Shown piece after piece: positions 1-64,000 of a stretch of DNA of 64,000 nucleotides. The notes below the pieces were generated by a model that worked only from the letters and a program-made list of their open reading frames with translations, searched no databases and was not told where the DNA came from. Within the stretch, counting starts at the first letter, position 1. Each line of letters begins with the position of its first letter. Origin of the DNA: Entomortierella parvispora E1425 (Eukaryota > Fungi > Mortierellomycota); contig BQFW01000004.1 of the NCBI GenBank assembly GCA_020891255.1, positions 1,116,001 to 1,180,000 on the forward strand, read 5' to 3'. Position numbers and translations under genes: made by a program.

Positions 1-1836
1 GCATCGTATCGATATCTTCGACCATCGTATTACAGTGATCCATCACATCGCTCATATATATCTTGGCCAGGGACGTCAAAGGACTTCGTTCATCCTTGCC
101 CCGCAGTGAGTGAACGAGAACCTGGGTCGGGATCAACATTCTTCTCATCAGGGACAGTTGCGCCGTCATTTTGTGAAGGTCGGCTGTGAACGGCATCTTG
201 GGCATGGTCATGACTCTATCTTCTAAGTCATTGATCTCGTGTCGAAATGCATCCGTGATAGGGATAGCATGGTCCACAATCCCGTCAATCACTGACTGAA
301 GCAGGAAGCTAGAGTCGTTGTGCTTCCTCACCAAAGAATAATCATGCGAGAGTCGCTCCACGATCGGATTCACGACAGTCTCTCCAGAAACTTGAAAGAG
401 TGTAATCAACGTGTTATCGGAGAGTAAGAATATTGTCACCTGTTCCATATGGACATGTAGTCGACCATAGGGCTTGGAGGAGGAGGATGAGGTTTGTTGC
501 ACGTAGTGTTGGTGTTTGTATTTGTCGAGGGATTCGAGAGGCATTCGCTGCGAGAGCATCTCAGGATCGATGCCATGTGGGCTAGTGTATGGGCCAACCT
601 GGCGCCATTCGTTCTCTCCCATCGCCTCCATAAGTGTCAAGAGCGTCAAACTGAGATAGCATTGTTTTGGGTATACATCGACCTTTGTACGTTGAGGGAC
701 ATGCAGTAGATCTTCGACCGCAAGATGGTGTAGATCTGATAGACAAAAGAACAATATAATAACATTAATTAAAATAAATGCGGGTGTGAGCCTGAGGCCT
801 CCCTAGCACTCGCTGGCAAGGATCAATTAATAGTACCGTATTCCAATGCAATGGTCTTGATGATATCCCAGCTCATTCCGTTAATGTTGATCCAACGTAC
901 TGTAGACCATTCCGGTCTCTATGTTGTATCAAGAACAGACAGTATGAGAATCCCGAGCAAAATCCTTCGGAGCAACAGCTCCCTATAGAAAAAGTTTCGG
1001 TTTTCGTTACAGGTTGACGTAACCATTCCAGGAATTGACCATTGTCCATGTCTTTCCGGGCTAGATATTTCTCCTGGTTCATATCCACGGTCGTGACACC
1101 GACTTGTCTCTACGTTATATCATTGACAAACACACGCACACACGAAAGTGAGTACATCAGTGAAAATGAAAAGCTTGGCGTTAAATTGTAGGCGCTTCAT
1201 GCTTACTTCAATGCAGTTGAAGATTGGATCCATGGCTGACACATCTACTCCTTGACCTCGCATGGCAAAATCTACAACAAAGTAGAAGGTTCAGGATATG
1301 ACCATGTCATAAAGAATGGTTGCTTGTTACTTACTAGCAATTGATTGTCGCCTTTGGTTGTGGGTCTCTTCTCTTTTGGCCTTGCTCATGTCATCAAACA
1401 TTGTCTTGGCCCACCTCGAATCAGCACTATGGGCCCGCAGTGGCGACTGAGGTGAGGAAGAGTCGTGGATCGAGATCGAAACGGAATCGGCTGTTTGTCT
1501 CTGATTAGAAGGGATACTGCCAGTGTCACTGGAGCTGTTCCTCCTGTGACTCTCAGTAGGTGAACTTGTCAATGCCGCTGCCGTAAAGTGCACATTGTGG
1601 GGCTGTTGCTGCTGATGTGGATAGGCCAATCCGTCCTGATGCTTTTCGTCCATTCCGAACTGAGCGGGGGGAGTGATGGATAGATCTGCTTGTGAGTGGA
1701 CTCGGTCGTTGTTGGGGGTGGTCGAGGAGGAAGATCCGGAGGAGGAATCGGATCGTGTTCGACTAAACCTTTTCTCCTGTGGTTTCTCTGATTGATACCC
1801 GCGCGGATAAGTCTCTACAATGTTGTGGAAGTTCAT
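1..1836 (-). CDS. CorA-family Mg2+/divalent cation transporter; multi-exon, 3' end runs off the window start
   Basis: ATG at 1836 (the track's 1839 start is a TTG), with GT-AG introns between exons. Spliced translation contains WININGMSWDII, LHHLAVEDLLHVPQRTKVDVYP, HMEQVTIFL, FLLQSVIDGIVD and YMSDVMDHC, typical of the CorA cytoplasmic domain. Confidence 0.9.
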
Positions 1837-2147
1837 CAAAAAAAAGACAGATGGAGGAAAAGGAGCACAAAAATGATTCAGGAAGAGACACTTGTCCAGG
1901 GGGGGAGGGAGGCTAAGGGCTGCAGAGGGACAATGTAACCACTTAATTTTCTTTCAGATCAGAGGGCAGGGTGAAAGGGAATTGGACACGCGAATACAGA
2001 CATTGACGCAAGGTGGCTTCAGACTTCTTTGGAGGCAGCAACAATTGAATTATCAGAAGTTTTCATTTTTTTTTTTAAATTTTTGTTTTCATGAAGTCAT
2101 AACAGAGGTTGAAAAAGAGGGTATTTGTTGGATGCAGTCCACACACA

Positions 2148-5100
2148 TCACTCCGCAGTCTCTGAGCGCTCCATATCGCGGGCAAGCGTCTGAGGATAGT
2201 GTTGTTGCTGCTGTTGTCCAAGACTAATGCGGCTGGCCCGTCCACTCTTTGACGGCGTATTGGGTATGCTACTGCGGCCAGGCGCCCCAGCAGTGGCTCC
2301 AGGAGTTCCATAGATCAAGGTAGCGCCTCGTCCAAAACCAAGGGGGCTCATACTCTGCTGCTGGTTTGCATATGGTGGATAATGGTTCAATCCAAAGTAC
2401 CCAGGGGAAACAACAGGAGAGCTCTGTCCATGTGGCGGGGTCGGATTTTGGCTCTGATACTGCTGCTGCAAATCAAGTCCCAGGAGCTCTCTCTTCCGGG
2501 AACCAGCAGAGGCCTGGGGATAGAGAGCGAACGAGCGACGTCGCAGATGGCCGGGTCTTAACAGAGTGCCACTGGCGGTCAAAGGCGGATGTCCTCCCAT
2601 AGGGGACATGGAAGGGTGATGCTGCGGTGGCAGAGTCATGGACTGCGTGTTCGCACCAGTGGCATAGTCGCCTGCTGGCTCTTGATCGGGGCGATCATGT
2701 TGTGATCGAGGTCGAACAAGGCGGGTCTGGGAGTTGGTCATTAGAGCTGCACCCTCAGAGCGTCCACGAACATGTTGAAACCACGGTCGAGGTTGTTGAT
2801 AGAGGATCGACGTTGGAGGGGGCAAAGGGGGTAGACTGAACTTGCGGCGAGGAGTTGTCTGTCGACGATGGGTTTCCGGCATAGGAGCCCGACCATTGCT
2901 ATTGTTAGCCACGGCTGCAGTACTGCTCAGTCCTGTCAACTCTAAAGTCGAGGAGTGAATGTGGTCCACGCTTCCTGAGACTCCTGCTGATGCCGCTGCG
3001 TCTCCAATTCTTCCACGGCCGCCACTGCTTCCACTGCGACTTGTGTGACTGCTACGATGGCTGCCACTGATGCTGCCGCTGCCATGGCCGGTTTCCTTGG
3101 CGACATGGCCCTGCTGACGAAGTTGTTGTGAACGTGAGCTATGTGAACGAGGGGTGCGTTGTTGTTCAGTCGGTTGGGTACTTGTGGGTCGTGAGGACTG
3201 ATGTTGTTTGCGGAGCGACACCTCGTTCACTTCGTCTCTCCAATTTCGGACAGCAGAGCGTCGGTCACCATCCTCCAGGCCCTCGCCATCGTCCTGCTGC
3301 TGTTGCTCCTCTTGAGACACCAGTTTGGGTGGCCTCTGCTGAACGACAGGCTGCTGTGAGAGCAAAGTGCTGCTTGAGTTGACCCGGATTGGCCGTAATT
3401 GTCTTGTCAGGGTGGGGGAACGCATGATGATCTGGGCTCTTGGAGAGGGGGATGCCATTGGATGTCCAGACTGGGTTCGAAGACGGCGAGCCGCTGGTTG
3501 AGTAGCGCCGCCATTAGAAACCACGTGTACAATGGGCGATTTCGGCGTGAGTTGCTGCTGACGTTGACGATGATGACCATTTAAACTGCCGCTGTCGAGG
3601 GTACTCTGTCGTTTGCTATGGTCGGTAATGTCTTCAGGGTCACGACCATCATCGGTCTCCAAATCGTCCTCTAGTTCCTCATAGTCATCCTCGGCCTGGT
3701 CTGCAGGAGCACCCAGATCCCGACGACTGTAGAGCCAGTCTGGATCCTGTTGTGGCATCATCATTTGATTTGTATACTCTTCTGGATAGTAGTAGCCATC
3801 GTCCTGCAGGGTGTCGTAGTCAAAATCTTCCTCTTCATCCTCTCGACGATTGTTGGTCAGATACGTACGACCATAGTTATCCAAAAGGTCTCCAAGCACG
3901 ATGGGTACTCGTTCACGCTCCTTGGCCAAAATAACACCTCCATCGAACCATTCCAGACGTTTGCAGGACTTCAAAATAGCTGATCGATACACGGACCGCT
4001 TGACATACATGGCGTCCGGAAGTGCTCGTCTGAAACCCACATCTCGTCGTCGCCAGTCCTGCTCCGTTTCCGAATTCTGGTTGGTCCTGTAGGTATCCTG
4101 ATACTTCGAGCCTTGGCGGATCGACATGGCAGGGTACATGTTAGAAGTCAAAGGGTTGTGTCTCAAATCTAGAGTTACAAGAGATCGCATCCTCTTGACC
4201 AAAGACAGAACGTCGCTGAAGCTCTTCAGGTTGTTGCCCACAAAGATCAAGCGTCGTAGTCGATGAAGACCATCCAGGGCTGAGATCGAATCCAGTCCAT
4301 TGTAGCTCAAGTTCAGTCCTCGTAAGTTAGGCATCATTGTATCTAAGCCGATCGGCAGCTCGGAAAGGCAGCCTGCACAGATCTCGAGGTACTCCAAGCG
4401 GAAAAAGCCCATCTCAAAGTCCAGCGCGTGAATCGGATTGCCCGACAAGTACAACTTTCGGCTGTTGACAAACTCAGTCATGTCGATGGCAATGCCTTCA
4501 CCTTCCTGGTCTCTCGCAGAGAAATTTTCCAATCGAGTGAGAATTTGGCAGTTTTCAAGCGTCTGGAGTCGATTGTCATCCAGATAAAGCGTGCGAAGTC
4601 CAGGGAACGAGTTGGCATTAAAAGTCAGCAGCTTGTTTTCAGACAGTCGGAGGATACGGAGTCGTCGTAAGGGCTGCACCAGACTGATATCTTCGATGCA
4701 GTTATGGGCTTAAAACAAGAAGCGTAAAAACTAGATGTTAGTCTCCACAGAAAGACAAGCTCAGAATACCCCATTGAAGGACATTGAATCTTACCTAAAT
4801 TAGCATGAATGAGTCCAGCCAGAGATTCGAGACTGTCCAACTGTGTTATTTTGTTGTGAGAGGCATTTAAAAACTCGAGGCGTTGCCTACGGTAGACGGG
4901 GTAAGAGTTAGTAACGAACAAGTACAAGTCGTGGACCTCTTCGAACCCTAGATAAGCGAGTGCTTTCCCAATTCATCCTACAATTTACTATATCGAAAAT
5001 CCAGACAGGTTAGGCAGTTTCGAGAGACATCCAAGCGAATAAGGCCGTCCATTTGTTGAAGAGACGACACACTCGTGATGTTGTTGCCTTCTGCAATGAG

Positions 5101-6864
5101 CTCTCGCAAATGGACCAGACTCGAGAGGCCAGTAAGGTCTTCAATGTTGTTGTGAGATATATCCAGATACTGCAAATTCACGAGGTGACTGAAATTGGTG
5201 AGATTGCTGAGCAAATTAGATCGAACTTGCAACGTCTTGACTGATTTGGGAACTCCGGTCAAGTACGGTATTTGATTGTCGTTCAGGATCAATACATCCA
5301 GGTTAGGGACCAGGTGGTTGAGACGGATGGTGCTCTCGACCTCCTTTTTTGTCAAATCCAGCGACTTGACTTGATCCCATTCGTCCCAAGGGTGAAGAGC
5401 AGTGATGAAGCGGAGCAGATGACCCTCGGCATGACTGAAGGATGATTGCTCTGGCAACATTCCTGTGGACGCATTATGAATAGTGGGGATAGATGACGAA
5501 CGCGACAGGTTCATATTCCCACCGATGCGCGAGGTGTCCGCCACTGACTGAGTGTCTGTCTGGTTCTCCCATTTGAGGGAGTGCTCTCCTCTTCTGGACG
5601 GCTTTGAAGGTAAGGAGACGGACGCCAGATAATCACTTGTTGCTCCTTCGTCGTCTGTTTGCTGTGATCGTCTTTTGCCTTCCGATCCTTTAAATGACAT
5701 GCGGTCTTCATCGTGCTTGGATTTGCTGCCCATATCAAATGACACATCTATTGCAGAACAAGGAGTACTCAGAGTTAATATCAATTAATTTGCAGATAAA
5801 ATTATATACGTCTGTAAGGATGTACTCGTACTCAGGTTTTCCAAGCTCTTGAATGCGTTTTCCATGCCCCAAGAACCGGCCAGCGAGCCTAGATCGTCAA
5901 ACTCCGTTTGAGCTTGGTCCTTCAGTTCACCATCGTCGTCGTCCTGAACTTCGAACACCTTTGGCGCATTAAAGGTCACCTCTCGCCTTTTGCGATCCAG
6001 ATGCTCCTCGTGGTTTGGTTCTTCTGCCCCATCCTGCTCGAGGTGCATATCCGTAATTGGTTGCTCAATTTTTTTGCTGGTGGGAGATGACGTGTTCTTG
6101 AACGAGATATCTGTTGCTGACCTCAGGGCTGTATCTGTTGCGGTCGCAAGGTCCTCAACAAAAGTGCTGGTCTGCTTGGTCCCAAGACCCTTGGCGGCCA
6201 GCGAGGCATACTGCTTGGCGCGGGCTTGGTCATTCTCTGGGTTGATCCTCAACGTATTTATATTGGTCGGTATAGTTGAGAGAGCAGACCGCTTCAGAGT
6301 TCGATCGTGTGGTCGTGGTGTTGCATCCGTGTCTTGTGAAAGATTGACTTCGACCGCATCTTCTATATCTGGGCTGACACGAATCCTCTTCTCGTATACA
6401 GTTGGTGGCAATATCCTGCTTCCATTAGTTTTGATGTGGGTACTGGGACTAGACAAGAAAAGATCTGCCGCCAGGGCTAATTCGCGTTTGTTGATATCGT
6501 CCAGTTGAGCCTGGAATCCAGCAGAGCCAAGGGTCGATCCTGATAGACTGTCCCTGTACACGCTATCCCTTGAGGTCGTGCTTCCACGATCACCCATCTC
6601 CCCATCTTTGGAACCCTGAAAAATAAATAAAAAAAAGACAGGGGATTATTACGCTATCCTCAGTTGCCATGTGCTGCAAGTTGTGTGTGGTTTTCTTTCG
6701 GTTTTCTCTCGTCATATAAAATTTACCTGAGATCGATGCCTGTATCCTGCTGCAAATCGAGTGGGGCGCGTGGCAACGGGGATGCTGGACGGTGGCCGAA
6801 TGGTCACGGAGGCAACCTTGGCGGATTGCATGGTATCGTCTACTGTCGCGTTGGCTCGCAGCAT
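2148..6864 (-). CDS. cdc11: Septation-initiation/mitotic-exit network LRR scaffold, Cdc11/Nud1-like
   Basis: Exons join ORFs 5785-6597, 4978-5784 and 2148-4679; first exon MLRANATVDD from 6864 with a GTAAAT donor. LLRFITALHPWDEW...IPYLTGVP...LTNFSHLVNLQYLDISHNNIEDLTGLSSLVHLREL matches the start of the S. pombe Cdc11 LRR region as recalled. Many LxxLxLxxN repeats follow. Confidence 0.8.
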
Positions 6865-8821
6865 TCCTGTCTACTAAGGTGTAATAGACCTGACTTGTTT
6901 GCGAGAGAGGAGGAGCTGGGAGAAAAGCAAGGGAGAAAGAACTGACCACCTGCAAAGGGGCTCAGAGGAGCAGGGCGACTACGGTGGCGATGAACGGACA
7001 AATGCAGAGGGCGTGATACTATTGAGGCGAGCAAACAGTGGATCCGGTTTAGTTTCAAACACTTTTCAGGCAGAGGGAGTGGACAGGGATAAGGAGATGG
7101 AAAAGTCGCGGTGCAATGTTCGAGGGGCGGGGGAGCAGGATAAATAACAAAAGGTGGGTGGAATAGAGAAAGGATATGTCCATATGTCCTGAAAGGCAGT
7201 GGACCATTACACCAAGGTCTGACCATAGTCCAAAGCGGTGCAGAGAGGAAGGAAGGAGGAGAAATTACGAGGCAACGGCGCCAGGACAGCACTGGATGAC
7301 CATGGGATAGTACGATGGTAGTGGTATACAGTCTTTCGATGCGTACGGGGTGAGGACAGACCGACGGCAACAAGGCGCAGGGGCCAGTCGACAGGGGATG
7401 CGTTTACGTTGCAGATGATCAGGGATGAGGTCAACATGATTTACCTTTGAGCAATGAGAAGGAAAGGAGGGGTAGAGGGTAAAGTCGAGACCCCAGGCTG
7501 GTTCCAGTCCGATCCGCGCAATGCAATGTGCGTGCAAGAAGAGGCGCTGGATTGTTGTTATTGTTTTGTTGCCCAAAGGAAAAAAAGAAAAAAACAAGAA
7601 TAAGGACAAAGAGGGCAGAGAGCGAATCGAATCAAAAGGTGAGGAGAACAAGGAAAATAAAGAATATCGTAGCAAAAGAAAACGTGTGTTCGAGTGTCGT
7701 CTGTCTGTCGTGAAAGTGAGGGGGGGGGGGGTCGTTAATTGCAGAGATGAGCGAGATGGATGGTCGTGATGAAAAGGACAACAGGACAGCAAGCACCGAT
7801 GGAATGAAAGAAGGCTTTGCCTCTCTTTGTCTGTCGGTCGGTCGTGTGTGTGCGCTGAGTGTTGTGTGAGGTGCGAGTGAGGGGTGAGTGAGGTGTGCGG
7901 TGTGCAAGTGAGTGAGTGGTCGTGTCCCTCGGGCACAGAAAAAGACGCCTGTCGGCGCTCGGTTGCTTCGTCGCTGCGTTGCTTGCTTGCCAAACGGAAG
8001 CGATAGCGACAGATCCGTGCCTGATCTCTGTTGCTTCCCTGTTCGTTCTTCGCTTCCTTGCTTCTTTCTCGGACTCGTCTGTCCTGCTCAGTCTGTCTCT
8101 GTCTAGCTTTAATCTGCCTGCGAGCGAGCGCTGGGAGCGGAGGGTGCGACTGCAACTGCGGGTAAGGACAGGCGGCAGTGAGGAAAGACTTGTTAGTGAG
8201 CAAGAGGGATGCAAAGCGACGACCAAAGGGGGAAACAGAGGTGGGCAGGCAAGGAGGGATCGAGGTGGGGAGTGCGAGCGACAAAAGAGAAGAAAAACGG
8301 ATTCGCCAAACGTTTTGTTCCTCCTCCCATCACTCCGCACACCTCCATCCTCTCAATCCGTTGACCGACATGGCAGGAACCAACCCAAGCTGTTGCTCTC
8401 TACTTCTCTTTTGCTCTCCCGTTTGCCCACAGTTCATGTGCAATTTTGCTCCATCGTCATTATTGTCCCCAACAGCAATCGACTGGGTGTATGTGGTCTA
8501 TCTCCGATGCACATGAGAGCACTTGCCCTCTCTTTCTTTTCCTTCCTCTCTTGCTGTCGTTTCACGGATGGCTCAGTTTTTTTCCTCGCCTCTCTCTCCT
8601 TCTCACCGTTGCTGTCTGTGCGCACGCTGACATATATAGAGATCTTGCCACAAATATCCATACCTCACAAAACCTAAATTCTCACACCCCTCTGCCTTTT
8701 TTTTTTCTATTCTCTTCTGATTTTAAAAACTTCATTGACTCTAAACGATGTTCCATGATGGACTGGACTCACTGGGGTCATGTCTACTGAGAACAATGGT
8801 ACTGAAAAAAAATAGAAAATA

Positions 8822-10291
8822 CTATGCCTCCTCGTCACTAGAAATTTCACTGTTGTCTGTGTCACTATCAAATTCGCGGTCATCATCGTCACTTTCACTG
8901 TAGTTTTCATTGTTTTCGAGTCGTCTTTCGTAGAGAATCCGATAGTCCCTCCCAACCTGGACAGTCTTTTTCCAAACAGCAATAAGCTGTGACTCCTGAA
9001 TGCCAGCGAAGAGTCCCAAAAGGCGGTTTCGCAGTGACAGCTCAGTCTCGTCCAAGTTAGGATTGGCTGCAATTGGGTTCTTGACCATTCCCCAGACCAT
9101 TTCAATCGGCTGTAGCTCGCAATGATACGGAGGTGTCTTGCAAATGGTGTGTCCGTATTCGTGTGCAATTCGGTATGAAGCAAAGGTCTTGGGGATGTTG
9201 AGACCTTTGATGTGCTCAAGAAGCTCGAGTCTAGACTTGATCTTGCCCCGGTCATTTGTTGGTAGCTCTATGCCATTCTTTTCGAACCACGAATGGATAT
9301 CTCTCACACAGGAGCTTGCTTTCGGTACTGGATTCTCTTCGCGGACATGGTACTTGGCGCCATCCATGTGAATGTGACAAGGCCCATAGTCTTCATGGAG
9401 TGTTGTGCACAGAGCCTCAAACAATCGCTCAAACAGATCCGCATCAAAGTTACCGTGGTAGTCATGGTAGTCAGGGGCAATACCCGCCTCTCGGACAAAA
9501 TCAGGAACAGTCTTCCATAGCTCGTTGTCTGCGGCACGTCCACCCTCTCGACCACGCAATTGACCCTTGACCGGCCAGATGAGGATGCTTTTCTTGACGA
9601 GCTCTGCCCTGAGCTTGTTGTCAACTCGGAATACCACGAATGCACCGAAAATGACAAGCATTGGCTTTCGTCCTCGCTCATTGACAGAGCCTCCAGAAGG
9701 CAACCATGTCCGAAGACTGTGATGGTCTAGATGACAATATGACTCATCAAGGAACACCTCAGGAACAATTGGAAGACCCTTGGGGTTCAGATTCGAGAGG
9801 CGACGCTCGATGTAAACATCACGATAGTCGATCACCGCTTGGGAGTCATGGAGGATATTCCTCCTGCTTCCTTTGCCGTAATGAAGACCTAGCCGTTTTA
9901 ATCGACGGACCAAGGTTCGCTTCGCGAAAACGATACCGTGTTTTTCCCGCAGCTCCTTCAAAACTAGATTCGTTGTCACAGGCACTCCATCTTTGTTGCA
10001 TGCCAACACAAATTCTCGAATGGCTGCGCCCAAGTCAGTCTCAATGATGTGTTTTGGTCGACCAATGCGTTTCTCCGAAACCTCCCCCACGCCGTTATAA
10101 AACTGAATAGCTTTCCGCGCCGTATCTGAACCGATCCCAGTTATGAGGGCAAGACGCTTGCGGGCGGTGACTTTGCCACGGTGCTCGTGGAAGGCCCCAG
10201 TCCCATTCAAGTAGCTTTGGACGTTCGCCAGAATGCAGTATTCATTACGAGTCAGTCGTGCTGCATTCCGTTTAAATCGAGGATCCGACAT
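8822..10291 (-). mobile_element. Intact intronless IS630-Tc1-mariner superfamily transposase with DD86E catalytic spacing (Sailor/DD82E-like)
   Basis: 489-aa ORF from ATG 10291 (MSDPRFKRN). HTH-like N-terminus. Catalytic motifs FLDES (D at 9746-9748), HMDGAKYH (D at 9362-9364) and PPYHCELQPIEMVW (E at 9101-9103), with 86 codons between the second D and E. No terminal inverted repeats found by eye. Confidence 0.88.
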
Positions 10292-11061
10292 GGTAGAGAG
10301 ATGGGAGTTGCATCTCCAGAGAGCTGAGTGGCGTCCCTTTCTCCCCTTGAGTGCGCGAAAAGTCATAACTTTTATTAAGGGGTGGAGATCCATATGAAAC
10401 CGGACATTCAAATCAGAGGTATGGATGTTTTTGGCATGGTCTCTATGTACCCTGACCATCCGGTTGCCAAGACGTCGCACAATCGTCCTCCGCTTTCCGA
10501 CATCTCTGATCCCTTGAGAACCAGGACGCGCGTGAAGACGCCACGCGTTTCGCGCTTGTCAACGCGCTGGCGATTGGTCAAGGAAAGGTCCTGCTTGGTC
10601 GCGCCGACTCTTGAAATACTACAACAGCACTGATGCAGGACAGATGCACCACTCAACCACCTGCTCATGGACAGTCAGGCTGACAAACACACTGACACAC
10701 CTAGTGAAGGATAAACTCAAGATGCTGATGGTTTTTGATCCCACTACTGACTTATCTTTGTTTTCACCTACCTTGCAGGCTGAAATCTGTCACTGCCGTG
10801 TTTTTTTAGCCTTCAAGATGGAACCAATGCAATCGCTTTTTTGTGTGCTGCCCTTCACCCTGTGATTTTGAAAAAAAAAGATCGATCATGACTGAACATC
10901 CGTAATAAAACAATTAGACTAATGAATAGTTTAATCAAAATATTTTTATTCAAGTTGTCTTCGGCAGTTTCAAATTCCACGACGGTTTTGATTTCACAAG
11001 CCTGCTGTCTTTTTCACGCCGAACATCAACGACGACTCAGGACGAAGCGAGGATAATAGAA

Positions 11062-12803
11062 ATGGACCAGCATTCACCATCGCCATTGAATGAGCAACAA
11101 CGGGCCTTAGTGCTGCATGTCAAGCGACAGATTCTGCAAATGCGACAACTTCGACAATTTGAATGGTCACCCCCAAGCCGCCCCAATTCTGAATCTGCAC
11201 CAGAAATGCAGCCTGAGGGAGAGTCCAAGGTGCCACTAACGGTGACCATGCCCGAGATTCAGCAGGCCATGCTCGATCAGGTCAGCGGCGCCACGCCGTA
11301 TTTTTTGATACCCGTTTGAACACTGTGCCCCTTTCTGCACGGAGTCGCCGTCCATTCTGACCAAATGATCGATAATTGGACGACCACGTAGATCTTTTAC
11401 GACCCCGTGGTATTGAAGCATCCTCCTTCATCGATATACCAGCACGCATTCCTTAAAAAAGTCATTTACATGATTGAGGAGGAAGGTCTCTACGATATCT
11501 CGGAAGATCTTATGGAACTGTTCACCGAGCTGTTAATGACTGTACCAAAGAGGTGAGGCCTTCTGATTGACAGCATTGCACAATTTAACGGTCTTTGGGT
11601 AATAACGTAACCTTTTCTATTGTTCTCAGGCCCGAGGAAGGAGGACCACCGTTAATGCCTTGCTTCAAGTCATATAGCTTGGACCGAAATTGCCAGAAAG
11701 TTGTCACGGTCATGGAGGAGCAGACAACTATCTCGTCAGGGACCACTGGTCTGCGGACATGGTAGGAAGAAAGGATTTGATCATTGAACTTTAGTTGCTT
11801 CTATAACCAGGTTAATCTAATAACCCTTCCATTCACTGGTTATATCTCGAGCTTAGGGAGGCAAGGTAAGGGGCGGCGCCAAATATCTATGGGCTACTCA
11901 TCGTCGTCATGAACCGGAGCCAACATGGTCTTGTGTTTTTCTTTTCGTTTTAGTTTCTGGTTAGCAGAGTACCTGATTGCTCACCCTGGTATGCGTGAAA
12001 TGACCACAGGGTAACCAAATTACCGTCACCTGTACATGAGAACAGTCAAAATAACTCAAGTCTTTCTGGCACTAGAATTTGTTCAAAGCAAGAACGTTGT
12101 TGACATTGGATGTGGGGTCGGTTTCTTGGGAATCGCGTGCGCTATGTTGGGCGCCAAGAAGGTCGCCCTGACAGATGGAAACATGGACGTGTTGACAATG
12201 GCTCAGAAAAACATTGGTTACAGTAAGCGGTTATTTACTCTTTCTCAAAGAAGGCCACTTTCAGGTGTCTGACCCACTCTTTAAACCTTTCTTATAGACA
12301 AGGCACCATGCCCCGTGTCAGCAACTGCATTGGACTGGGAGAACTTCACGAATGAGCAAATTGCTTCCCTGGAGGCGGAGGTTTTAATTTTGTCCGACCT
12401 GGTAACTAAAAAGCATGCCAGCTCTTTGTCATTTTGTTTAGAATATTTGACGTTTAATGTTCTCTCTGGGCTGCTCCTAGACATACGACCCAACCAACAT
12501 CGTACCACTGGTAACAGTACTAAAAGCGATCCTGGTTAGAGGCGTAAGCGCTTTTATGTCGTCTGCAATCCGGAATCCACAGACATTCATCGATTTTTTT
12601 GCCCACATCAGTAAGTCCTTAGTAGACTACGGAGAAAAATGAAAAGAATACCAAAATACTAATATTACATCTCTTATAACTCAGGGAAAGAATGTGTCGG
12701 TGTCCAGATCGATGAAGTGATTTTGGATGGTCTCGACCATTTGTTCTTTTTTGACGAGGAAACAGTTCAGACAGTCAAGGTCTTTCACCTTCACTTCCCA
12801 TAG
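11062..12803 (+). CDS. EFM3: Protein-lysine N-methyltransferase, EEF2KMT/FAM86/Efm3-like (Methyltransf_16), multi-exon
   Basis: Spliced translation: FAM86-like N-terminus (KRQILQM, HPPSSIYQHAFLKKVI), TTISSGTTGLRTWEASFWLAEYL, SAM-binding VVDIGCGVGFLG, VALTDGN, and LDW..ILSD motifs. Stop TAG at 12801-12803. Confidence 0.85.
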
Positions 12804-13007
12804 GAGCTCGTTTTTTTTTTCACAATAAAGTTCCTTACTTACTGTGAAACATACCCTCCGTCGGACCACCCTGATGGATGCGATCAATAACCATCAGACT
12901 GTGAGACCCATCTATTCAACGAGTCACTCAGTTCCGCTTCTCATTTCCTTGCATGCAACGTCAACTTCTTACACCAACTTCTTATTGCTCCATCTTCTTT
13001 AGTCATC

Positions 13008-15787
13008 ATGGATTCTTCTCGTGGACAGCCACCACCCTTGCAGCAGCAGCAACACCAACAGCAGCGTGGCCATCAACAGCAGTATCCCCAAGCTCAACAT
13101 GAGGAAATGTCCTACAGCAGTCTTGAGGATCAACATGGCCACTCTCAGCACAGATCCCCATTTCACCCACCGCCGCATGTTTATCCATCCCACTCTGTGT
13201 CTCAGGTTCCTCCCTCGCCTGTGTTTACTGGTGAACGGAGCCAAAGTACTGCTGAGGCTCAAGTATTGTGGCACCGCCAACAGCAGCAGATACCAGAAGA
13301 ACAGATGAGACGACAACAGGCCAGCGCAATATTCCATCAGCCAAATCAACAGCAACAGAGACAAGTGTTCTCAATGTCTCGGTCTTCTGATCATCCACAG
13401 CAGCATCATCAACATACCCAATCTATGCAATCACCTTCTGCGGCACAAAATCCTTCTCGAGAGCTCAACTTTTGGGGGCAGCACTCTCACGCCTCACCTG
13501 GAGGAACTAATGTTCGACGGCCAGAAGTTATTTCAAGGGAACCTGCGTCGCCTCTACCATCTCTAGCACAACCATTCTCCAGCACCTTAAGATCTAATGA
13601 TGAACGTGTCGCAACACGCCCTGCTCTTCCTCAAAGGCAACCTTCTGCACGTCCACAGTCCCAATCAACATCGCCACCAATGGCAGAATTACGCAGCCAG
13701 AATAACCCACTGATGAGCCAGGGACGAACACTACGCTCTCTTGCAGTACCGTCGTCTTTGACCTCCCGTTCTGCAACAAATCGATCTGCGCCGTACCCAC
13801 CGCCCCGACCGCACAGGCTTCCTTCCGTGTCGTCTCCATCTTCTCCCGGACTTGTCAGGGACGAATTACCGCAATATGTGCCTGGAACATCTGACCCAGG
13901 GCATTCTTTTTCGCAAGGACAGAGCAATGGTGCGGAGTCCGTTACACGCTCGAGATCTCATTATCCGTCTACGCGCCGATCTCACCCCGCTCGTAATGGC
14001 CTGCGTCATCAGCTGGTTACAGGCGAGTCTACGCTACCGCCTCGTGCTCCAATCTCTGTGACATGTCCTCAAGAGGAGGGTAATAGAGATGGCAGCTATG
14101 ATGGTCAAGACGAAGACGTGGTTATGGAAGAAGAAGACCCACTCGAAGTGACCTTGAACATAGATCTACCGAAGTCGACTCGAACCTGCGAAGGCGAACC
14201 CGGCACCACAGTACTTAACATTAATCCTTCCTGGCATTGTGTTTTCATCGAGACTATACAACAGGAGCGCATCCGATGTTCGCTGAGAATCCAGTTTTGT
14301 GGAAGTTCACGCCGAATGGAACACCGCGCCCTGGTTTGCCAGCTGCAATCCTTACAAGTGATTGGGTATCAGAGTCGACAAGTGGAGCTGACACGACGTA
14401 TCATCGGCAAGAACTTGCTGAATAAAGGCGGTATTATCGGTAAGTACCTGCCTGTTCAGCGTGTAATCCACTCCGTTTGATCGCCATGCTCTGACAACCT
14501 ACTGACTCGCTAGCCCTATCCCGGATTTTCCGACCTGCAAATGTTTTAGTTCACCTGGACCCTTTGGCCATCAACTATAACGACGCGAGTTATGGATTCA
14601 CCATATCGATCTCGAGCTTCTCTTGTGATCGTCTCGATTGCAGGTACCATCGGCCCGACGAGTTATTGCCACTCACTCGACAGCAAAACTCGGCCTTTTG
14701 CCGACGGAACTTGAAGGAATTGTACAATGACACATCCTCAAAAGATGTCATAGTTACTTTGCTGCCGTCTCAAGAGCTTTTTTATGTCCACAGCGTGGTT
14801 CTGGAGAACTATGGCTACTTCCGCGAACTGCTGGAAGAACAAGGAAAGAATGTGGCGGGACATGCCAGATTGCGTCGACAAGGGTCCAGTCGATCTGGCA
14901 TAGGAGGTTTTATGACCTCACTGGTCGGCATTGGTGATGTGGATGAAGATGGTTTCGCTCAGCCCTTGGACTTGAATAGTTTCCCAGCTACTCGGCTGTT
15001 GCAGCCATCGCAACAGCAGCCATCGCAACAGCAGTCACCTCCAGCAGCAGCAGCAGCAGCAGCGGGCCCATCTGCATCATCCTTGCCTTCATCGTCCTCG
15101 CAGCCTCCACCATCTCCACCGCCACCTCGTCCGACTCGACCTAGGATCAGCCTGGAGATCGAAGGAGCGAGCCCAAATGTCTTTCGAGCCATCCTGCATT
15201 TCCTGTACATGGGTCATATCCCCACAACTGGTGCCTCTTGTTTTCGCTCGTCCGCTCCGACTTCAGCGGTTCTTTTGACAGCGACGGGGGCTAGGGAATG
15301 CTCCAGCCCGTCCTCTACACCTTCAGCTCCTGCGACCATGGAAGCCGACTCCATTCCTACGCCCTCTTCGGCTTTACCAACGGTTAATCCATTCGACTTT
15401 GCATGGACGGACCTATATGACGCTGCAGTACGGTTCCAGCTCGTGGGTCTTACACGACTGGCCAGGCTTGTCCTTGTGTCTCGTTTGGAACCAGACTCGG
15501 CTGTGCAGGAACTTATGACCTGGGCCTATCAGCATGAGAGCCTCATACCATGCTATGTCAGCTTTATCATTGAGAGTGTTCACCCGGATCATTTCAAGGA
15601 GGACAAAATCGCACGATCTAATGCACAGGTGAACAGTTACCCTGAGGCTGACAGAGCTGGCAACAGCGGCGGTGTCAGCTCATCTTTGCTCTGGGACTAC
15701 AGGGAGAAATGCCCCAAATTCGGTGAGATCTTGCTCATGATCGTTCAGATGCTGGACGAACGTCGACCGGTGCTGACAACCCTGTAA
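13008..15787 (+). CDS. BTB/POZ-domain protein with long Q/P/S-rich N-terminus
   Basis: ORFs 13008-14480 and 14564-15787 are joined by an intron at 14440-14549. BTB motifs: SKDVIVTL...FYVHSVVL...YFRELL, FRAILHFLYMG, LYDAAVRFQLVGL. Confidence 0.8.
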
Positions 15788-15883
15788 GAGCAGCGGCAGC
15801 GGTACCAATCGACCAGAATCACTTTTTGAATTCCACCCTTTACGACAATGCAATAAAGATGTTCAAATTGTTTACAAAATTTA

Positions 15884-18800
15884 TTACAGCATGAATCCGC
15901 CTCCTTCTTCGTCCTTAGTATCATTTCCTCCAGCACTGATCTGTGTCATCCCTTCATTAAGCCTGCTTTTGTCGTCGTCATCGTCATCGTCATCTTCAGG
16001 CAGCCAGCTATCCCTGTCGTCATCCTCACCTTCCATGCCATCGCCATATTCTTCCAACAACCTTGCCCGCACCATGGCTCCTTTAATAAGCTTCCGCCAC
16101 CGTCTCAAAATCTCGGCATTCTTTCTCTTGTTTGCTTCTTGGTCTGCGTGGTGCGAGACTTCATGATACGCATCCATGACAATTTCGGCGCACTCGGTAG
16201 GAACAATGATGCCTTGGATGATGGGCACGGACCTGCGGGACTGGAACTCAAACCCTGTCTGAAATACACAAAAAAAAAAAAAAAAAAATAAAAAAAATCA
16301 TCAGCTACACCTTCTGAAGTAACCAGCCCAATTCTCAACAACATACCACGGCCTCCACGTAATCCACGCCGAGTTGTCGGGCAATACGGGCTACATTACG
16401 ACCTATATCACAGTGTTATCCACGAGGATAACTACGATTTAGTGTTGCCTTCAATTCCTAAACCAATAATAATAAACTAGTACACAACTTACCTTTAAGA
16501 TGAGTACCACCAATGGGCACCATGGCTGGCGTGAAAACATCCTGTCTCCCAAACTGATTCCGAGGAACCTTGCCATCCACGACCCAAGGAGGTTGATATG
16601 CCTCTGTTTGCCATTCTCCAAACAGAGGGATTTGGTCCGCGTCATTACCATCCTCAGATCCGACTTCACTCAGGCTGTCTTGCATATCATCATCATTATC
16701 AAGATTCTGACTGATGTTTTTCTTGTCACCCCCAACCTTGCCTGATAATGCCGCCTGCTGCTGAAGGCGCATCCGATAAATGGTTGCAGGGCGGGACTTG
16801 ACCCATCTGACTGGAATGAGATCGTCACCTTTTAGCTGTCGAGCACGCTTGAGCCAGTTTTCTTTTGACCGGACTTGTTTGACACAACTTCGGGGAAATA
16901 TGGCTTCTCCTCGAATATGCCCCAGAACAGGAATCTTGGGGTGCAAAACCTCAAACTTTTTGAGATGTCTCTCTAAGGCGTAGCTAAAAGGAAAATGAAG
17001 GCAAAAATCAGCAAGATGCATAAGATACAATGTTTTACAAGGTAAGTCGAACAATCTCTGACAATGGCTCAAACAAGTAAAAGCAACCTACAGGGGATGA
17101 TTATTGAAGTCTCCCAATTTGGTCGGCATCCTTTCAGAAATCTCGGCCTGCAATAGTTGTGCTTCTTCAATGTCCTCTTCTCTAGTGGGGTGCGGGTTTG
17201 ACAATCCTTGTACTGTTTGTGCCCACCAATCAAACCGTTCTGGCCCAGATGGTTGGACTCGCAGCTTTTTGGTGGCACTTCCCCACTGACTGGTATACCG
17301 TCTAGTAACATCAGTAACATATCCATCTAATACCAACAGACAGTTAGCAACATATTTACTTCGGTTCTAATTGGTCACAAATTATCAGAAATCCGACACT
17401 CCATGATACCTTCATCATACGCCACGACGTAAGCCAGATTATTGGTTGTACAGGATGTCGAAGGATGCATTTTCAGTGGAGTGTTTACAAATCCTCGAAC
17501 TGGGTCAATGGTGATCCATTTTTTGCTCAGAGTCGAATACACCTCTGTCCAGAACACCGGTGGATCTATCGACTCATGAAGTCCAGTTAGCCGAATGCCC
17601 CAAAGGTCCGCCTAAAGTGCAAGCGAAAGTAAGCTTACCCGACTGCTTGTGGTTCGGTGGGAACTTAACAGGCTTCTTTCCTATCCGGTGGGGGGTTGGG
17701 ATAACCACACGAGAACCTCTAGTGGTATCACTCTCGTCCAACTCCACTTCCTTCTTCCTTCCTTTACCCTTTTTGACAGAGCTCACGCCTTCTTCTGCAG
17801 CTGCCTCAGTTAGGGCACTCGATTCCTCCTTTGGTAAAGTCACTTTGAAAGGACAAGCTTGCAGCGACTCAATGATTCTGGCTTTCAGTCCAAGAGATCG
17901 GCAAATGGCGGTGAACAATTGTGCACAAACATCGCTAGATCCACTCCTGTTCAGAAGCCGACGCTGGAGGTTTTTTCGCTTCTTTATACTTTCTACGGGG
18001 CTGTCAGGGAAAGCCCCCTTGAGGACGTAAACAAAAGGTTTGTTAAAATGGGATTGTTAAGATGGTGAGGACGTGTCGTTTGCAACGCATGGATATATGT
18101 TACCTCGAAGCCTGCAGCCTCTACGTCGACATACTCCTGTAGTTGAATGCAAGGTCCAGTAACCACGAAAGAATCCATCCACCAGCGAGCCAACACCTGA
18201 AGGGCATTCACTTCCCGAGTCGGATCTGTGGGCGTCATTTGAAGAGGTTCTGCTATATGGGGTGGAACCAAAGAGAGAGCAACGGATGACAGATTTGGAT
18301 GGTTGATCCAGTGATTCCTGCGTAAACCGTTCGCGATTAGGCATAGAAGGTGCGTTTGATGAACTAGCACACGGATGATCCTATCTTCTTTCGTAATACC
18401 ACGGCTAGGAACCCTATGACAGAGAAAGAGCTATGGATCAGACATTACCCTTGTTCATAGAACCAAAGTGGCCAATGTTAGCATGGGCTAGTGCTGTACT
18501 TTTTGCTCGGTTCAGGAGGTCTGTCAAATACAATTTCCACCGCGCTATATTGCCAGGGTCCCGACAGTTCCTCGTTCCCGTAACAGTAGTCTTCCTGTTC
18601 GTCCTGTTGATCTGCCTCCACAGCTAACAAATGTGCATCGAGCTGTTAGCATGCATTTATAGTGCGCTGAGTTGAGGAAGAGCTGGAATAAAGCCATATT
18701 TTTACCAGGGACAGGGACCTCCTCCCAGTCAATCTCATCGTCTTCAGAGCCTTCCTCTGCGTCGCAGCTGGTAGACGCTGCCTCATCGACAGTCATGTTT

Positions 18801-19207
18801 ATTGAGCCTTCTTCCTCGAAGACGTCGAGTTCGTCGTCTCTGATAGGTCTCTTCACCTTTTGCTTGCCAGGAATACGGTCGCCATCGGCGGGTCTCTTTG
18901 GCACACGCGCACCCTCCTGTGCCAAAGAGTCCGTGACCGACGCTCTCATCTCCATGCGCGAGACTGGGTGGGGATCAGTTGACATGACGGTATCTGACTT
19001 GGTGGCGCTTTGTGTCAAATCCGATGGCCCTTCAGCCACAAACCTGGCTGACGCTGGTCGCCTGAGGCTCGCGCGCCCACGGTTGGTCGAGGTTGAAGAC
19101 GATGTTGAGGGTGCCGTGGTTGTGGTTGTGGTTGTGGCTGCGTGAGGGTGAGGGCGAGGGATGGCAGCCTCGGCGGCGCGATTAGCAGCTGTCCTCTTGG
19201 GCGGCAT
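15884..19207 (-). CDS. RAD4: DNA damage recognition protein Rad4/XPC, multi-exon
   Basis: HQTHLLCLIANG; AQLFTAICRSLGLKAR (transglutaminase-like); FWTEVYS...WITIDP; DVTRRY; ERMPTKLGDFNNHPLYALERHLKKFE; BHD3 PRNQFGRQDVFTPAMVPIGGTHL; RWRKLIKG. ATG at 19207. Confidence 0.93.
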
Positions 19208-19347
19208 GAGGAGGGGAGGAGAGGAGGGGAGGAGAGGAAAAGAGGGAAAGGAAGCTGAAAACAAGAAGAAAAAAAAATCCTTCTCTCATTCCATTTATTC
19301 TCTCCTGTCCTCTCTTGTCTGGCCCCCATCCATCGCTTCCGGTCACC

Positions 19348-20922
19348 ATGGATCTCCTCGAAATCGAACTCAATGTCGGCTTCTTCTTGCAGCCTCAGGA
19401 CCTTGCTTGCTGCGTTCGCGTCTGCAAGGGCTGGTACCAAGCATTCACGCCTTCGCTCTATTGTGCAATCACGACCACCGAGGACCCTTCCATGATGATC
19501 ATGCCTACGGTCTCTGTCCTGAGAAAACATGCCCGCCACATTCGACAACTTCGTGTCCATCTCTCAGGCCCGTACCTCACCATGCTCCGTTCCCATTGTA
19601 CCAACCTGAAGCGTCTTGATGTTGTGATCAGGCACATGGACAAGACCTCGCCAGATGGAGTTCTGGCTCTGATTCGAGCAAACCCTCGAATTGCTTCAAT
19701 GAAGGTCGCAGGCAACCTCACTCTAATGCCCACATTGATGATGCGAGGGCTATCCAAGATATCGCATAATATTACAGGATTGCGCCTTTCAGAGCTTGGT
19801 CTCACAAGCGAGTCGCTGGAACGTTTGCTCGACACTGCTGAACAGCTCCAGGTGCTAGAGCTTGACATCACCTTCCACGAGCTTCAAAATCCGGACTGGG
19901 AGCGCTGGCCCAGCTTCCCACACCTGAAGCACCTTGTCCTGTCGGTGACTGGTTCTGAGCTGAACTTGGCCAACCAGCTGATGTGGATCCAACGATGCCC
20001 GAATCTGGAGGCGCTTCGTTGGAATATCGGCTCGACCGTGATGGGCTCGCGCAGTTCAGTCTCCTCGGCCAAGGAACGCCGTCTCCCAACTAAGGCCATT
20101 TGCGATGTTTTCAAGCAGAAAAAGCTGCCAAAACTGCACTCCCTTGATTTGCAGATCATGAACATTAGCCACACGGACGCAGATGTCGAGGCGATCCTGA
20201 ACGCCTGCCCGCCTTTGAAGAAGTTCCGAGCTGCAACTTGCTCGATTCACTACAGCGGTTTCCGTGCACTGGAGAGACATTTCGGCACACTTGAGGATCT
20301 TGATGTTGCAGGCTGTGATGAATTCTCAAGCCCTATGGTTCAGAAAGTCCTGTCGTCCTGTCCGAGGTTGAAGCGACTTCGGGCAAACGTGCTTGCCGCA
20401 TGTGATGTCGTCTCTGGCTTTGGAGCGGATGAAGTGCGAGCATTCGTGGCAGCGAAAGATCGCAAGATTGCTGAAAAAACGCCTGGTGGGATTCCTAATG
20501 GGAAGCCGCTTCCTCCTCCAGCTGCAGCTGCAGCTCCCCCAAAACCTTGGGTCTGTAAAGGACTCGAAACCCTTATTGTCTGCATTACAGGCGCCGATGC
20601 ACCGATGTGGAATGAACAGGTACTTGCTCAAATCGGCAAGATGAGTCAATTGCGGGAGCTCGAAGTAGGCGTTCATCCTGGCTGTTGGGAGCAAGTTCTT
20701 TCTCAAAAGGACAATCGCGGCCTGGATTTGCGACTTAAGCGAGGACTCCGTTATTTAAACAGCCTACCATTCCTGGAAAAGCTTACCTATTACAAGATCC
20801 CACAGAGAATGACATCGATGGATGTGAGATTCATGGCTAGAACCTGGCCTCACCTCTGTGAAATTACCTGGACGTTACACACGGATGAGGCTAAAGCGGC
20901 GGAATTGAGACCATCCTTCTGA
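19348..20922 (+). CDS. F-box / RNI-like leucine-rich-repeat protein; probable 1-bp frameshift near the end, with the true C-terminus possibly extending to 21266
   Basis: F-box-like MDLLEIELNVGFFLQPQDLACCVRVCKGW, followed by degenerate LRRs and the WVCKGLETL and GLDLRLKRGL..L motifs seen in this fungal family. Intronless. Confidence 0.8.
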   Translation: MDLLEIELNVGFFLQPQDLACCVRVCKGWYQAFTPSLYCAITTTEDPSMMIMPTVSVLRKHARHIRQLRVHLSGPYLTMLRSHCTNLKRLDVVIRHMDKTSPDGVLALIRANPRIASMKVAGNLTLMPTLMMRGLSKISHNITGLRLSELGLTSESLERLLDTAEQLQVLELDITFHELQNPDWERWPSFPHLKHLVLSVTGSELNLANQLMWIQRCPNLEALRWNIGSTVMGSRSSVSSAKERRLPTKAICDVFKQKKLPKLHSLDLQIMNISHTDADVEAILNACPPLKKFRAATCSIHYSGFRALERHFGTLEDLDVAGCDEFSSPMVQKVLSSCPRLKRLRANVLAACDVVSGFGADEVRAFVAAKDRKIAEKTPGGIPNGKPLPPPAAAAAPPKPWVCKGLETLIVCITGADAPMWNEQVLAQIGKMSQLRELEVGVHPGCWEQVLSQKDNRGLDLRLKRGLRYLNSLPFLEKLTYYKIPQRMTSMDVRFMARTWPHLCEITWTLHTDEAKAAELRPSF

Positions 20923-21753
20923 GAGCTTTCCCCCGCATCAACACCGACGAGCTCTATGAACAAGATGATGAGTCTGATGATGGATGCGGATGCCACCGTG
21001 GCGTCTCCTCTTTGGAGGCTGATGAAGACCAGTGGGAGGACATATCTGAAGAGGAGGACTCATCAGAAGAAGAGGATGAATTTCAGAAAGCAAAGATCGG
21101 TCCTGCAACTCGTGAAGAACGATTGGTGGAGAGGGTAATTGCGTACAGCATGCCTTCAGCTGTTGACTATCGGACATATCAGCCCAGCCCCAATCGGCAT
21201 GAGAACCATGAACACAGGCTCGTTGACCAAAACAACAAGTGCAGCGCGTCAGTTTGGCCCTTGTAACCAAATATTTGCGCCATCAAAATGAAAATAAAAA
21301 TCTTGTCCCAAGCAAAAAAAGGGTCCTTCTTCTCGCCTGCTTCTGTTAAAGGAATGTGGAATATCAGTCAAAAACGAAGCCAAGGCCCTCGGCTGACATG
21401 CTCCTGGGATCCACATAAGAAGGATAATGATACTGCGTCCCCTTATCACTAGATCGATGTAGATCGGGCTGCATGGTGGCAAATGGCGTTTGACTCCAGA
21501 GCCTCATTCACGCAGTGAAAGCCATGAAATAGAGAGAACACTGAAAAAAGACGACTAGACGAGACACCAGTGAAGACACCTTCAGACGGAAGCGACTTTT
21601 CTCTCTCTTTCGTCTTTGCATTCGCATGCTCTTTCCATTTCTTCCATTCTCTTTGCATCCCTCATTCTCCCAAACAATTCGACTCATCCTAACAGGAAAA
21701 AAGCCTAGAAAAGAGCTGACCACAAACGTCGCGTTGACCACACATCTCCTGGA

Positions 21754-24700
21754 ATGGCCGACCCCAGCCCCCCAAATCATGGCTCTGGTGACATCAAGGA
21801 CGCCTATAGCGCGGCAGAGGCTCTCCCAACTAGAAGAGACAGCATGAAAAAGCGTCTCTCATTTGCTCATGAGGATATGCAGAACGTCCAAGACGGGACG
21901 ATGCCCTCAACACTGGCAGGAGTTGTGCCCTTGACTGCAGAAGGATACTCGATATACTCTAATATCCAGGACGGAAAAGTAAACGCCGTGTCCTTGCTCT
22001 CTTACGAAACTGAACAGCAGCCATATCAAACGACAATGTTTGACATCAGCTTTTATTTCTCGTATCTTTAGGCCAGTATTGAGCATCAGATCGACATTAA
22101 CGGTACGCAGCTCACAAGACCTTAACATGTGCATGGAAAATGAGTCCCTCGATTTAACACCCATTCGTTCCTCCAATAGTGGTTGATCTGTTTGATGTGC
22201 AGAGCAATAAGGAGATTTCGCTCGAGGAAGTCATGGATGGACTTCGCTATGTTATGGAGTATCGCATCAAGGGAGGTCGCTTCCCTAGCTTGGATTACGA
22301 CATCATGAAGCGTCTCGCCGATGGTCTTCTTATGAACATGGGACACGCCGAAAAAAAGGGTCGCTTCGATCAAAGTCATGCCCTCTCAGAAGACGCTGAT
22401 GTCGCCTTCCAACTCTTTGGAGAGTTTCTATTAGAAGGTATGAAACTCATAACTTGACGCATACAACTACCGTAAAGATGTTGGGATATAAGGCGCTGAC
22501 ACATGCTCCTGTTGTTAACAGTTCAAGAATTCCGCCAGGCTGTGGGAGAAAAACCAGTTTCTGATCTGCGTCATTCCCTCAAACTCGATGTTCGGTGCGG
22601 TGCAGGATCGACAGTACAGGAACAGCAGTCATCGGTAGCACTGATCGCTTTGTTGACGACCATTTATCCGCAATTCTCGGACTGGAAAGAGTTGGTCAAA
22701 AGTGATGGACAAGGAGATGTTCAGCGGTGCATGCAGGAGCATGCAGACTTTGTTAAAGCTGAAAAAATGCCTGAGATGGGAGGAGTCATCCTTGCGCCAC
22801 AAGGTAACATTGAACGACTGCCGGCACTGTAGGCTGCACTCTAAGCTGGATTCCATACTTTCAAGTCTAAACTACTCTGCTGTTGTTATAGCCTTATGTT
22901 TTGATCGTCGGATCAAGCGCTGCTTGAAAATGTACCGCACATCGCTGGAGACAGGGCTTCCGTCAGAGGCAATTCCGGCACTGCAGGAGCATTATGGGAA
23001 GAACGTTCTACCTCAACCACCGAAAACCTCAGCACTCAAGATGATTTGGGCGCAGTTGACGGATTTCATGATCTTACTGTTGCTGGCTGTGGCCGTTCTT
23101 ATGGCTGCCACCAAAGACTTCATCCCCATGGCAGTACTGCTGATCGTTGTTGTCCTCAACACCATTATTGGATTCACGCAGGAGTACAAGGCTGGGAAAG
23201 CTCTGGACGCTTTGACAAAGCTGTCTGTGCCCAAAGCTCAGGTCCTTCGAGATGGAGCTACATCTATGATCGACTCTGATGAACTTGTTCCTGGCGACAT
23301 TGTAATTCTGGAAGAGGGAGAGTCCGTCCCTGCAGATCTGCGACTGGCCGAGGTATCCCAATTGGAGATTATCGAGTCTATTCTGACGGGAGAGTCCGTG
23401 GCTGTTAACAAGGATCCCAAGGAAATCAGAACGTTAACACGAAAGCTCCCTCTGGGCGACTGTAAAGGAAACGCATTCATGGCAACAGTTGTGGCTAAAG
23501 GTCGCGGCAAGGGTATTGTTGTTCGCACAGGACGATTGACAGAGATGGGAAAGATTAGTGCCGCCATCACTGGACATACCAAGGTGATGACGCCTGTCCA
23601 GCGTAAGCTCGTCATGCTCGGAAAGCTGCTCGTCGTTTTCGCCATTGTCCTTTGTGCTGCTATGGCTGGTATCAAGATTGGATATCATCATCCTGTAGGA
23701 GAATCTCTGAAAGTTGCGCTCAGGTAGGCATTTTGATTTGAGTCTAGGAATTCGAGACTTATCAGGGCTAAAATGCTAAACACCGTTATTTCATCTCTAC
23801 ATTTAGTTTGGCGGTGTCTGTTATTCCTGAGGGGTTAGTCGCTGTTGTGACAGTAACGATGGCACTCGGAGTTCGACGAATGGCATTAAGGAAGGCGATT
23901 GTGCGCACACTTCCTGCAGTAGAAACGCTTGGAAGTGTCACGTTTATTTGCTCAGACAAAACTGGAACTTTGACGGAGGGAAAAATGGGCGCTGCTGAGC
24001 TCTGGACCAGCAATGGACTCAAGTATGGATTTACTGAGAGCACGAGTCTCGACCCGAACAAAGGAGATGTAACCTTGGCCTCCGCCACTGGAGAGGCGCC
24101 AGAAGTCCTTGGAAAGACCTTGGACCAAATGCCAGCACAGATGCTGATTTCTCTTATGGTTTCATCACTTTGCAACAATTCCTCGGTTGTCATGAGGGAG
24201 GCAGACCCCACAGCGGCCACAACAATTCCTGTTGATGTTGAAGATGCAGATCTCGAAACTGAAAAGGAGGTTGTCGTTCCTGGAGCACCTGAGTGGAAGG
24301 GAATCGGAGACCCTACTGAGGTTGCACTTGTCGTCGCCGCTCAAAAAGCAGGGTTTCCAAAGTCGTTCTTCCAGGATCTGGGATATAACCGCATTTACGA
24401 GCAAGCCTTTGACAGTGAACGCAAAGTGATGAGCGTTGTGTATAGTGCCCCACTGGAAGGTCAGCCTAGCGATCATTTCGAGTTTGTTTTGGCCAAAGGA
24501 GCGCCAGAGGAGATTCTGAATCGATGTATCGGATATCTCCCTACTGTTGAGCCTGCTGCCGTTGCATCTCCATTGGACATTTTGAAACCCGGCCAACCAG
24601 AGCTCACACAACCTGTAACTGAGGGGTTCTATGACCATGTGTCAGAGGCTTCAGGAAGAATGGCCGATGAGGGTCTTCGCGTGTTGGGCCTGGCCTACAA

Positions 24701-26198
24701 AAGGGTTCTCGTTAATGGAGGAGGGGTCTCAGACCAAGGAATTGGAGATGGTCTGGACGACGTCAACAAAATGAAATCTGAAAAGGAGGCCGTGCCACCG
24801 AGTCATCTTCAGACCAACGTGGACATCTTGACGGCATCGAATGTAGCTCAGGCGGACGATGACGAAGAAGAAGAAGAAATTCCTCCTGGCTATGCGGAAA
24901 GCGACTTCGTGTTCTTAGGCCTTATTGGGTTGATCGATCCCGCTCGTGCAGGAGTGCAAGAAAGTGTTCGTATTTGCAAGGAGGCTGGTATCACTGTGGT
25001 AATGATTACAGGGGACCATATCAAAACTGCTAGTGCGATTGCCAAGGAACTTGGAATATTGGAGGAGGGAGGGCGTGCCATCAAGGGTGAAGAGCTTGAT
25101 TTGCTTTCAGAACAAGCCATTGCGGAACTCGAGCCGTTCCCAAACGTCTTTGCTCGTGTCTCTCCGGATAACAAGCTGAAGTTAGTAACTGCACTTCAAA
25201 GTCGAGGCGAATCTGTGGCCATGACCGGTGATGGTGTAAACGGTTCGTTGTCCAATGGTTTGCTGTTTATCAGTCGAACAAAGGCGCAGGCGACGGTATC
25301 CTAACCATCTATACGTTCTCATCCGCACACCTATTTTAGATGCGCCTGCGATCAAAGCTGCGAATGTGGGAGTTGCAATGGGTATTGCAGGGACGGACAT
25401 CACCAAGCAAGCCGCTGATATTGTGCTGGCCAACGATAACTTTAACACTATTGTCGAGGCTGTAGAAGAGGGACGGAGGGTGTTTGACAACATTCTGAAG
25501 TTTATTGTCTACCTGCTAAGTTGCAACTGTGCCGAGATCTTTCTATTTTTATTGTGCTCTATTGTCAACGTTGATCTACCGTTTACGGTGACCATGATTC
25601 TGTGGGCCAATATCATTGGTAAGACATCCTCAGTCGCTGGTTTCGTCGCGTATTCGTAAAATATGTATTAATGATTTTTTATCTTCGTCAAATCACAGCC
25701 GACGTCCCGCCCGCAATGGCCCTAGGAGTTGAACCCGCGGAGCCAGGACTGATGAACCGTCCGCCCCGATCACCCAAGCGTGGTATCCTCACCATAACCT
25801 CGTTGGCTGTGATCTTGTTCCAGTCTTTTTCTATGATGCTCTTGACCTTTGGTGTCTATATGTGGGCGGATCGGTCTCCGGAGCATCTGGACTACGCCCA
25901 TGCGGAAGCGTTTACATTTTTAACCACATTGCAGTTGCTTCAGGGATTCCTTTCAAGGACCATGCGAACCTCCGTCTTCAGAGTCAAGTTTTTTGGCAAC
26001 CGATGGATGATTTACGGCGTTATGATCAGTTTTATTCTCATGATCATCGGTATTTACACACCTGGGTTCAACGGCGTACTGAACTTGGTCCCGGTCAATG
26101 GTATCACCTGGGCAAAGGTCGTCGTGGGGTGCATCATTATGGTTATCTTGAGTGAGCTGGAAAAATTGGTCCTCCGCCGAACAGGCTGGACAATCTAA
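21754..26198 (+). CDS. Type II P-type cation ATPase (Ca2+-ATPase-like) with ~250-aa N-terminal extension, multi-exon
   Basis: ESILTGES (A domain), VSVIPEGL (M4), CSDKTGTLT (phosphorylation site), FDSERKVMS, KGAPE, MITGDH, MTGDGVNDAPAIKAA, LLSCNCAEI (M5), WANIIADVPPAMALG (M6). All introns examined are GT-AG and in frame. Confidence 0.93.
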
Positions 26199-27929
26199 AT
26201 TTCCGTCCATTTGTTTTTTTTGTCGTGTGAGATGTCGCAAGCGCTGAAGAAAAAAAATACCAAGTTGCTCTGCACGATCGCACAGGCCCTAGATTCGAAC
26301 GATTTTGAAACGAATGAAAGAGTGGATGAGAAGCCAGTAGTGAAAGTGCGCATCCTGCATGAAGCTGTGTGTCGCACGTTGTTCCAAGCCCAACGAAAAA
26401 CTACATAACACAACGGAATAGGACTGCTTCCAGTAGTGTCCGAGTACAAATAAAGAAGAGGACTCGAACGGGGGCTTGCCCATTTGAACAGTAAGTAGGG
26501 GACTCCGGCGGCTTAGATCTCCGAGAATAAAAGGTGGAAGGGCTCTCTTGCCAATCGTCTTTTCTGGGTTGGCGTTTGGGAGGTCAGTGGGTTTCTTTTG
26601 TTCTTTTATTGTTCCCTATCTTACAGCATGTTATTTCAAGGGTCACTTTTTTATCCTTCTCGAGATGACTTCATGCCGTGTCCACGCTCTGACACGAAAC
26701 TAACAAGAAGCAGCACTTCGCTGTGGTCTCACAGATAGAGATGCAAAGTGTTGTTACTTTCTGACTCGCCTTTTGGATATGGCAGCGATTGTTCAGTGTG
26801 TTAGGCAATGATTGTATTAATATTTTTATTATAGACTGCGGCTATGGCGAAGTTTGCATACAAGCATCTCAACTGAAAACGAAGGTCACTATTCTCCTCT
26901 CACCTCCCCTAATACCTTCACAGCTTTAATAATTGAATAGCTCAGAGTGTCGAGGAGAGTATTGATGGCCTGCGCGATGGCTCAATAGCGAGATTGCTGG
27001 AGTACATAAACTTTTCTTGGATAGCCGTGCTTGTCACACCAATAAAAAAAAATAACAAAAAAAAAGGGGGGGGGGGGGGGCGTTGTGGCCAAGCATTGGA
27101 TCAAAGTGTGAAGACTTCAACGATGGCACACACAGGAGCTGGATTCCTCCACTGGCACCCCCAGCGTTGGGAACACCTCTAGAGCTATAGGAATGGGATA
27201 TCAACTTGTGCTAGAATGGCAGTTAGAAAGAATAAAAAACAAGATTGGGCTGCGAGGGATCGGCCGCAGCAGGATGGTATGTGATTCGGTGATTGGCTTC
27301 CTTTTTTTTTTTGGTGTTGTGGTTGTGGTCGAGGGATAGAGATCAGATTGAGTAACAGAGGTCAAGCGCACGCTTGATATCACTGTCCTCTAAATCTTGG
27401 GTAGATCCTTCGCAATGCGGGCAACTCTGGTCGCTGTGCAGTTCGTTGCGACGTGAAGACAAAAGAAGGCTGTCAATTTGGAATATCAGTAGTCGCACAG
27501 ATCCAACTCAGTGAGATACCAAGGACGTGATTTCTGAAGGTGCTAACCAGATGTTGTCAATTAGGGTGGTTGTTGGCACCTTGTGGTAATAGAGCTAGTT
27601 TGAAAAACAGACAGGAGTTGCTGTCCAAGAATGCGAGTATTATCATAAATCGGCGGTGGTGCATCAGCACATTGTGTTCGATTTCTCATGTCCCTGGCTT
27701 CATTACTCTCATCGTTTACCCTCCACATTCAATCCAGGCGTTATTCCACCTTGAACACCAATTGCAACAGGCCTTCTCTCCATGACGAACACTCAATTCT
27801 TTCCATTCTACACCTCGTCAGAACGACAAGGTGATTTTTTCTGGCTAGAATTGAAGTTTCTATATTTATTGAATCGAGTTTGTGCGACAGACTGATGGTA
27901 ACAACTGCTGTCCATCTCAGTGCTTGAGT

Positions 27930-29150
27930 GGACCTCCTCCTGTTCAGCACTCTTGCTAAAAATCCTGCCAGGACCACCCCTTCTTGGATACAACAATTGG
28001 TCCAGGCACAACCATCTCTAAAATGGTGCCTTTTAAGGTTCAGCCCTCCCTCGCGAACAATCAACGGAGGAAAAAGAGTGGGAGCAACACGACGAGGTTT
28101 TTGCAATGGAAAGCCTCTTCTGCTGCAATCAGGGGACAGAGATGCAACGTGTGCTCACCCACAACAATGGCCATCCGCCAGTCTCCCGCTCCCGTGTATC
28201 ATTGAGCTTTGACAACACACCCTTTTTCTTTATCGGCTTTAAAAGAGTTATAAAATGAGGTGAATTTTCGGTGGCAACTGTTCAAGATATAAACAAATTG
28301 TCGATGAGTGACATGGCACAGCAAAGTTCCTAAATCTGCTTTCGCCCAACAGAGAGGTGGTGGTGGTGGTGGGAGGAGGAGGGGGGATTTGAAATATCGG
28401 TCTTAGTAGCATATGTCGTCCTCTTCTCATAGTGTATCGGAATGAACGAGCGCTCAACCTTCTTGATTCATGTTAAGCTGAAGCTGTTGGATGGGCGAAG
28501 CTCAGGACTCTGTCTTTAACTACAGCTGTTCGCTTTTTGAACTTGGCCTTTCTTTCCTCTTCTTCGATCCAGTGCTTACTCGCCTTTCCATCATCCTCTC
28601 TTCACCTCCATATTGACACAGAGCTGTAAATCAGCCTTAAAGCCTCAACACATGTACGTACTGGAACAGAAATCTTCGCCCTGATTATCCTATCGCCAGA
28701 ATGGCCTTACTCCACATCCAGTCCATTTTGGGGCCTACCCTTCTTCTTTCCTTGTTTTCCGTTACTACCGCTTGGGCCACTTTACTTGCTTGGAATAAAC
28801 TCCAACTCCACGCAGACGCCAGCAGGTCGCAAACAGCCTACATTCCCTGACACCTTTCTTGCTGTGCGTCTCTCCACTACCACTGTGTTGACCAGAAACT
28901 GATGTCAAGGTGTCAACAGATCTGCAAAAATGGAAGTCATGCAGCACTGATGGGTGAGGGACGTTCGCGCTGACCCGAGTTAGAGCAGTCGCACCACAAA
29001 CGCGTGCTCTTCTTTTCATCGCCAGTGTTCTTCCCATCAAATACCCCTCTTTCATTAACTTTTCGGTTATTTTAAGGCCAGAAGGAATAGTATCTCTCTG
29101 CAGGTCGTCAACTCGATGAGAAAAAGATATTTTTCGTTCGATGTTACTCT
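27930..29150 (-). pseudogene. Tentative, highly decayed Fanzor/TnpB-like relic
   Basis: Fragments in changing frames occur in the order expected from the 54-56 kb relic: EGYLMGRT (~29040), KHWIEEEERKAKFKKRTAVVKDRVLSF (~28500-28580), LLGESRFRNFAVPCHSS (~28330), IVVGEH..LCP.DC (28151-28168 onward), HFRDGCAWTN (27996-28019, RuvC-III-like). Each motif is weak on its own. Confidence 0.4.
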
Positions 29151-29682
29151 TGCATGCATCTTGTGCATTTGTCGTAGCACGTATTCTTTTCTCTGTCTTT
29201 TTTTTTTTTTTTTTTTTTTTTTTTACGCGGGGCAATGTCTCAGCTCCACAGTGGTCATGGAGGCCGGCTCCTTGGTTATCAAGTAATTAGCAGGATGGAT
29301 GAGGACGGGGGACTCATGCGCTGTTTCCCTCTCAAATCTCCGTGTCCGCAAAAACTTTTCTTGTTCCTGCACCTTCTGTTGTTGCCTTCCTTTGTGAACC
29401 TCGGTGAGCAGTGCTTGGCAGTTTTGTGCTCGGTTCTTCTTTTTTGATCTCGAAAGGCAAAGTTTTCCTTTTTTTTTTTGGTTGTGTCCAAGGTGTCGCC
29501 CCTGGCTCGCCTCCAACTCATTGACACACCCTGATCAATGTGTGTTTTCAATTGAATCAAAACAAACAACTGATGCGGACCCGTTTCCTCTTTGCTCCTC
29601 TCACTGCAAACAAACCATCTTCAGATTGGCACCTTGTCCCAGATTGACAGAGTCCCTTCTTTTCGGCACTCTGCCTCCAGAA

Positions 29683-32600
29683 ATGCACAGACCCACTTGT
29701 GGAAAGTGCCCCCAATGCACTTCTCATCCGAATCCGGACGACGGCTTGGCTCCTTGTCCGTACCATATCCCTCCTGACTATCATCTGCTCCTCGAGCAGC
29801 ATTTAGCATCGAAACAACAGCACCGGGATAGTGGTTTCAAGGTTAATCCTGTCCAGGAGGTATCTTTGCACCAAGATATCAAACAAGAGTTTGATATCAC
29901 CCTATTTCAGGGTGCAAGTCAAACCTACTATCTGGGGGAGGAGCCCCAGTCGAATAAGATCGACAGAGGCTGCATCAGCAGCTCTAAAAGCCTATCTTCC
30001 AGCTATGGTTCAAACAAAAGCAGAACCAATATCGCTACCAATGAAGGTAACCCATTTCTCTCTTCCTCGCTTTTGTCATCCGTTTTGGACGACAAAGCTC
30101 CCTTGCCACCGGCTCTGTTGGTGTCGCCTCCTTTACAAGGCCATGGCCCATCCTTTGCTCTTCCTGCTGAAAGCCAACAATCTCAAACCCAGTGGCACCA
30201 AGACATTCAATTGCCGCTTCAGCAGCAGGCTTTTGACCATCTTCCCCACTCGTATCCCAACCCTTGTCAGCCTTTCCCCACTCAAGATCACTCACAACTG
30301 CACTGGTCTCAAGCTCCTGACCAAATCATGGCACCTCCACTGCATCATTCTGGCGAAGGTAATGGTAAACAACCAACCCTCGCCGTAGATGGCTTGCCAT
30401 CGTATCAGGAGAAATATCCGTATGATCAAGTCCACTGCTTCTTCGAGCGACCAGCGTCCATGGCCCTGAGAGCTGGCGATGAGCCCAGTCATGAGCCTTT
30501 TCCTGGAGTGGCTACTCTAATAAGTTCGCCACTGCCCGCTCCACCGTGTTCGGACGAGGGAGTTCATCATCCCTCAAACCCCCCTTCCGTGTCTACCGGG
30601 TCCTTTTGTTATTTCACTATGCCTGTGGCTCCTGCTGCTTCAGAAACGAACACAGAAGGCGTGTGCACCCCTTGCACCCCCTTTGGTATGCTCACTCTTT
30701 CAGCTGGAGGGAGTGAGAATCTCCAAGGGCTCGAGCGGACAGAAGCTGACAGGCTCCCTGTGAACCGCCACTACAGTTTTCAAGGCGGAAGCAATGATCA
30801 CCAGTTTCTGGTCAGACCCATACCGCATCGACTTTCAGCACCAGCGCTGACACAAGTTCCTAACTATATCCAGCAGCCTCAGCAGCCTCAGCAGCCTTTG
30901 TATCCAGAGAACAGCCAGAATATTCACTACGAGGCACCAAGTTGCCAACAGCCAGAACTACCGCAGTCGACGTCTTGTAATTGTGTGTATTCACCATTCA
31001 GTGTCCTCGATGGCACCGTTGCCCATGGCGACATGATCCAAGGTAACAAATCAAGAATGATTTATAAAGACATTTCTAGAAAATACTCAGTGTAGCCTCC
31101 CTAACCCTCTTGACTACTGGCTACCACTGGGCTTTGATAGGAATGCACGTCGCTTTTGAACAATCCGAAGGTCAGTCCTTTACCGCCTATCGTCCTGTGA
31201 GTGCTCTGGCAGCATTTCCTACTGAACCAGCAGTCGCTAGTCCAGCCGTGGATTACACCTCGTTCCATCATGATATCCAGCCTGGTATCATTGTAGACGA
31301 AGACTCACCCAGTTACCCACGCAAGCGACGATCTCCAAGCTCGCAGCCTATATCATTGCCGTCGCGTCGAAGCTCCTCCGTCTCGCCTCTTCCAACTTCA
31401 CTGATAGAATCTACTGGGATGTTGCCTGGATTAGCACATTCTGAGTCAACCACGTCGACCGTCGCCTCTGCAAGAGATTTTTTTTCCCCACTGTCATTAG
31501 GGAGAATGTCAGGCATATCTTCATTTCCATCGAAGACTCCACTTTCGTTGATGCAGCCGCTACAACAGTGGCAGCAGATACAGCAGATGCCTCGTGCGGT
31601 CTCCTTGACTCCTACTGGTGTCTCCAGAGCCAATGGTTCGCAGAGAGGATTAGTACGCATGCACTCAAGCCCTGATCTGCAACTTCAACATCACCGGCCA
31701 ATGGGTACATTCTCTCATAGCCTATGCACGTACTTGGATAGTGCACACCAGTCATCTTCTTCGACTGCCTCGACTATCACCTTCTTGTCAGCGCCTGTCA
31801 GTCTTCCTTCTTACACCATTTCTCATGCCAAGGTCTTCCCTGCGAGCTTTCCTGTCATCTCATTGCCTCATCAGGTGCCTGAACTGGGTTCTGAGCTTCA
31901 AAGAGATCCTTTGCTGCCCGCATCTCAACTACCCTCGCAGTCTCCATCTGGAAGCTCAGCCAGGAGTATGGCAGCCGGTCGCGGTGCTGATAAGAGGCAT
32001 CTAAAGTCGTCTGGATCCAAGAGCGATGGCGATACAGATCCGTCGATCCCACTGCTAGCTCGGAAGAAGCAGAAGCAAAAACAGCCACTTCCGTTGCTAG
32101 CACGAATGAAAAAGCCCTGCAACTCGTACATGTGGTACCGAAAGGAAACCTACAAGAAGAACCAATCCGAGTTCAACGCCAAGAAATTCCCAGGCTCTGC
32201 GATCTCCAAGGAGATCGCTAGGGCTTGGAAAAGAGAACCGGAATCTGTCAAGAGAGTTTTTGAAGCCAAGGCCGAGATGGAAAAATATAGAATCATGCAA
32301 GCCCTCCCGAGCTATGAGTTCAAGTCTTTGCAAGCAGGATGTAAGTCCTCTCGGCCTAGAAAAAAAGCCACCGCAGGACTACCGCTGATAATGGATATGC
32401 CTATGACACTTCCTGATGCCTCGTCGACTTCCACCGTGTGTGAAGATGTGGTCAATGGCCCAGATTCTATCGCGACTTGCAGCAGCGGGGATCGGCAGAA
32501 GAAAGCCGGTCAGCCAGACATCTATATCATTGATGACGATCGAACTGAAAGCAACGAAAACGGCAGTGGTGGTAGCAACAACCAGATTGCTGCAGATCAA

Positions 32601-32957
32601 GGTGCAGCCAACACTGCGACGAGATCTCGTGTGATTAACGTTGACCACCCTCCCGAAAGGCAAGAGAGTCAACCTCAGCAAGGGAACACCGCCATGACTA
32701 CATTCCTTTCCCCACCAATTGTCTCCACCGTTCATCAGCAGCAACGCCATCAGCAGCTCGCGCAGTTTCAAGTGCAGCACCAACAGCAGCTACAGCTTCA
32801 AAACGGGTATCCCGGTTACCGACTGTACGCACTTGAGGGACCTGATCATAACCATGACAAGGGAAATGTCAGGAACGAGCCTGTGGGTAATGACAATCAA
32901 GGTTCCAGCCCTTCAAGCGCCACCGATCCGGCTGGCAGACGCAAAAGGAAGAACTGA
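29683..32957 (+). CDS. Large (~1058 aa) HMG-box transcription factor, MATA_HMG/SOX-TCF-type box
   Basis: ORFs 29404-31095 and 31110-32957 join in frame across a 98-nt GT-AG intron (31043-31140, CTAAC branch point). HMG box: MKKPCNSYMWYRK...ISKEIARAWKREPESVKRVFEAKAEMEK...LPSYEFK. The remainder is low complexity. Confidence 0.85.
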
Positions 32958-34206
32958 TAGATAGATCGGCTCTCCCAAGTAACAGTACTGAGCCATATTC
33001 TGACGTGCAAGCCGACTACCCGGTCGTCTGCAACGTGAATTCCCTTTATGTTTTCTCTACATACCAATATCTCGGCGCCGCAAACTGCGAGCGCCACACA
33101 AATGACCAGAGCAACTTGACAATGAATAAAACAATAGTGCCCACTAGTTTTTTTTCAGTCGCGTCATTTCTAGCCGCGCTATTATCTCCAGATGTTTTTT
33201 TTCCCACCCATTACCCTTGGCCAGTGTTTCTCAACCGCAATCTACTCATACACAAGAAAGGGCGAACGAAGTCGATGGTGGCAACAAGGGCGGCCAATGG
33301 GCTAAAGAGAACCGAGAGCTCTGAGCTCGGGTAAGGGTCCGAGGGGGGGGGGGGTTACACAAAACTACTAAGGCAAAAGGCTTCATGTCCACCCCTTCTG
33401 GTCTTGACAACTACGTGTGTTGGTGACAACAGGGGTGAGGATAGCACGGCTTGCATTGATATCAATATACCTGGACAACTTCCATTGCTGCCGTGTCTCC
33501 GCAGTTCCCATTAGAAGCAGACTATGTTGGCAACCTCTCACTCGCTTTTTTGCACCCAACAACCTTGTTTCCCTTGGAGTCGTTGCTTTCTACATCAAGG
33601 GTGACAACACCAACCTCAATTTCTTTAGCGAATAAAATGGACTCATTTTCCGCAGAAGTCACCAAGCAGAGTTGGGTGGCGGGTGGACAAACTTGAGCAA
33701 ATGGGTCTCTTCGGTCCAATTGCTCATGAAAATTAGAACAGAAAGGCTCTTGGGACGAGGGCAAGCACTTGAGTTGGACACCAGGTGCACAAACAGCAGC
33801 AGGGCAACTTTGCCAACGGCAACAAGAGCCGAGTGCAGTGCCAATAGAATCGAAAGAAGAGATAAATAATCGCTCTTCTTCTCCCCCCCTTTTTAGCACT
33901 GAGAACCTGCTCGACCACTAACAAAGAACAGAATGAGTAGAAAGGCACAAGTGCGGCAAACACACAAACTGAAGAAGGCAACAGACCAACCAGTGGGCAA
34001 ATTCTTGAGAGCCAACACACACGATGATGGTCGTCAAGCTGCTGACTCTCTCGTCCTCCCCTTCCAGAGTTGGATTCATTACCGTTGCAGCAGACGCACA
34101 ATCGACTTTATAAACTTGCGCTTCCTGACTTTTTTCGCTCCTTTCGTCGATAGAACCTCAGTCCTCTCTCTCCTCCTAATACCCTTCCCCTCTCATTCCT
34201 ATTTCC

Positions 34207-35952
34207 ATGTCCATCCTTCGCTTGACGGTCGCTCTTGCGGCTGCTGCCCTCGTGACTCCCCTGTCAACGGTCGCGGCTAAAGGCCATGTCGCTCCTTCAG
34301 ACAAATACCGCATTGATACCAGTAAACTCCCTCATATCGACCATGCATTGAAGGCTCTTCCTCAGTGGTCTGGGCAAATGCCCGTCGGTACCAACAACAC
34401 TTTGTTCTTCTGGTACACCCAAGCTGCCAACGTGAAGTCTGACAACTTGATCTTCTGGCATAACGGTGGTCCCGGATGCTCCTCTCTCGAGGGTCTTTTC
34501 GAGGAGAACGGTCCCTACCACACCAGCGATAACGGTCGCAGCTGGTACATGAACCCCCACTCGTGGCACAACTTGGGACATGTTGTCTACATCGACCAGC
34601 CCTTTGGAACTGGCTTCTCGTTGAACCAGACCACAGTCCCCACCGAGGATTTCATTGGTGATACCATGGTCCAATTCTACAAGAACTTCTTCAAGGCCTT
34701 CCCTGGGATGCAGTCTAAGAACATGTATATCACTGGAGAGAGTTACTCTGGTCGCTATGTCCCCTACATGGCTAAGCATGTCTTGTCGCACAACAAGGCT
34801 GTCAAGCACTCCAAGGACAAGATCAACTTGAAGGCAATTGCCATCGGTGATGCCTACATTGACACCTCCGTCCGCAACGACTTTATTGATTTATTCCCTT
34901 ACCTCCAGGAGCACCCCTGGATGGCAGGAAACAACAAGACTTGGTTTGTAAGTAGCACATCATCACCACTTAGGCATTTCGACTACATTTTTTTCTTCGT
35001 CGAGAATGTGGCATTTACAAGACAAATTCTCTGGATAATAAAAAAAAAATAGGCTGAAGCTGAGAAGCTTGTTGCTAAGGCTGCCAAGTTGCCAGGCTGC
35101 GGTGGCGCAACGTCCGAGAAGGATATTACCAAGGAGTGTATCGATTTGGAGAACAAGTTCTACAACGACATGTCCAACCCTGTCAATTTCCCTCTCTCCA
35201 TTAAGTAGGTGTCAAACACATGAAATATGTCTCTGCTTATATGGTAACGTCTGAATGACCCTCCCTCTAAACGAGTGATCCCTTTTACATGATCTTTAGC
35301 TGCACAAGCCAGAATCAACCTTTGTTCTACGACCCTTACAACATCGCCATCACTGACTGCCATGAGGCCAAGGGCGACGACAACCTTGTTCAGCTGCCTT
35401 GGGAATACTACCTCAACGTAAGCGAAATAACGATGGCTATAAACCTTTGTCCGTCGTTCCCCATTGACACTATCCATGGACTCACACGAATGTTTATTTC
35501 TCTTGTCTCTTCAGCTCCCTGGCATCCAGGACACCATTCACGTTGGCGCCCATACTAAGTATGTTGACTGTGGTGGCAACGGCAAGGGTATCTACCGCAA
35601 CGACCCTTCAACAGTCCCTAAGTACTTCATCGGAGACTTGATCGATCAAGGACTCAAGGTTACCCTGTACACCGGACTCTTGGATTCCGTTGTTCCCCAC
35701 ACCTTGACCGAGGCTGCTCTTCGTGTCATGAAGTGGAAGGGTCACAGGGGTTTCCAGCACACTAAGATGACCCCTGCTACCATGACCCCTATCAAGGTCC
35801 CCGGCAACAAGGAGAAGAACATTGGCACATACCATTCGGAGCGTGGCATGAACTATGTTGTCTTCAACAACGCTGGTCACATGGTTCCTCGCGATGAGCC
35901 AGTTGGTGCCTACTGGATGATGGAGAAGATTGTCCTATTCAGGAACGACTGA
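34207..35952 (+). CDS. Secreted serine carboxypeptidase (peptidase S10), multi-exon
   Basis: Signal peptide; WHNGGPGCSSLEGLFEENGP, YIDQPFGTGFS, catalytic GESYSGRYVP, LYTGLLDSVV and AGHMVPRDEP. Confidence 0.95.
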
Positions 35953-36042
35953 CGTTCTGTCACCAAAACACAGTCCGTGGTTAGTTTCCATGTTTACAAT
36001 TTCAGTAATTTGGATTCAAAATTTAGAATAAAGCTATTCAAC

Positions 36043-37780
36043 TTACCGCCCTGTGGAGCAGGCTACAGACACAGGGTGTGTGTCTCGCGGCCGAGTAGTG
36101 TAGCCGTTCTGGTAGGCAGCACATGCCGTGTTGAAACAGACTTTGGATCCGTTCACAGTTACTGAGTCGATGGTCCTGCCCTTTTGAACGCACCGAGTGG
36201 GCTTTCTCCAAGCAGAAGCAGCATCGCTGCGTTGACAAGTACTCATCCGTTACTACAACAGTCCCGACCTAACGATGTTGCTTCCTGATGTTCTTGCCAC
36301 CTAGGCGATAGTGGCCACCAACCCTGGATCCAACACCAGTGCTAGCGGCACCCATGAATATCACATGGCGGACGACTGGGGTTGTCTAACACAATGCGTA
36401 GGAAGCTTGTATGGAGCAGCGATGTTGGACTTGGATATTTCGATGCGACGACAGTTGGAGCAATAGCCAGAAGCTGTGGGGTATGCTGACGAATGTCCTA
36501 TCTTCAGCATCTCTCCAGCGGCGAGGGACATAGGGTCGCAGAAAATTAATGATCTTCTGTGCGACAAAGAGTTCCCGGTCTGTAAAGGAGGCTCCCTTGT
36601 ATAACGAGTCCCTGATGTGATCCATACTGAACGTTGGTGTCAGTAATGGAGACTCGAGCAAAGTCCAAATGACGGTCTGCAGACGCGGAAGGGCCTTTCG
36701 ACTCGGTTCCTTCTCCCTGACGTCAGTCTTGAGGGTAATTGGACTACTCTGACTTGATTCATCTACATCCATGACCCACTCCGTTTCGAGTTCGTCCGCG
36801 AAGGCTTGACTCTCAAGGAGGCACATATCGAGATCATCGCAGGAAAAAACCTCCTCTAAGAACACGTCCTCCATATTCTCATCATCCACCAGGTCAACAT
36901 CCGACTCCAAAAGTCCAGCCTCAGAGATCCTCTAAAATGATTAAACGTCTTTTGTGAAATCTTCACCAGCACAAGCTTGAGTATCGGTAGTATCAGTCTT
37001 ACCAAGATATTTCCAAAAAATCTAGTAGCTCAGTTTTCCTAGTGCTGTCGGCATTACTCCTTTTGATACGTGGTCTTTTGTTGGCCCGGAAAGTAGCATG
37101 TTTGTGGAGACATTTCTTCGATTGGTTGCGGTAAGGCCAATTCGTTCGCTGGAGCAACAGCTAGTTCCTCCAACTTGTCCATAGGGGCGAGGGCCAAAAA
37201 TTCGGCAAATTTGAGGTACGAATCCACTCTGTGAGAGATTCCACAGATTGAATGTGGAGACAATGCCTCTGTCTGGGAGAGAATGTCCTCGGTGCGCCTC
37301 GGCAGGAAAATAAAAAGATTTTGCAGTTGAGTCTGTCTGCCAGGTAGACAAGCAAGAGTTGCGCTCTTGTGGGGACGATCATAGTCGAGTTGTTGCTGTT
37401 GTTTGTAAGGTGTAAGTCGAACTGCCCTCCTGGCCTCAGAAAATGTTGGATTATGAAGTGGGCTAAGGAGTTGTCTAGGTCTTCAGGATTGACATCAACA
37501 CGGTGTCCGCAGCTTCGAAGAGCCAGCAAAGCTTTCTCAGTCTGTTCTCTACAAGACTGTAGTCTGGACTCCTTGGTGGCATTTTCCAGACGAAGTATAA
37601 AGTCGGATGACGGCAGAGACCTGGAAGACTGGTGACTTTTGAGTACGATGGCGCGCGACAATGTTGAATGAGAATGTCATTGCGCTGGAGTAAATGGTTG
37701 CTGATTTGGACAAGGTTCGGGCTGAGCGAGACGTTTGTTGCTTCAGAACATGCGGACATTTGAAGCGCAGGAGAGTCACT
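36043..37780 (-). pseudogene. Decayed, internally deleted Fanzor1 relic (same subfamily as the 59.6-64 kb gene)
   Basis: KEPSRKALPRLQTV...QKIINFLRPYVPRR matches LEPTGKHLRGLEAV...QIVNQLRPYAPKR of the 59.6-64 kb gene. Then SGYCSNC, VIFMGAASTGVGSRVGGHYRLGG, an in-frame TAG (36269-36271), TDEYLSTQRCCFC (RuvC-II, E at 36242-36244) and VNGSKVCFNTAC...TRPRD (RuvC-III, D at 36082-36084). Several frameshifts; the RuvC-I region is absent. Confidence 0.85.
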
Positions 37781-38333
37781 GTTTCTCCTGAATGAAAATG
37801 AGAGAATGGTCTAATGGAGCCCAGGGCGCGTTTTCTCGTGGTTTTGGCTGACGCCTAAGCCACCAGACGAAAAAGAAGCTTTCGTCTCTGCTGGTTTTTT
37901 CGTAGTGAATCTCGAGGGTATGAAGCGTTTGGAGCTTCAAGACCGCTCTTACAAAAAGACATTAGATTTTCAAACTTCTCTTGTCGGGACTAGATGACTT
38001 GCACCATAGAACCAATAATGTCAGATCGCGTCCACCCCTTACATGCTGCTGTCAGACGTGGGAAAAATTGCAAACTTCAAAACTGTCTCAGGTACATTCG
38101 ATTGAACGTTGGGTTTCCTCGGGAGAGCCCTCATCCATATTGTCTGTCGCACTGCATTCTCCCCCACTCCCTGACTCGCTCACTCACTCACCTGTCATCA
38201 CAGTCTGCTTTTTTGTGGTTTCAAAAGGTATTTATTTACAAGACTCTAAGAGTCCTTCATGTATGTTTTCTGGAGGGAAAGGACCGGATCGGGAAGAGGT
38301 CCGAGGAATGGGATATGGGAAGGAGCAAAGTGC

Positions 38334-38621
38334 TTATTCGTATCTCTCCTCGTAGATGCGCTCGGCGTTCTTCTTGGCCTGGTGCTTGGCCTTCTCGCGG
38401 TCAAGGAAGTCCAAACCCTTGGTCTCAATGAGCTTGTCAGCCTCGGCACCGGCAAAGGCAGCAAAGAGCTCCTTGGTGAGCTTGTGCTTGTCGTTGGTTC
38501 CGTTCTCGTGGGCCTTCATGGCCTCGAAGGCAGCGGCACCGGCAATGAGCTCGTGGGACCAGCTGGACTTGTGGGACTTCTCGCCGTAGACCTCGTCGTG
38601 GTGCTCATCGAAACCGAACAT
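38334..38621 (-). CDS. cipC: CipC-like small protein (DUF3759)
   Basis: 95-aa intronless ORF with SWSHELIAGAAAFEAMKAHE, KELFAAFAGAEADKLIETKGLDFLDREKAK. Confidence 0.92.
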   Translation of the reverse strand: MFGFDEHHDEVYGEKSHKSSWSHELIAGAAAFEAMKAHENGTNDKHKLTKELFAAFAGAEADKLIETKGLDFLDREKAKHQAKKNAERIYEERYE

Positions 38622-59578: not shown

Positions 59579-62500
59579 CTAAACCACGTTTAGTTCGTCG
59601 TCGCATCGCCCGGATGGATTTGGAAGTTGTGTTTCCGGTCTTGTTGATCCGGTGTTGGTGAGGGGGTGCGACCAAAGTCGCTTGGTGGTTGTGGAGAATG
59701 GAGGGAGTGTGGTCCTCTCGGTAGTGGTAAGCTGGGTGTATCCGGCAACGGCGATGTTGAGGGCGGCATTTTGATCACGGCCCCTGATCGTATAGCCGCA
59801 ACGATGCGAAATACACTCAGGATTGGTACATTCCACGGCGCCATTCAGGCGAACGAGCTTCATTTTTCCCTTCTTCATCCTCCGGCCTCGTGCAAGTCGA
59901 ATTGGCCTGAAGCAAAATGGGCAGGTTTTTGATGAGTTGTGCTCATTTGTTTTACCCACTGGCCCATGGTTCTTGTGTCTGCGGGGTATTTCGTTCCCGC
60001 CCATCCTACGGTTTCCCTTTAGTCTAGAGCCTACCCCCATGCCGGCAGCCCCGTGCAAAAAGAGTGGAATGACCACTGGCAGAGATTTTGGACAGTTTCT
60101 CAGGTGTTTCAGGACAAGTCGTTTTCCTGTCGGATGGGTCGGGTCTGCAACGAGTTCCGGTCTGTGGTGGGTTCCACACGATGAACAAAAGCCGTTGGAC
60201 TTGCGCTGAGCTGCTGCAAGTGATATCGATGACAATGGTGTGGATGACAGATCTGTTGCGATTTCCTGACCCGTCGCCGCCTGATTGCCTAATGAACACC
60301 CCATAGTAACAAAGATCTTGGATTAGTACGACTGGTGCTAGGGAGCACTGTAGTAGTCTGAACATTAGTCGGCTTACCCTGACCCAGTTTCTTGAACGCT
60401 TGTCGCTCTTTGGATGCCATGTGGTCATACGTCCGTTTCAGCCGTCGTGCGACATTTCTTTTCTTTCTGGTCATGCTTTTTGAGTACTCAAAGGCGCGGA
60501 GTCTGTCCCTGGCTTTTCGGCGGTTCGTGGCGGACTTCTTAAAATCGGCGACAGTCCTTGCTTTGTGAGGAGAACTTTCACCCAGTTCAGAAAACAGGGG
60601 CTCAATGTGTTGATTTCTCTCGAGTGCGCTCTTTCTGGTCTTTGCCTGTTGTGTGAGTCCTGATAAATGGCGGATATGCGCCACGGTCGTTTTGTGGGCA
60701 TCCGGAATTTTGATCTGGGCGAGCGCCCCCTTCCTGCTCACTTTCAGTGCCTCCTCAAAGACATTCTGGTCTGCGATAGCCTCTGGAGGGCTTCAGATTC
60801 ATCCGAGAGTAGATGGAACCGGTTCTGAAGGCTGATAAGAGTTGATTCAGATATGACTACCGTCTCGAAGAGAGTCTTCGAACCAGGGTCCGTTCCTCCA
60901 GGAACCAGAGTCATCTGGCGGGTGCTCGTCCTCTCATTGTTCGCGGCAATATCCTCTCTGAGTTTGCTGATGCATGTAGCTTCAATATAATCCATTGACC
61001 CTGGCCGTGCTCCAGAGGGCATCGATGTGTATGGCGACTTTGGAGATTCCGTAGCGCTGGTGGTGACATTGACATTGACATTGGCGCTGGTGCCATCAGT
61101 GGATGTGGATCCAACCCTTGTAGCAGACCTTTTTCTCCCCTTTGATCTAGCACGCGGCGACGACGTCGAAGGTGTTGTCGAATCTGCTTTCTCTCTCGAA
61201 TACTTGTTCAGTGCGTATTTTTCTTCCTTGAGGTTTTTGATTTCCAGTACCAGTGGAACTGTAAGTGCTCGAGTGCTCTGAACAAGTTTGCGTTGCTCCC
61301 CCAAATCGCGGTAGGCTTGCTGGATAGACTCTGCAGTGACCGGTTCTGGAGTACTATCGTAGACGCCTTCATCTACTTCCATCTCCACCTGTTCAGCTGA
61401 GATACGACCAGCATCGGCCACAACTTCGTTATCCACGTCCATGGTTTTCAGACTTGCCATACGATCATACATGGTGTTACTCAAAAGACATTGGCGCTTT
61501 GTCTGCTTCGTCACGGTGCGGCTAAGTTGTCGAAGCTCGTTCGTCTTCACCTTCAGAGCCTCCTCAACCTTTTGAGCGAGTTCTTTGGCCCTCGCTGCCG
61601 AGATACCTGACGATATGAGATCCTGTTGGCGAGAGGGATGTTTGGAGCTGGCCGGCGGCTTGATGTGCTTCTTTTTTTCCGACCACAAATCTGGCGCAGC
61701 TTCTTTCATTGTCTTGGAAGCAAGGATTTGCACTGTCCAGGGATTGACATACTGGAGTCTAGAGTTGGGAGGAGAGTGGTAGAGCTTTGTCAATTTCAGA
61801 TTCCTTATTCCAGTGCACAAAATAATCGGAATAGCCCTTACCTGTTTTCGAATTTAAGGTGATGTTTCCCACAGATGTCGTGTATGAGTTCCAAGTCGAA
61901 AAATGCGCCGAGAATAGTCTTCTCGTTGTTTTTCACTCGGTTCACATATGACACTGTCATGCCGTTGCTCTTAACGTCGAAGTGCCCTGGATCTTCTGCA
62001 CACAATACCTCGCAGATCCCTTTCGGGTTCAGTGGGAGTGGGTGAGATTTGCCACATGAGGGAATTGGGAACAACCGACGAGTGAAGTCGGAAAAGCCCA
62101 TTGCGCGCAGTAGGTGATTGGCGAGCATGCAGAAAGGGCCCAACACGAGAATATGTTCATGTAGCTTGTTTTCGTCATCTCGTTTTGGAGCATAGGGTCG
62201 CAGTTGGTTGACAATTTGGACGACCGTGCTGACTTCAGTATCGTTGAACATTCCCTCATCAAAGAGGTATTCACGAACGAATGCCGGCGTAACCTGAGAA
62301 GGGCAGTCAGATTTGTCAAGCAAGAGGCAGGTGACAGCCTCCAGCCCACGAAGGTGTTTGCCTGTTGGTTCCAAAGCATCTACAAAACAAGTCGTTATTG
62401 TTAGGGCGACATCTGAGTTTGTGATGTATTTCAAAGCCAAACTTTTTTGCCTTACCTCTGACGACCTCCGGTTCGGGTGCTGATTCCGTCTCTGCCTGGT

Positions 62501-64000
62501 CTAAGCCGTCTTCCTCTTGACACTCGCCATCAAAGTCGTCTTCCTCCTGAAGATCACACTCGCCATCAAAGTCATCCCCTTCCTGAGCCAACTCTATGAT
62601 GTCGTACGAAGTCGGAATTACTTCGCTGTTGCTACTTTGATCATTGCTACCGCCCCGGTCAAGTTTGAGCTTGAGATCACCAATGTCCTTATCTGCAGCT
62701 TTGGTCTTGTCAACAACATCTCTGAGCAGTCGGAAGACGTTGCTGACCCTAGCAATCCGGGACTGCCTATCCTTCAAGTCGAGAGGATCCCGCAACTCCA
62801 AGATGTTACCATTCCAAGCCGTCTTGCAGGTGCTAATGGCCTCGTCCAGTTGAACAAGCACCTTCTTTGCTGTCCAGCGGTAGGCTTTTCTGCGCACATA
62901 CGGACTTTTCAATTTCTCGGCTGCCTCTGACGCCTTGTTTTCCGCGAACCTCTTCTTCTGATCTCTATATCGCTGCTCCCCAAGCGGTCGAAGATGAAGT
63001 CGCAACAAGTAACGGACAACCGCCCGTTTGAGGACGAGATATAGCTTTGCCTTCCAAATGTTATGGTAGCTGGTCGCAATTGTCTTTAAGACCTCTGGGG
63101 GTGATTGAGACATGCCTTTTGGGCATACAGCATTCGTGGCAAATTCATCATCTCCACGCCACGCTTGTCGGACGAAAGCCGCCAATTCGTTCCAAACAGG
63201 GTGCGTCAAAGCTTTTGCGGACTGGCTGGCATTGGTAGAAGGCCGTTGGCGCTTGGTGCCTGCCGATAACGATGGCTTTGTTAGAGTGCTTGGACCAGAT
63301 TCGCACACGTCGTGGTCATCTTCCTCAGCATCTTGGTCAGATACTTCGGCGTCGCTACCATCTGAACCAAAGTCTTCGTTATCACTGCCAGGCTTCTGTT
63401 TCTTTTTTTGATTTGCATTTTTCGGAGACTTCTTGTACGAGCCGTGCTGCGATATACACGACACAATCGTGATTGAACAGGTCCTTGCTGTCCCTTTCGA
63501 ATGGTGACCTCCGAGCGTCCTCGTTACAATATCTCTTTAGGTTCAGCTGGAAATCGTCTGCAACCAGGGGGACTTTGATAGAAGGACTCTCCATGAGATC
63601 GGTATCGCGGATTTTAAAAGCCTCAGGGAGAATTTGACGAATATCGAATTCATTGGTAGAGCCTTGCTCGGAATGAAACCGTCCTTGCAGCACCTACAAA
63701 CCATAAAAGGATCACATACGGTCAATTGCCAGCTCATGATGCTCCACCTGTGCATGTCCATTCGTTCACTAACCTCTAGTTGGGCCATGGCGAGTGCCGA
63801 CTGGAGCTCCTCCATATGAGATGACATTGCTTCCTGTTTTTGAGTCAGCAATTCTTTGATGGCCGTTTTATCGGCATCTTCAAAGTCTTTTCGCAGAACC
63901 TTCTCTAATGGTACGGAGATGGTTCGCAGCTGGACCTCAGGCTCCTTCTCCTTTGGCACAGAGTCGGCCTTTGACCGGTTCTTGTTCAGGGCCTTTTGCC
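59579..64000 (-). CDS. Giant Fanzor1 (eukaryotic TnpB/Cas12-related RuvC) RNA-guided endonuclease-like gene; 5' end outside the window; two frameshifts
   Basis: Exons 64000-63774, 63693-62456, 62379-61842, 61758-60378, 60288-59579 (GT-AG introns of 80, 76, 83 and 89 nt), about 1365 codons visible. RuvC-I GGTDPGSKT (D at 60888-60890), RuvC-II KTNEHNSSKTCPFC (E at 59942-59944), Zn finger CPFC...CTNPEC, RuvC-III GRDQNAALNIA (D at 59774-59776). Frameshifts in 63382-63540 and 60744-60795. Confidence 0.9.

Follow-up and report, generated by a model that had tools for sequence, protein, structure and literature searches.

The window (the whole 64,000-nucleotide stretch of DNA analysed here) carries at its edge a minus-strand gene of five exons, with four GT-AG introns and two one-base frame breaks, which together give a reading of 1,361 residues (Table 1). 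The underlying open stretches on the minus strand lie at 63998-63546, 63693-63385, 63536-62319, 62500-61841, 61853-60747, 60792-60292 and 60322-59582, and both frame breaks are read as X in the resulting model. The preliminary description had proposed that the ORF fragments splice across four canonical introns into a protein of more than 1360 aa, and a single alignment to P0155, a 1,626-aa hypothetical protein of E. parvispora, supports this: one 716-bit HSP at 35% identity covers P0155 residues 402-1599 and crosses the four junctions as well as the two breaks, and colinearity with P0155 extends over 1,334 residues. The 5' end of the reading leaves the window at position 64000 and, judged against P0155, about 400 N-terminal residues would be missing from the window copy. 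Furthermore, the same four intron positions are found in the metagenome homologue L002, and CTAAC/CTAAT-type branch sites are present in two of the four introns. We infer the splicing and expression of the window gene by homology only; four metatranscriptome runs compared with the locus returned one 38-nt scrap, and their contigs fail to cover the locus. A search for RNA runs of this organism returned none for the locus or for the desaturase gene that neighbours it.

The two indels suspected from the outset correspond to frame break 1, within an A7 run at 63410-63404, and frame break 2, which falls at 60791-60790 next to a run of three C (CCC, 60790-60788). Neither frame change can be an intron, since the open frames overlap and no space is left for one, and both sites are uninterrupted in L002 (ORFs 6475-7779 and 8565-9971); the exon-4 pieces on either side of break 2 also form a single ORF in P0002/P0003. 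Exon 2 contains the conserved block H..W...G.S......AT...N.W...Y......R.LLR.HL.P..E, and the exon-3 domain is present in all family members, core-only ones included, with 30-50% identity to 14 long relatives. Exon 3 also matches a relic copy at 36518-36709 of the window.

Table 1. Parts of the putative Fanzor1-family locus, with positions in the window.
Feature	Position	Strand	Description
Exon 1, partial	63774..64000	-	Encodes ...LRKDFEDADKTAIKELL...AMAQLE; P0155 residues 402-466; runs off the window edge
Intron 1	63694..63773	-	GTTAGT...TTGTAG, 80 nt, phase 0; same position in L002; P0155 alignment continuous
Exon 2	62456..63693	-	Frame break 1, acidic low-complexity stretch; single ORF in L002 (6475-7779)
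Intron 2	62380..62455	-	GTAAGG...CTAACAATAAC...TTGTAG, 76 nt, phase 1
Exon 3	61842..62379	-	Domain of ~180 aa, well conserved (KHLRGLE...LRPY.PKR...FTRRL.P...GK.HPLPL)
Intron 3	61759..61841	-	GTAAGG...CTCTAG, 83 nt, phase 2; same position in L002
Exon 4	60378..61758	-	Long coiled-coil insert, Ser/Thr-rich linker, RuvC-I, frame break 2, then helical region
Intron 4	60289..60377	-	GTAAGC...ACTAAT...CATTAG, 89 nt, phase 1; same position in L002
Exon 5	59579..60288	-	Canonical-position Gly, alternative Glu, C4 zinc finger/TNB, RuvC-III RD, stop TAG 59581-59579
C4 zinc finger/TNB	59923-59813	-	Within exon 5
3' tail, intron-shaped, conserved	59470..59573	-	ATTACG followed by GTAAGTAT...CTTAAC...polyY...ACAG
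Element 3' end, inferred	59463..59469	-	...AG ACAC; similarity to L001, L002 and L006 ends here
Repeat pair, perfect	59354..59468	-	CACCGCCACAGTGAAATGGTAT at 59468-59447 and 59375-59354

Fanzor1 is a eukaryotic TnpB/Cas12-like single-RuvC DNA endonuclease, and characterised members are guided by an omegaRNA. The C-terminal layout originally ascribed to the protein (RuvC-I, zinc finger, C.NPEC, RD) was recovered, with all motifs located in exons 4-5 (residue numbers are those of the in-window model). RuvC-I is GGTDPG within LVPGGTDPG (D955, codon 60890-60888); the zinc-finger motif NEHNSSKTCPFC, with E1241 (codon 59944-59942), is completed by the second half CTNPEC, the cysteines being C1248, C1251, C1279 and C1284; and RuvC-III is RGRDQNAALNI (R1296-D1297, D codon 59776-59774). 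The claim of an intact D-E-D triad stands in that all acidic residues are present, but the Glu of E..SSKTC is the alternative one, and the canonical RuvC-II position is occupied by Gly (G1205, 60052-60050), 36 residues upstream of E1241. A Gly or Pro at the canonical RuvC-II site, together with an alternative Glu, is a hallmark of Fanzor1 (PMC3627910, PMC10530073); the pair G500/E536 of SPu-1-1p has the same 36-residue gap (PMC3627910), and the Glu of the rearranged site has been described about 45 residues downstream (PMC10530073). Across the family alignment, the RuvC-I D is kept in 31 of 34 members, the canonical-site Gly in 38 of 39, the alternative Glu in 40 of 40 and the RuvC-III D in 39 of 40, and none of the four zinc-finger Cys is kept in fewer than 37 of 38-39 rows. 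The in-window model also matches the motif of Bao and Jurka, D-X(125,275)-[TS]-[TS]-X-X-[C4 zinc finger]-X(5,50)-RD (PMC3627910), with D955, S1244-S1245-K-T, the four Cys, 11 residues and R1296-D1297; the sole deviation is the D-to-SS spacer of about 288 residues against the 2013 upper bound of 275.

The AlphaFold and Foldseek comparison suggested in the preliminary description was performed on an AF2 core model of P0155 (pLDDT 76.6), the closest full-length relative, not on the broken window protein. SpuFz1, the Fanzor1 of Spizellomyces punctatus (PDB 8GKH, 9CEU-9CEZ), came first with four entries (E 1.5e-5 to 8e-5), followed by PpFz1, GtFz1, Cas12 types and ApmFz2, which places Fanzor1s ahead of Fanzor2 among the structural neighbours. 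By VIA, the RuvC/TNB fold was matched to 8gkh_P (SpuFz1) with Z 14.9 over 256 residues (model residues 385-797), and the next matches were CasPhi (Z 13.4) and PpFz1 (Z 12.9). Only the RuvC/TNB part superposes, which keeps the TM-scores to solved Fanzors low (0.22-0.29). For the region upstream of RuvC, weak matches were obtained to the N-terminal domains of PpFz1 (Z 7.1), which is the best match for the upstream exons of the window, and SpuFz1 (Z 5.6); a weak structural match places the start of the Fanzor1 WED/REC region in exon 1. The model shows that the predicted RuvC/TNB fold of the giant family is closest to that of SpuFz1. For the far N-terminal domain of P0155, a resemblance to the OTU-protease fold was rejected (Foldseek probability at most 0.35, Z about 3; would-be catalytic Cys not conserved) and is kept as a lead only.

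At the level of sequence profiles, the HMMER search proposed earlier gave PF07282 (OrfB_Zn_ribbon / Cas12f1-like TNB) as the top Pfam match of the last exon (E 1.5e-5), but with 25.5 bits, under the gathering score of 26.3. PF07282 was also the top match for two homologues (19.4 and 22.0 bits), and twelve long relatives gave no match to it at E<=0.01. Because no match at a curated threshold was found in Pfam, NCBIfam or PDB sequences, family membership rests on the motifs and the predicted structure. The NCBIfam search returned nothing usable (guided_TnpB at E 0.5, not significant), and neither the last exon nor a three-sequence profile of it found anything relevant among PDB sequences. Compared with PDB sequences, the family profile scored best against SpuFz1 (E 0.0088), the two being aligned at DEY.TS..C..C, C.NP.C and RD, and feature matches in the ESM Atlas are clusters with PF07282 and DUF8286 (score 0.95). 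Pfam detected no domain in the upstream pieces, the L002 pieces or twelve long relatives (no transposase, methyltransferase or helicase module); XPG_N and XPG_I are absent from the window pieces, the L002 pieces, the twelve long relatives and the N-terminal parts of six relatives, and the structural matches of the N-terminal model include no FEN1. The giant family is thereby distinct from Fanzors fused to an N-terminal XPG/FEN1 (PIN-like) nuclease domain. A last-exon profile reached at least 419 representative clusters, of which 214 have E<=1e-10. The ten long members checked by name are all annotated as 'hypothetical protein' of Mortierellaceae, as had been predicted for gene callers; the giant family is unnamed in sequence databases because no curated model reaches its members, and a literature search found no paper on the giant Mortierellaceae proteins. 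Within the catalytic exon, residue identity is about 80-90%, whereas the codons behind those identical residues are themselves the same in only about 35% of cases, and synonymous sites are saturated. The giant family is under strong purifying selection across genera. Taken together, the locus is likely a copy of a Fanzor1-family gene, from a distinct 'giant' clade in Mortierellaceae with structural relatives in Mucorales.

Fanzor1 genes ride eukaryotic DNA transposons, including Mariner/Tc1, hAT, Helitron and others. In the E. parvispora relatives, the gene lies within an 8.1-kb element with TTGTGC...GCACAA inverted ends and TA flanks, which carries an HTH + DDE_3 transposase (DDE_3 E 1.9e-17) and is present in multiple copies per genome, the copies being 96-99.5% identical and bounded by the inverted ends and TA. 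This element is shown to be a Tc1/mariner-type transposon, a context that belongs to a relative at about 35% identity; for the window copy, a putative 3' end is recognised and the 5' end lies beyond the window. The window, L001 and L002 copies occupy three different genomic contexts without synteny, and no transposase was seen beside any of them. Non-coding sequence of about 110 nt stays conserved as far as the element end, and the intron-like 3' tail stops a few bases short of the inferred element terminus; the gene model of E. parvispora splices this tail, its last exon being the final 9 nt of the element. In addition, the first CACCGCCACAGTGAAATGGTAT copy begins at the inferred element end, and 0 such repeats are expected by chance. 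RNAalifold predicted no pairs and no consensus structure for five 3' tails, single-sequence folds were no better than shuffles (z -1.7 and -0.7), and Rfam had no match for the 3' region. The segment at 59290-59400, earlier described as densely base-paired, was discounted: it lies outside the inferred element, and its fold (z -0.7) is no better than chance.

The window copy is one member of a multi-copy mobile family, and we consider it probably an immobile, decaying, transposase-less member rather than a product of assembly error. Such an error is conceivable because both breaks fall in homopolymer runs, and it would mean that the gene is intact and possibly active, with its first ~400 codons beyond the window edge. 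This is somewhat unlikely. The reading has no in-frame stop other than the breaks in 1,361 codons, it keeps all catalytic and zinc-binding residues, and its intron signals are undamaged, as an intact gene would; however, the window holds many uninterrupted ORFs of 490-843 aa, which argues against an assembly riddled with indels at one per 2 kb, and no visible transposase adjoins the copy. Moreover, relatives are often broken, each in its own way (an in-frame stop in L002, a truncation in L001, and the split E. parvispora pairs P0011/P0158 and P0156/P0157), and decay is therefore usual in the giant family.

A complete Fanzor needs an N-terminal WED/REC part, which bears on the doubtful alternative that homology models have wrongly joined two genes, an accessory gene (exons to 62456) and a Fanzor of ~800 aa starting at exon 3. 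The upstream-exon residues weakly align to the N-terminal WED/REC of PpFz1 and SpuFz1, and the region from exon 3 onward supplies none. Core-only proteins that start at the exon-3 domain do exist (P0010, 802 aa; P0067, 785 aa; P0058, 700 aa; P0125, 710 aa), but P0010 comes from a contig of 4 kb and could be truncated. An acidic low-complexity stretch forms the joint, and the junction is predicted from sequence comparison; against a division there, intron 2 is short and its phase fits, the sequence ahead of it has no stop, no start codon follows directly, and at least 10 independent gene models from several genera join both parts. The 1,154-aa protein A0A168HZD0 (AlphaFold DB) likewise matches both halves in the same order. 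Finally, a domesticated, no longer mobile Fanzor-derived host gene with a cellular role would fit the strong purifying selection, the large conserved non-nuclease regions and the lack of a transposase adjoining the window, L001 and L002 copies, but is highly improbable given three copies in unrelated neighbourhoods without synteny, a multi-copy family of near-identical copies bounded by inverted ends and TA, the many broken copies and the retention of every catalytic residue.

On the preferred reading of a decaying copy of a giant Fanzor1, the size of the protein stands out, as the preliminary description had recognised: long relatives measure 1,285-1,823 aa, compared with 600-800 aa for described Fanzor1s (PMC11423790, PMC10711439). 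About 1,180 residues lie upstream of RuvC-I, comprising an N-terminal alpha/beta module, long coiled coils and acidic linkers. We infer that the extra length comes mostly from an expanded helical/coiled-coil region upstream of RuvC, not from a simple add-on, and that a further contribution comes from an N-terminal module of ~400 aa outside the window. SpuFz1, which is the best structural and PDB sequence match and also has a fungal host, likewise carries a Gly at canonical RuvC-II and the alternative Glu 36 residues later (PMC3627910), but it has ~640 residues, of which ~360 precede RuvC-I, and shares only 11-16% identity with the giant family, whose upstream region includes a ~100-residue coiled coil and long acidic or Ser-rich linkers. 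PpFz1 (Parasitella parasitica, Mucorales; PDB 9CF0/9CF1) is a larger Fanzor1 with insertions from a Mucoromycota host; its extra part is a ~100-aa RuvC insertion (FRI) that binds cyclophilin (PMC11423790), whereas the expansion in the giant family lies upstream of RuvC-I. The Tc1/mariner Fanzor1 elements PGv-1, PUl-1 and PUl-4 (Bao and Jurka 2013) combine a mariner-type transposase with short inverted ends and TA duplications, as in the E. parvispora relatives, and transposase-less copies of Fanzor1 elements also occur (PMC3627910). These three come from viruses or oomycetes and encode Fanzors of ordinary size; in contrast, the giant-family gene alone takes ~5.5 kb and is followed by a conserved intron-like 3' tail whose acceptor sits within 10 nt of where the element ends. 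Bacterial and archaeal TnpB (e.g. ISDra2 TnpB) and Cas12f (Z ~11) likewise have a split RuvC whose RuvC-II and RuvC-III parts flank a zinc-finger TNB; compared with them, the giant family has the canonical RuvC-II Glu replaced, eukaryotic introns and a protein 3-4 times larger.

In Fanzor1 systems, the 3' end of the element encodes the omegaRNA, to which the protein binds. The giant protein may, by analogy to SpuFz1, PpFz1 and GtFz1, bind an RNA that reads from the element 3' end into the flank and may cut DNA matching this guide beside a short motif; by the same analogy, such guided cutting would help the transposon to persist. A bolder proposal, to which we give little credence, is that the region upstream of RuvC adds an activity or targeting absent from compact Fanzors and that the terminal intron couples splicing to guide-RNA production, for example if an RNA scaffold located in the 3' coding region were joined straight onto the element terminus and flank. 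In the searchable papers, neither the expanded upstream region nor a terminal intron at the transposon end is described for Fanzors. If this proposal were true, the giant clade would be a functionally distinct Fanzor system.

Fanzor1 nucleases are prized for their compactness; fungi also maintain, under strong selection, many copies of Fanzor1 relatives that are two to three times the size of those described. The window copy adds little beyond one more sequence for alignment, and intact members such as the 1,626-aa P0155 are more worthwhile. The giant family is a natural experiment in what a TnpB-type core can take on, and it offers a defined Tc1/mariner context with TA together with an unusual terminal intron, conserved at the site expected for the guide RNA.

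Seven consecutive open stretches were found on the minus strand by six-frame translation, running from 63998 to 59582 and joined in part by four introns of conventional form (see the table below). The two remaining frame changes are not introns, because both frames overlap by only 30-45 nt there. When an X was placed at both breaks, the window reading comprised 1,361 residues with zero stops and was still open at the window edge (64000), in line with the protein of more than 1360 aa claimed in the preliminary description. All window pieces have colinear counterparts on the metagenome contig L002, which has four introns at positions identical to those of the window and carries uninterrupted ORFs at both frame-break positions. 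In addition, the RuvC-I piece as query retrieved a 494-aa Entomortierella parvispora protein and metagenome proteins. The closest full-length relative is P0155, an E. parvispora protein of 1,626 aa, to which we aligned the spliced, break-corrected protein: residues 8-1341 of the window model matched residues 402-1599 of P0155 in a single HSP (716 bits, 35% identity) that is unbroken through each junction and both frame breaks. Since this alignment starts at P0155 residue 402, the window lacks about 400 N-terminal residues. The DNA reading, the P0155 alignment and the L002 introns together bear out the earlier claim that fragmentary ORFs are spliced over four GT-AG introns.

Coordinates of features in the window and in related loci
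Feature	Coordinates	Strand	Remarks
Intron 1	63773-63694	minus	80 nt, GT...AG, compatible phase
Frame break 1	63410-63404	minus	inside A7 run
Intron 2	62455-62380	minus	76 nt, GT...AG, compatible phase
Intron 3	61841-61759	minus	83 nt, GT...AG, compatible phase
Frame break 2	60791-60790	minus	adjoining CCC
Intron 4	60377-60289	minus	89 nt, GT...AG, compatible phase
Intron-shaped tail	59470-59573	minus	just after stop codon; splice signals kept in at least 5 related loci
Perfect 22-nt direct repeat CACCGCCACAGTGAAATGGTAT	59447-59468 and 59354-59375	minus	
Fatty-acid desaturase-like gene	57353-58898	minus	two exons, seemingly intact
Second Fanzor relic	36041-36931	minus	
Serine-carboxypeptidase-like gene	34207-35952	plus	at least 2 exons
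In-frame stop of L002	L002 8195-8197		in exon-3 domain
E. parvispora element copies	L006 7328-15466; L008 5813-13933; L007 1-12992		Tc1/mariner type with 1,626-aa Fanzor

A profile of the last exon (alignment A1), run against 1.84 billion representatives, matched 419 clusters at E<=0.001 and 214 at E<=1e-10, and its matches include proteins 1,285 to 1,823 aa long. Names were looked up for ten long members, and all ten are called 'hypothetical protein', the label that gene callers had been expected to give; they come from Mortierella alpina, M. antarctica, Mortierella sp., Linnemannia hyalina, Gryganskiella, Actinomortierella, Lunasporangiospora and Entomortierella.

In the Pfam search, PF07282 was the top match of the last exon (25.5 bits; cutoff 26.3) and scored 19-22 bits in two homologues, twelve long relatives gave zero matches, and the NCBIfam TnpB model scored E 0.5. 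The 2013 definition of Fanzors is D-X(125,275)-[TS][TS]-X-X-C4-X(5,50)-RD, to which Fanzor1 adds an invariant G and, at a distance of 36 residues, an invariant E (PMC3627910). In the window model, the RuvC-I Asp is D955, G1205 and E1241 are spaced by 36 residues, and S1244-S1245-K-T is followed by C1248, C1251, C1279 and C1284 and then by R1296-D1297 of RuvC-III, so that the C4 zinc finger and RD.NAALNI layout described previously were found again. The sole departure from the 2013 motif is the D-to-SS spacer of about 288 residues (upper bound 275). Of the claimed D-E-D triad, all three acidic residues are present (D955, E1241 and D1297), but the canonical RuvC-II residue is a Gly (G1205) and E1241 is the downstream Glu; a 'rearranged' Fanzor catalytic site, with Gly at the canonical RuvC-II position and Glu downstream, has been described (PMC10530073). 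The motif residues are near-invariant over 46 family rows. Furthermore, SpuFz1, a solved Fanzor1, was the best match of the family profile among all PDB sequences (E 0.0088), and DEY.TS..C..C, C.NP.C and RD coincide in their alignment. The window locus is not a FEN1/XPG-Fanzor fusion: no FEN1/XPG domain was found in it. At the sequence level, the motifs are much stronger evidence for the putative Fanzor identity than the curated models, which barely recognise it.

For the structural comparison, residues 790-1626 of P0155 were modelled with AlphaFold from the 46-row family alignment (pLDDT 76.6, pTM 0.53). Solved SpuFz1 ranked first here too: four of its entries topped the Foldseek search against PDB (E 1.5e-5 to 8e-5, probability 1.0), followed by PpFz1, a Cas12 type, GtFz1, more Cas12 types and the Fanzor2 ApmFz2. 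VIA-align gave Z 14.9 to 8gkh_P over 256 residues (model 385-797 vs chain 362-633), with Z 13.4 for CasPhi and 12.9 for PpFz1; TM-scores were low because RuvC/TNB alone superposes. A long coiled coil spans model residues 244-345 and has only generic coiled coils as matches, and the ESM Atlas feature search placed the core beside clusters with PF07282 and DUF8286 (score 0.95). A second, weaker model (P0155 1-800, pLDDT 62) had N-terminal domains of Fanzor1s as best PDB matches with middling scores (residues 412-620 vs PpFz1, Z 7.1; SpuFz1 chain 18-148, Z 5.6), and the order of these matches agrees with the Fanzor layout despite the middling Z. If these matches are true, the Fanzor body would start about where the window reading starts, and the large size would be due to an expanded stretch that separates the N-terminal domain from RuvC-I. 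Uncharacterised AlphaFold DB proteins, one of 1,154 aa (A0A168HZD0), match both modelled halves, which follow one another in them as in P0155; their accession series suggests that they are Mucorales proteins. Beyond the window edge, P0155 26-187 is predicted to form an alpha/beta domain with faint OTU-protease-like matches (probability <=0.35, Z ~3); in this far N-terminal domain of full-length relatives an H..DS(F/Y) motif is conserved, and no Cys is conserved.

By the motif, profile and fold comparisons tested, the locus is a putative member of Fanzor1 and is predicted to work like one. The majority of described Fanzor1s have 600-700 aa (PMC11423790), and they reach about 800 aa (PMC10711439). 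In contrast to every described Fanzor1, the giant family is far larger (1,285-1,823 aa), as the preliminary description had recognised for the window copy, has about 1,180 conserved residues upstream of RuvC-I, and has a putative terminal intron. Our literature search found no paper connecting Fanzor with Mortierellaceae or Mucoromycota; the supplement of PMC10432273 contains at least one ordinary-sized Mortierella Fanzor, and the accessions found here are absent among the entries listed there.

The three copies of the window, L001 and L002 share no synteny: the L001 copy is flanked by photolyase and topoisomerase II, the L002 copy is at another, different location, and the window copy adjoins the desaturase-like gene, which lies directly downstream and is presumably of the delta-12 type, as in Mortierella sequences. 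No transposase of the HTH/DDE_3 kind was seen beside any of these three. Three copies of a unit about 8.1 kb long, with identities of 99.5% and 96%, occur in E. parvispora; the unit has termini TTGTGC...GCACAA, TA on both flanks, and an HTH ORF and a DDE_3 ORF (PF13358, E 1.9e-17) upstream of the Fanzor. Judged from these features, the unit is of the Tc1/mariner pattern, a mode of carriage already known for some Fanzor1s (PMC3627910, PMC10530073). The third copy is split by a 5.4-kb insertion with a hAT-dimerisation-domain gene; the other two are those that are 99.5% identical. Elsewhere in the window, a second Fanzor relic, decayed far more than the main locus, adjoins a serine-carboxypeptidase-like gene; it keeps an exon-3-type domain and VVVTDEYLSTQRCCFC...RPRD, has lost RuvC-I, and is closer to the 785-aa subfamily of the relative P0067 than to the main locus.

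Similarity among the window, L001, L002, L009 and E. parvispora copies extends about 110 nt beyond the stop and ends near 59466, the counterpart of the E. parvispora element terminus. Conservation within this tail falls on intron signals, namely ATTACG|GTAAGTAT, a branch-like CTAAY site, a run of pyrimidines and AG; the acceptor lies no more than 10 nt from the inferred transposon end. The E. parvispora gene model splices the tail and has the 9 nt at the element terminus as its last exon; the L001 ORF likewise runs over the tail, and in the window and L002 the stop lies 7-12 nt ahead of the donor site. By analogy, an omegaRNA would be expected at the 3' end; no conserved RNA structure was found when the tails of related copies were folded, and an Rfam search of the tail gave zero matches. 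The first copy of the 22-nt repeat begins at the inferred element terminus and the second lies 93 nt downstream; the repeat occurs nowhere else in the window and in none of the retrieved loci.

Apart from the two frame breaks, the window copy has no defects. Both breaks are in homopolymer runs, a location compatible with slippage mutation and with assembly error alike. Real decay is favoured because many unbroken ORFs of 490-843 aa are present in the window and broken relatives are common; the copy is probably decaying rather than misassembled. L002, too, may be decaying: within the exon-3 domain, a conserved family domain of about 180 aa, it contains an in-frame stop of its own at a position where the window has Ser. 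In the catalytic exon, three lineages share 80-90% of their residues, and identical codons lie behind only about one third of these shared residues; the lineage has therefore long been under selection at the protein level.
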